A stretch of DNA of 64,000 nt, filler included, from Basidiobolus ranarum (taxonomy: Eukaryota): the NCBI GenBank assembly GCA_040143965.1. It is 52 parts of 52 records of this genome, joined end to end, with 100 filler letters (N's around TTAATTAATTAA, not from the genome) between each part and the next. Parts side by side here need not be neighbours in the genome. Positions count along the whole stretch, not along the records: positions 1 to 1,139 come from JASJQH010006264.1; 51 more parts are not named here. One strand, written 5' to 3'. The notes beneath the pieces are model-generated. The model was not told the origin of the DNA and ran no database searches. It saw nothing but the letters and a program-made list of their open reading frames with translations. The translations under genes and the position numbers were made by a program. Shown here piece by piece: positions 1 to 64,000 of the stretch (position 1 is the stretch's first letter; each line of letters begins with the position of its first letter).

Positions 1-2
1 CT

Positions 3-722
3 CTTGACGTCATAAGATCCATGGAACATATAAAAGATAAAATTTTATTTTTGGAGTCGGCTATAATACATAAAAAATATAACTTAATTGCGCCTTTGGG
101 GTTACTTTGGTGTAAGGTTGAAGATGACACCTATTACCATATTATGTGTTACCGAGAAGAAGAAGTTGCCTATCGTGCATCTAAACTTATTCCCAAAAAA
201 AATAGTGGCAAGACCCGAATGTTTGCGGATGGTAAATGGACATATCTGGACATTGCTTATGAAGAAAGAATAATGGGCTTATTCTCACAAAGGTTTGATA
301 ATGTAAACTTACATATTTCCAACTTCCCCCTCTTCGGGTTTATTTCTGTGTTAGATAACCATATGCGCATTAAAGTAGAATATATGCGTAGAGGTTCTAA
401 CAAAGACCGAAGAATGGATAGACGCGGAAGAAGTTTGACGTCTTTGAAAAAGATAGACTTGGCTGTTATACTTGTATTATTACAAACTTTTGTCAACAAA
501 GATGATACCGAATTTCAAACACATTCCGAAAAAGCCAAAAGTGTAATGTGGGACAAGCTAATTCAAACATATGGATCTTCTTTAGATCCTTACATAGAAC
601 TTATTAAACAACGACAGATACTTGAAAGAATTTGGGTTACGGTTACTAACTGGAATGCAAAAAAAATTAGGGAGTTAATCGATGATACCCTTATGATTTC
701 GAAATTATATATTATATTATAA
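3..722 (+). CDS. 5'-truncated intronless ORF; possibly the C-terminal part of an NCLDV D6/D11-like (VETF-S/NPH-I type) SF2 helicase
   Basis: Frame is open from the contig edge (LDVIRS-M at 21). The segment PLFGFISVLDNHMRIK...KDRRMDRRGRSLTSLKKIDL resembles C-termini of NCLDV D6/D11-like proteins as I recall them. It lies 90 bp upstream of a PolB start. The helicase motifs themselves are not in the contig. Confidence 0.45.
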   Translation, partial: LDVIRSMEHIKDKILFLESAIIHKKYNLIAPLGLLWCKVEDDTYYHIMCYREEEVAYRASKLIPKKNSGKTRMFADGKWTYLDIAYEERIMGLFSQRFDNVNLHISNFPLFGFISVLDNHMRIKVEYMRRGSNKDRRMDRRGRSLTSLKKIDLAVILVLLQTFVNKDDTEFQTHSEKAKSVMWDKLIQTYGSSLDPYIELIKQRQILERIWVTVTNWNAKKIRELIDDTLMISKLYIIL

Positions 723-812
723 TCCATATATCTTAGCTCGCAATCCTACTGTAATTTTATTGTATTCTTTTTTAAAATGCTTTGTCACTTGCAAGTCATA
801 AGTTTGTAAGCC

Positions 813-1139
813 ATGGACTGCTTTTTATACGATCTACAATTGGTCTCTGAGTCGCCAGTAATTATTCATGGATATGCCAAATATAATAACCAAACCATCT
901 TACTGGTTATTCACGGCTTTAAACCTTGGTGTTACGTCGATATGCCTCTTCTTAAAGTCGAAAACATTTGTCGCTCCAACAACATCGTTTATATGAACAT
1001 CCAAGAAGTTTATATGTCTACTTCTCTTTTCATAAAAAATAAAAAATCCTTAGTTAAAGTTACGTTTACGAATTATTTAAACATGAAAAATTTTGTCAAG
1101 CACACCAATCGTTCCTTATGTCATATGTATGAACTTGAG
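813..1139 (+). CDS. Family B DNA polymerase, N-terminal fragment (giant-virus-like, 3'-truncated)
   Basis: MDCFLYD...IIHGYAKYNNQTILLVIHGFKPWCYVDMP matches the PolB/Pol-delta N-terminal 'G...T.l.i.GF.PYfY' motif. It starts directly at this domain with no eukaryotic N-terminal extension and no introns. Confidence 0.7.
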
Positions 1140-1239
1140 NNNNNNNNNNNNNNNNNNNNNNNNNNNNNNNNNNNNNNNNNNNNTTAATTAATTAANNNNN
1201 NNNNNNNNNNNNNNNNNNNNNNNNNNNNNNNNNNNNNNN
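1140..1239. other. Artificial contig linker N44-TTAATTAATTAA-N44 (recurs about every 1.23 kb)
   Basis: Identical 100-bp spacer with stops in all six frames. Contig lengths fall monotonically along the window. Confidence 0.98.
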
Positions 1240-1493
1240 GTTCCATACTGGGGTATCATACAAGCGCTAAGAAATATATCAAGTATTGGTGCCACCAATA
1301 TCAAAGGATATTCATACCATAAAAATGGCCCAGTACGATATTGACTTATTGGAGTGGGGTCTATTTCAACAAATAATACACATCACCACCCTTATTTCTC
1401 TGTAAGCACATGATGTTTATGCACGTTCGATCAACAGTATGTATTTATCAACAGGAAGCATGGTAAAATTTGGATTTTTGTATCACAATACAG

Positions 1494-1529
1494 CAATCAA
1501 TACGTGCTTACCAATCAATACGTGCTTAC
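1494..1529 (+). repeat. Exact 18-bp tandem duplication (CAATCAATACGTGCTTAC x2)
   Basis: Direct reading: 1494-1511 and 1512-1529, upstream of a TATATA element at about 1554-1560. Confidence 0.85.
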
Positions 1530-1592
1530 ATTTGAACATTCCTTCGGCTGAGTATATATAACTTCTCTTCCTCAGTATGTTCATTCCAAACC

Positions 1593-2065
1593 ATGAAGTA
1601 CTCAGTCACTCAACTCTTACTCATTCTCTCCACAGCCTTTGCTGTCAATGCAGTATACTTGAGCGCTCGTAAGATCCGAGTTATAAGGGAGTAAGCCATG
1701 GCGGAGGTGGTGGAAGAACAAACAAATATGGAGGTGGTCACGGTGATGACTATGATGATGAATACGATGGTGACGGTAATGATGGGAAATACGGTCATGG
1801 AAGAGGTAAGAAATACGAAGGTGGAGGCGGAGGTCATGGTGACGACTATGATGATGATGATGAATAGGATGGAGGAGACTACAAAGACGTAAGAGGAAAG
1901 AAATATGGTGGTGGAAGAAGTGACGGAGATTATGATGATGTCTATGACTCTGACGGCGATGATGAGTATCACCACGGAGGTGGAAGGGGAAAGATGTATG
2001 GTAGTGGTGGAGGTGGCGATAACTATGAGGATAAAGACAGAAACAAGGGTCACAACAAATACTAA
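1593..2065 (+). pseudogene. Secreted Gly/Asp/Tyr/His-rich low-complexity protein, disrupted
   Basis: ATG 1593 gives a signal peptide, MKYSVTQLLLILSTAFAVNA. A 1-nt frameshift near 1671 leads into DPSYKGVSHGGGGGRTNKYGGGHGDDYDDEYDGDG... There is an in-frame TAG at 1865 and the final TAA is at 2063. Confidence 0.7.
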
Positions 2066-2239
2066 ATATACGTTGATTATTAAGGATACCCAGATGATAC
2101 AATATTTGATAAATAAATATACTTTTTCCATCGTACCTTACATATGAGCTCTTCATAGTTAAGCCGATGAGATTGAGCTGACCTGTTCTTTCCCTGACTT
2201 TTTGCTAATGGAATATACTTAGAGGTTTGAAGATATATA

Positions 2240-2378
2240 GATTTAGTATTTAGTTATCTTATATCTCACTATGATCACCCACTATTCTCAAGAGGAATTT
2301 ACTTAGAAGTTTGAAGATATATAGATTTTTTCAAACTTGTGCTAGAAGCCCCAAACTTTGCACACATGTTCCTGGGAC
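2240..2378 (+). repeat. Fragment of LTR family A
   Basis: Matches the interior of 17562-17909 (ttttcaaacttgtgctagaagccccaaactttgcacac). Confidence 0.7.
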
Positions 2379-2478
2379 NNNNNNNNNNNNNNNNNNNNNN
2401 NNNNNNNNNNNNNNNNNNNNNNTTAATTAATTAANNNNNNNNNNNNNNNNNNNNNNNNNNNNNNNNNNNNNNNNNNNN

Positions 2479-2870
2479 GCCAGTTGACTCAATAGGCAAA
2501 ATTAATTTCAATTTAATGCACTTATAACTGTTGTTATGCATCAGGCTTTGTGCCGCTGGTGGCTTTGTACAGTGACCATGCTTGTGGTTATTTATTTTAT
2601 GAAGCCTCTGGCTTTCATAGCTTAAGAATTTGTGACAATAATAGCAGGGCTGCTTTAAACATTTGTGTTGTGGCATGAGAAAGATATTGTAGAAAAAGAA
2701 CACCTCCCATGTAAGGGTGATATTTTAGGTATTGCCCATCAATATAATTGGCTGATTCTGAGATGGTGTCACATATGAGTCATCAGGGGATTTTCAAGAT
2801 ATTTCCGGTAATGAATGGCAATTTTGGTTTATTATAAGCTGTTCTAAGCAATTTCATTACACCAAGTTTA
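2479..2870 (-). mobile_element. CACTA/CMC transposon: transposase 5' end and intergenic promoter fragment
   Basis: Homologous to 41330-41730. Encodes MPQHKCLKQPCYYCHKF...LH...H, a zinc-finger-like N-terminus. Confidence 0.7.
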
Positions 2871-3154
2871 TGTTGAAGTTTATTATCTTCATCAGATTTG
2901 TTATCCCTATCTTTATACACCTAACTATTACATATATCACATATTAGTTAGTCAACATTATTTAGTCAAATATCACTTTGCTGAAAATTGGAACATATAT
3001 TTTATATATATGTATATTATGTGAGAATTAGCAATTACATATTGGAAATTTCAAACTTGTCCAAATTGCCCCAAAGATATCTCATTTTACTCCCACAGAT
3101 GTTCTGAACACAATCCCAGTGTTAGTTTTCTGTATTTCCACCAAAATGTATAAA
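2871..3154 (+). repeat. Copia LTR family D (5' part)
   Basis: Starts TGTTGAAG; same family as the complete LTR at 48221-48598. Confidence 0.75.
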
Positions 3155-3340
3155 TGTTATGATTCTGATCTTGGCATACTGATTCACTACAAATAGAACT
3201 CCTCTATTATTAGATTATGACATTATATCTGCTGTGCCATCCCTTCTTGGCAATCTGGTGTCAGTTCATCCCGATTACCTTATATGGAAGTCAAGTTCTT
3301 TGGAACATTCAATGAAACCTAACCAATCATGTTATCCCAC
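3155..3340 (+). repeat. Gypsy LTR family B, 5' part, truncated by telomeric repeats
   Basis: Matches 30611-30804 up to ...catcccac, then switches to TTAGGG. Confidence 0.8.
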
Positions 3341-3372
3341 TTAGGGTTAGGGTTAGGGTAGGGTTAGGGGGG
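3341..3372 (+). repeat. Short interstitial telomeric array (TTAGGG)3-TAGGG-TTAGGG-GGG
   Basis: Direct reading. Confidence 0.85.
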
Positions 3373-3617
3373 AGACAGTCACCCAAAGGTGAAATCTTTA
3401 TTTCAAACAAAACAAAGAAGCCATAACTACTTTTGTAGTTTCTTAACTAATGTATGGAGATCAGGAGTATTTGTATGAATGTTGCAAAGCAGAAAAGTTA
3501 AGTCAGTAGAATCTAAGACACTGTTAAGTGGAGTGGGAGGGAGTAACAAAGGTAAAAATGGTTTGTCAACAATGGAAATTAGTGGAATGAGACTAGGATT
3601 AACATAAAGCATAAAGG
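3373..3617 (-). mobile_element. Putative 3' end of a non-LTR or Penelope-like retroelement with a (CCCTAA)n tail
   Basis: Minus-strand ORF end (stop 3427), AATAAA at about 3400, hairpin TCACC/GGTGA 3379-3392, then C-rich telomeric repeats. No RT motif is visible in the fragment. Confidence 0.4.
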
Positions 3618-3849
3618 NNNNNNNNNNNNNNNNNNNNNNNNNNNNNNNNNNNNNNNNNNNNTTAATTAATTAANNNNNNNNNNNNNNNNNNNNNNNNNNN
3701 NNNNNNNNNNNNNNNNNTATGGTACTCTTGCATATCAGCTACACAAGCAACTGATTGGCCTTAGACTTTGTGTTCAGATGCAGTCACCATATTCCATATT
3801 TTCCTCTTTGGGAATTACTACATGTACCAGAAGTGACCAGACTTTCAAC

Positions 3850-4327
3850 AGATCTTTGTGTACATTTTTGAGATGTTTCATGAATAGGCCTATACTAGCC
3901 TAATTGCAAATTTCTTGCAAAAACCCAGGATAAGCTACATGAAAAAAGTCTAGAATCTTTAGAGTAATGCTTGATTTTTAGTTTTTCCACAATTAGCTCA
4001 AATCTAGATGATTTCAGACAAGATTCCACACAGATTCCAAAATGTTAAAACACTCATCATCAGAGCAAGTGATGGCAGTTCTGACTTTCAGAGTCTTTTG
4101 GTTTGCTGGTCTCTCTATGAGATTTCTACTTTCATTGGCCCAAGCATTTTGGGTTGCTGTGTAGGCTTAATGGTTCAACACATATTCTGCTCTACTAGAT
4201 TGTCACAGTGACAGTCATATGTATGGTGTGGCATTGATTGAAACCTCATTTGAGAATGGACAGAGGGAACAGCATGTTGCTGTAGCCACCATCTCAGAAT
4301 CAGCTGATGATATTGATGAGCTATACA
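3850..4327 (-). mobile_element. Diverged CACTA subfamily: promoter motif plus accessory ORF2 region
   Basis: 4288-4327 matches the promoter motif at 41440-41478. 3860-3935 (YPGFLQEICN*ASIGLFMKHLK) matches 32570-32635. Confidence 0.5.
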
Positions 4328-4855
4328 TGTCACAATAAGGAACTGGACAAGGACTGGAAACAATGACAAGAGGCTAGAAGGCAGAAGAGTACTTGGGTGT
4401 AGATCACAAGACAAGACAAGACTTGACAGGTAAGATACATTGGCAAGAATCTTTATTAATAACTGGCATTGATCAGACTGAGGTCTGATCAAGGAATACA
4501 TGGGGCATATATAGGTATTGCAGGGTAAAATATAATAAAATGAATAGGGAATACACTGTGGCAAGTTTGAGTGTTGGGGTGTTGGGGACTACAAGGACCA
4601 ATACAATTAGGGATGATGTAAGGATGATCTGGTGACCTTCCATGGAAGGTCTTAGTAGAAATACACTACATTTGGGATGACATGATTGGTTAGGTTTAAT
4701 GGAATGTTCCAAAGAACATGACTTCCCTATAAGGTAACTTGGGTGAACCAACACAAGATTGCCAAGAAGGGATGGCATAGCAGAAATTATGTTGTTATCT
4801 AATAATACAGGAGGTCTATTTGCAGTGGATCAGTTTTCGGGGATGAGTATTGTGA
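4328..4855 (-). repeat. Gypsy LTR family B, nearly complete (about 530 bp)
   Basis: TGTCACAAT terminus. Contains the 18-bp palindrome GACCTTCCATGGAAGGTC (4634-4651). Homologous to 17325-18126, 29672-29863 and 33371-33515. Confidence 0.8.
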
Positions 4856-4955
4856 NNNNNNNNNNNNNNNNNNNNNNNNNNNNNNNNNNNNNNNNNNNNT
4901 TAATTAATTAANNNNNNNNNNNNNNNNNNNNNNNNNNNNNNNNNNNNNNNNNNNN

Positions 4956-6093
4956 TTTGCAGTATAGTTGGGTGGAGCTGTTTTCTGTACTTGAGCAAGA
5001 GTAGCACAGGGTGATTATTTCAACATAGAATCATGGTAGAGATGGCAAGAACAATGTTACAAGATCAAAAGTTAGCTTACCAATAGGTGGCAAAAGGTAC
5101 TCTGTGCTCGTTCTTAATGATGAAACAATATATACTTGGGTATTCTTTTGCAAATCAAAATTTCCAGTCTCAACTACATGCAAACACTACAAAATAATGG
5201 CAGGGAAAGAATCAGCACAAATAATAAGGATAATAAGGAGTGATAATGGTGGAGAACACTGCTCTATGGACTTTGCTAGTTTTTTTCTAAGCTTGGAACT
5301 AAGGAACAAATTCTGTGTCTCACACTCCTCAGCAAAATGGAGTTGTACAACATGCTAATTGAACCATAGTGGAGATGGCAAGATCAATGTTACATGCTCA
5401 AAGGTTAGATTACCAATATTGGGCTGATTCTGTCTCCACTGTGGTCTTTCTTAGGAACAGGGGCCAAGCAAGATTGCTCCACACTTCTACTCTTTTTAAG
5501 GCCTTCTGTCTATCAAAACTAAGTGTAGATTATAGCAGGATCTTTAGTTTAACAGAATATGCAAAATTCCAACTCATCAATGCTCTATATTGGAGCCCAA
5601 AAGCAGTGAAACACATTTCTTGATTAATTTGATGCATCTAAGGCCTACAGATTGTTGAGTACCTATCATCAGAATTTAAGTAAGGGTAGAGATGTAATAT
5701 TTGTAGAAAAGAATTATTTGCACCTCTTATTATTGGGAAAATATTGGCTGTTTGGAGGAACTTTAGAAAAGTGAAGTTTTGACAAGCTTTGTGAGATAAT
5801 TATTTATTGTCCAGAAATAAAGCATTTATACATTTTGGTTAAAATGCTGAAAACTAACACTGGGGTTGCATTCAGAACATCTGTGGGAGTAAAATGAGCT
5901 ATCTTTGGGGCAATTTGGAGGAGTTTGAAATCTCCAATTTAGAATTGCTAATTCTCACATTATTCACATATATATATAATATATGTTCCAATTTTCAGCT
6001 AAGTGATATTTGACTAAGTAATATTAACTAACTGATGTGAAATATATGAAATAGTTAGGTGTATAAAGATAGAGATAACAAATATGATAAAGA
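4956..6093 (+). mobile_element. Degenerate Ty1/copia integrase fragments followed by an inverted LTR-D (5731-6093)
   Basis: IRSDNGGE and VEMARSMLHAQ...W.D.V.T..FLRNR motifs with stops and frameshifts. Confidence 0.8.
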
Positions 6094-6416
6094 NNNNNNN
6101 NNNNNNNNNNNNNNNNNNNNNNNNNNNNNNNNNNNNNTTAATTAATTAANNNNNNNNNNNNNNNNNNNNNNNNNNNNNNNNNNNNNNNNNNNNCTTAAGA
6201 TTATCTTTTGTTACCTTTACTAGAAGGACTACGTCCTGGCCCAACATATTTTGCTTTCCTTTTACCTGTACACCTTCCTTTTTACAATTGTCTTTATTTG
6301 ACTTGATGTTTTCTCATTTTCCTTACTTTACATCCTCTGTGATTATCTCAAAGGACACTTTACCTAAGTGATGCGCAATAAAGTAACTAAAAACCTAATC
6401 TTAAGGCTATTTAGTT

Positions 6417-6720
6417 GGGGGAGATTGTTGAAATAAACATTGCCTAAACACCTACATAGTCATATACAGCTTAGTATTTAGTTAACCATTTTTCACTAGG
6501 ATATCACCCATCAATCTCGATTGGAATTTACTCAGAATATTTTTACCAATTTAGAAATTCTCAGATATATAGGTTTTGATAACTTGTGCTAGAAGCCCCA
6601 AGCTTAGCACACAATGCTCCTAGGTCTTTTCTTTACAGATTCTACATGTTAGTCAGGTTACATCTTGATAAAACTATAGATGTCACCTTTCTACTCAATA
6701 AAAGATGATTACGAGTATTA
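6417..6720 (+). repeat. Polypurine tract plus 3' LTR family A (copia-type)
   Basis: GGGGGAGA-T followed by TGTTGAAA at 6426. Confidence 0.65.
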
Positions 6721-7431
6721 AAATATCAAGTTAGCACCTCATTATTGAAAATAGCCTAGTTACCTGGATCTCACACTACAAATAATGTGCTTCCAGACCA
6801 AAGTACACTGTCCAGTTACACTTTAAAAGCTTTCATGTTCTGTTAATTTGATTAAATATTACAAGTTGACCTAAAGACCCCAAACATTGCACCCATACTC
6901 CTAAACACATTCTATAGGTTGTAATAGCCAAGACTTTGTATTTTCAACAAATGATAAATGAAAAGCAAATATTTTTCTAGTTCTTCAAATGAATTCCGAT
7001 ACCTCTGAAAATCTTACACTCGAAATAAATTACGTATTTATTCACAGATTGAAGTTTTTAAAAGCTATCTAATAGATGCAATCCCTTGGACAAATGATTT
7101 CATTGGCTTTCACAATACATTGATATTAGAATAAACAAGTCATCTTAATATATAGAGCCATACTTTCATCACCGATGAGTAAACATATACTAGTCTTAAC
7201 TGCTACTTTCAATAGCCAGGTTTCCAGCTGGTTGCGTCATCAATCAACCAATCTAGCTTCCTTGAGATATACACCAGGTCTACTTGAAAGTTATCTGACA
7301 CTCACACATTAAATACTGATATGGATTCGAGNNNNNNNNNNNNNNNNNNNNNNNNNNNNNNNNNNNNNNNNNNNNTTAATTAATTAANNNNNNNNNNNNN
7401 NNNNNNNNNNNNNNNNNNNNNNNNNNNNNNN

Positions 7432-8569
7432 GATACCATACTATCTGTTTCACAGCTATCCTATGTTTCATTGAAGGATTTTTCATACATTTGCTAACTA
7501 TGTTTATGGCTTGAGCAATATCAGGCCTATAACCAGTTGTTGCATATATGAGACTTCCAACTGCACTATAGTAAGGAATATGTTTCATGATTTCAATATC
7601 CTTGGCAATCTTTGGTTCTAAATCCTTAGTGAGTTTCAGCATATGTAGTGGATTTGAAACTGTTTAACATTCTGACTTACTAAATCTGTTTAAAACTTCT
7701 CCAATTTATTTTTCCCATGTAATATATATTGTTCCAATATTAGATTTTGATGTATCTGCATTTCAAGAAAATATGCTAGTGATCCCAGATCTTAAATTTC
7801 AAATTTGGTAATTAGGCAGGTCTTATATTGTTTCCTCAGATTTGAACAATTACAAACTATTATGATATTTTAAACATAGAGAGCAATTATGACTTTGATG
7901 GCTTTTACATTCCTGAATTATATGTGGTGATCAGCATTGCTACAATGGAAAAGATGTTGGATGAAGATCTGATGAATTTTAGTATTCCTCACATAAGGAG
8001 CCTGTTTCAGACCATATAGACTTCTCTGTAGTTTACATACTTGATATTCCCTTAAATTGGCAATAAATCCCTCTATTTATTTAACGCATATATCATCATC
8101 AATTTTTCCATTAAGAGATGCTGCCTTGACATCCATTTGTTCTAGTAGCATTCCTTGGTGGGTAGCAATAGCTAAGATTGCTCTGATTGAGGTAAATGTT
8201 GCAACAATAGAAAATGTTTCATTATAGTCAATGCCATGTTTTGGATCATATATCTGTACTACTAATCTTGCTTTATTCAAGTTCATAGGTCTATCTAAGT
8301 TAAGTTTCAGTTTCAGCACCCATCTATTACCAATAGTTTTTCTTCCAGTAGGTGGGTCCACATGGATTCATGTATCATACTTGACTAGGGAGTAAATTTT
8401 GTCATTGGTAGCTTTTCTCCATTCTGTTGCTTCATCATATTTCAGGGCTTGTGTCAAATTCTCTGGTTCCAAAGATGCATTATGTGCAGATATATTCCAC
8501 CCTTTTTCAGAATTGAATATGTCAATTTCATGCTCTAATTTGAGACATCCAAAGTCCTCAGAAGAATGG
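7432..8569 (-). mobile_element. Ty1/copia reverse transcriptase, degenerate
   Basis: KARLV, GIDYNETF, QMDVKAA.LNG and PY.SAVGSL.Y...RPDIA motifs with many stops. Confidence 0.88.
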
Positions 8570-11143
8570 NNNNNNNNNNNNNNNNNNNNNNNNNNNNNNN
8601 NNNNNNNNNNNNNTTAATTAATTAANNNNNNNNNNNNNNNNNNNNNNNNNNNNNNNNNNNNNNNNNNNNTCATTCTTCACCATTACCTTGGTACAATGTG
8701 GGACAACTTAAATTACTGTTACTTCATATGGCAACGGATATGGGCATGGGAATTACTTAAATCCGCAATTTCACGCTCCGTTTCGTCCCATTTGTAAATA
8801 TGTTGAGGAACGATCATGATGATAACAAATATCGATTAGTCATGGAATTCTCCAACCTCACCTCAAGAATGAAGCAAAGATCGTCGAAGTACATGAACAT
8901 AGGATTCAGTTAAGCCAGAGTGTGCTACGAACTAGTTTTCGATAGACCCAACATAGTATTTGTGTAAATTCCACCAGCACCATTGGCCACTAGATTACCA
9001 TGCTATCACTATTGGCTCTTTGATTTGATTGCACAATTCCGGATATCAATAGAATTCCATGTTAAATTTACATCAAATCAATGGTAGAAACATTCGATAC
9101 TTATGAATGCACAAAATGGTATAATTCTACAAATTAGTAAAATTCCCTAAATTGACTTGGAAAAGGTAGAGATTGGGGCATGTAAACGATATCTTAGTTA
9201 GAGTGTTCTACTTGACGGATTTGGCTCTCTTTCACTATTTTTGTCATCGAGACTTCCCTCCATCATATGATCTCCTCTGTTTGTTAAACCGAACAAGGAA
9301 TGACAGGGTGGAATTCATTTCTCTAGGTATAACTTATTGGTCAAAGCATGGAGTTTTGAGCTTGTAAATAAATCAACGTGGGAACGGGTCATTATGAGCG
9401 AAACTAGGGCTATAAAAAGGTATATGACAGTGGTTGGCCATATTTAATTAGTTCGTGGCACCCTCCGGTTGACCAGAACCAGGATGCATATTACTTTACC
9501 TGAAGCGGATAATATCGGAAGAAATAGGAATAAAGGGAAATGATAGGTTGAGTGTTTACGGTACTCTGATTGATTCTTAGAAATTAACCGTCGTGACGAA
9601 CGATAATTGGCTTTCCTTAAATAAGCAATTGACGCCCTCAATCCTTTGCTCTTGCGTACGAAGATCGTTGGATATCTTCACATATTGGCGGTGGGTGAGG
9701 GGGAGAGCGAGAGACGACTCAAAAAAATTTCATTTGCAAGTGATTCTGAGGCAATTCCTGTATGTTGCTGATGCAAGATGAATCGAGTAAAGTGCATACT
9801 ACATTGNNNNNNNNNNNNNNNNNNNNNNNNNNNNNNNNNNNNNNNNNNNNTTAATTAATTAANNNNNNNNNNNNNNNNNNNNNNNNNNNNNNNNNNNNNN
9901 NNNNNNTCTATTTATGAGCCAAGAAAATCCCCTCACACGCCACTAGCAATGCAATTCTTCTGGTATATCACTAAACGTCATGCCGAAATCCATATTGGGA
10001 AGTAAATACATGCAAAGATAACAACTGCACGTGTTTAGTTGTTCGGAATAAATCAGTTAGAAAGCTCCACTGCGGTTAGGAATCATATGAAAACCCCGAG
10101 TATGACCAACGTATGAGAACAAACGGCGCTAAAAAAACCATCCAACTTTGAAGGGATTCCACCTACCAAGTAACTATTTAATCATCAGAATGTGATCAGC
10201 AGTATTGGAATTGGTGAGCATTGGATTTTATCGACTGCTTTTTTAACCACCGCTACTCCGGCATAATTTGGGAGAGATGACGTTGAGTATTTGTAGGCGT
10301 AAATTTCCCTTATAGTAAATCAGCTTTGGGTAAAGTGGACGGAAAGAGGATAAACTCAAAATTCCGCCCGAGATTGGAAATGCTGAATGGATTAATCAGA
10401 TAATGAGTATGTTGCGACTATGATTGGTCAAAAAAACTGGTATTTTGGTTGATGATTAATCAAAGTATTTGGATGCTTATATACCTCTAATACGGACAAA
10501 CACTAAGAAAGCTATTTAGATTAGTCGCATTTTACAGCTTAAGGGTTAGGGTGCAGTCATTAAGGAAATAAAGCGATCTCCTAGTGATCACTACATTTTG
10601 TGGCTAAACAATTGTGGCTAATAGAGTCAGGGAGAACTTAGAGTTGGACCCTCTTCTGCACCTCCTTGTATCCTCTCTTTCAGTTGGTTATATATAAGTT
10701 ACCCAACCCTAACCCATTCTAATCATTGGCTATATGAATATTGATGGGTCATGGGTTATACATAGTCAGTATTTAGGCTGAAACCATCGAACCTTGGTCA
10801 TGAAATTAATCAAGAAACATCTACCAAGAAAGATGGGTGTGAGTATGGGTACAAGAATGGGAATGGGAATGAGTATGGGTACTAGTATGGGCTAGGTGTG
10901 GGGAGATGGGTTTGGCTATCAGGGCATTTGTATCGGTGATGGTGATGAGAATGTAGCCAGTGTCTAGACTCTCTTGTATCTACAGATATTTGATTGGATG
11001 AGCTTCTTCCTTTGTTGGTTAATTGTAAGTCTAATGAAATCATNNNNNNNNNNNNNNNNNNNNNNNNNNNNNNNNNNNNNNNNNNNNTTAATTAATTAAN
11101 NNNNNNNNNNNNNNNNNNNNNNNNNNNNNNNNNNNNNNNNNNN

Positions 11144-12097
11144 ATCAGAACCATACTAGTAGTAGCAGGAAAACACAGCTTAAAAATCCATCAAATGGAT
11201 GTTAAAACTGCTTTTTTGAATGGGGACTTGGAACAGGATATATTTATGGATTAACCAGATGGTTTTGTGGATCCTGAGCACCTGAGGGACATGTGTAACC
11301 TACAAAACTCACTTAGTGGACTTAAACAATCACCCAGAGCTTGGTACATTAACATAGACACATACATGGAATCACTTGATTTCCAAATGAGGATGGTGCG
11401 TTTTGGGATCTACTTTAAGACAGATAAGGACAGTAAGGTGATACTTGCCTTATATGTAGATGATCTGATTATAGCTAAAATAATGATGAAGCTCTCAGGA
11501 ACACCAAAAGAGATCTATCAGTCCAAATCAAGATGACCAATTTAGGATAACTTAGTTATTTTTTAGGCCTGCAGATCCATACAGATATATTAAGCAAATC
11601 TCTCACTCTGAATCAATCTAAATACATCTCAGACACTCTCAGATGTTACAGGATGGTGAATTGTTAGCCAGAACCAACTCCCATGGATCCTGGTGTGAAA
11701 CTGGTCCAAATTCCTATCAAATATGATGAAAATTGGCTAAATATGGCTCAAAATATGTCATTTGAAAGCACAGAGTTCCCTTATCAATCTATAATAGGTA
11801 GTTTGATCTATGCTATGACTGAAACCTGGCCAGATATCTTGTTTGCAGTGGGAATTGTCAGCCAACAGGTGCAAAACCCAGGATCTGAGCATAATGCAGC
11901 AGTTAAGCAGATTTTCAGATATTTGAAAGGGACAATTGATCTGGGATTAAGATACACATATTTTTATGAGAATAAGGATCTAATTGGGTTTAGTGATGCA
12001 GATTGGGGATGTGATATTGAGGACAGAAGATCTTTCACTGGATATACCTTTCTCTATAGTTGTGTAGCCATATCTTGGAATAGCAAGTAATAGCCCA
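11144..12097 (+). mobile_element. Ty1/copia RT-RNase H, degenerate
   Basis: HQMDVKTAFLNG, LKQSPRAW, YVDD, GFSDADWG, ISWNSK. Confidence 0.9.
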
Positions 12098-12280
12098 CCC
12101 TAACAGAAATTTGAGGATTGTTATCGTAGGAAAACCATCACAATTTTAATCCATTTGGGATTGACAGTTTACTTACTGTCATAAAATCTTCAAGTTAGAT
12201 TTGATTTTAATCAATTTTTTCAGTTTCAGGAGTGAAATTTCAAGATCTTGCAAAATAGTTGCGAATGATTGGCTAAAATC
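12098..12280 (+). mobile_element. CACTA/CMC left terminus (TIR CCCTAACAGAAAT) inserted in copia RNase H
   Basis: Same terminus at 14194, about 21453, about 25012, 32458 (reverse), about 54676 and 61030 (reverse). Confidence 0.75.
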
Positions 12281-12380
12281 NNNNNNNNNNNNNNNNNNNN
12301 NNNNNNNNNNNNNNNNNNNNNNNNTTAATTAATTAANNNNNNNNNNNNNNNNNNNNNNNNNNNNNNNNNNNNNNNNNNNN

Positions 12381-13429
12381 ATGGAAATTTGCCAAAATCC
12401 ACAAGCTTATTCTCATTGTGAATGGTAACAAGAGTCAGCTATTTGCCAAGTATTGGTGCAATTCAAAATTTCCAATGTTTAGCGATTTTTCCACTGTTAG
12501 TTTGCTGGTTAAGCATATTGATGTTGTTGCCTTATGTCTGATCAGTCAAGTAAGTGCATAGGTAGAGACTAAACACAACAAGATTCTTGTAATTTTTGAT
12601 TCTCAATATGGCTGGAATTTTTGCAATGTTTGACCACAATAACAGCAACAAAACCCGATCCATGGACACAGAGTAAGTACCTCTAAGATTTGGACTAATT
12701 TGTTTGTGTGATAATCTGACAGTATTTTTAGGAAAGCTGCATGACAGACTTCTTGGTGAGATAGATCAAGATATGCAGTATTATTGTTTTAGCAATGGGA
12801 TAATCTATTCAAGCAATGATTCATCTACTTGTGGCAGGACATTTGCTGACTACAAGTTGGGGATATATTGGCTGAATTCTGTATGGAAATTTGCCAAAAT
12901 CCAAGAGCTTATCCTCATTGTGAACAGTAACAAGAGTCAGCTATTTGCCTAGTGTCAGTGCTGTTCCAAATTTCAGATGTTTAGCAATTTTTCCACTGTT
13001 AGTTTGCTGGTAAAGCGTATTGATGTTGTTGAGTTATGTCTGATCAGTCAAGTATGTGCATATGTAGGAACTAAACACAACAAGATTCTTGCATCTTTTG
13101 ATTCTCATTATGGCTGGAATAAAAAGCCTAAAATATTTAAATAAAGGCATGCATATTAATTTGAATTTCTACAGTGGTAAACCCAGTAATTTGCAATTCA
13201 AAAATTAGATTTTTGCTAAAATTGCCTGATATTGAATAATTTGTGCCAAATTTGAGGATCAATATTTTATCATGCATGAATACCATCAAAATACCTTCAA
13301 GACATCTCTGTCAGACATCAAAATCCCTGGCGGAATGCAACCCACCAATATTGTGACAGTTTTCTGACAGTTTTGCTAATTTGGAGGGTGCACCCAATCT
13401 GGATCAAATCAATTTTATTTTTGTTAGGG
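12381..13429 (+). mobile_element. CACTA/CMC transposase 3' region to right TIR (...TTTTGTTAGGG), with a partial internal duplication
   Basis: Homologous to 15016-15988, 23502-24482 and 43415-44358. Followed by a gypsy integrase fragment (LLKPLSIPDQQW). Confidence 0.75.
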
Positions 13430-13616
13430 ATACTTACGATTGCATGAAGACTCAAAGACATCAGCCCTATAGCCTCCTGAAGCCTCTTTCAATTCCTGAT
13501 CAGCAGTGGATGTCCCNNNNNNNNNNNNNNNNNNNNNNNNNNNNNNNNNNNNNNNNNNNNTTAATTAATTAANNNNNNNNNNNNNNNNNNNNNNNNNNNN
13601 NNNNNNNNNNNNNNNN

Positions 13617-14650
13617 AAAAATATCTAAATAAAGGCATGCATATTAATTCTAATTCCTACAGCAGTAAACCCAGTAATTTGCCATTCTAAAATTATATTT
13701 TTGCAAAAATAGCTGGATATTGAATACCACATGCCAATTTGAGGATCAATATTTTAACATGTATGAATACCATCAAAATACCATCAAGAAACCACCATCA
13801 CACTATCAAAATCCCTGGCAGAATGCAAGCTATCAATATTGTGATGGTTCTCTGATAGTTTTGTTCTTTTGGAGGGTGGATCTAATCCGGATCAAATCAA
13901 TTTTATTTTTGTTTGGTTATGAAACATATATCAGAAACAGAAAGCAATGCATCTTGGGCACCTATATTCTAAATAGGAATATCACTATATCTTTATAATA
14001 AGTATATCTTCTTATCCTCACTTATCTATTATATCTTATTACACAAACTCCTGAATATCTCAAACAATTGATTTACTTTTCTACTATATAAGTCACCATA
14101 TACTCTTAAGAATAAAGTAGCTAGAAACACACTATCATAAGTTGCTTCTAATACACAAAGTCTACCCCCATTATGTCAAGATCCTCCAACATACCCTAAC
14201 AGAAATTTGAGGATTGTTATTGTAGGAAGACCATCACCATTTCAATCCATTTGGGATTGACTGTCTGGATACCATCATAAAATCATCAAGTTAAATTTGA
14301 TTTTAATCAATTTTTTCAGTTTCATGAGTGAAAGTTCAAGATCTCGCAAAATAGTTGCTCAACATTGGCTACAATCTCAGAGAAATATGGATTAACACAT
14401 GTGCAAAAAACATAACTCAAATTTTTCAAAATTTCCACTTGATCACTAATTTGTCACCTTCAAAATCCTTAGTCTCTGTGATATATTCTCCTGAATAATT
14501 TTATAGAGTTCTTCATACCCAAGGTTTAGCTCATACCCAACACAAGTTTATATCAATATCTCCATCAATGCCCACTACTGTATTAAGTTGCTGAATCAAC
14601 ATTCTTCCAGCTATCTGGCAGATACCCTGCAATATTATGCCACTCTGTAT
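13617..14650. mobile_element. CACTA right terminus, an LTR-like repeat (about 13917-14191, also at 18384) and a CACTA left terminus from 14194
   Basis: Homology to other copies in the window. Confidence 0.65.
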
Positions 14651-15015
14651 GTAATCAAATGTTGAAATATAATAATAATCTTTGTTATCAAAATCCTTGA
14701 TATGTATATATCCAAATGGAAGAGACTTTTTTTCATGGGATGAACTATAAATNNNNNNNNNNNNNNNNNNNNNNNNNNNNNNNNNNNNNNNNNNNNTTAA
14801 TTAATTAANNNNNNNNNNNNNNNNNNNNNNNNNNNNNNNNNNNNNNNNNNNNTGGCAATATAGAAAGGTACAAGGCTAGACTAGTAGCCAAAGGCTATTC
14901 CCAAACATCAGGAATAGATTATACCAAAACTTTTGCTCCTGTAGCAAAGTTTAATTCAATTAGATTAATTTTAGCAATTTCAGCTAAATATCAGTTTATT
15001 ATACATCAAATGGAT

Positions 15016-15988
15016 CCCTAACAAAAATAAAATCATTTTCATCCGGATTGGATCTATCCTCCAAAATAGCAAAGCCATCAGAGAACTGTCACAATATTGT
15101 TGGCTTGCATTTGGCCAGGGATTTTGATGATGTGATGGCGGTTTCTTGACGGTATCTTAGCGGTATTCATACATGTTAAAATATTGATCCTCAAATTTAG
15201 CATGCGTTATTCAATATCCAGCAATTTTTGCAAAAATATATTTATCAAATGGCAAATTACTGGGTTTACTGCTGTACAAATTCAAATTAATATGCATGCC
15301 TGTATTTAGATATTTTGTGCTTTGTATTACAGCCATAATGAGAATCAAAAAATACAAGAATCTCATTGTGTTTAGTCTCTACATATGCACATATTTGACT
15401 GATTTGACATAACTCAACAACATCAATATGCTTTACCAGCAAACTAACAGTGGAAAAATTGCTAATCATCTGAAATTTTGAATAGCACTGACACTTGGCA
15501 AATAGCTGACTCTTGTTACCATTCACAATGAGAAAAAGCTCTTGGATTTTGGCAAATTTCCGTAAAGAATTCAGCCAATATATCGCCAACTTGAAGTCAA
15601 CAAATGTCCTGCCACAAGTAGATGTGTCATTGCTGGAATAGATTACCCCATGGCTAAAACAATAATACTGCGTATCTCCATCTATCTCACCAAGAAGTCT
15701 GTCTTGCAGCTTTCCTAAAAATACCGTCAGATTATCACACAAGCAAATTAGTCTGATTATAAAGGTACTTACTCTGTGTCCATGGATTGGGCTTTGTTGC
15801 TGTTATTGTGCTCAAACAATGTGAAAACCCATGAGCACATTGAAAAGAGCCCTTTGTTGGCAGGTTAATATACTCTGGAGTCTCCTTAACCCATTGCATT
15901 ACATCCATCACTGATTTTGCTGATACATTGTTAATCAGATTAGCATATGGTAATACTGACAATTTCACATGGAGCATCATTTGACCAC
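15016..15988 (-). mobile_element. CACTA/CMC transposase C-terminal region and right TIR, inserted in copia RT
   Basis: Starts CCCTAACAAAAAT immediately after copia HQMD codons (14853-15015). Confidence 0.8.
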
Positions 15989-16088
15989 NNNNNNNNNNNN
16001 NNNNNNNNNNNNNNNNNNNNNNNNNNNNNNNNTTAATTAATTAANNNNNNNNNNNNNNNNNNNNNNNNNNNNNNNNNNNNNNNNNNNN

Positions 16089-17224
16089 ACATACCTCAAA
16101 TCCCTGTCTAACTTCTGCTCAGCACATGGGACAAACCAACAGACTACAGTGCCATATTCTCCAAAGCAGAATATAGTAGCAGAATGTGCAGACAGATTAA
16201 TAATGGAAAAGGCAAGATCAATGCTTCATGATCAAGATTTACTAAATCAGTACTGGGCTGAAATGGTTGCAACTGCAGTATATATTAGAAAGAGATGTCC
16301 TTCTAGGTCTCTATTGGCTATGACACCTTATCAAGCTTGGTTTGGAAGTAAACCTGATGTGGCTAATCTCAGAGCTTTTGGAAGTACCACATATGCAATG
16401 ATTACAGACCAGAAGAGATCAAAATTAGACCAAAAAAGCCAGAAATGTCTCTTTTTGGGATATTGTGATGAGACAAAAGGGTACAGACTGTATGATGCTG
16501 AAAATAAGAAGCTAATCAAGTCAAGGGATGTGGCAATTGCTGATGTAAAAAAATTCTCAATCACAACAGTCCAGGATCAAGAAAAACAACCAAAAATTGA
16601 TGAAAATTCTTCTTTTTCTCCTCAGATCCTGATCAGAGAGAAAAACGTTGAAAATTCCTCACCTGCAGTCTCATCAACCAAGCTTGAGGTGTTTTCATTG
16701 CCTAGATTGGTACTAGAAGTTCTAATGCCAATTTTGTATCTCAGGAGATCTAATTGGATGAGATATCTGCCTTATTACTACTCTCACACTGGCCAAAAGG
16801 AGCCTAGTGCAAATTTAGACTTTTCTGATGAGCCCAAATCAGTTCAGGAGGCTATGGAGAGTCACAACACAAAGCTTTGGAGTGCAGCAATGGCAGTGGA
16901 GTATCAGTTGCTCACAGATAACCAAACTTGGAGTTTGGTTAAGTTACCTGATGGCCAAAAATCAATTGGATGCAAATGGGTGTTTAAAGCTAAACAGCAA
17001 GCTGATGGATCTGTAGAGAGATGTAAAGCCAGACTTGTGGCTAAAGAATACTCTCAAGTGGAAGGAGTGGACTACAATGAAACATTTGCTCCTGTAGCAA
17101 AGTTTAATTCCATCAGAACCATACTAGTAGTAGCAGGAAAACACAGCTTAAAAATCCATCAAATGGATGTCAAAACTGCTTTTTTGAGTGGGGACTTGGA
17201 ACAGGCTATATTTATGGATCAACC
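16089..17224 (+). mobile_element. Ty1/copia integrase-RT polyprotein fragment
   Basis: PYSP.QN.VAE, RSKLD.KS.KCLFLGY, KWVFK.K, KARLVAK.YSQ.EGVDYNETFAPV, QMDVKTAFL. Confidence 0.93.
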
Positions 17225-17324
17225 NNNNNNNNNNNNNNNNNNNNNNNNNNNNNNNNNNNNNNNNNNNNTTAATTAATTAANNNNNNNNNNNNNNNNNNNN
17301 NNNNNNNNNNNNNNNNNNNNNNNN

Positions 17325-18126
17325 AGACAAGACAAGACTGGACAAGGAAGATACTTTGGCAAGAATCTTTATTGATAACTGGTGTTGATCAGACTGAGGT
17401 CTGATCAAGGAATACATGGGGCTTATATAGATATTACAAGGTGAAACATAATATACAGAGTAGGGAATATACTGTGGCAGGTTTGAGAGTTGGGGTGTTA
17501 GTGACTACAAGGACCAATACAAAGAGGGATGATGTAAGGAAGATCAGATGACCTTCCATGGTGTTGAAATTAGCATTGCCTAAACACCTATATAGTCATA
17601 TATAGCTTAGTACTTAGTTATCTTATAACTCACTAAGATATTATCAATCATTCTCAATTAGAATTTACTTGGAATATTTTTACCAACTTAGAAGTTCTCA
17701 GATATATAGATTTTTCAAACTTGTGCTAGAAGCCCCAAACTTTGCACACATGTTCATGGGACCTTCCTTAACATATTCAACATGTTAGTTTGTTAACATC
17801 TTGACAAAACTATAAATGTCAACTTTCTACTCAATAAATCAATAAGTGAAAACCACCAATTCCTCTAATTCTCCAAACCACTTCCAACAGGCTCCCAAAT
17901 ACTTTAACACATGGAAGGTCTTGGCAAAAGTATACTATGTGTGGGATGACATGATTGGTTAGGTTTCATGGAATGTTCCAAAGAACATTACTTCCATATA
18001 AGGTAATCTGGATGTACTTACACCAGATTGCCAAGAAGGGATTGCACAGCAGATATGATGTCATAATCTAATAATAGAAGAGTTCTATTTGCAGTGGATC
18101 AGTTTGCCAAGATCAGAATCATGACA
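17325..18126 (-). repeat. Gypsy LTR family B interrupted by a solo LTR-A
   Basis: Collinear with 4400-4855 apart from the 17562-17909 insertion. Confidence 0.8.
17562..17909 (+). mobile_element. Solo LTR family A (348 bp) with 5-bp TSD CATGG
   Basis: TGTTGAAA...TTTAACA, with CATGG at 17557-17561 and 17910-17914. The empty site is visible at 4634-4651. Confidence 0.9.
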
Positions 18127-18560
18127 AGTTGTACTACTTACTAAATTGAAATCCATGATGTATTGTTCCTTTCAGATAGCATATTATCTGTTTTACAGCT
18201 ATTCAATGCTCCGTTGCAGGATTCTCCATATATTTGCTTACTATGCTTACTGCTGTAGCAACATCAGGCCTAGTACCAGTTGTTGCATATATGAGACTTC
18301 CAGCCACACTATGGTAAGGAATATGTTTCATGATTACAATATGATGGATATTAATCTTTATTCAACATCATAGTTAACTTTAGTTATGATACATATATCA
18401 GAAACAGAAAGCAATGTATCTATAGCCCCTATATTCTAAATAGGAATATCTCTATATCTANNNNNNNNNNNNNNNNNNNNNNNNNNNNNNNNNNNNNNNN
18501 NNNNTTAATTAATTAANNNNNNNNNNNNNNNNNNNNNNNNNNNNNNNNNNNNNNNNNNNN

Positions 18561-19430
18561 ACAGTACAGCCCAGAGTTACTCAACTGTGGTTACTTCACT
18601 CTTTGGACACCTCACAAAACCCTTAGAATATTGCAGTTAAAGTTGCTGCTTACACCCAAAAACAACTACAATGGTATCTTGACTTTTGGCAGCATTACCA
18701 AAACTTTGAGGCAAACTACAGTCAGTGCACTCAATAGGCAAAACTAAAGTCAATTTAGTGCACTTATTACTGTTGTTATACACCAGGCTTTGTGCAGATG
18801 GTGGCTTTGTACCGTGACCATGCTTGTGATTATTTTTTCTATGAAGCCTCCACCTTTCATAGCGCAAGAATTTGCAACAATGATAGCAGGGCTTCTTTAA
18901 ACATTTGTGTTGCAGCATGAGAAGGATATTGTAGAAAAAAAAACACCTTCAACATAAGGGTGTTATTTTGGGTATAGCCTATCAATATAATCAGCTGATT
19001 CTGAGATGGTGTCACAGATGAGTCATCAGGGCATTTACAAGATATTTCTGGTACTGGACGGCAATTTTGGTTCATTATAAGCTGTTTTTAAGCAATTTCA
19101 TTACACCAAGTTTACCATCTGAAAATGTCAATGCCATTCAAAAAGCATTCAAAGTCTGCATCAAAATTGGCTTCCAAGCAAAGCCTGCTGGCACAATAGG
19201 AAAAAAACCAGCAAGAGCAGAGTACTTGAATGATGAGCAGTCTAGCAATCTGCTATCCACTTTGGAAGGCATTAACATGCTGGAAACTAACTCAAATAAT
19301 GATGAAGCATTAATCAGGTTACTAGATATGTTCCTTTCCAGTAATAGTTCAAGTGATGAGATTGTAATCCCCCAACTACGTAGTAAATCAATAGTTGAGT
19401 AAAGTTGTACCAAAATACCATCAAGACCAT
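18561..19430. mobile_element. CACTA central region: transposase 5' end (-) and ORF2 5' end (+), divergent
   Basis: Reverse-complement homologue of 41020-41780. Followed by an LTR-D and a copia RNase H end (19440-19696). Confidence 0.72.
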
Positions 19431-19915
19431 AATTCCCACATTATTTACATACATATATAATATACATTCTGATTTTCAGCTAAGTGATTTTTGACTAAGT
19501 ATTGTTAACTAACTTATATGTGATATATGAAGTAGTTAGGTGGATAAAAATGAAGATAACAAATATGATAAAGACAATAAACTTCAACATTCCCACTCAA
19601 CTAAATATTCATATATTGTAATCCTAACTTAAATCTTGATTCTTCAAATTTTGGCTTGGGTAATGGTTTGGTAAGGATGTCAGCAATCATGTCCTCNNNN
19701 NNNNNNNNNNNNNNNNNNNNNNNNNNNNNNNNNNNNNNNNTTAATTAATTAANNNNNNNNNNNNNNNNNNNNNNNNNNNNNNNNNNNNNNNNNNNNAATT
19801 TGGGTTCGAAAATAATATTTTGCGAAATAATTTTTAAAAAGTTTCAAACCAAGATCAAAATTGGGTTAAGGTGAAGAAGGTAAAGGATTTAAGTTTTTAA
19901 AAATCAAACGATATA

Positions 19916-20725
19916 TTATCTTGAAACCAATTCTTCAACATTTTTACGAATACTGCACAATATGCGAATAATATGCTCACGGTCGTCTGTATCGCTAAGA
20001 AATAATGCCTGGGTGGTTTCAGAAGGAAAGCGTTGTATTGTAATACTTTTTTTGAGAATAGTTTCTTTTTCAAGGTTTGACAAATAGTCTTTACTAAATG
20101 TAGCTTTATAAAACCTGACAGACAACCCTCTTAATATCATTCCATATACAGTGTGATCTCTTTTGATATTTGTAAAACGAGTTGTTGCAGCTAATAACAT
20201 TTCTCCACATAATTGGCATTCCCCCCCTTGATATACATTACGTTTTTCTGCTTTATTCTCCACAACTACAAAATATTTGGCATTTAGAAAATCCGTAAAA
20301 TTTCCGGAATAAACACCAAAATCGGCCTCAGAACTAATTTCTTTATCATTCCATGATAATTCCAAATGAGGTCTAGGGCGGAAGTGTAATATCTCGCTTT
20401 CAAAACCCGAATATGTTAATAAATCATAAGCAACAGAATCAACGGGTGGTTCATCTGGGAAATACCGCAATTGGTTTAAACGGTTAAAAAATGGGCGTTG
20501 GGATTGCGAAATTTTGACATCAGTGGATAAAACATTTATACCGGGTAACAAAATTCTATCAACATCAGGTCCCATGTCAATGGAAGATAATTGGGGGGGA
20601 TCTACAACATTTCCATCTTCAACAGATATTTTTAATTCTTCTAATTGTCTTGGTCTCCATTTGGAAGTATGTTTCCAGATATCGTTTTTGTTATCAGGAG
20701 GTAAATATTTGCCATTAGAAGACAT
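19916..20725 (-). CDS. PD-(D/E)xK restriction-endonuclease-fold protein (269 aa from ATG 20725), intronless
   Basis: Intact ORF with motifs E..VD, EADFGV, VVVENK, QLCGEMLLAA and YGMILRG..VRFYK, typical of REase-fold families seen in fungi and large DNA viruses. Confidence 0.65.
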   Translation of the reverse strand: MSSNGKYLPPDNKNDIWKHTSKWRPRQLEELKISVEDGNVVDPPQLSSIDMGPDVDRILLPGINVLSTDVKISQSQRPFFNRLNQLRYFPDEPPVDSVAYDLLTYSGFESEILHFRPRPHLELSWNDKEISSEADFGVYSGNFTDFLNAKYFVVVENKAEKRNVYQGGECQLCGEMLLAATTRFTNIKRDHTVYGMILRGLSVRFYKATFSKDYLSNLEKETILKKSITIQRFPSETTQALFLSDTDDREHIIRILCSIRKNVEELVSR

Positions 20726-21031
20726 TGTGTTACTTAATACATATATAAATATTGTGAAAGGTATATCACTTATATATAACAAAGTTGCCGATTAAAAACA
20801 GACCATTATGGTGTCGGGTTCGAATTGTGTATCATATAATAATCTTATATTAATTTGTATTATGTTTATTTCTAGAAACTAAAACATTTATCTAACGCAT
20901 CCTTAAAAGTTTTTAACGAAAACAAAAATAANNNNNNNNNNNNNNNNNNNNNNNNNNNNNNNNNNNNNNNNNNNNTTAATTAATTAANNNNNNNNNNNNN
21001 NNNNNNNNNNNNNNNNNNNNNNNNNNNNNNN

Positions 21032-22166
21032 TCAATTATTCTCAATTGGAATTTACTTAGAATATTTTTACCAACTTAGAAGTTCTCAGATATATAAATT
21101 TTTCAAACTTGTGCTAGAAGCCCCAAACTTTGCACACATGTTGCTGGGACCTTCCTTAACATATTCTACATGTTAGTTTGTTTACATCTTGACAAAACTA
21201 TAATTGTCAATTTCTACTCAATAAATCAATAAGTGAAAACCACCAATTCCTCTAGTTCTCCAAATCACTTCCAACAGGCTCCCAAGTACTTTAACATAAT
21301 AAACTGATATTTGGCTGAAATTGCAAAATCAATCTTATCAAATTAAAGTTTGCTGCTGAAGCAAAAGTGTCTGTATAATCCATTCCTGGCGTTTGGGATT
21401 AACCTATGGCTACTAGTCTAGCCTTGTACCTTTCTATTTTTGCAACAGAGTTCTCTAACAGCAATTTGAGGATGTTTACTGTAGAAAACCATCACAATTT
21501 TAGTCCATTTAGGATTGACCATTTACTTACCATCATAAAATTGTCAAGTTAAATTTGTTTTTAATTAATGCTTTCAGTCTCAGGAGTGAAATTTCAAGAT
21601 CTCACAAAATAGCAGCACATGATTGGCTACAATCTCAGAGAACTATGGAACAACACATGTGCAAAAAATGTAACTCAAATTTTTACACAATTACTGCTTG
21701 AACATTAATCTGTCACCTTCAAAATCCCTAGTCTCTTTGATTTATTCTCCTAAATATTTTTATAGAGTTGTTCGTACCCAAGGTTTAGCTCATACCCAAC
21801 ATAAGTTTGTATCAATATCTCCATCAAAGCCAACCATTGTGTTAATGTTGCTAAATCAACATTTTTCCAGCTATCTGGTGAATACCCTGCAATATTGTGC
21901 CACTCTTCATTAAGTTCTACCCAGATATCTGCAAAGTCAACATCAGACTGAATGTCAAGTTGAATGTTCTTCTCCAGAAGCCACTTTCGGCATACTTGCA
22001 CTACATATCTCTCTTCATACTTTTGAAAATACTCCTCAAGCACTTAGACTATTTTTGTAAGTCCTTGTAGTGTGACACTGCCAAGGATGTGTTGTGGTGT
22101 TTGTGCTGCTTTTTGCTAGCCTTTAAGTTCAGGGCTAATTTCATCACTTTGAAAAGTACCAGTTGA
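21032..22166. mobile_element. Nested LTR-A end / copia RT fragment / CACTA left TIR with ORF2 3' end (21750-22043, -)
   Basis: Homology to 17640-17909, 59590-59740 and 60435-61030. Confidence 0.72.
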
Positions 22167-22266
22167 NNNNNNNNNNNNNNNNNNNNNNNNNNNNNNNNNN
22201 NNNNNNNNNNTTAATTAATTAANNNNNNNNNNNNNNNNNNNNNNNNNNNNNNNNNNNNNNNNNNNN

Positions 22267-23254
22267 ATAACCACGGTTGAATAACTCTGGAATGTACTGT
22301 AATATGGGACTGTCTCTTGCCTCTTGGGTCTTTGTGAAAGGGAATCAAGCCTGTAGAAATGTCTAAGGACTGATAAACCACAATGCTATGTCCAACTTTC
22401 TGTTGAATAATATGCTGGCGCCTGACAAAAGAATATACTGGCTTCAAAGTCCTTTGAGAATGATCAGATAAAAAGGGTATATCCAATCAAAAACAACTGT
22501 AAACTCAGCCAGCAAGGTCTTGAACCAGGATGTACTAGTAGTGATTTATCCAAAGATAGGAGAAGTTCCTTGCCAATGCAGACAAAGCTAGGGAGAAAAC
22601 ATAAAGTTTCAGAAATATAACACCAACTTGTCAGTACTTCCTTTGAGCTGGTCAACTCGTTTCTAGTCACACAGTAGCCTGTAACTGCCTCTATTAGTCT
22701 CTCTTGAGCTTCCTCTTCAAAGGTCTTGTAAGCGGTGATGAAACTACAGGCTGATCACAAGTAGTAATTGTTAGTTGAAAACCAGGATGATTTTTATTTG
22801 AAAAGATATGGCTCCTGTTTATACTTTTTGGTGGTAGATATGATTACTAATGCAAATTTCTGGAAAGTTGCAGAGAATTCTATTGATGGGGATCTGGGGT
22901 CATGAAATCATCATAAATCCTAAGATTAGTAATCCATGGAATGTTCCGGAAGGTTGTAGAGTTATCCAATCAAGTTTTGCTTGGTGAAAGCTCAATCAAT
23001 CATCAAATATTCCAAGAATCATATGGAATATTCCGGAAGGTTGTAGAATTTTCCAGAAAATAATAGAGCTAATGTGGGTTAATACTGATGAATCTGATAT
23101 AATAGGGGATAATAGTAATGGTGTGATATGATTGGCTAGAAAGCATGGGTAAGTCAAATAGGGTTAGTGAAACAGAATTGTGCAATAGTAATGATATGAG
23201 CTTGGAGTGGAAATAAGTCAACCTGCCAGCAGATAGCAATGCTGCTGCACTACA
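22267..23254 (-). mobile_element. Second LTR family: LTR-C (22769-23254) plus 5' internal leader, gypsy-related
   Basis: TGTAGTG...CTAACA on the minus strand. Copies at 37257-37640 and 46920-47788. The leader is homologous to that of gypsy family B. Confidence 0.65.
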
Positions 23255-23501
23255 ACAGTCAGTCAAGAACTACTCCAAAATATCTGCTCTATTAGCAAAC
23301 CTTACAAGGAAAGAACTCCCATTTGACTGGAACTCATCTTGCCACAAGCATTTGTAACTTTAAAGAGTGCTTTTACCTCAGCACCAATCCTGGCCCATCC
23401 CNNNNNNNNNNNNNNNNNNNNNNNNNNNNNNNNNNNNNNNNNNNNTTAATTAATTAANNNNNNNNNNNNNNNNNNNNNNNNNNNNNNNNNNNNNNNNNNN
23501 N

Positions 23502-24482
23502 CGCACCTGTGATGAAATGATGCTCTGTGTGAAATCATCAGTATTACTGTATGCTAATCTGATTAATAATGTAGCAGCAAAATCAGTGATGGATGTAATG
23601 TAATGGGTTAAGGTGACTCCAGAGTTTATTGACCTTCCAACAAAGGGCTCTTTTCAACATGCTCATGGGTTTTTGCATTGTTCAAGCATAATGACAGCAA
23701 CAAAATCCAATCCACAGATGCAGAGTAAATATCTCTATAGTTTGGACAAGTTTGTTTATGTGATAATCTGATGGTATTTCTAGGAAAGCTGCAAGACAGA
23801 CTTCTTGGTGAGATAGATTGAGATATGGAGTATTATTGTTTTAGCTATGGGATAATCCATTCAAGCAATGACACATCTACTTGTGGCAGGACATTTGTTG
23901 ACTGCAAGTTAGAGTTATTTTGACTGAATTCTTTATGGCAATTTGCCAAAATCCAAAAGCTTATTCTCATTATGAATGGTAACAAGAGTCAGCTATTTGC
24001 CAAGTGTCAGTGCTATTCAAAATTTCATACATTTAGCAACTTTTCCAACATTAGTTTGTTAGTAAAGCATATTGATGTTGTTGAGTTATGTCTGATTAGT
24101 CAAGTATGTGCATGTGTAGAGACTAAACATAGCAAGATTCTTGTATTTTTTGATTTTTCTTATGGCTGGAATACAAAGCCTAAAATATCTAAATTAAGGC
24201 CAGTGTATTCATTTGAATTCCTATAGCAGTAAACCCAGTAATTTGCCATTTGGAAATTAGTTTTTTGAGAAAATTGTTGGAAATTAAATAGTGCATGCCA
24301 AATATAGGGATCAATGTTTTAACATTTATGAATACCATCAAAATACCATCAAGAAGCCATCATCTCACTATAAAAATCTCTGGCAGAATGCAAGCCACCA
24401 ACATTGTGATGGTTTGCTGATGGTTTTACAATCCAGAAGGGTGAATCTGATGCATATCAAATCAATTTTATTTTTGTTAGGG
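23502..24482 (+). mobile_element. CACTA/CMC transposase 3' region to right TIR
   Basis: Ends TTTTGTTAGGG at 24482; multiple homologues in the window. Confidence 0.78.
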
Positions 24483-24736
24483 TATCTACAGACTAGATAG
24501 TTCATCAAGATTTTCAAGAGTCAGAACCCTCTGATTATGTCCCAGAGAAATTCTCACTTCTTGGACCTTTCTTCTTGCTGGAAAATACTGCCAGGAGATC
24601 CTGAAGTCAGAAAATTTGCTTCCTTTATAGAACAAGNNNNNNNNNNNNNNNNNNNNNNNNNNNNNNNNNNNNNNNNNNNNTTAATTAATTAANNNNNNNN
24701 NNNNNNNNNNNNNNNNNNNNNNNNNNNNNNNNNNNN

Positions 24737-25870
24737 CCCCAGGGCAAAAACAATAGTACTGCATATCTTGATCTATCTCACCAAGAAGTCTGTCTTGCAG
24801 CATTCCTCAAAATACCATCAGATTAACACACAAACAAATTAGTACAAATTATAGAGGTACTTACTCCAAGTCCATGGATTGGGTTTTGTTGCTATTACTG
24901 AGCTCAGACAATGTGAAAATGCATGAGCTCATTGAAAAGAGCCCTTTGTTTTAAGGTTAACATACACTAGAGTCTCCTGAACCCATTGTGTTACATCCAT
25001 GACAGATTTTGTCCTAACAGACATTGGAGGATTGTTCATGCAGAGAAATTGTTGCATTTTGAATCCATTTTGGATTTATCATTTTCCTACCATCATATAT
25101 TCATTAAGTTAGATTAGATTTTAATAAATTTTTTTAGTTTGACAACTGAAAATTTAAGATCTTGCAAAATAATTGCACATAATTGGCTACAATCTCCGAG
25201 AAATATAGATCAACACATGTCTAAAAAACATAACTTAAATTTTACATATTTACCACTTGAATGCTAATTTGTCACCTTCAATATCCCTAGCTTTTTTCAT
25301 ATACTCTCCTGAATATTTTACAAAGTTATTCACACCCAAGGTTTAACTCATATCCAACATGAGTTTGTATGACTATCTCTATCAAAGCCCACCATTGTAT
25401 TAACATTGCTGAATCAATATTCTTCCAGCTATCTAGCAGATACCATTTGATAGTATGCCACTCTGTATTAAGTTCTTGCCTGATTTCTGTCTGGCCAATA
25501 CCAGACTGAATATCAGGTTGAATATTTGTCTTCACAAGCCACTTTCTACATACTTGCACTACATTTTTCCTTTATACTTTTGCAAATCCTCCTCAAGCCG
25601 TTTTATTATTCAACTGTGTCCTTGTAGTAGGATCCTACTGAGGGTGCTTGGCAGTGTTTGTGTGGCTTTTTACTTGCCTTTAACTTTGAGGCAAATTCCA
25701 ACACTTTGAAAAGAACCAGTTGAGGTTGAAGAGCCACGAATTTTATGTGCTTGTATTTTGACTTGCTGAAAGGTGCCAGGTGTTGGATAAAATTCCAAAT
25801 TTTGCACTCATCCAACATGAGTACCTGGTTCCATGGTATGATGAAGCTTTTTTGCTAGTTTATCCGACTT
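24737..25870 (-). mobile_element. CACTA fragments: transposase piece, then left TIR (about 25012) with ORF2
   Basis: QVCRKWL...EWH.I..Y..DSWKN.DSA.LIQWWAL, homologous to 60441-60779. Confidence 0.7.
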
Positions 25871-27204
25871 NNNNNNNNNNNNNNNNNNNNNNNNNNNNNN
25901 NNNNNNNNNNNNNNTTAATTAATTAANNNNNNNNNNNNNNNNNNNNNNNNNNNNNNNNNNNNNNNNNNNNAGAATCCCCGAGTATCACTGCGTTGGTGTT
26001 TCTTTGGTCTCATGAAGTATCCAAGATAGCTTCTCCGTAGGCATAGTGGCGCTGCTTCCCTCTAGATCATTGTTCGAAGTGATTTCCACATACCCTCATC
26101 TAGACCACCGACTCCATCTATCAAGTGCCTAGGAAAATTTACAAACTAACTTGCCCCCTTGGCCCCGAGCTGAGGAGCAACAGTGTACATTGCTATAAAG
26201 GATGAATAGGTTGGACTTTGAGTCAAAAATAAATTCATGAAAGTAATCTTTGGCCTTGTACTCCATCATATATACCGCGTGTTTCATGCAGAGACTTTGT
26301 TACAAGATATATTCGCTAAATATATATGGTTTTTGCAACTGGTAATGCCGACGATAATGATATTGATATTGCCATGTCCTTTAACTGAGAGAGACGCAAG
26401 AAAAATGCATATTCTTCCTTTTTTGGTTTTAGTAGCATGCTTGCTTAGCCGCTCTAAGCTAACCTTCGCTTTGCAATCAATGTTGCCTTTCTTACCTCTA
26501 ACCAGGTTTCTGCAGTATTTAGATTTCCTTACTAATCAGCGCAGATTGTAACTTCACTCTATCATATTGAATTCATATACTTTAGCACGGCGGATGCAAT
26601 TGTCTGACCGCTTTTAGATCTCTTTAGTATTAGGATATCCGGTATTGGAACTATCTCGCAATTGGCAAGAGATCTTGTATATCCTTGTGCAACCTATTTA
26701 CTGACAATTCTGGTTGGCCCTCCAATAATATCTTTAATTTGACAGTTGGTGAATTCACACGCTAGGATTATAGTGCCAGGTGATTCTAGGGATTATTCCA
26801 GATCTCAAGATCAGTCAAAACCATAATCACACCAAAAGTTTCCTACCAGATTGACCTTGATAATCTACTCCGACTAAGCCAGAATCAAGAAAGCGATTGA
26901 TGTGTTGTTAGTTCCATTCCTTTGTTCGAGATGATCTATAGAGCGTGAGTAGCGAGTGCTGGAATCGAACCAAGTGATCAACGTTCAAATCAACCTTGTG
27001 CCAATTCATCCAACGAACATTCTGATGATGTTTGGTCTTTCCGATGGAGTTTTACACTCCATGAGATCCCTTAAGGCGCCCACAGAGTCAGTTGAGTTTT
27101 AGCANNNNNNNNNNNNNNNNNNNNNNNNNNNNNNNNNNNNNNNNNNNNTTAATTAATTAANNNNNNNNNNNNNNNNNNNNNNNNNNNNNNNNNNNNNNNN
27201 NNNN

Positions 27205-28125
27205 CATTTGTCTATTTCCCCAAACGTTTTACATAAAATATCATCAGACCATAAAATTTGTACAAATGTACTTTTTCTGAAAACATCATCTCCTATGTAC
27301 ATATTTTCTATGTCATGACATTTCAGCAATTTATATATAATTTCATACATAACTCCCACACAATTTACTAAAATATTTGACAATTCTTGTATATACTCAT
27401 ATTCTTTTCTTTTTATACATATTTCTAATGCCAACAATCCTATATTTGTCATATATGCTTAGTCAAATTTTTTGTAATTTTTATGTCAGATATCTCCTCC
27501 CAACCATGTAATTAATGTTTGCATTACTGCTTTATATTTTTCATCTAAAATATTATATACAAATGTAGACCTACAACTTATTTGTTTTATATATAATATC
27601 CATTCTGCTCTTTCTTTTCTTGCACTTGGGTAATACAACTCTAAAAATAATGCTAAAAAACATCTAATTTCATTTGATAAAGAACCATTTTTATATGTAT
27701 TATATATTATATCACACATTTTTTGCAATTTGCTGAATTCAACTATTATTTGAATTCTTTTTATAAAATCATTTGTAAACACCAACAATTTTATGTGATT
27801 CTGAAAAGTTTCCATGAATTTTTGATGATCCCCATTTTTTATACATCTTTGACATACATAAAATCATTTTACTTCTTCATCAAATGGAATATCTTGTAAG
27901 TCCTTTTCTTCCGTAATATACATCATATATTTATAATAAATATTTTGCCTTGTTGTTAAAAGTTCTGATAATTGGTTCATTAATTCATCTTTACAAATTG
28001 TTTTCTTTTTGTTGTATGCATACTTGCAATATTCTAAATTCAAATCTTTAGAATAAAGTTTGGCTTCAACTATATTTAAATTGTTAATAAATAATTCAAA
28101 TATAAATAATTCTGGGTTTAGTAAA
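27205..28125 (-). pseudogene. Long AT-rich intronless ORF remnant of unknown function (virus-like composition), abutting a CACTA fragment (28126-28338)
   Basis: Three track ORFs share one frame, separated by single stops (TGA 27864, TGA 27486, TAA 27459). Rich in I/K/Y/N. Confidence 0.5.
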
Positions 28126-28438
28126 GAATTCAGCCAATATATCCCTAACTTGCAGTCAACAAATGTCCTGCCACAAGTAGATGTGTCATTGTTTGAATAG
28201 ATTACCCCATGGCTAAAACAATAATACTGTGTGTCTTGATCTATCTCATCAAGAAGTCTCTCTTGCAGCTTTCCTAAAAAGACCATCAGATAATCATACA
28301 AGCAAATTAGTCCGGTTATAGAGGTACTTACTCTGTGTNNNNNNNNNNNNNNNNNNNNNNNNNNNNNNNNNNNNNNNNNNNNTTAATTAATTAANNNNNN
28401 NNNNNNNNNNNNNNNNNNNNNNNNNNNNNNNNNNNNNN

Positions 28439-29571
28439 GACATAAGCAATGCATCCAAAGATCCTCAAATGTTTTACATCAGGTTTAACTCCAAACCAAG
28501 CTTGATATGGTGTAGAGTTAGACAGACTACTAGTAAAACTCCTATTCTTCAGATATACAGCTGTAGCAACAGATTCCACCCAAAAGTTATGAGATAAATT
28601 TTGTGCATTTATCATAGATCTTGCCATTTCTATTATAGTCCTGTTAGCTCTTTCAGCAACTCCATTTTGTTGAGGTGAATAGGGAGCAGTAGTTTCTTGC
28701 TTAATTCCATGAACTTTGCAAAAGTGCTTAAATAGTGTTGAAGTATATTCTCCACCATTATCAGTACGTATTTTCTTGATTTTAGTTCCAGTTTCAGTCT
28801 CCACAAGTGTTTTAAAATCTCTAAAGATAGAGAGAGCTTCTTCTTTTCTTTCCATAAAGTAGACCCAAGTGTATCTTGTATAATCATCAATAAATGTGAT
28901 TAAATATCTTTTTCCGCCTAAAGATAAATTTTGCATAGGTCCACACAAATCTGAATGAATTAAATCCAATTTTTTGACAGATTTGATTAAACCAGAGCTC
29001 TTGAACGGTTGCCTGGCTTGTTTTCCATATATACAACCCTCACAAATTTCCATTTTGGTTGGGGGGTTAATTTGAATTCCAGAAATTAGGTGATTTTTGA
29101 TCATTTTGCTCAAATAATCAAATCCAATATGGCCAAATCTCTTATGCCATAATTGAATAGTTTCTTGATTGGAATAACTTATATTTACACATAAACCTCT
29201 TGGATTATATGTAAGTTTGTATAAGTTCTGATCCTTTTCTCCCGAAGCTAAATAATTCCCATTTTGATCAGTGATGGTGCATCCTGACTTATCAAAATTG
29301 AATTTTAGCCCTTCTGAGGTGGCCTTGCATACAGATATTAAATTCTTGGCAATATCTGGAACATGTAGTACATCCTTAAAAGTATATACTTTCTCTTCAG
29401 AAGCTCCAGTTAAATTGACTTGAATTGTTCCCATTCTAATAGCATCCAATGTACCGTCATCTCCCATGAAAACCTTTCTAATTGGGATTTCTTCATATTC
29501 CACAAACCAATGCATTTCATTTGTGAAATGTTGGGAAGCTCCAGAATCAATATACAACATCTGAGAATCCT
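28439..29571 (-). mobile_element. Ty1/copia protease, GAG-pre-integrase and integrase; ORF with only one early stop-free stretch intact across the contig
   Basis: IDSGASQH, LWHKRFGH, C..C..GKQ, IHSDLCGP, FIDDYTR, RTDNGGEY, PQQNGVAER. Confidence 0.95.
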
Positions 29572-29671
29572 NNNNNNNNNNNNNNNNNNNNNNNNNNNNN
29601 NNNNNNNNNNNNNNNTTAATTAATTAANNNNNNNNNNNNNNNNNNNNNNNNNNNNNNNNNNNNNNNNNNNN

Positions 29672-30804
29672 ACATGCAATATCTATATAAGCCCCATGTA
29701 TTCTTTGATCAGACCTCAGTCTGATCAATGCCAGTTATCAATAAAGATTCTTGCAAATGTTTCTTCCTTGTCCAGTCTTGTCTTGTAGTCTACACCCAAG
29801 TACTCTCCTGCCTTCTAGCCTCTTGTTGTTGTTTCCAGTCCTTATCCAGTTCCTTTTTGTGACAGGACCTCAGTTTGCTTCCAAACTCTGGAAAAGCCTC
29901 CTCCATACCTTGGGTATCTCTGCCAATCTCTCCACTGCCTTCCACCCACAATCTGATGGCCAAACAGAAAGAGTCAATTGAATTTTGGAACAATATTTAC
30001 TATGCACTATCAACTATAATCAGGATGATTGGACAGAACTCTTGCCTCTTGCTGAATTTGCTTACAACCACTCTTATCATACCTCAACAGAACAAACTCC
30101 CTTCTTTGCAAATTATGGATTCCATCCTCATTTCACAATTCACCCACCATCCAATCTACCTTGCCCTGCTGCCTCAGACCATGCACTTTCCTTAAGGACA
30201 TCCATAAACAATTAATATCTGAGTTAGAGCATGCCTGATCCCAATACAAGAATTTTGCTGATAAGAGAAGAAAGCCAAGCCCAGATCTCAAACCAGGAGA
30301 TTATGTTTGGCTACTCCAGAAAAATATCAAAACCACTAGACCTTGTGATAAACTTGATCATAAAAGACTAGGGCCTTTTAGGATTATTAAGCAAATCAAT
30401 TCAGCAGCCTTCTGCCTTGAACTCCCAGCCCATTTCAAAGTCCACAATGTATTCCATGTGTCTCTCTTAGAGCCACATGCCATAAACACCCTCCAGGGCC
30501 AATCCATTGACCCACCCCCAGCAACCTAAATGGAAGAAAACCCTGAATATGAAGTTAGCAAAATTCTAGATTCCAGAGTTTATCAACGTCAATTGCAAAG
30601 AAGGGGTTACTGTCATGATTCTAATCTTAGCATACTGATCCACTGCAAGTAGAACTTTTCTATTATTAGATTATGACATCATATCTGCTGCGCCATCCCT
30701 ACTCAGCACTCTTGTTTTAGTTCATCCAATTTACCTTATATGGAAGTCATGTTCTTTGGAACATTCCATGAAACCTAACCAATCATGTCATCCCACACAA
30801 AGTG
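29672..30804 (+). mobile_element. Ty3/gypsy chromovirus: LTR-B end, integrase C-terminus, truncated chromodomain, PPT and 3' LTR-B (from 30611)
   Basis: [78 protein letters not shown]. Confidence 0.9.
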
Positions 30805-30904
30805 NNNNNNNNNNNNNNNNNNNNNNNNNNNNNNNNNNNNNNNNNNNNTTAATTAATTAANNNNNNNNNNNNNNNNNNNNNNNNNNNNNNNNNNNNNNNN
30901 NNNN

Positions 30905-31316
30905 CAGAAGCTCCAACATGGCATCATTCGAGTCAATGGTGGAGGACCCACAGCAATTCGAGGTGTTCAAGAGATTCTCTCTTCGGGACTTCAGTGTAGA
31001 GAATGCACTATTCTTCGAGCGTATTCAGAAGCTTCGCTATCAAACTCGGGATATTGGCAGTTCTGAAGAACTCCCCACTTGGGTGATTCTTGAGATCAAC
31101 AGTATCTACAATACCTTTATCTCAGCTGACTCTGAATTTGAACTGAATCTTGAAGCCTCAGCAGTTAGAGATATTCGTCGTCAATTCCAATCCAACAACA
31201 TCCGCTTGGATATCTTTGATAGAGCGTTCAATGAAGTTCGTACACTTATGTTTAGATACACCTATCCTAGATTCATCAAGATGGGTCAAAAGAGTTTGGC
31301 CGAAACTATATTATGA
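30905..31316 (+). CDS. RGS-domain protein, C-terminal part (5'-truncated)
   Basis: F..FSLRDFSVENALFF...IYNTFISADSEFELNL...IFDRAFNEVRTLMFRYTYPRFI is a classic RGS box. Frame is open to the contig edge. Confidence 0.85.
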
Positions 31317-31871
31317 AGCAAAATACAAACTCATAATTTATTAATATTTGTTTATCGACATAACCTCAATAAATCACTTGATAATTGGATCCAAAGTTTC
31401 AATAGCCAGTTCAATTCTTGTATAAGATGAATACTCACAACAGTTCTTTCTATCCTCGATTTATACAAATAAAACAGCTAACAAGAATACAACCGATTTT
31501 GTATTACAATTCTATGCAAATAATGATAAACATGGCCGAGCAAGTGACCTAATGAACTACTAAATGCCAACAAATTAGATTATTACACCAGTAATCGTAC
31601 AGTTAGATTTGTATATTAATCCACATACTCTTTTCCTCTTTCAACGGGGAAGAAGACCCGTTTTTTATCCTAATATATCTATAATAAATAAACCAGTACT
31701 TAAATCGACAGTATATAGAGTAATCCAGTGACTTTTATTTTCAATATTTCAAATCAAACTAGGAATTGGTTAAATTAATGTTGCCTCAGTTGTGACCTTT
31801 GTGATTGTGGAGTAATATGGTTCACTACTAGAGATATTAAATATATATACATCATCGTGTGAACATCTTAC

Positions 31872-32037
31872 TTAAATCATCGTTTCTGCCAAACTCTTTT
31901 GTCCCATCTTGATGAATCTAGGATAGGTGTATCTAAACATAAGTGTACGAACTTCATTGAACGCTCTATCGAAGATATCCAAGCGGATGTTGTTGGATTG
32001 GAATTGACGACGAATATCCCGAACAGCTGAGGCTTCA
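31872..32037 (-). CDS. Second RGS paralogue, 3' end, convergent with the first
   Basis: Near-identical to 31151-31316; ends ...MGQKSLAETMI*. Confidence 0.8.
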
Positions 32038-32137
32038 NNNNNNNNNNNNNNNNNNNNNNNNNNNNNNNNNNNNNNNNNNNNTTAATTAATTAANNNNNNN
32101 NNNNNNNNNNNNNNNNNNNNNNNNNNNNNNNNNNNNN

Positions 32138-33270
32138 GAAGAACTCTATAAAAATACTCAGGAAAATATATCAGAGAGACTAGGGATTTGGAAGGTGACA
32201 AATTAGCATTCAAGTGGTAATTGTGTAAAATTTGGGTTATGTTTTTTGCACATGTGTTGATCCTTAGTTCTCTGAGATTGTAGCCAATCATGTGCAACTA
32301 TTTTGCAAGATCTTGAAATTTCACTCCTTAAACTGAAAAAATTGATTAAAATCAAATCCTACTTGACAATTTTATAATGGTAAGTGAACGGTCAATCCCA
32401 AATGGATTAAAATTGTGGCGGTTTTCCTACAATAACAATCCTCAAATTTCTATTAGGGTAATATTCTGGAAACTTTGCAGAATTTTGCCCAAAATCACCT
32501 GGATTTGAGCATATTTTGGAAAAACCAAATACCAGTTGTTTCCCTGAAGGTTCTTGACTTATCATTTATCCTGGGTTTTTGCAAGCAAATGGCAATTGGG
32601 CTAGTATACACCTATTCTTGAAACATCTCAAAATTGTATGAAATTATCAAATTGGAAAAGAAATAAAAGCTGCTAGAGAAGTACTCAAGGTGCAGGAAGT
32701 TAGTAAACTCATGGGAAAAGCAAAGGTGCAATTGAGTTCAGGCTCTACTGTCCCACTTACCAACTTCTTCACACCATTTTAATGATCAGTGTTTCCAGAG
32801 TCAGATATAATTGAAAAAAAGCTTAATTTCACCATGGAACCAGGTACACCAGTTGGAAGAGTGCTTAATTTGAAGGTTAAACCAACACCTGGTACCTCTC
32901 AACAAGCCGAAAAACTAACAAATAGAACTCATGGCTCTCCAACCTCAACTGGTACTTTCCAAAGTGTTAAATTAGCCCCAAACTGAAAGGCAAGCAAAAA
33001 GATACACAAACACCCCAAAGCACCCTTAGTAGTGTCACACTATAAGGATATATGCAAATGGGAAAAGTGCTTGAGGAATATTTTCAAAAGTATGAAGGGA
33101 AAAACACAGAGCAAGTATGCAGAAAGTGGCTCCAGAAGAAGTATATTTAACTTGACATTCAGTCTGGTGATGACCATGCAGATATCTGGGAAGAACTTAA
33201 TACAGAGTGGCACAATCTTGCAGGGTATCTGCCAGATAGCTGGAAGAATGTTGATTGAGCAATGTTGATA
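32138..33270 (+). mobile_element. CACTA ORF2 end plus left TIR (to 32458), nested in another ORF2 copy (32459-33270)
   Basis: TTTCTATTAGGG at 32458; homology to 60435-61030 and 25326-25870. Confidence 0.7.
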
Positions 33271-33370
33271 NNNNNNNNNNNNNNNNNNNNNNNNNNNNNN
33301 NNNNNNNNNNNNNNTTAATTAATTAANNNNNNNNNNNNNNNNNNNNNNNNNNNNNNNNNNNNNNNNNNNN

Positions 33371-34503
33371 GCCAGTTGTCAATAAAGATTCTTGCCAAAG
33401 TATCTTCCTTGTCCAGTCTTGTCTTGTGTTGTTTTGTGGTCTACACCCAAGTACTCTCCTGCCTTCTAGCCTCTTGTCATTGTTTCCAGTCCTTGTCCAG
33501 TTCCTTATTGTGACAGTTTGATCAGACTACATATACTTGCTTGTAGACTTCTCTCCATCTCTGTTCTCAAACCTTAAAACCCCCCAAGGTTGGCTTCCCT
33601 CTTATTTCCCATCTTTCCCAAGCTTCCCTGCTAAGGCACAGGTACCTTCCACCTTTGGATAATTGCTCTAAGTACATCCTTGTCAAGACACTACTGGCTG
33701 AGTTTACAGATGTTTTTGATCAAAGAAGCCTTTGTAGCTGATCAAGATCAAAGGACATTAATACCAGCATATTCTTTTGTCAAGGTGCCAATCATTTCTT
33801 CAAGAGAAAGTTGGACATTGAATTGTGAAAATCATACCTAGAGAAGCTTGTGGTTTTTAAACTTCCCCCTCCCAAAATAGTAAGTATTTTGTTGATGCCA
33901 GCCCCCACAATGGAAGATATTATGCAAGCTCTTACTTAGCTTCAGCAAGAAAATCAAGAACTTTGTACTTCTATAGCTCAAGTATAGAATCCAGCTCCAC
34001 CCAATTATACTGCAATTCCAACTCCTGAACCCAAAATCTCCTTACCAAATAAGTTTGAAGGCACTCACCAAAATCATTGTGGTTCTATTAACCAAGTAAA
34101 GCTCATCATCCATATGCATCCCCATTGCTACCCCTCTGGCCAAACAAAAGTAGGCTTAGTGGGAACACTATTATTAGGAACAGCTCTATCTTTGATTGCT
34201 CCTTTGATGGAAAGTCAATCTCCACTTCTTTCAAAATTCCTTGGTGAACTGGAGGCCACATTTGGAAATGCAGATAAAGAAAGAACTTCAGCCACCAAGC
34301 TCTGTGCACTTAAACAAGGGTCAAAACCTGCATCAACTTATGCTGCAGAATTCCACTTTCTTGCCTGTAATCTTACTTGGGGAGAATCTGCCCTGATCAA
34401 CCAATTCTAATATGGACTCCAAGAAAGTATTGAGTATCTTTTACTCACTATGACTGATCCAGTGACCTTGACTGATGCTATCAACCAGGCAGTCAAATGT
34501 GAC
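33371..34503 (+). mobile_element. Ty3/gypsy 5' LTR-B end (33515), PBS, leader and degenerate gag
   Basis: PEPKISLPNKFEG, LKQGSKPASTYAAEF, W.ESALINQF.YGL (Retrotrans_gag / PEG10-like). Confidence 0.88.
33518..33528 (+). promoter_or_regulatory. Self-priming primer-binding site TTGATCAGACT
   Basis: 2 nt after the LTR end. Exact complement of AGTCTGATCAA inside the LTR (29718-29728). Second copy at 51924-51934. Confidence 0.7.
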
Positions 34504-34684
34504 NNNNNNNNNNNNNNNNNNNNNNNNNNNNNNNNNNNNNNNNNNNNTTAATTAATTAANNNNNNNNNNNNNNNNNNNNNNNNNNNNNNNNNNNNNNNNN
34601 NNNTAAAGATAGGATAATGTAAGTATTAACAAGAGTATTCAGCAGTTGCCTAGGTTTGAAGCAGTACATGCTGATTTGCTTCTG

Positions 34685-35736
34685 TTACTTTTGTTGTCTC
34701 CTTGATATTTCCACGGAAGGAACTTTGCTTGAACCTCTGCGCTGAGTTGGTCGGTTCGATCCTGCTGAAGTTCCTCTACCTCGGCCAGCATGGGTTGTGG
34801 CTTGAGGTCGATGCGCTGTGGTATGCGTTGGCTCGTTCGGTCTAGTTTGCGGTTTGTTTGTATCTACAGTCTCTTCTTCAGATGTGGAGCCTTCACTTAA
34901 TGGGTCAACCAGCCATTGCTGCTGGCGCGCAGCTCTACGCGTCAACCCGGAATGTCTCACTTGAGGTTTGTGCTTGACAGTTATTGCTTCTTCAACCACG
35001 GTAGAAGCTTCATCTCTTTTGACTGGCCGCCGTGACCTCTGTTGCATGGCGGAACGTGTTGGAGCGTGTCGTCTACCTTGTGGTTTGTGTTTGGCAGTTC
35101 TTGCCTCTTCAACCACGGTAGAAGCTTCATCTCTTTTGACTGGCCATGGCCGCGGTCGCATGGCAGTACGTGTTGGAGCAAGTTGTCTACCTTGTGGTTT
35201 GTGTTCTGTGGTTATTGCTTCTTCAACCACAGTGGAAGCTTCATCTCTTTCGACTGGCCGTTGCCGTGGTCGCATTCCAGTACGTGTTGGAGCGAGTCGT
35301 ATACCTTGAGGTTCGCGTTCGGCAGTTCTTGCCTCTTCAACCACGGTAGAAGCTTCATCTCTTTCGACTGGCCGCCGTGACCTCTGTTGCACGGCAGAAC
35401 GCGTCGGAGCATATTGTCTACCTTGAGGTTTGTGTTCGACTGTTGTGGCTTCTTCAAGCTCAGTAAGAGCTTCACTATCTCTCTCAAACACCCGTTGTCT
35501 TGGTCTCGTGGGGGTACGCGTAGTAGCGGATCGCTGTCTTAGTAGATCGCTCTCAGGTGTCAGATCTTCATCCAACAAAGTGGAAGGTTCAAAAATTCTT
35601 GCGGTTGCCCTTTGTTGCTGTCGCGCGGTTGTACGCGTTAAACCGCTCCTTGGAGCTGACTCTTCTCCAGATGTAAAAAGCTCACTGGTTGGTTCGGTTG
35701 AATCAGGTAAATCGCGCGCTACGATGCGTGAATATG
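34685..35736 (-). CDS. 5'-truncated disordered protein with 38-39-aa tandem repeats
   Basis: Frame open from the contig edge to TAA (about 350 codons). Repeat RPV(E/K)RDEASTVVEEA.T..HKPQGR..APTR at 114-117-bp spacing. CpG-rich. Confidence 0.7.
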
Positions 35737-35836
35737 NNNNNNNNNNNNNNNNNNNNNNNNNNNNNNNNNNNNNNNNNNNNTTAATTAATTAANNNNNNNN
35801 NNNNNNNNNNNNNNNNNNNNNNNNNNNNNNNNNNNN

Positions 35837-36850
35837 AAGATGCAGCAGGGAATGTATTGAATACCAGCTTAGATTCAGTCTATCTTCTTTAAACCTGTAA
35901 TAAAGTTTTTCACATCCAATTACAAAATCTTTTCACAGTTGCTGTAACTGCCTGAGATCTGCCAATGTGAGTTGATGCTGTAAGAATACATTAACAATAT
36001 CCACAAACAACTTTCAATGTTGCCAATACATATCAGGCAAAAATCTTGTCAAGATTCCACATGAATATTTACAAATCCAATACTTCCAGTCTTTGCATTT
36101 GAATAAACACCTAGGTGAGTGGATATTGATGGGAGTCCTGGTAAGATATGATGGTATCTTGACATTTTCAAGCATCTTCCCAATTATTTCAAACTTTGAT
36201 CCTCTCTCAAATGGCTCATTCATATTGAATCTTCCACTACATAGCTGAGTTAGTTGTATTGGAATGTTGTTGAATAGTAAGTGCATTGTGCCTAATGGGA
36301 AGCTCTGACTCCAGCTGATCCCCTTTAGCAATATAATCTTAGGCTTACAGCTAATACCAAGTTTGATGTTAGACTGACTATTGGCTGAATTGATATCAGT
36401 GACCATGTTGAAATCTGACCAGGCTCTTGATGGTATAATCATGGAGTATAGTTTTGTATTTGGATAGTAGTATTGCATATGCCTGATAAAGTAGACTCCA
36501 TTGATTTGACTAAATCTACAGCAAGATAGTGCATTGTGCCTGTAATAACCTCCAAGTTTGCTGATGGTGGGAGTGTTACCAATACATACAATGATATTAG
36601 CTTTAATAAAATATTCACCCATCTGAACCCCATTAGATGATCATTCAAATTCTGTAATCAAAGGCTCCAAGAAGCTATCTATAAGCACTGGTGATTTTGG
36701 TCTAGATATGATGCATGGCATCAAAATATTATGACTCTTATACCATTCAGAAGGGGGAAGATTTAAGTTAATTAAAATTATTGGCCAGCAAGCCTTTCCA
36801 GTGGCATATTTGTTTAGTGATAAATCATCCAGAGCCAATGCAAATGCATG
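35837..36850 (-). mobile_element. CACTA/EnSpm (Tnp2 / Transposase_21-like) transposase core, degenerate
   Basis: WPIILINLNLPP, PKSP..IDSFLEPL..E, IG.TP.ISKL.G...HNA...CRF, FPLGTMHLLF.N, FKC.DWK.W. Confidence 0.85.
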
Positions 36851-37069
36851 AACACACAGGCGTTATTATTTCTAAATCTGCTGTTGACAGGGGATTATTT
36901 AGGTCTTTTACTAAGCATGTTAATGTATGTGAACTTTTAGGTGATGAGTCGGAGATAATTGTTACGGGGNNNNNNNNNNNNNNNNNNNNNNNNNNNNNNN
37001 NNNNNNNNNNNNNTTAATTAATTAANNNNNNNNNNNNNNNNNNNNNNNNNNNNNNNNNNNNNNNNNNNN

Positions 37070-38201
37070 TGTGCAAAGTTTGGGGCTTCTAGCACAAGTT
37101 TGAAAAATCTACATGTCTGAGACCTTCTAAGTTGGTAAAAATGTTCTAAGTAAATTCCAATTGAGAATAATTGATAATATCTTAGTGAGTTATGAGATAA
37201 CTAAGTACTAAGCTATGTATGACTATATTGGTGTTTAGGCAATGCTCATTTCAACAGGGTTATGATATCATCATAAATCATGAGATTAGTAATCCATGGA
37301 ATATTCCGGAAGGTTGTAGAAAATTACAGAAAGTCATGGAATGCTATGGCAAAACCAAGTTTTGATTGGTCAAAACTCAATCAATCATCAAATATTCCAA
37401 GAATCTTGTGCAATGTTGTGGAAGATTGTAGAATTTTCCAGAAAATAATAGGGCTACTTTGGGTTAATACTGATAAATCTGAAGTAATAGGAGATAATGC
37501 TAATAGTGTGATATGATTGGCTAGAAAATATGGGTAATTCAAATAAGGATCACAAAATAGAAATTGTGCAATAGTAATGATATGGGCTTGGAGTGGAAAT
37601 AAGTCAAGATGCCAGTGGGTGGCAATGCTACCCCACTACAGTGGGCACAATGCACTATCTTGCTGTAGATTTTGTCAAATGAATGGAGTTTACTCTAACA
37701 GGCATATGCATTACTAATATCCAAATACAACACTAAACTTCATGATTTTACCATCAAGTGCCTGTTTAGATTTCAACATGATCACTGATATCAATTCACC
37801 AAATAGTCAGTCTAACATCAAACTTGGTATTAGCCTTAAGCCTAAGAATATATTGCTAAAGGGGATCAGCTGGAGCCAGAGCTTCCCATTAGGCACTATG
37901 CACTTACTATTCAACAACATTCCAATACTGCTTATTCAGCTGTATAGTTGAAAATTCAATATGAATGAGCCATTCAAGACAGGATCAAACTTTGAATTAA
38001 TTGGGAAAATGCTTGAAAATGTCATGATACCATCATATTTTACCAGGACTCCCATCAATATCCACTCATCTGGGCATTTATTCATATACAAAGACTGGAA
38101 GTATTGGATTTGTATATATTCAAGTGGAATTTTGAAAAGATTTCTGCCTGATAAGTATTGGCAGCATTGGGAGTTGTTTTTTGATATTGTTAATATATTC
38201 T
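37070..38201. mobile_element. Nest: LTR-A (-) in LTR-C (-) in a CACTA transposase (+, 37641-38201)
   Basis: Homology to copies elsewhere in the window. Confidence 0.72.
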
Positions 38202-38301
38202 NNNNNNNNNNNNNNNNNNNNNNNNNNNNNNNNNNNNNNNNNNNNTTAATTAATTAANNNNNNNNNNNNNNNNNNNNNNNNNNNNNNNNNNNNNNNNNNN
38301 N

Positions 38302-39433
38302 TGGAGTTACCACAGTTATATGACCAGAATGATGTAGGTCAAAATGCAACTTTGGTTGAACCAGTAAGTCCAGACAACTTTGAGGACTTGCTGCTAGATG
38401 TTGACCTTGGTTATTCCAGTACCAATGGTAGTATATCAGAAGTTGAAGAAGATGATGATGGTTTTGTTATGGACTCTTTGTTATTGGCAAATGTTGGTCC
38501 ACTCATAGCACTTACTGTAAACCTAGTAGCTTTGATTTTTGAGGAGTGGAGAGTTCAATCTAATCTTAGCAACCAGGTGTTTATTAGTTTTCTTACACTT
38601 TTATCACAGTTGATTGGCAACTGTTGCTTGCCACAGACCTGGTACAAGTGGGGAACACTTGTCAATTGTATGCCTTATAATCCTTCAGTAATTAAACTAT
38701 CTTCATGCCCAAATGGTTGTTTAGCTTTCACCAGTGATCTAAATAACCTGAAGTCATGTACTGGTTGCACACAATTGGCAATCACTAAATCAGGTAAATA
38801 TAGCTCATATTTGGCTTACATACTGTTGATTCCCCATCTTAAAGTTTTGATGAAATCATGCAAATATCAATCATTGATCCAATACCAAAGTACTCACCAT
38901 AAAGCTGATGGTATTACCAATATACTTGATGGATAGCACTACCACAATCTGAAAAGTTAAGGTTTCTTTGAGAACATGTATGATCATGATATTTACATTG
39001 GCTCTGGATGTTTTCTCACTAAACAAATATCCCATTGGAAAAGCTTGCTGGCCAATGATTTTAATCAACTTAAATCTTCCTCCTTCTGAATGGTACAAGA
39101 GTCACAATATTTTGATACTATCCATTGTATCTGGACCTAAGTCACCAGTGCTTATTGATAGATTCTTGGAGCCTTTGATTGTGGACTTTGAATAGTTATC
39201 TAATGGGGTTAAGATGGCTGAATATTTTATTAAAGCTAATATCATTGTATGTATTGGTGACACTCCTGCCATCAGTAAACTTAGAGGTTTTTGCAGGCAT
39301 AATGTACTATCTTCCTGTAGATTTTGTCAAATCAATTGAGTTTACTCTAACAGGCATATGCATTACTACTATCCAAATACAACACTAAACTTCATGATTT
39401 TATCGTTGAGAGCCCAGTCAGATTTCAATATGA
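38302..39433 (+). mobile_element. CACTA/EnSpm transposase N-terminal and core region, degenerate
   Basis: CPNGCLAF....L..C..C, YILLIP.LK, ALD.FS, WP...INLNLPP, GPKSP, IGDTPAISKL.GF. Confidence 0.85.
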
Positions 39434-39533
39434 NNNNNNNNNNNNNNNNNNNNNNNNNNNNNNNNNNNNNNNNNNNNTTAATTAATTAANNNNNNNNNNN
39501 NNNNNNNNNNNNNNNNNNNNNNNNNNNNNNNNN

Positions 39534-40665
39534 CAAACTTGTCCAAATTGCCCCAAATATAGCTCATTTTACTCCCACAGATGTTCTAAACACAACCCCA
39601 GTGTTAGTTTTCTGTATTTCCACTAAAATGTATAAATGCTTTATTCCTGGACAATAAATAATTATCTCACAAACCTTTTCACAACTCCACTTTTCTAAAG
39701 CTCCTCCAAACAGCCCATATTCTCTCAATATTCTTGGCAATATCTGGAACATGTAGTACATCCTTGAAAGTACATACTTTCTCTACAGAAGCTCCAGTTT
39801 AATTGACTTGAATTGTTCCTATTCCAATAGCATCCAATTTGCAGTCATCTCCCATGTACAAAGGTTACAAAAGAAGGAAACCAGGTTTATGCTATGGTTG
39901 CAACAACCCAGGACACCAGTTAAAAGATTGCTAATCCAGAAATTACAACAAAAATGAGAAGTCAGAATAAGCAAATCAGGTTTTGACCAAAGAGGAAGTA
40001 TTATTCATCTGTGCCCTATCAGTGACCTCTGAGCAAGACTGTAGGTTGTGGTATATTAATTTTGGAGCCTCTCAACATTTCTCTAATCAAAAAACTGGTT
40101 TAAGGCACTCAAAACTGACATTAACAACAAGGTTTATATGGGAGATGACTTGCCACTAGAAGCTCTGGGAGTGGGAGAAATTGAACTGGATCTTGGGGGC
40201 ATCTCTGGGGACATGTGTTTGACACTGAAAAAGTGCTATATGTGCCTGGGATAGCAAAAAATTTGTTATCAGTGAGTAAAGCTACATCTGAGGGATATAG
40301 CTTTAATTTTGATCAAAATGGCTGTACAATCAGGGATCAAAAAGGGAATTACATAGCTTCTGGAGCTAAGCAATATAACTTGTATAAATTTCATTATATT
40401 AGGCCAAGATATGAACAAGTTAATACTGCAACAGCTGAAGATATAGACTGGAAAATCTGGCATAGGAGATTGGGTCATCTAGGAGCTGAAAATATGAGAA
40501 ATGTAATCAAAAACAAGATGGTTTTGGGACTAAATTTTGTAATTCCACCAGATCTGGAGCTATGTGAAGGTTGCCTATATGGTAGGCAACACAGACAGTC
40601 ATCTGTGGGCTCCGGAATGAGTATAATTGATCAAAAATTGGGCCTGACACACTCAGATATGTGTG
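39534..40665 (+). mobile_element. LTR-D 3' part, inverted copia protease piece, then copia zinc knuckle, protease and GAG-pre-integrase of another family
   Basis: CYGCNNPGHQLKDC, VLYVPGIAKNLLSV, WHRRLGHL, CEGCLYGRQHR. Confidence 0.82.
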
Positions 40666-40765
40666 NNNNNNNNNNNNNNNNNNNNNNNNNNNNNNNNNNN
40701 NNNNNNNNNTTAATTAATTAANNNNNNNNNNNNNNNNNNNNNNNNNNNNNNNNNNNNNNNNNNNN

Positions 40766-41896
40766 CCATGTTACTTAATTGAACGTGGACTATCGAATGA
40801 GAGTTTCTAGTGGGCCATTTTTGGTAAGCAGCATTCATTGCAATATTGCGGCGTTATTGCTTGTCATGGCCTGTATAGCAACTTCATAGTTTTTACTTAT
40901 GATTGCATACAAATCATTATGATGTTCTGCCTGCAATTCCCTTATTGTAATAATTCTATCCAAATTTTCCACAGAGGGTTGTTCAATAGTGGGCAAAGTA
41001 GCCGTTTTGCAAGTTGATGGTCTTGACAGTGTTTTGGTTGAACTTTGCTCAACTATTAATTTACTAAGTAATTGGGGGATTGCAATATCTTCACTTGCAC
41101 TATTGCTGGAAAGGAACACATCTGGTAAATTGATTAATGCTTCATCATTACTTGAGTTAGTTTCTGGCATGTTAATGCCTTCCAAATTGGATAGTGGATT
41201 GCTAGACTGCTCATCATTTAAGTCCTCTGTTCTTGCTGGTTTTTTTCCTTTTGTGCCAGCAGGCTTTGGCTCGGAAGCCAACTTTGACTTAGATTTTGAA
41301 CGCTTTTTGTATGGCATTGAAAGTTTCAGATGGTAAACTTGGTGTAGTGAAATTGCTAAGAAACAGCTTATAATAAACCAAAATTGCCATCCATTACCGG
41401 AAATATCTTGTAAATCCCCTGATGACTCATCTGTGACAATGTCTCAGAATCAGCTCATGCTATTGATGGGCTGTATCTAAAATACCACCCTTACATGGGA
41501 GGTTTTCTTTTTTCTACAATATCCTTCTCATGCTGCAACACAAACATTTAAAGAAGCCCTGCTATTATTGTTGCAAATTCTTGTGCTATGAAAGACAGAG
41601 GCTTCATAGAAAAAATGATCACAAGCATGGTCACTGTACAAAGCCACCAGCTCCGCAAAGCCTGGTGTATAACAACAGTAATAAGTGCACTAAATAGACT
41701 TTAGTTTTGCCTATTGAGTTCACTGACTGTAGTTTGCCTCAAAGTTTTAGTGACACTGCCAAAAGTCAAGATACCATGGAGTTATCACAGTTATATGACC
41801 AGAATGATGTAGGTCAAAATGCAACTGTGGTTGAACCAGTAAGTCCAGACAACTTTGAGGACTTGCTGCTAGATGTTGACCTTGGTTATTCCAGTA
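40766..41896. mobile_element. CACTA central region: ORF2 start (ATG 41317, -) and transposase start (about 41530, +) around a divergent promoter of about 210 bp
   Basis: MPYKKRSKSKSK... on minus; M.QHK.LKKPCYYC.KF on plus, continuing into sequence shared with 38302-38420. Confidence 0.75.
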
Positions 41897-41996
41897 NNNN
41901 NNNNNNNNNNNNNNNNNNNNNNNNNNNNNNNNNNNNNNNNTTAATTAATTAANNNNNNNNNNNNNNNNNNNNNNNNNNNNNNNNNNNNNNNNNNNN

Positions 41997-43127
41997 AAAC
42001 AAACCAACTGTGGAGACAAAAGTTACAAGATGATGGAAACAGGCCATCAGTATTATATGAATGTTTCGAAATTAGCACACTCCCAAATCCAGCAGGAATG
42101 CCACCTTATTTTTCCCTGATCCACCCTATAAAAATAGCACCATGAAAATAAAATTAATCAGTCAATTTATCAGTGAATCAAGTCCCAAAATTGCACTCAC
42201 CTCAGGAACCAGCCTCAATACTATGCCTATATTGCTAGGGAACCTTAACCTAGTCTGTCAATGTATGGTACTTTGGCATTTCAGCTTTACAAGCAACTGA
42301 TTGGCCTTAGACTTTGTGTTCAGATACAGTCACCATACTCCATATTTTCATCTTTGGGAATTATTGCTTGTACCACAAGTTACCAGACTTTCAACACCTT
42401 TAACACAATTTGTCTTAATGTTAAAGACAAATTGCTAATTCAATGTTCAAAAGCTAAAACTGCCAAGAAGGTATGGAAAGCCTTGGAAGACACCTACCAA
42501 ATGAGTTCTGCTGCCAACAAGATGTTTCTAAGAAGACAATTCTTCAACTTAAAGATGAAGCCAGGAGAAAACATAAAATGACTAATTAATAGAGTCACTA
42601 TTTTAGTGAATGAAATGAAATGCATTGGGGTACCTACTACTGATCAAGATATCATATTTACAGACTCAACCAAAAGAATGTGGAAAGTGCCTTAACAGGC
42701 TATGGGAAACCTTCCAGTAAAGGTCAAAAGCACTTTAAGAAGAAAAGTAACACATTTTGTGATTACTGTAAAAGAAATGGCCATTTAAGCAAAGATTGCT
42801 CTAAAAGAATTGCAAAAGAAGAAAAATGTACTGAATCTGGGAATGTGGTTACAACAGATGATCACTTGTTCATATCTCCTCTATCTATAGCTACCAACAA
42901 GGATTCTAAAATGTGATAAATTGATTCCAAAGCTTCCCAACATTTTACAAATGAAAAACATTGGCTGGTGGATTAAGAAGAAATCCCAATTAGAAAGGCT
43001 TTCATGGAAGATGACCACACATTAGATGCTGTTGGAATGGGAAAAATTCAAGTCAATTCAACTGGAGCTTCTGAAGAGAAAGTATATACTTTTAAGGATG
43101 TACTATATGTTCCAGATATTGCCAAGA
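41997..43127 (+). mobile_element. LTR-like repeat E (ends CTTTCAACA about 42396; also 3849, 53369), then copia gag (UBN2, zinc knuckle) and protease
   Basis: TAKKVWKALEDTY...LRRQFFNLKM, CDYCKRNGHLSKDC, IDSKASQHF. Confidence 0.8.
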
Positions 43128-43227
43128 NNNNNNNNNNNNNNNNNNNNNNNNNNNNNNNNNNNNNNNNNNNNTTAATTAATTAANNNNNNNNNNNNNNNNN
43201 NNNNNNNNNNNNNNNNNNNNNNNNNNN

Positions 43228-44358
43228 TGGAGGGTGGATCCGATCCGGATCAAATCGATTTTATTTTTGTTAGGGATATGCCAGCAAAAACCTCCAAGTT
43301 TACTGATGGCAGGAGTGATACCAATACATACAATGATATTAGCTTTAATAAAGATTTACCCTCCTGAGCCCCATGAGATAACCATTCAAATTCAGAAATC
43401 AAAGGCTCCATGAACCCTAACAAAAATAGAATTGATTTGATCCGGATTTGATCCACACTCCAAAATAGCAAAACTGTCTGAGAACTGTCACACTAATGGT
43501 GGCTTGCATTCTGCCGGGGATTTTGATGGAGTAACAATGGTTTCTTGACAGTATTTTAATGGTATTCATATGTGTTAAAATATTGATCCTCAAATTTGGC
43601 ATGTGTTATTCAACATCTGGCAGTTTTTGCAAAAAAATAACTTTTGAATGGCAAGTTACTGGGTGTACTGCTGTAGAAATTTGAATTATCAAGCATGCCT
43701 TTATTTAGATATTTTAGGCTTTGTATTCCAGTCATAATGAGAATCAAAAAATACAAGAACCTTGTTGTATTTAGTCTCTACATATGCACACACTTGACTG
43801 ATTAGACATAACTCAACACCATCAATATACTTTACCAGCATACTAATGGTGGAAAAATTGCTAAACTTCTGAAATTTTGAATAGCACTAACACTTGGCAA
43901 ATAGCTGACTCTTGTCACCATTCACAATGAGAATAAGCTCTTGGATTTTGGCAAATTTCCGTACAGAACTCAGCCAATATATCCCTAACTTGCCGTCAAC
44001 AAATGTCCTGCCACCAGTAGATGTGTCATTGCTTAAATAGATTACCCCATGGCTAAAACAATAATACTGCATATCTCCATCTATCTCACCCAGCAGTCTG
44101 TCTTGCAGCTTTCCTAAAGGAAATCATCAGATTAATATGCAAGCAAGTTAGTCCAATTATAGAGGTACTAACTCTGTGTCCATGGATTGGGATTTGTTGC
44201 TGTTTTTGTGCTCCAAGAATGCAAAAAACCATGAGTGCATTGAAAAGAGGCCTTTGTTGGCAGATTAATATACTCTGGAGTCTCCTTAACCCATTGCGTT
44301 ACATCCATCACTGATTTGCTGATACAATGTTAATCAGATTAGCATATGGTAATACTGA
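43228..44358 (-). mobile_element. CACTA right termini (43275 and 43415) and transposase 3' region
   Basis: TTTTGTTAGGG and CCCTAACAAAAAT; homology to 15016-15988. Confidence 0.75.
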
Positions 44359-44845
44359 NNNNNNNNNNNNNNNNNNNNNNNNNNNNNNNNNNNNNNNNNN
44401 NNTTAATTAATTAANNNNNNNNNNNNNNNNNNNNNNNNNNNNNNNNNNNNNNNNNNNNACTTATCCAGACAACTTACTGTCAGTTAAATTCTTCTCATGT
44501 ACACCAATTGCACTTTTTTGTTAAATAGTAAAATAAATATTGCTTCAAAATAACTCATTTGACTACGTTCACAGTGCATGCTTTATAATCCTCTATTTGC
44601 AACGATAATTTTAATATCATAGTAAAATCTACAGCAATACTGATGGTGATTTGCTATAGATATCACTAGTATAGTTTTGCATTGGGTTTGTTTTAATCTT
44701 CGTATTTGTTGAGATATCTAACTTCTGTCCAATTTGAATGCTTAAAATATACACCACTCATCATTGGTACTTCAGTTGATAGACCACTTTGATATTTATG
44801 GCCTAAACGGAGCAATGAAAATACGAGATTTGCTCATATATATAC

Positions 44846-45185
44846 TTTTAAAGTATTTTGGGAGCCTGTTGGAAGTGGTTTGGAGAAATAGAGAAATTAG
44901 TGGTTTTCACTTATTGATTTATTGAGTAGAAAGTTGACATTTATAGTTTTATCAAGATGTAAACAAACTAGCGTGTAGAATGTGTTAGGGAAAGTCCCAG
45001 GAATATGTGTGCAAAGCTTGGGGCTTTTGCACAAGTTTGAAAAATCCGTATATCAGAGAACTTCTAAGTTGGTGTCAATATTCTAAGTAAATTCCTCATG
45101 AGGTGATATCTTAGTTCAATATGGAATAACTAAATACTACGCTATATATGACTATATAGATGTTTAGGCTATGCTTATTTCAACC
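44846..45185 (-). mobile_element. Solo LTR family A in unique DNA, TSD TATAC
   Basis: Reverse complement of 17562-17909. TATAC at 44841-44845 and 45186-45190. Terminal TG/CA are mutated. Confidence 0.75.
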
Positions 45186-45689
45186 TATACATCGTCAGTT
45201 GTAACTTTAACGACGTGATATTCATATTAAAAACCAAGATGATGCCTAGTGATTCTTAAAAGTGCTAACAGTGTAAATATTGTCAACCGCTTGAAATATG
45301 AGAAAGAAGCAGTGTTAATTTGAGCACTTTACGTTCTTGACAAATCAATATATTGATGGTTCTACCAGTCGCCAGATTAGCTCGGTGCTAATTAAGCAAT
45401 TGTTATGTATATGCATAACGGTACTCATTTAGGTAAAAATGAAATTATGCTAATTAGCATCAGATTCAAGGTTAAGCCATATTTAGATGCGATGAGATAA
45501 TTACGGTGACGAAATCAGAACGTAGTCCGTATGACATGATCTGCGAAATATTCATTGCTAATATAAATTCATTCTGAATTGAGCGAGTANNNNNNNNNNN
45601 NNNNNNNNNNNNNNNNNNNNNNNNNNNNNNNNNTTAATTAATTAANNNNNNNNNNNNNNNNNNNNNNNNNNNNNNNNNNNNNNNNNNNN

Positions 45690-46819
45690 TGCAAACAGTA
45701 CATGACTTCAGGTTTTTCAGATCACCGGTGAAAGCCAAACAACCATTTGGACATGAAGGCAGTTTAATTACTGAAGGATTATAAGTCATATGATTGACAA
45801 GTGTTTTCCACTTGTACCAGGTCTGTGGCAAGCAACAGTTGCCAATCAACTGTGGTAAAAGTGTAAGAAAACCAATAAACACCTGGTTGCTAAGATTTGA
45901 TTGAACTCTCCACTCCTCAATAATTAAAGATGCTTCCTTTACTCTAAGTGTTATGCATGGACTAATGTTTGCTGATAACAAAGAGTCTGTACCAAAACCA
46001 TTGTCTTCTTCTTCAACTTCTGATATACTACCATCAGTACTGGAATAACCAAGGCCAACATCTAGCAGCATGTCCTCAATGTTTTCAGGATTTACTGGTT
46101 TGACCAAAGTGGCATTCCTACCTACATCATTCTTGTCATATAACTGTGGTAACTTGATGGTATCTTCACTTTTGGCAGTGTTACCAAAACTCTTAGGCAA
46201 AGTAGAGTCAGTGGATTCAATGGGCAAAACTAAAGCCAATTTAGTGCACTTATTACTGTTGTTATACTTCTACCTACATCTATTTGGTGATATATGTTGA
46301 AATTAGGAAAATAGCAATGCATTATTTACTAGTGAGTTTATTGATATTCTGATCATTTAGCACTCAAATATGCAATTCAAAAATGTGTGTTTATTGCTCT
46401 AATTGCTAGAAATAACAATTAATTCACTTTCAACAATTTTCACTATTTTCTCATCCCTTCTCCAAGTCATATTAATCAGTTAATAACTATGGCAGAATTG
46501 CTCTCATCTGTTGGAGCACCTATAAATGAAAATGACTTAGTCATGACACTACTTTGGAGCCTGTGATAGAAGTTTGGGAACCTCATAATTGCCCTAGAAT
46601 CAAGTTCAAAGTCATTGACAATGGAATATGTTGGTGCTTGGCTTTTGAATGAGGAATTAAGGAGCTCTAATTCTCAGCAAAATAGTGCAGAGCAAGCATC
46701 TTTTGGAGCTGTAAAATATCCAACAGGCTTCCATAATAGTTACTCTGATAGGAAATAAATCTTCTGCAAGAATTGAAAGAGTTGGAAGAAGACAGGCCAT
46801 TTAGGCAAAGATTTCAGAA
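45690..46819. mobile_element. CACTA transposase N-terminal fragment (-, to about 46266) and copia gag fragment (+, about 46440-46819)
   Basis: CPNGCLAF...CTVC; AELLSSVGAPINENDLVMTLL.SL. Confidence 0.72.
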
Positions 46820-46919
46820 NNNNNNNNNNNNNNNNNNNNNNNNNNNNNNNNNNNNNNNNNNNNTTAATTAATTAANNNNNNNNNNNNNNNNNNNNNNNNN
46901 NNNNNNNNNNNNNNNNNNN

Positions 46920-48049
46920 ATATACTGGCTTCAGTGTCATTTGAGATTGATCAGATAAAAAGGGTATATCCAATCAAAAACAGCTGTAAACTCAGCCAGC
47001 AGGGTCTTGAATGAGGATGCACTAGTAGTGATTTATCCAAGGTTATGAAAAAGTTCCTTGCCTATGAAGACAAAGCTATGGAAAAAATATTAAGTATCAG
47101 ATATATAACACCTACCTGTCAGTACTTCCTTTGAGCTGGTCAGGTCCTTTCTAGTCACAGAGTAGCCTGTAATTGCCTCTAGTAATCTCTCTTGAGGTTC
47201 CTCTTCAAAGTCTTCTAAGTGGTGGTGAAAATAAGGGGTGATCACAAGTAGTAATTGTTAGTTAAAAACCAGGATGATTTTTATTTGAGAAGAGATGGCT
47301 CCTATTTATACATTTCTGGTGGTAGATATGATTACTAATGAGAATTTCTGGAAAGTTCCAGAGAATTCTATTGGTGGGGATCTGGGGTTATGATATCATC
47401 ATAAATCATAATATTAGTAATACATGGAATGTTCCGGAAGGTTGTAGAATACTCCAGAAAGTTATAGAATGTTCCGGCAAAATCAAGTTTTGATTGGTCA
47501 AAACTCAATCAATCATCAAATATTCCAAGAATCTTGTGGAATTTTCTTGAAGATCATGGAATGTTCAGGAAGATTAAAGAATTTTACAGAAAATAATGGG
47601 GCTGATGTGTGCTAATACTGATGAATTTGAAATTATAGGGGATAATACTGATGGTGTGACTTGATTGGCTAGAAAATATGGCTCAGTCAAATATGGATAA
47701 TAAAATAGAAATTGTGCAATAGTAATATTGTGCGCTTGGAGAGGAAATAAGTCAATCTGCAAGTTGGTAGCAATGCTGCCCCACTATATCCACCCCTCTC
47801 TGAATTTTGAGCTCAATTGAAAAACCAAACTCAGCAGGTTGAGTTGTTTCCACTAGTCTTGAATAAATTTAGTTGGTTCTCTACAAGTGGTAGTCTGAGT
47901 ACTGTTCAATATAGTCCTGTAGTGTAATAACTACCATTACCTATAACTTTAACAATTTTGTATGGGCCTCTACATTGATTGTCAAACTTCCTGCTCCATT
48001 GTTTGTCAAGAATGGAATCATATTCCAGGATAAGGTCATCAACTTGTAG
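46920..48049 (-). mobile_element. LTR-C plus leader (to 47788) next to a gypsy integrase C-terminal fragment
   Basis: Homologous to 22430-23254; KFDNQCRGPYKIVKV (GPY/F motif). Confidence 0.65.
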
Positions 48050-48149
48050 NNNNNNNNNNNNNNNNNNNNNNNNNNNNNNNNNNNNNNNNNNNNTTAATTA
48101 ATTAANNNNNNNNNNNNNNNNNNNNNNNNNNNNNNNNNNNNNNNNNNNN

Positions 48150-49279
48150 ACTTGAGTTAATAAAAGTGGTAGTAGTGGTTTCTGTCATGCTGTAAAGGTT
48201 AGAGTATAGGGCTCATAACCTATTGTGAAAATATGAGCTGTTTGGAGGAACTTTAGAAAAGTGGAATTGTGAATAGTTTTGTGAGATAATTATTTATTGA
48301 CCAGAAATAAAGCATTTATACATTTTGGTGGAAATACAGAAAACTAACACTGGGGTTGTGTTCGGAACATCAATGGGAGTAAAATGAGCTATCTTTGGGG
48401 CAATTTGGATGAGTTTGAAATTTCCAATATGGAATTGCTAATTCTCTTAATATTCACACATATATATATTGTATATTCCAATTTTCAGTTAAGTGATATT
48501 TGACTAAGTAATGATAACTAACTTATATGTGATATATGAAATTGATAAGTGAATAAAGATGGAGATAACAAATATGATAAAGACAATAAACTTCAACACT
48601 CCCAATCAACTGAATATTCATGTTTCTTAATCCTAACTTAAATCTTAATTCTTCAAAATTTGGCTACGGTAATGGTTTGGTAAGGATGTCAGCAATCATA
48701 TATTCAGTTGGACAGTACTCCAGTTGGATGTGCTTATTCTCAATAGCTTCCCTAACAAAGTGATGTTGAATATCAATGTGCTTACTTCTAGCATGAAATT
48801 TGGGATTTTTAGCTAAAGAAATACAACTTTGATTATCCTTAAAAATTATGGTGGGTGAACTTTGAAAAATGCCGAAGTCTTTGGGCAGTTTTCTTAACCA
48901 CATAGCCTCCTTTGTTGTATGTGATGCTGCCATGTATTCTGCTTCAGTGGTTGAAAGTGCTATGGTGGGTTGTTTATTGCTATTCCAAGAGATGACTGCT
49001 TCATTATAAAGAAAGGTCTATCCAGTGATAGATCTTCTGTCCTCAATATCAAGTCCCCAATCTGCAGCACTAAACCCAATTAGATCCTTATTCTCATAAG
49101 AATATTTGTATCTTAATCCCAGATCAATTTTCCACTACAAATATCTGAAAATCCACTTAACTGCTGCATAATGCTCAGATCCTGGGTTTTGAACATGTTG
49201 GCCAACTACTCCTGCTACAAAAGAGATATCTGGCTGGGTTCCAGCAATAAGATAGATCAAACTACCCACCATAGATTTA
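48150..49279 (-). mobile_element. Ty1/copia RNase H, PPT, complete LTR-D (48221-48598), PBS (48209-48220) and probable gag start
   Basis: LSTTEAEY, DNQSCI.LAKNP.FHARSKHIDI.HHF.RE, ADILTKPL; PBS GGTTATGAGCCC. Confidence 0.9.
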
Positions 49280-49379
49280 NNNNNNNNNNNNNNNNNNNNN
49301 NNNNNNNNNNNNNNNNNNNNNNNTTAATTAATTAANNNNNNNNNNNNNNNNNNNNNNNNNNNNNNNNNNNNNNNNNNNN

Positions 49380-50508
49380 ATGAGAATAAGTCCTGGGATT
49401 TTGGCAAATTTCCATAAAGAATTAAGCCAATATATCTCAGACTTGCAGTCAACCAATGTGTTGCCAAAAGTAGATGTGTCATTGCTTGAATAAATTACCC
49501 CATTGCTAAAATAATAATCCTGTGTATATTGCTCTATCTCACCAAGAAGTCTGTCTTGCAGCTTTCCTAGAAATTCCATCAGATTATTAAACAAGCAAAT
49601 TAGTCCATATTATCGAGGTACTTACTCTGTGTCCAAGGATTGGGCTTTGTTGCTGTTATTGTTCTCCAACAATGTGAAAACCCATGGGCAAATTAAAAAG
49701 AGCCGTTTGTTGGAAGGTTAATATACTCTGGAGTCACATTAACCCATTGCATTACATCCATCACTGAGTTTGCTGATACATTATTATTCAGATTAGCATA
49801 CAGTAATACTGATAATTTCACACGGAGCATCATTTAGCCACAGGTGTGTTGCATTGGGAACTCCCAGCATGTATAGCAAGGGCCTATATTCTCTAAGCAT
49901 TGTGAAAGATGTAGCAGGGGATGTATTGAATACCAGCATAGATTCAGTCTATCTTCTTTAAACCTGTAAGAAAGTCTTTCATATCCAATTACAAAATCTT
50001 TGCACAGTCACTGTATTTGCCTGAGATATGCCAACGTCAGTTGATGCCATAAGAATATTTTAACAATATTGACAAACTAATGCAAATGTTGCCAATACTT
50101 ATCGGGCAGAAATCTTTTCAAAATTCTACTTGAATATATACAAATCCAATACTTCCAGTCTTTGCATTTGAATAAACACTTAGATGAGTGGATGTTGATG
50201 GGAGTCCTGGCAAAATATGATGGTATCTTGATGTTTTCAAGCATTTTCCCAATTGATTCAAACTTTGAACCTATCTTGAATGGCTCATGCATATTGAATT
50301 TTCCTCTATATAGCTGAGTAAGTACTATTGGAATGTTGTTGAATAGTAAGTGCATAGTGCCTAATAGGAATCTCTGGTTCCAACTGATCCCCTTTATCAA
50401 TATAATCTTAGGATTTCGGCTAATACCAAGTTTGACGTTAGACTGACTATTTGGTGAATTGATATCAGTGATCATATTGAAATCTGACAGGGCTCTTGAC
50501 AGTAAAAT
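49380..50508 (-). mobile_element. CACTA transposase central/C-terminal region, degenerate
   Basis: Bridges the 35837-36420 type and 15600-15988 type segments. Confidence 0.78.
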
Positions 50509-50608
50509 NNNNNNNNNNNNNNNNNNNNNNNNNNNNNNNNNNNNNNNNNNNNTTAATTAATTAANNNNNNNNNNNNNNNNNNNNNNNNNNNNNNNNNNNN
50601 NNNNNNNN

Positions 50609-51737
50609 TAGAGTGGGTTGTTTCTTGCTATTCCAAGATATGGCTGCTTCACTATAGAGAAAGGTATATACAGTGATAGATCATTTGTCCTCAATATTAC
50701 ATACCCAATCTGCATCACTGAGCCCAATTAGATGCTTATTTCCATAGGAATATGTGTTTCTTAATCCCAGATCAATTGTCCACTTCAAATATCTGAAAAT
50801 CTACTAACTGCTGCATAATGCTCAGATCCTGGGTTATGCATATGTTGGCTGACTACTCCCACTGTCAAAGACAAATCTGGCTGGGTCCGGTCATAGCATA
50901 GATAAAAGTACCTACCATACATTGAAAGGGGGACTCAGGGCTTTCAAATGACTTATTTTGAGCCATATTTGGCTGATTTTCATCATTTTGGATGGGATTT
51001 TTGACTAGTTTCACACCTGGATCCATGGGAGTTGCTACTGGCTTGTAATTCTCCATCCTGTAATGTCTGAAGATATCCAAGATGAATTTAGATTGATTAA
51101 GAGTGATAGATTTGCTCAATATATCTGTATGGATCTGCAGGCCTAAAAAATATGTAAGTTCATCTACATTGGTCATCTTGAATTGGACTGATAGATCCCC
51201 TTTGGTATTCCTGAGAGTTTCATCATTATTGGTAGCTATAATCGGATTATCTACATATAAGGCATGTATCACCTGACCATCCTTATCTGTCTTAAAGTAG
51301 GTCCAAAAATTTGTTGTATTCTTTTAGAAATCCAGTATTCCAAGTATTTATCTATGTTAGTGTACCAGGCCTTGGGTGATTATTTAAGTCCATACAGTGA
51401 TTTTTGTACCTTACACACATCCTCAGAGTGCTTAGGATTCACAAAATCATCTGGTTGCTCAATGAATATATCCTCTTCCAAGTCCTTATTCAAAAATGCA
51501 GTTTTAACATCCATTTGATGGATTTTTAAGCTGTGTTTTGCTGCTACTGCTAGAATGGTTCTGATGGAATTAAACCTTGCTACAGAAGAAAATGTTTCAT
51601 TGTAGTCCACTCCTTCCATTTGAGAGTATGCATTAGCCACAAGGCTGGCTTTATATCTTTCTACGCATCCATCAGCTTGCCACTTGACTTTAGACACTGA
51701 TCTGCCTCCAATTGATTTTTGGTCATCAGGTCACTTA
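50609..51737 (-). mobile_element. Ty1/copia RT-RNase H, degenerate
   Basis: GVDYNETF, QMDVKTAFLN, KSLYGLK, LYVD, SDADW. Confidence 0.9.
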
Positions 51738-51837
51738 NNNNNNNNNNNNNNNNNNNNNNNNNNNNNNNNNNNNNNNNNNNNTTAATTAATTAANNNNNNN
51801 NNNNNNNNNNNNNNNNNNNNNNNNNNNNNNNNNNNNN

Positions 51838-52966
51838 TCTGGTGGTCTACACCCAAGTACTCTCCTGCCTTCTAGCCTCTTGTCATTGTTTCCTGTCCTG
51901 GTCCAGTCCCTTATTGTGACAGTTTGATCAGACTACTTATACTTGCCTGTAGACTTCTCTCTATCCCTGTTCTCCAACCTTGCAACCCCCCAAGGTTGGT
52001 TTCCCTCTTCTTTCCCATATTTCTCAAGCTTCCCTATTAAGGCAAACATACCTTCCACCTTTAGATAATTGCTCTAATTGCATCCTTGTCAAGACACTAC
52101 TGGTTGTGTTTACAGTTGTTTTTGAGCAAAGAAGCTTTAGTACTTGATCAAGATCAAAGGATGTTGTTACCAGCATATTCTTTTGTCAAGGCACCAATCA
52201 TTTCTTCAACAGAAAGTTGGACACTGCATTGTGATTATCATTCCCAGAGAAACTTGTGGTTTTTAAAACTTCCCCCTCCCAACATAGTAAGTATTATGTC
52301 TACACCAGCCAACACAATGGAAGATATCATGCAAGCTCTTACGCAGCTTCAGCAAGAAAATCAAGAGCTTTGTACTTCCATTGCTCAAGTACAGAATCCA
52401 GCTCCACCCAACTATACTGTAAATCCAAAATCTCCTTACCAAATAAGTTTGTTGGAACTTGCCAAAACTATTGTGGTTTTATTAACCAAGTAAAGCTCAT
52501 CATCCAGTTACATCCCCATTGCTACCCCTCTGACTAAACAAAAGTAGGCTTAATGGGAACACTACTATCAGGAACAGCTCTATCTTGGTTAGCTCCTTTG
52601 ATGGAACATCAGTCTCCACTACTTTCAAAGTTCCTTGCCTCTCTTGCTGAACTGGAAGCCACATTTGAAAATGATGATAAGTAAAGAACTTTTGCCACCA
52701 AGATCCATGCACTTAAACAAGGGTCCAAGCCTGCATCAACATATGCTGCAGAATTCTGCCTTCTTGCCTATGATCTCAATTGGGGAGAATCTGCCCTGAT
52801 CAACCAATTCCAATATGGACTCCAAGAAAATATAAGGATCTTTTACTCACTATGACTGACCCAGTGACCTTGACTGTTGCTATCCATCAGGCAGTTAAAT
52901 GTTACACCCGGTTGTTTGAAAGCCAACAAACCCCCTGGCCAACCCCTGCAGGCCCCCCCCCCAAGG
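51838..52966 (+). mobile_element. Ty3/gypsy 5' LTR-B end (51921), PBS, leader and degenerate gag
   Basis: Second copy of 33371-34503. Confidence 0.88.
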
Positions 52967-53369
52967 NNNNNNNNNNNNNNNNNNNNNNNNNNNNNNNNNN
53001 NNNNNNNNNNTTAATTAATTAANNNNNNNNNNNNNNNNNNNNNNNNNNNNNNNNNNNNNNNNNNNNACTATTGAGAGTAATGAGGAAACTTGATTAACAT
53101 TATGAATTAGTAATATTTGTAAAAACTATGTGATATTTACAAGATTAAATAAAGAAGAAAGTGAATATTAAATATATCATAATTATATTACAAATCTAGC
53201 CAACAGGCTCCTAAATACTTTAACAGTCTGTCAATGTATGGTACTTTGGCATTTCAGCTATACAAGCAACTGATGGGCCTTTGACTATGTGTTCAGATGC
53301 AGTCACCATACTCCATATTTTCCTCTTTGGGAATTACTGCTTCTACCACAAGTCACCAGACTTTCAACA

Positions 53370-54195
53370 GTTTCCAGTCCAGATTTCAATAGAAGTTTTA
53401 GAGTCATGGTTGCTACATGCTGGACTTCTATTTTGTAGATATGTAACTGTTAAAATAGCTTCACCCTAATAGGTCTTAGGCAGATCTGAATCAATCAGCA
53501 TTGTATGGGCTTCTCTACTAAAGTCCTATTCACCTTTTCTGCAACTCCATTTTGTTCTGCACTATATGGAATAGTAAATTGCTGCTGAATTTGCTTTTCT
53601 TGACAAAAGCTAGTCATGGCTTCATTGCTAAATTCAGCTTCATTATCACTGCATAGGTATTTGATTTTTCTTTCTGTTATGGTTGTGACCATTGCTTCAT
53701 ATATCTTGAAATATTGAAACACTTCTCCTTTACTTGACAGAAGATATGAAACTGTGTAGGGAGATTTATCATCAAAAAAGATGAGTAAATATCATCACTT
53801 ACTTGGTGTCAGAGATTGCATTGGGCCACATAAGTCTATATGAATTGGATCCAATAATCTTTGGCTTTGCTAGCTTCTTCTTTTGGAAATGGTTTTCTGG
53901 TGATTTTCCCTTGAATACACCTTTCACATTTAGTAATATCTGAGGGCTTAAGATCCATTCCAGTATATAGGCTATTTTTATATAATAGTTTCACACTATT
54001 ATAGCTTAGATGACCCAAGTGCTGATGCTATGTCATCAAGTTTCCAGAAGTAATTGTTGCAAAGTTAGAAACAGTCTCAGTTACTGGTGCAATATCCAGG
54101 TGATATAGATTCCCAATTCTTGTTCCAGTTGCTACTATCAAGTCCTTTGATTTGTATATGGTTGCTTTTCCTTGGCTGAATTTGACATCATAATG
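53370..54195 (-). mobile_element. Ty1/copia GAG-pre-integrase and integrase, degenerate
   Basis: LGHLSY, CERCIQGK, SDN..EF, PYSAEQNGVAEK.NRTL. Confidence 0.85.
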
Positions 54196-54295
54196 NNNNN
54201 NNNNNNNNNNNNNNNNNNNNNNNNNNNNNNNNNNNNNNNTTAATTAATTAANNNNNNNNNNNNNNNNNNNNNNNNNNNNNNNNNNNNNNNNNNNN

Positions 54296-55423
54296 CTTGA
54301 CTGATCAGACATAACTTATTAACAGCAATATAGTTTGCCAGCAAACTCATAGTTGTAAAATGGCTAATCATCGGAGTATTAGAGTAGAGCTTGCACTTGG
54401 CAAATAGCTGTCTCTTGTTACCATTGACAATGAGACCAAACTCTTGGATTTTGGCAAATTTCTGAAAAGTATTCAGCCAAGATATCCCCAAATCACAGAC
54501 AACAAGTGTCCTCCCACAAGTGGATCTGTCATTGCTCAAATAGACTAGCCTAAGGCTAAGACAATAATACTGCTTATGTCAATCTATATACCTAGAAATA
54601 TGTCTTGCAGCTTTCCTAGAAATACCATCAGATAATCACATAAACAAAATAGCTTGTAGCATAGAGGTACTAACTCCTTAACAGAAATTTAAAGATTTTC
54701 AGCACAAGAAAACCATCACAATTTTAATCCATATTGGATTGAGAACTCTCTTACTGTCATAATATTGTCAAGTAAGATTTAATTTTAACAAATCTTTTCA
54801 ATATCAGGAGTGAAGTTTCAAGATCTTGCAAAATAGTTGTTCATGACTGGCTACAATCTCATAGCATATGGATCAGCACATGTGCAAATGCATAACTCAA
54901 ATTTTACACATTTACCACTTGAATACCAATATGTCTCCCTTGAAATCTCTAGTTTCTTTGATATATTCTCCTGAATATTTTTATTCAGTTCTTTATACCC
55001 AAGTTTAAGCTCATATCCAACATAAGCTTGTATCAATATCTGCATTGGAGCTCACCATTGTATTGATGTTACTGAATTATCATTCTTCCAGCTCTCTGAA
55101 GGATACCCTGAAGTATTGTGCCACTGTATATATAATTATTCCCAGATATCTGCATAGTCTACATCAGACTGAATGTCAAGTCAAATGTTCTTCTTCTGAA
55201 GCAACCGTGGGCATACTTGCACTGAGTCTTTCTCTTCAAAATTTTGAAAAAACTCTTCAAGCACTGACACTAATTTATACATTCTTGTAGTGTGACACTA
55301 CTCCTAGTACTTTTCCTTGTTGGGGTGGCTTTTTACTTGCCTTTAAGTTTGGGGCTAATTCAACACTTTCAAGTGTACCAGTTGAGGTTGGAGAGCCATG
55401 AGCTTTATTTGCTGTGCTTTAAC
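54296..55423 (-). mobile_element. Old CACTA fragments (transposase piece, left TIR about 54676, ORF2)
   Basis: Diverged homology to 60435-61030 and 15480-15760. Confidence 0.65.
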
Positions 55424-55523
55424 NNNNNNNNNNNNNNNNNNNNNNNNNNNNNNNNNNNNNNNNNNNNTTAATTAATTAANNNNNNNNNNNNNNNNNNNNN
55501 NNNNNNNNNNNNNNNNNNNNNNN

Positions 55524-56651
55524 GGCCAACCATCCTCAAAAATACCTCTTCCCCATACTTCACAATCTTTGCAGTTGTACCAATCATTCAAGCTGCCCAT
55601 TACACTTCTGCTACCAAATTCAAAGTCAGTAAAAACAACTGAACTTCTTGATGCAGGTGCTTCCTCCAGTTTTATTGACTCTGCCTTTGTCAAATCCCAC
55701 CCTCTGCCAACAATGAAGAAATCTAGTCCAGTCCTTGTAGCAGTAATTGATGAAAGGCTGCTATTGTCAGCTACTGTGACACATGAGACAACCTTTATGC
55801 CACTCAAGTCCACTGCTTATCAAGAAGAAATAGCCTTTAATATCATTTCTTCACCTCACCACCCAGTCATCCTTGGCTTCTCTTGACTCATGCAGCACAA
55901 CCCAGTAATCCACTTGAAGAAGAAGAGTATCATGTTCAAGCAAACTCCACCTCCTAGTCTATATATGCCAAACTGCAAAGTATCCAAATCATCACCAGCC
56001 CAAATCCTAAAAACATCTATGAAGGCAATATCTATTGACAATGTTGCTCAAGAGCTGACACTACCAAAACCTATGGTTCATAAGCTCCCACCCAAATATT
56101 TAGCCTTTGCTGATGTCTTTGAAAAGAAGAAATCTGATATACTCCCAGCTCACCACCAATAAAATTGTCGTAAAGATCTACAAGAAGGAAAGCAACCACC
56201 ATTTGGGCCTATCTACAAGCTGATCCAGCCAGAACTCAACATTTCAAAAGAGTACATTGCAAAAAATATGGAGAAAGGATTTATCCCACATTCAAAGTCC
56301 CCAGCAGGCTCTGCAATCTTATTTGTTAAGAAAAAGGAGGAATCCCTCAGTCTCTGTGGGGATTATCAAGGCCTAAATAGCATTACAGTCAAAATTGGTA
56401 CCCCTTGCCATTAATCAACTCACTCTTGGATTAGCTTGCCTCAGCCAAGGTGTTTACAAAGATTGACTCAAGAGGAGCTTACAATCTTGTAGGAATCAAA
56501 TCAGGAGACCAATGGAAAACTGCCTTTCAAACTTGCTATGGACACTTTCAATACAATGTCATGCCATTTGGACTTACCAATGCTCCTGCAGTCTTTCAAC
56601 TCATGATGAATGATATCTTCAGAGAGTAGCTTGACCAATATGTGGTAATAT
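55524..56651 (+). mobile_element. Ty3/gypsy aspartic protease and RT, degenerate
   Basis: [61 protein letters not shown]. Confidence 0.92.
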
Positions 56652-57979
56652 NNNNNNNNNNNNNNNNNNNNNNNNNNNNNNNNNNNNNNNNNNNNTTAAT
56701 TAATTAANNNNNNNNNNNNNNNNNNNNNNNNNNNNNNNNNNNNNNNNNNNNATCTAGGATTCCCTTATGTTTTACCTCAGAAACATTGCTGTTGCTGCAA
56801 GATCTCTGACTTTACACCTGATCATTGCCCACGCATCTGAAATGATTCAGGAGACGGATGTCTAAGGCAACGTGAGTTGAATTCCAGGCTCTCTCACGAC
56901 TGGGGAGAGTGTGATCTTCTATGGTGTGTTGAGTCCATTCTCCCACGTTGACATCTCAAGTTGCTCCAGATCTCTCTATGCCCTAAACTGCACCTTTCAT
57001 CACTATACACCCAAGAAGCCTTAGTCTTCACTTGTAATATCTATTAGCTTACAAGATCAAGTCGATAGTAGCAGCCATGGGAAGTGAACAGTGGTATGAG
57101 ATAGCAAAATTAGTTATCGCTATATTATTTGAGAAATATGGGCCATTGACAACTGAAAGTTGCATGACAGGTTTCTTATCGCCAACCTCAAAGTAGAATC
57201 ATGTAAAAGAGGATGGTGGGTATAATGCTATGAACTAGTAGAAGTATATGATGCTCTAGTCATATGACGTCATTAAGCGGCATGTTTATATAAGCTTTCT
57301 CGAGATATTTAGTGACTACAGTATGAGCACAGAAAGAAGGTCTCACTAGGCAAGGGAATTATCTTATTTGAAATGGCTGATCTCGGTCTCGATATATATT
57401 CCAAGTGTGACAGCATGAAAGCTCTGAAACAAGTAGTTGATTTGGATCAGATTTACAATATAGACACTAATACTAACCAGATTCTCTCTATTTTGTGATT
57501 TTACATGAAGATGGGGCTATTATGAGAAAGAGTAAAGCAAAATAATAACCAACAAGTACCAAAGAGTGCCTACTGTTTATACAAACATTCAATTGTGATA
57601 AAAGTGCACATAAATAGGATCCAATAAACACTGGAACTCGATTAAGATGCACAGATTACAAATATGTACTTTAACCAGTACCCTAGACATAAGGTAGTCA
57701 ATAAAAAAGTATCCTTATCACATGTGATTCCCACTACAAAATCACTTTTGTTGCATAGGCTTGATGTTTATACTGTTAAAGTATTTGGGAGCCTGTTGGA
57801 AGTGGTTTGGAGAATTAGAGGAATTGGTGGTTTTCACTTATTGATTTATTGAGTAGAAAGTTGACATTTATAGTTTTGTNNNNNNNNNNNNNNNNNNNNN
57901 NNNNNNNNNNNNNNNNNNNNNNNTTAATTAATTAANNNNNNNNNNNNNNNNNNNNNNNNNNNNNNNNNNNNNNNNNNNN

Positions 57980-59107
57980 CAGCAGTTACAACAAATCTGT
58001 TTTCAATTGGAGCTATAGAAAAGAAACATTATGATGTCAAATTCAGCCAAGGAAAAGCAACCACATACTAATCAAAGGACTTGATAGTAGCAACTGGAAC
58101 AAAAATTGGGAATCTATATCACCAGGATATTGCACTAATAACTGAGACTTTTTCTAACGTTGCAACAATTACTTCTAGAAACTTGATGATTTGCATTGGA
58201 GCTTGTGTCAGCTAAACTATAATAGTGTGAAACTATTATAAAAAAATAGCCTATGTACTGGAATAGATCTTAAGCCCTCAGATATTACTAAATGTGAAAG
58301 CTGTATTCAAGGGAAAATCACCAGAAAACCATTTCCAAAAGAATGAGCTAGTAAAGCCAAAGTTTTATTGGATCTTATTCATACAGACTTATGTGGCCCA
58401 ATGCAAACTCCTACACAAAGTAAGCAATAATATTTACACTACTTTGTTGATGTTAAATCACACCTCACACTTTCATATCTTCTGTCAAGTAAAGGATACA
58501 TGTTTCAATAATTCAAGATATAGCAAGCAATGGTCAAAACCATGATAGGAAGAAAACTGAAACACCTACACAGTAATAATGGAACTGTATTTAGCAATGA
58601 GGCCATGACTAGCTTTTGTCAAGAAAAGGGATTCAGCAGGAATTTACTCTTACATATAGTGCAGAGCAACATAATGTTGCAGAAAGGATGAATAAGACTT
58701 TGGTAGAGAAAGCATGAACAATGCTGATTGATTCCAATCTGCCTAAGACCTATTGGGGTGAAGCTATTTTAACAGGTACATATCTCCAAAATAGAAGTCT
58801 AACATGTAGCAATCATGATTCTAAAGCGCCTATTGAGATCTGGACTGGAAACAAGCCTAATATGAATCGCCTCAGAATAACAGCTGATGGTATTCATGGG
58901 CTATATCTAAAATACCACCCTTATGTAGGAGGTGTTCTTTTTTCCTCAAACTCCTTCCCATGCTACAACACAAACATTTAAAGAAGCTCTGCATTTATTG
59001 TCACAAATTCTAGCACTATCAAAGCCAGAGGCTTCACCAAAAAATAATTACAAGCACAGTAACTGTGTAAAGCCACCAGCTGCACAAGCCCAGGTAAATA
59101 TTAACAG
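57980..59107 (+). mobile_element. Degenerate copia integrase (to about 58870), then CACTA transposase 5' fragment
   Basis: Homologous to 53370-54195 (reverse) and 41440-41680. Confidence 0.78.
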
Positions 59108-59207
59108 NNNNNNNNNNNNNNNNNNNNNNNNNNNNNNNNNNNNNNNNNNNNTTAATTAATTAANNNNNNNNNNNNNNNNNNNNNNNNNNNNNNNNNNNNN
59201 NNNNNNN

Positions 59208-60334
59208 TTTGGATTTCAACATAGAATATCAGTTCACCAAGATCAGTCATTTTGAATTCAGCAGATAAGCTGGATTTGGTTTTCTCCAAAGTCTTCAAGT
59301 CATTGTTTGCCATAATAAGGTCATATACACATAAGTATAATAAAACTGGGTTTGTCTTATCTGGCCTGAAGTAGATACTATAGTCAGCATTACTCTTTTG
59401 GAATTCAGGTACTTCCAAAAAAGTGTCTACTTTGCTATCCAAGCTCTTGGAGATTGCTTTAAGCCATAGAGTGTTTACTGGAGTCTGCAAATTTTTTAGG
59501 GTTTTCTGGGGCCACAAATCCATCTGGCTGGTCCATATAAATATTCTTAGCAAGCTCACTATTCAAAAAAGTAGCTTTAACAACCATTTGATGTATAATA
59601 AACTGATATTTAGCTAAAGTTGCTAAATCAATCTAATTGAATTAAACTTTGCTATAGGAGCAAAGTTTCTGTATAGTCTATTCCTAGTGTTTGGGAATAG
59701 CCTTTGGCTACTAGTCTAGCCTTATACCTTTCTATATTGCCATCAAAGTTGTATTTAACTCTAAACACTCATTGGCAACCAATTGATTTACTATCATCAG
59801 TTAAGTTGAGTAAAATTCTAGTTTGATTATTAATCAAAGCCTGATACTCATTGGTCATTGCAGATCTCCAAAATTCTGTGTGAGGGCTGTTCAAGGCCTC
59901 TTTTATAGTCTGGGGTTCATTTACTTGAGCAGTGCAGGCATAGGCCCAATTTTGGGACTCTTTGCTATAGTAATCAAGGCTATTTCTGATCCAATTTGAT
60001 CTCCTGGCTTGGGATTAAGCTACTACCACTTCTAGCATTGCATTTGGCTCTTTGGTAGGCAAATTTTTGGTTGAAGAGTCCACAGGAATGCTATTTTCTT
60101 TTTTGTTTTGGTTTGAATTAATTTGAACAATTGGATCAGGAGAAAATTGATTTCTGTCATCATCTGAGTTCATTTTGGGTGAAAATATTTCATTTTCATT
60201 AAACAAATGTCCCTGGACTTATTTTGTTGAAGTTTATTGTCTTTATCATATATGTTATCTCTATCTTTATACACCTAACTATTTCATATATCACATATTA
60301 GTTAGTCAACATTATTTAGTCAAATATTACTTAG
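59208..60334 (-). mobile_element. Ty1/copia IN-RT region, degenerate, abutting an LTR-D start (about 60225, +)
   Basis: [40 protein letters not shown]. Confidence 0.85.
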
Positions 60335-60434
60335 NNNNNNNNNNNNNNNNNNNNNNNNNNNNNNNNNNNNNNNNNNNNTTAATTAATTAANNNNNNNNNN
60401 NNNNNNNNNNNNNNNNNNNNNNNNNNNNNNNNNN

Positions 60435-61030
60435 GTCAAAGTGCTTGAGGAGTATTTTCAAAAGTATGAAGGGAAAAACGCAGTGCAAGTATGCAGAAAG
60501 TGGCTTCAGAAGAAGAACATTCAACTTGACATTCAGTCTGGTGTTGACCGTGCAGATATCTGGGAAGAACTTAATACAGAGTGGCACAATATCGCAGGGT
60601 ATCCACCAGATAGCTGGAAGAATGTTGATTCAGCAACGTTAATACAATGGTGGGCTTTGATGGAGATATTGACACAAACTCATGTTGGGTATGAGCTAAA
60701 CCTTGGGTATGAAGAACTCTATAAAAATATTCAGGAGAATATATCAAAGAGACTAGGGATTTTGAAGGTGACAAATTAGCGTTCAAGTGGTAATTGTGTA
60801 AAATTTGAGTTACGTTTTTTGCACATGTGTTGATCCATAGTTCTCTGAGATTTTAGCCAATCATTTGCAACTATTTTGCGAGATCTTGAAATTTCACTCC
60901 TGAAACTGAAAAAATTGATTAAAATCAAATCTAACTTGACGATTTTATGACGGTAAGTAAACGGTCAATCCCAAATGGATTAAAATTGTGATGGTTTTCC
61001 TACGATAACAATCCTCAAATTTCTGTTAGG
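60435..61030 (+). mobile_element. Young CACTA copy: intact ORF2 3' end (to 60779) and left TIR (...TTTCTGTTAGGG), inserted in copia integrase (61031-61561, -)
   Basis: Stop-free LEEYFQKYEGK...GILKVTN; retains CpGs lost in other copies. Confidence 0.8.
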
Positions 61031-61661
61031 GTATAGTAATCAGGGCTGTCTCTGAACTGATTTGATGTCTTGATTTTGGGATAAAGGTACCACAACTTCT
61101 GGCATTGTATTGGGCACTTCAGTAGGCAAACCTCTGGTTTAGAGGTGCACAGGAATGCTATTTTCTTCATTGTGTTGGTTTGAATCAATTGGAATGCCTG
61201 GATTAGGAGAAAAGTGATTTTCATTATCATCTGAGGTCATTTTGGATGAAATTTTTCATTTTCATTAAACAAAATATCCCTGGACTTGTTTAACTTGGAA
61301 ATTCTGGTAATGTAGAGTCTGTTGGCCTCAACTTGAGTTGAAAAACCCAGAAATATGCATTTCTTATTTTTGGATCAAATTTAGACCAATTTTTGTTCTT
61401 AATTTTGCTATAAGCAATGTATATGATGATCCTCAAATATTTTACATCAGGTTTAACTCCAAACCAAGCTTGATATGGTGTAGAGTTAGATAGACTTCTA
61501 CTAAAATTCCTATTTTTCAGATATACAGCTGTAGTAACAGACTCTGCCCAAAAGTTATGAGNNNNNNNNNNNNNNNNNNNNNNNNNNNNNNNNNNNNNNN
61601 NNNNNTTAATTAATTAANNNNNNNNNNNNNNNNNNNNNNNNNNNNNNNNNNNNNNNNNNNN

Positions 61662-62788
61662 ATAAAGGCATGCATATTAATTCAAATTCCTACAGCTGTA
61701 AACCCAGTAATTTGCCATTCAAAAATTATATTTTTGCAAAAGTTGCTGGATATTGAATATTGAATGCCATATTTGAGGATCAATATTTTAACATGTATGA
61801 ATACCATTAAGATACCATCAAGAAACCGCCATTACCCCATCAAAATCCCTGGCAGAATGCAAGCCAACAATATTGTGATGGTTCTCTGATGGTTTTGCTA
61901 TTTTGGAGGGTGGATCTGCTCCAGATCAAATCAATTTTATTTTTGTTAGGGTGAAGTCATGTACTGTTTGCACACAATGGGCAATCACTAAATCAGGTAA
62001 ATATTGTTCAAATTTGGCTTACATACCATTGATTCCTGGTCTTAAAGTTTTGATGAAATCACCCAAATATAGATCATTGATCCAATACCAAAATACTCGC
62101 CATAAAGCTGATGTTATTGCCAATATACTTGATGGATATCACTACCAGAATCTGAAAAGTCAAGGTTTCTTTGAGAACACATGTCATAATATTTTGATAC
62201 TATCCATCATATCTGGACCTAAATCACCAGTGCTTATAGATAGCTTCTAGGAGCCTATGATTGTGGAATTTGAATGGTTACCTAATGGGGTTCAGATGTA
62301 TGAATAGTTTATTAAAGCTAATATCATTATATATATTGGAGACACTCCTGCCATCAGTAAAGTTAGAGGTTTTTGTGGGCACAATGCACTGTCTTGCTGT
62401 AGATTTTGTAAAATCAATGGAGTTTACTCTAACAGGCATAAGCATTACAAGTATCCAAATACAACACTAAACTCCATGATTTTACCATTAAGAGCCCAGT
62501 TAGATTTCAACATGATCACTGATATCAATTCACCAAATAGTCAGTCTAACACCAAACTTGGTAATAGCCATAAGCCTAAGATTATATTGCTAAAGGGGAT
62601 CAGCTGGAGCCAGAGCTTCCCATTACACACTATGCACTTACGATTCAACAACATTGCAATACTACTTACTCAGCTACATGGTGGAAAATTCAATATGAAT
62701 GAGCCATTCAAGATAGGATCAAAGTTTGAATCAATTGGGAAAATGCTTGAAAACGTCAAGATACCATCATATTTTACCAGGACTCCCA
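61662..62788 (+). mobile_element. CACTA right TIR (61950) nested in a CACTA transposase core
   Basis: TTTTGTTAGGG followed by KSCTVC...GPKSP.LIDSF...IGDTPAISK. Confidence 0.78.
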
Positions 62789-62888
62789 NNNNNNNNNNNN
62801 NNNNNNNNNNNNNNNNNNNNNNNNNNNNNNNNTTAATTAATTAANNNNNNNNNNNNNNNNNNNNNNNNNNNNNNNNNNNNNNNNNNNN

Positions 62889-64000
62889 AGACTGTAAAAG
62901 AGGGCGTGAATGGCCCACACACAAAATTTTGGAGATCTGCAATGGCTGATGAGTACCAGGCTTTGATTGATAAACAAACTTAGATTTTAACCAACTTACC
63001 AGATGATAGAAACTCAATTGGCTGCCAATGGGTGTTTAAAGTTAAATACAACTCTGATGGCAATATATAAAGCAACAAAGCTAGACTAGTAGCCAAAGAC
63101 TATTCCCAAACACCAGGAAAATATTACACACAAACTTTTGCTCCTGAAGCAAAGTTTAATTCAATTAGATTGATTTTAGCAATTTCAGCTAAATATCAAT
63201 TTATTATAAATCAAATAGATGTTAAAACAGCTTTTTTGAATGGTGAGCTTGCTGAGGAGAACTATATGCACCAGCCAGAGGGATTTGTGGACCAAAAAAC
63301 CCTAAAAAAGCTTGCAGACTCCGGAAAACACTCTATGGCTTAAAACAATATCCAAGTGCTTGGAATAGCAAGATAGATGCTTTTTTAGAAACACTCAAAT
63401 TCCAAAAGAGTAATGCTGCCTACAGTATCTACTTCAGGACAGATAACACAAACCCAGATTTATTAGCCTTATATGTATATGACCTTATTATAGCAACCAA
63501 TGACTTGAAGACTTTGGAGAAAACCAAATCCAGCTTATCTGTCAAATTTGAAATGACTGATCTAGGTGAACTGATGTACTATCTTGGAATCCAAATTAAG
63601 ATAGATAGAAATACCAAAACAATAACTTTAAGCTGGTCTAAGTATATCCTAGATATATTAAAGAAGTTTAAAATGGAAGAATGTAATCCAGTATCTACCC
63701 TAATGGAGACAAATCTTAACATGACCAAAAATGGCTCAAATGAGACATTCTTGCATTCAAATGAAAGCCAGAAATTTCCTTATCAATCTATGGTTGGTAG
63801 TTTGATATATATCATGGTTGGAACATGGCCAGATATTGCATACTCTGTGGGAGTTATGTGCCAATATCTTCAAAATTATGGATATGATATAAATCATAGC
63901 AGCTAAGTGTGTTTTCAGATATTCGAAAGATACTGTGGATCTATGCTTAAAATACACATATTCTGGATCAAACTTTGATCTGATGGGATATTCAGATGCA
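62889..64000 (+). mobile_element. Ty1/copia RT, degenerate
   Basis: CQWVFKVKYN.DG, KARLVAK, DVKTAFLNG, LYGLKQ, FEMTDLGEL.YYLGI, PYQSMVGSL.Y, GYSDA. Confidence 0.92.

What the first reader, a model, noticed from the sequence alone, without database searches (positions are those of the whole stretch)
1..1139. Giant-virus (NCLDV)-like two-gene fragment in a fungal-type assembly
Seen: two co-oriented intronless ORFs 90 bp apart, with no stops and normal CpG content, unlike the decayed TEs around them. The second starts directly with a PolB N-terminal motif (IHGFKPWCYVDMP). Known: PolB is an NCLDV core gene, and endogenous or infecting NCLDVs have been reported in early-diverging fungi. Inferred: the first ORF is the tail of a D6/D11-like transcription helicase, and the contig comes from an undescribed fungal giant virus, either recently integrated or co-sequenced.
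Basis: partly seen in the sequence, partly recalled or inferred. Interest (0 to 1): 0.8.

Follow-up and report, generated by a model that had tools for sequence, protein, structure and literature searches.

The report
Fungal giant-virus-like helicase and polymerase fragment
This 1.1-kb contig carries the end of a poxvirus-type transcription helicase gene and the start of a viral-type DNA polymerase gene, from a lineage of giant-virus-like DNA already reported in Basidiobolus and other early-diverging fungi, so it is real but not new.

Summary
Positions 1-1139 are one whole short contig; the window is 52 unlinked contigs joined by artificial spacers. It carries two co-oriented open frames 90 bp apart, with normal CpG (32 seen, 31.2 expected).

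ORF1 (3-722) is the last 239 residues of a ~950-aa SNF2/Helicase_C protein. It is 70% identical to a Basidiobolus meristosporus protein. The core of its full-length relatives matches vaccinia D6 (VETFS) and D11 (NPH-I) best among solved structures.

ORF2 (813-1139) is the first 109 residues of a ~800-aa family B DNA polymerase, by sequence (E 3.6e-12 to an 820-aa PolB, aligned from residue 1) and by fold (best matches ASFV and archaeal PolB N-terminal domains).

Relatives of both genes lie together on IMG/VR viral contigs with D5 primase-helicase, a capping-type methyltransferase, split RPB1, RPB2, UDG and FEN1. This gene set and host range match the "fundsalphavirus" endogenous NCLDV elements of Gong et al. 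2020, which list two Basidiobolus species.

So the gene calls and NCLDV origin are supported, and "undescribed" is not. Whether the fragment is integrated, episomal or co-sequenced could not be tested, because no genome or reads were available. No capsid gene was found in relatives. It is a new member of a known kind, of modest interest.

The parts
3..722 (+). ORF1: the C-terminal 239 codons plus stop of a D6/D11-like SNF2 (superfamily II) helicase gene. The contig start cuts it; about 717 codons are missing upstream, judged from the 956-aa relative P0001.
   Evidence: Open from the first base. It is 70% identical over 100% of its length to P0001 (956 aa, PF00176+PF00271) and to P0002 (Basidiobolus meristosporus, partial), and 45% to P0003 and P0004. 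It aligns colinearly to the shared C-terminal end with no frameshift or stop. ORF1 itself has no Pfam, PHROG or fold match.
723..812 (.). A 90-bp AT-rich intergenic spacer (GC 0.31) between the two genes. It presumably holds the helicase 3' signal and the polymerase promoter; this is inferred.
   Evidence: Coordinates come, composition. No conserved motif could be established.
813..1139 (+). ORF2: the first 109 codons (N-terminal domain) of a family B DNA polymerase gene. The contig end cuts it; about 700 codons are missing downstream, judged from relatives of 798-831 aa.
   Evidence: It has one hit among 1.84 billion representatives: P0005, 820 aa, E 3.6e-12, 37% identity, residues 1-108 on 1-108. 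P0005 matches PF00136 (3e-77) and PF03104 (8e-29). tblastn hits the PolB N-termini of L003 and L002 (9e-10, 3e-7). The AF2 model has pLDDT 92.2. Foldseek gives 45 PDB hits at E<=0.001, and every row shown is a B-family polymerase; the best is ASFV PolB 9l8u_A, E 3.4e-5, TMq 0.63.
1140..1239 (.). An artificial joiner (N44, TTAATTAATTAA, N44) that marks the end of the contig. It is not biological sequence.
   Evidence: The same joiner recurs between all 52 pieces of the window.

Best explanation
The contig is a fragment of a Nucleocytoviricota-type (NCLDV) genome or genome-derived insert. It belongs to the lineage published as 'fundsalphavirus' endogenous elements of early-diverging fungi, and its nearest named relative is in Basidiobolus.

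It holds the 3' end of a D6/D11-like SNF2 helicase gene. In poxviruses, proteins of this type act with the virus's own RNA polymerase, as early-transcription factor or termination ATPase. Ninety bp downstream on the same strand lies the 5' end of a ~800-aa family B DNA polymerase gene, the replicase.

In relatives these two genes belong to a self-contained replication and transcription module: D5 primase-helicase, a capping-type methyltransferase protein, RPB2, RPB1 split in two, UDG and FEN1.

Shown: the gene identities, the linkage of the two genes in relatives, purifying selection along ORF1's lineage, and the lack of the CpG decay seen in the assembly's repeats. Inferred: the function of the two proteins, and that the copy is endogenous. 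I lean about 60:40 to an endogenous or multi-copy insert over a free or co-sequenced virus. Nothing here tests that.
For: - ORF1 is 70% identical over its full length to the C-termini of P0001 (956 aa) and P0002 (B. meristosporus) and 45% to P0003 and P0004. These were 4 hits among 1311 candidates.
- P0001, P0003 and P0004 carry SNF2-rel_dom and Helicase_C. P0001's only two PDB sequence hits at E<=0.01 are vaccinia VETFS (4.6e-13) and NPH-I (5.8e-13).
- ORF2 aligns from residue 1 with the PolB P0005 and with at least 40 of 120 PolBs of that family. Its fold is a PolB N-terminal domain.
- Linkage. P0004 and P0005 both report a longest contig of 19,807 bp, and P0003 and P0006 one of 8,806 bp. 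On IMG/VR contigs L001/L011, L002 and L003 the helicase and PolB lie 2.7-6.8 kb apart.
- Neighbouring genes on those contigs include RPB2, RPB1-N, RPB1-C, D5_N, a methyltransferase with an mRNA guanine-N7 match, UDG and XPG/FEN1.
- PolB tree (FastTree). 40 fungal-type PolBs plus L001-L003 form a clade with support 100 on a branch of 0.82, apart from 72 other IMG/VR PolBs. The clade includes PolBs named from Linnemannia elongata, Mortierella sp., Podila, Bifiguratus adelaidae, Ramaria and Clydaea.
- Gong et al. 2020 list Bifiguratus adelaidae, Mortierella elongata and two Basidiobolus species as fundsalphavirus hosts, and name the same flanking genes.
- Myers et al. 2026 (passages) state that the fungal EVE PolBs fall inside the Nucleocytoviricota clade, with an animal PolB as outgroup.
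- Selection. ORF1-lineage changes hit 3 of 78 family-conserved columns against 22 of 67 variable ones, Fisher p 3.6e-6.
- 92% of the contig is coding, and no gaps suggesting introns appear in the alignments.
Against: - Neither catalytic core lies on the contig, so both assignments rest on flanking domains and on relatives.
- ORF1 alone has no Pfam, PHROG, PDB or fold match. Best VIA Z was 3.5, and Foldseek found nothing at E<=0.001.
- ORF2 has only one relative at E<=0.001 in the 1.84-billion library, none in the word-indexed search, and none by sequence in the PDB.
- ORF2 carries L where the family has a nearly invariant W.
- I could not compare directly with Gong et al.'s sequences, because the supplements are closed. 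I could not build a tree with named NCLDV or cellular references.
- P0005 scores 225-293 bits against 19 non-clade IMG/VR PolBs and 221.7 against human Pol delta. On similarity alone the margin over cellular Pol delta is small.
- No capsid or packaging gene was found in about 44 kb of a 51.7-kb relative contig, nor in L002 or L003.
- Myers et al. found no MCP homologue in 40 non-zoosporic fungi by hmmsearch.
Confidence: 0.82

Rival explanations
1. The fragment comes from a virus that is replicating, or episomal, in the sequenced fungus. It is not an inherited insert, and it assembled poorly because of low or uneven coverage.
For: - Both frames are intact, with no stop or frameshift over 348 codons.
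- Changes avoid conserved columns.
- CpG o/e is 1.03 in an assembly whose repeats are at 0-0.3.
- The layout is compact, with a 90-bp spacer.
- The contig shares no sequence with the other 51 contigs, whereas 43 of 52 contigs share similarity with one another.
Against: - Host-gene-like contigs in the window also have near-normal CpG, for example the RGS fragment contig at 0.83. So CpG does not separate virus from host gene.
- An abundant virus should assemble into long contigs, not 1.1 kb.
- The published members of this lineage in Basidiobolus are endogenous, and some have premature stops and frameshifts.
- The selection signal may predate integration.
- Read depth could not be examined.
Confidence: 0.2
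2. The contig is contamination: a virus of some other organism (protist, soil or gut microbe) that was sequenced along with the fungus.
For: It is a short orphan contig with no host flank. Relatives occur in many environmental metagenome contigs.
Against: - The nearest named relative, at 70%, is annotated in a Basidiobolus genome on a 33-kb contig.
- The contig's GC of 0.331 lies within the range of the other contigs of the window, 0.26-0.50 and mostly 0.33-0.39.
- The lineage was found repeatedly in 14 fungal species.
Confidence: 0.07
3. The fragment belongs to a capsid-less cytoplasmic linear plasmid (a killer-plasmid-like VLE). Such elements also carry an NCLDV-derived helicase and RNA polymerase, and were recently reported in Zoopagomycota and Mucoromycota.
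For: - VLE housekeeping genes include an NCLDV-derived helicase (PMC13348850, passages).
- No capsid gene was seen in the relatives I read.
- IMG/VR flags L002's 17-kb record as having inverted terminal repeats.
Against: - VLE polymerases are protein-primed. P0005 and the L002, L003 and L011 PolBs match PF00136 and PF03104, not PF03175.
- P0005's best PDB matches are Pol delta and archaeal PolB.
- ORF2's fold matches the N-terminal domain of ASFV and archaeal PolBs.
- L002's 145-nt terminal repeat contains a 57-nt interspersed repeat that also occurs inside the contig, so it looks like a break at a repeat.
- Relative contigs reach 51.7 kb and carry D5, UDG and FEN1.
Confidence: 0.03
4. These are ordinary cellular genes of the fungus: a SNF2 remodeller and Pol delta or zeta.
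For: Human and yeast Pol delta are the top PDB sequence matches of P0005. JGI auto-names call several relatives 'DNA polymerase delta subunit 1'.
Against: - The polymerase family is only ~800 aa and ends about 20 residues after the region aligned to Pol delta (P0005 223-797 on 370-969 of a 1107-aa chain). That leaves no room for the C-terminal Cys-rich domain of eukaryotic replicative polymerases; that domain is recalled knowledge.
- The two genes are 90 bp apart, and the alignments show no gaps suggesting introns.
- Relatives sit beside viral-type D5, capping and split RNAP genes on viral contigs.
- The helicase core's only PDB matches are poxviral.
Confidence: 0.02

Closest known systems
'Fundsalphavirus' endogenous NCLDV elements of fungi (Gong, Zhang and Han 2020, Virus Evol 6:veaa008; main text read)
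   Same: - The same kind of host: Basidiobolus meristosporus and B. heterosporus are listed.
- The same marker, a family B DNAP.
- The same flanking gene set that I see in relatives: D5, D6/D11-like SNF2 helicase, SAM methyltransferase, RPB2, and RPB1 in N- and C-terminal pieces.
- PolB relatives found here are named from species on their host list (Bifiguratus adelaidae, Mortierella/Linnemannia elongata).
   Different: - ORF1 is only 70% identical to the one Basidiobolus protein I could compare, so this is a distinct copy or lineage.
- Both frames are intact here, whereas they report stops and frameshifts in some copies.
- Their sequences and gene-order figure are in a supplement I could not open, so identity with one of their 87 sequences is not excluded.
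Vaccinia virus D6 (VETFS, PDB 7amv_W) and D11 (NPH-I, PDB 6rfl_Y)
   Same: The SNF2-type ATPase core of ORF1's full-length relative P0001 matches these two, and only these, by sequence in the PDB at E<=0.01.
   Different: The poxvirus proteins are 631-637 aa. The fungal-type proteins are 912-956 aa, with a ~380-residue C-terminal extension. ORF1 lies wholly in that extension and shows no sequence or fold match to either. D6-like and D11-like roles cannot be told apart.
ASFV DNA polymerase and archaeal family B polymerases (PDB 9l8u, 8ywm, 7om3 and others)
   Same: The ORF2 model superposes on their N-terminal domain (E 3.4e-5 to about 1e-3, TMq 0.54-0.69).
   Different: Sequence identity is 10-16%. 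The ~800-aa polymerases of this lineage are shorter than the solved ASFV chains (963-986 residues).
Mycodnaviridae / Mycodnavirales, giant viruses of zoosporic fungi (Myers et al. 2026, PMC13533422, passages; GVMAGs V2 paper PMC13524828, passages)
   Same: These are fungus-associated Nucleocytoviricota with PolB, SFII helicase, D5 and capping enzyme.
   Different: [quoted passage not shown] Mycodnaviridae have MCPs and infect zoosporic fungi. I did not compare sequences with them.
Zymocin-like cytoplasmic killer plasmids / VLEs (PMC13348850, passages)
   Same: They carry an NCLDV-derived helicase, RNA polymerase and capping enzyme, and occur in Zoopagomycota and Mucoromycota.
   Different: Their polymerase is protein-primed. 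The polymerase here belongs to the PF00136/PF03104 type.

Membership tests
NCLDV D6/D11-like SNF2 (superfamily II) helicase | An SNF2-type ATPase core (SNF2-related N-lobe plus Helicase_C) | not testable with these tools
   The core would lie upstream of base 1, off the contig. It is present in the full-length relatives: P0001, P0003 and P0004 match PF00176 and PF00271 above cut-off.
NCLDV D6/D11-like SNF2 (superfamily II) helicase | The core is closest to poxvirus D6 (VETFS) and D11 (NPH-I) | tested here: met
   Tested on relative P0001, not on the window. The only 2 PDB sequences at E<=0.01 are 7amv_W VETFS (4.6e-13) and 6rfl_Y NPH-I (5.8e-13).
NCLDV D6/D11-like SNF2 (superfamily II) helicase | The window ORF is colinear with the C-terminal region of such proteins | tested here: met
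   70%, 70%, 45% and 45% identity at 99-100% query coverage. The alignment runs to the shared C-terminal end in 7 of 7 relatives.
NCLDV D6/D11-like SNF2 (superfamily II) helicase | The C-terminal domain fold resembles that of solved D6 or D11 | tested here: inconclusive
   AF2 model with pLDDT 81. Foldseek on the PDB gave 0 hits at E<=0.001. VIA-align against 48,161 chains gave a best Z of 3.5 and none at Z>=5.
Family B DNA polymerase (PF00136/PF03104 type) | The N-terminal domain fold | tested here: met
   Model pLDDT 92.2. There were 45 PDB hits at E<=0.001, and all rows shown are B-family polymerases.
Family B DNA polymerase (PF00136/PF03104 type) | Exonuclease and polymerase catalytic domains | not testable with these tools
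   These lie beyond the contig end at 1139. They are present in the closest relative P0005 (PF03104 8.4e-29, PF00136 3e-77).
Family B DNA polymerase (PF00136/PF03104 type) | Sequence homology starting at the polymerase's own start codon | tested here: met
   ORF2 residues 1-108 align on P0005 1-108, E 3.6e-12. Alignment with 32 PolB N-termini shows the shared G-[YF]-x-P-x-C-Y block.
Fundsalphavirus (Gong et al. 2020) | The DNAP falls in their PolB clade | tested here: inconclusive
   ORF2 is too short to place. Its best relative P0005 lies in a clade with support 100 that includes PolBs named from Bifiguratus adelaidae and Linnemannia elongata, both species on their host list.
Fundsalphavirus (Gong et al. 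2020) | A D6/D11-like helicase among the genes flanking the DNAP | tested here: met
   The two genes are 90 bp apart in the window. They are also linked on L001/L011, L002 and L003.
Fundsalphavirus (Gong et al. 2020) | Integration in a fungal chromosome (being an EVE) | not testable with these tools
   The contig has no flank.
Protein-primed PolB elements (killer-plasmid VLEs, Polintons) | A polymerase of the protein-primed type (PF03175) | tested here: not met
   P0005 and the L003 and L002 PolBs match PF00136 and PF03104 and not PF03175. The ORF2 fold matches the N-terminal domain of ASFV and archaeal PolBs.
Cellular Pol delta/zeta | A long N-terminal lead and a C-terminal Cys-rich domain (recalled features) | tested here: not met
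   Tested on the relative P0005. Residues 223-797 of 820 align to 370-969 of the 1107-aa human Pol delta, so there is no room for either. ORF2 enters the N-terminal domain at residue 1.
Mycodnaviridae | Placement with Mycodnaviridae PolB and MCP | not tested
   No Mycodnaviridae sequences were at hand. The authors state that earlier fungal EVEs are distinct from their clade.

The most novel reading that the evidence does not exclude
The contig is a piece of a still-functional virus of this lineage, either replicating or only just endogenised, in a Basidiobolus-like, non-zoosporic terrestrial fungus. Its helicase and polymerase genes are intact and selected.

The lineage has so far shown no recognisable capsid gene. 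It could therefore be a capsid-divergent or capsid-less NCLDV derivative that persists inside hyphae.
Probability: 0.15. Interest if true: 0.75.

Novelty: new member of a known kind. Interest (0 to 1): 0.3.

Why it matters
No dsDNA virus is yet known to replicate in a non-zoosporic fungus. The lineage this fragment belongs to is known only as genomic 'fossils'. An intact, selectively constrained helicase-polymerase pair with undecayed CpG, in an assembly that heavily mutates its repeats, is a small hint that some copies may be young or active.

It is only a hint. The lineage, its gene set and its presence in Basidiobolus were published in 2020, and a 1.1-kb orphan contig cannot show integration, activity or genome size. 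Its practical value is as a flag: the rest of this assembly should be screened for the remaining viral genes and their read depth.

Tried and rejected
**Direct searches that found nothing**
- Pfam and PHROGs on both ORFs gave nothing above threshold.
- PDB sequence search with ORF2 gave 0 hits at E<=10.
- tblastn of ORF2 against the phage collection found no match.
- The word-indexed search for longer relatives of ORF2 found none among 17 candidates.
- The protein Atlas gave no usable hit for ORF2. For ORF1 it gave only bacterial hypothetical clusters at 0.90 with low shared-feature counts, and structure TM<=0.29. It holds ORF1 from residue 7, possibly from this same source.
- Fold search of the ORF1 model gave no Foldseek hit at E<=0.001 and a best VIA-align Z of 3.5. 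The C-terminal domain stays without a known fold, and a D6-versus-D11 call is not possible.
- The search for related loci with P0001 alone found nothing. An alignment of three relatives was needed.

**Capsid search in relatives**
- PF04451 on the one record held (L002's) found no match, and the control genomes did not ring either, so that search is uninformative.
- Pfam on ORFs covering about 44 kb of the 51.7-kb contig behind L001/L011/L090/L091, and on L002 and L003, showed no capsid or A32 family.
- The 476-aa ORF I suspected of being a capsid gene has only a C-terminal B-lectin match. The 572-aa ORF has no PDB match.
- This does not show that a capsid is absent.

**Leads that fell through**
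- L002's flagged inverted terminal repeats made me consider a small linear element. The 145-nt arms contain a 57-nt interspersed repeat that also occurs inside the contig, so I take it for a contig break at a repeat.
- A TGTAAATTGA-like word lies upstream of several L011 genes. It has 10 matches against 5.9 expected, and 8 of 100 shuffles reach that count. It is not clearly present in the window's spacer.
- Other viral pieces in the window: tblastx of all 52 contigs against 89 viral loci hit only contig 1.

- The whole genome.
- Cluster member names.
- Sequencing runs and read depth.
- Earlier findings of this scan: three look-ups, all empty.
- Paper supplements are closed, so I did not see Gong et al.'s Table S1, Fig. 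S2 or accession lists, nor Myers et al.'s S6 Fig.

**Not attempted**
- A PolB tree with named NCLDV and cellular references could not be built, because no such sequences were obtainable.
Full report
**What the window is.** One search shows the 64-kb window is not one stretch of genome. It is 52 pieces of 1139 down to 1112 bp, sorted by falling length, each separated by N44-TTAATTAATTAA-N44. The finding, 1..1139, is therefore one complete short contig from the tail of a fragmented assembly, and the sequences 'around' it are unlinked.

Of the 52 pieces, 43 share similarity with another piece. Most have CpG o/e between 0 and 0.3. Three of the ten long frames I tested carry Ty1/copia-type domains (RVT_2, rve, gag_pre-integrs), one carries an RGS domain, and six carry nothing. 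So this is a repeat-rich eukaryotic assembly whose repeats have lost their CpGs. Contig 1 shares nothing with the other pieces.

**The observation.** A frame open from the first base runs to a stop at 720-722 (239 codons). Ninety bases later an ATG at 813 opens a frame that runs to the contig end (109 codons), on the same strand.
- CpG is 32 observed against 31.2 expected.
- No shuffle of the contig out of 2000 gave a 239-codon frame. 54 of 2000 gave one of 109 or more, so ORF2 needs homology to count as real.
- The quoted motif is present at ORF2 residues 33-45.

**ORF1.** ORF1 has no Pfam or PHROG match of its own. A search for longer proteins found four among 1311 candidates:
- P0001: 956 aa, 70% identity, 100% coverage.
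- P0002: a partial Basidiobolus meristosporus CBS 931.73 protein, 70%.
- P0003: 950 aa, 45%.
- P0004: 912 aa, 45%.

ORF1 aligns with their last ~239 residues right to a shared C-terminal end, with no frameshift or stop. It also aligns with the helicases of three IMG/VR contigs at 26-32%.

The full-length proteins carry SNF2-rel_dom and Helicase_C. P0001's only PDB sequence matches at E<=0.01 are vaccinia VETFS (D6) and NPH-I (D11). 'Tail of a D6/D11-like helicase' is therefore right, with two limits. The ATPase core is off the contig. ORF1 lies in a ~380-residue C-terminal extension that the poxvirus proteins lack.

An AF2 model of ORF1 (pLDDT 81) found no known fold. Foldseek gave nothing at E<=0.001, and the best VIA-align Z was 3.5 over 48,161 chains.

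Changes on ORF1's lineage hit 3 of 78 columns that are conserved across the family, against 22 of 67 variable columns (p 3.6e-6). The gene was therefore under purifying selection for most of its divergence.

**ORF2.**
- The exhaustive HMMER search of 1.84 billion representatives gave a single hit: P0005, 820 aa, E 3.6e-12, 37% identity, residues 1-108 on 1-108.
- P0005 is a family B polymerase (PF00136 3e-77, PF03104 8.4e-29).
- ORF2 also matches the N-termini of at least 40 of the 120 relatives of P0005, and of the PolBs on L003 and L002.
- The alignment shows a shared G-[YF]-x-P-x-C-Y block.
- An AF2 model (pLDDT 92.2) has 45 PDB matches at E<=0.001. All rows shown are B-family polymerases, led by the ASFV polymerase and followed by archaeal PolBs.
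- ORF2 is the N-terminal domain of a PolB. The catalytic domains lie beyond the contig end.

**Virus or cell?** The helicase and PolB families are linked elsewhere. Three IMG/VR viral contigs carry both genes.

Around them, Pfam finds the following:
- RPB2, and RPB1 in separate N- and C-terminal genes.
- A D5_N/DUF5906 primase-helicase.
- A methyltransferase with an mRNA guanine-N7 match. The 590-aa homologue in L002 and L003 shows KxDG-like and SAM-motif strings in its consensus (my reading).
- UDG and XPG/FEN1.
- A lysozyme, a GNAT, DUF5757, and proteins with B-lectin domains.

This is an NCLDV-type replication and transcription module.

The polymerase is not protein-primed: no PF03175 match. 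It is too short for the terminal domains of eukaryotic Pol delta.

I built a FastTree of 115 PolBs. The rows were 40 of 101 family members, namely every third unnamed one plus the named ones and P0005/P0006, and 75 of 82 IMG/VR ORFs. I dropped ORFs under 650 or over 1400 aa and duplicates. The fungal-type PolBs plus L001-L003 form one clade (support 100, stem 0.82). Its nearest neighbours are five IMG/VR PolBs, but that join has support 90 (unstarred) and involves long branches. I had no named NCLDV or cellular sequences, so the tree cannot by itself exclude a cellular sister.

By bit score, P0005 is only modestly closer to 19 non-clade viral PolBs (225-293 bits) than to human Pol delta (221.7).

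**What is already in print.** Gong, Zhang and Han 2020 (PMC7017919; main text read) screened 1,006 fungal genomes with DNAP.
- They found 87 NCLDV-like sequences in 15 genomes.
- They named the main lineage fundsalphavirus and placed it near Pithovirus.
- They listed D5, D6/D11-like SNF2 helicase, SAM methyltransferase, RPB2, RPB5 and RPB1 N and C pieces as flanking genes.
- They named Basidiobolus meristosporus and B. heterosporus among 14 host species, along with Bifiguratus adelaidae and Mortierella elongata. PolBs from those last two species appear among P0005's relatives.

Myers et al. 2026 (PMC13533422; passages) report that such fungal EVE PolBs fall inside Nucleocytoviricota, distinct from their Mycodnaviridae. 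They found no MCP homologue in 40 non-zoosporic fungi by hmmsearch, and one non-zoosporic hit across 2,543 MycoCosm genomes. A search for 'Basidiobolus' with 'Nucleocytoviricota' found no paper. With 'NCLDV' it found only Gong et al..

The killer-plasmid paper (PMC13348850; passages) describes VLEs with NCLDV-derived helicases in the same fungal phyla, but with protein-primed polymerases.

**Verdict on the interpretation.** The gene identities and NCLDV origin are supported. 'Undescribed' is not supported at the level of lineage, gene set or host genus. At 70% identity to the only Basidiobolus protein I could compare, this copy is a distinct member.

'Giant' is unproven for this lineage. I found no capsid or packaging gene in the relatives, and I know no genome size.

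'Integrated or co-sequenced' could not be addressed: no genome, no read tools, no flanks. Both contig ends fall inside unique genes. That fits either low coverage or several diverged copies. I lean to an endogenous or multi-copy insert, about 60:40, without a test.

**Mechanism, as far as it can be stated.** By analogy with the poxvirus proteins, the helicase would use ATP to act with the virus-encoded RNA polymerase in initiation or transcript release. ORF1's conserved, basic C-terminal domain would plausibly be the part that binds nucleic acid or polymerase. The PolB would copy the viral genome together with the D5 primase-helicase. Both statements are inference from relatives.

What is shown is only that the two gene fragments are intact, selected, adjacent and of this lineage.

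**Score.** This is a real, correctly read but already-described kind of element. It is a new member of a known kind, with interest about 0.3. Its main value is as a flag to screen the full assembly.

Noticed in passing
window 1140-1239 and every ~1.24 kb after: The window is 52 short contigs (1139 to 1112 bp, sorted by length) joined by N44-TTAATTAATTAA-N44 spacers. Any apparent neighbourhood across a spacer is artificial.
   Followed up: yes
window 1240-64000: Most contigs have CpG o/e of 0-0.3 at GC of about 0.33-0.41. 43 of 52 share similarity with another contig. Those tested carry Ty1/copia domains. This looks like a strong repeat-targeted C-to-T decay (methylation or RIP-like) in the host genome.
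   Followed up: partly
window 19919-20791 (-): A 291-codon open frame on a contig with CpG o/e 1.02 and GC 0.316, much like contig 1. It has no Pfam match and no similarity to the 89 viral loci. Its origin is unknown.
   Followed up: partly
window 34688-35734 (-): A contig with GC of 0.50, the highest in the window, carrying a 349-codon frame made of ~30-residue tandem repeats rich in R, T, E and Q. It has no Pfam match.
   Followed up: no
L003 13243-17016, L002 9523-12939, L090 17641-19071: The viral contigs related to the finding each encode a protein with a bulb-type (B_lectin) mannose-binding lectin domain, of 1257, 1138 and 476 aa. This is unusual cargo and might be a surface or attachment protein.
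   Followed up: partly
L002 1-145 / 17025-17169 and intergenic regions 3241-3499, 7955-9190, 12919-13326: L002 is full of interspersed intergenic inverted and direct repeats of 23-73 nt. Its flagged terminal inverted repeat contains a 57-nt repeat that also occurs inside the contig.
   Followed up: partly
L011 upstream of genes at 3219, 4523, 6766, 13146, 15471: A TGTAAATTGA-like word sits within about 80 bp upstream of several genes and may be a promoter. The count is not significant over the whole locus: 10 against 5.9 expected, and 8 of 100 shuffles reach it.
   Followed up: partly
L011 3522-4523 (-): The giant-virus-like contig encodes a phage-type lysozyme fused to a peptidoglycan-binding domain. 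This is odd for a virus of a eukaryote.
   Followed up: no
one search hit list: PolBs of this ~800-aa family are also named from a basidiomycete (Ramaria rubella), a chytrid (Clydaea vesicula) and two EukProt gene models. Several members carry intein domains (PF14890).
   Followed up: no
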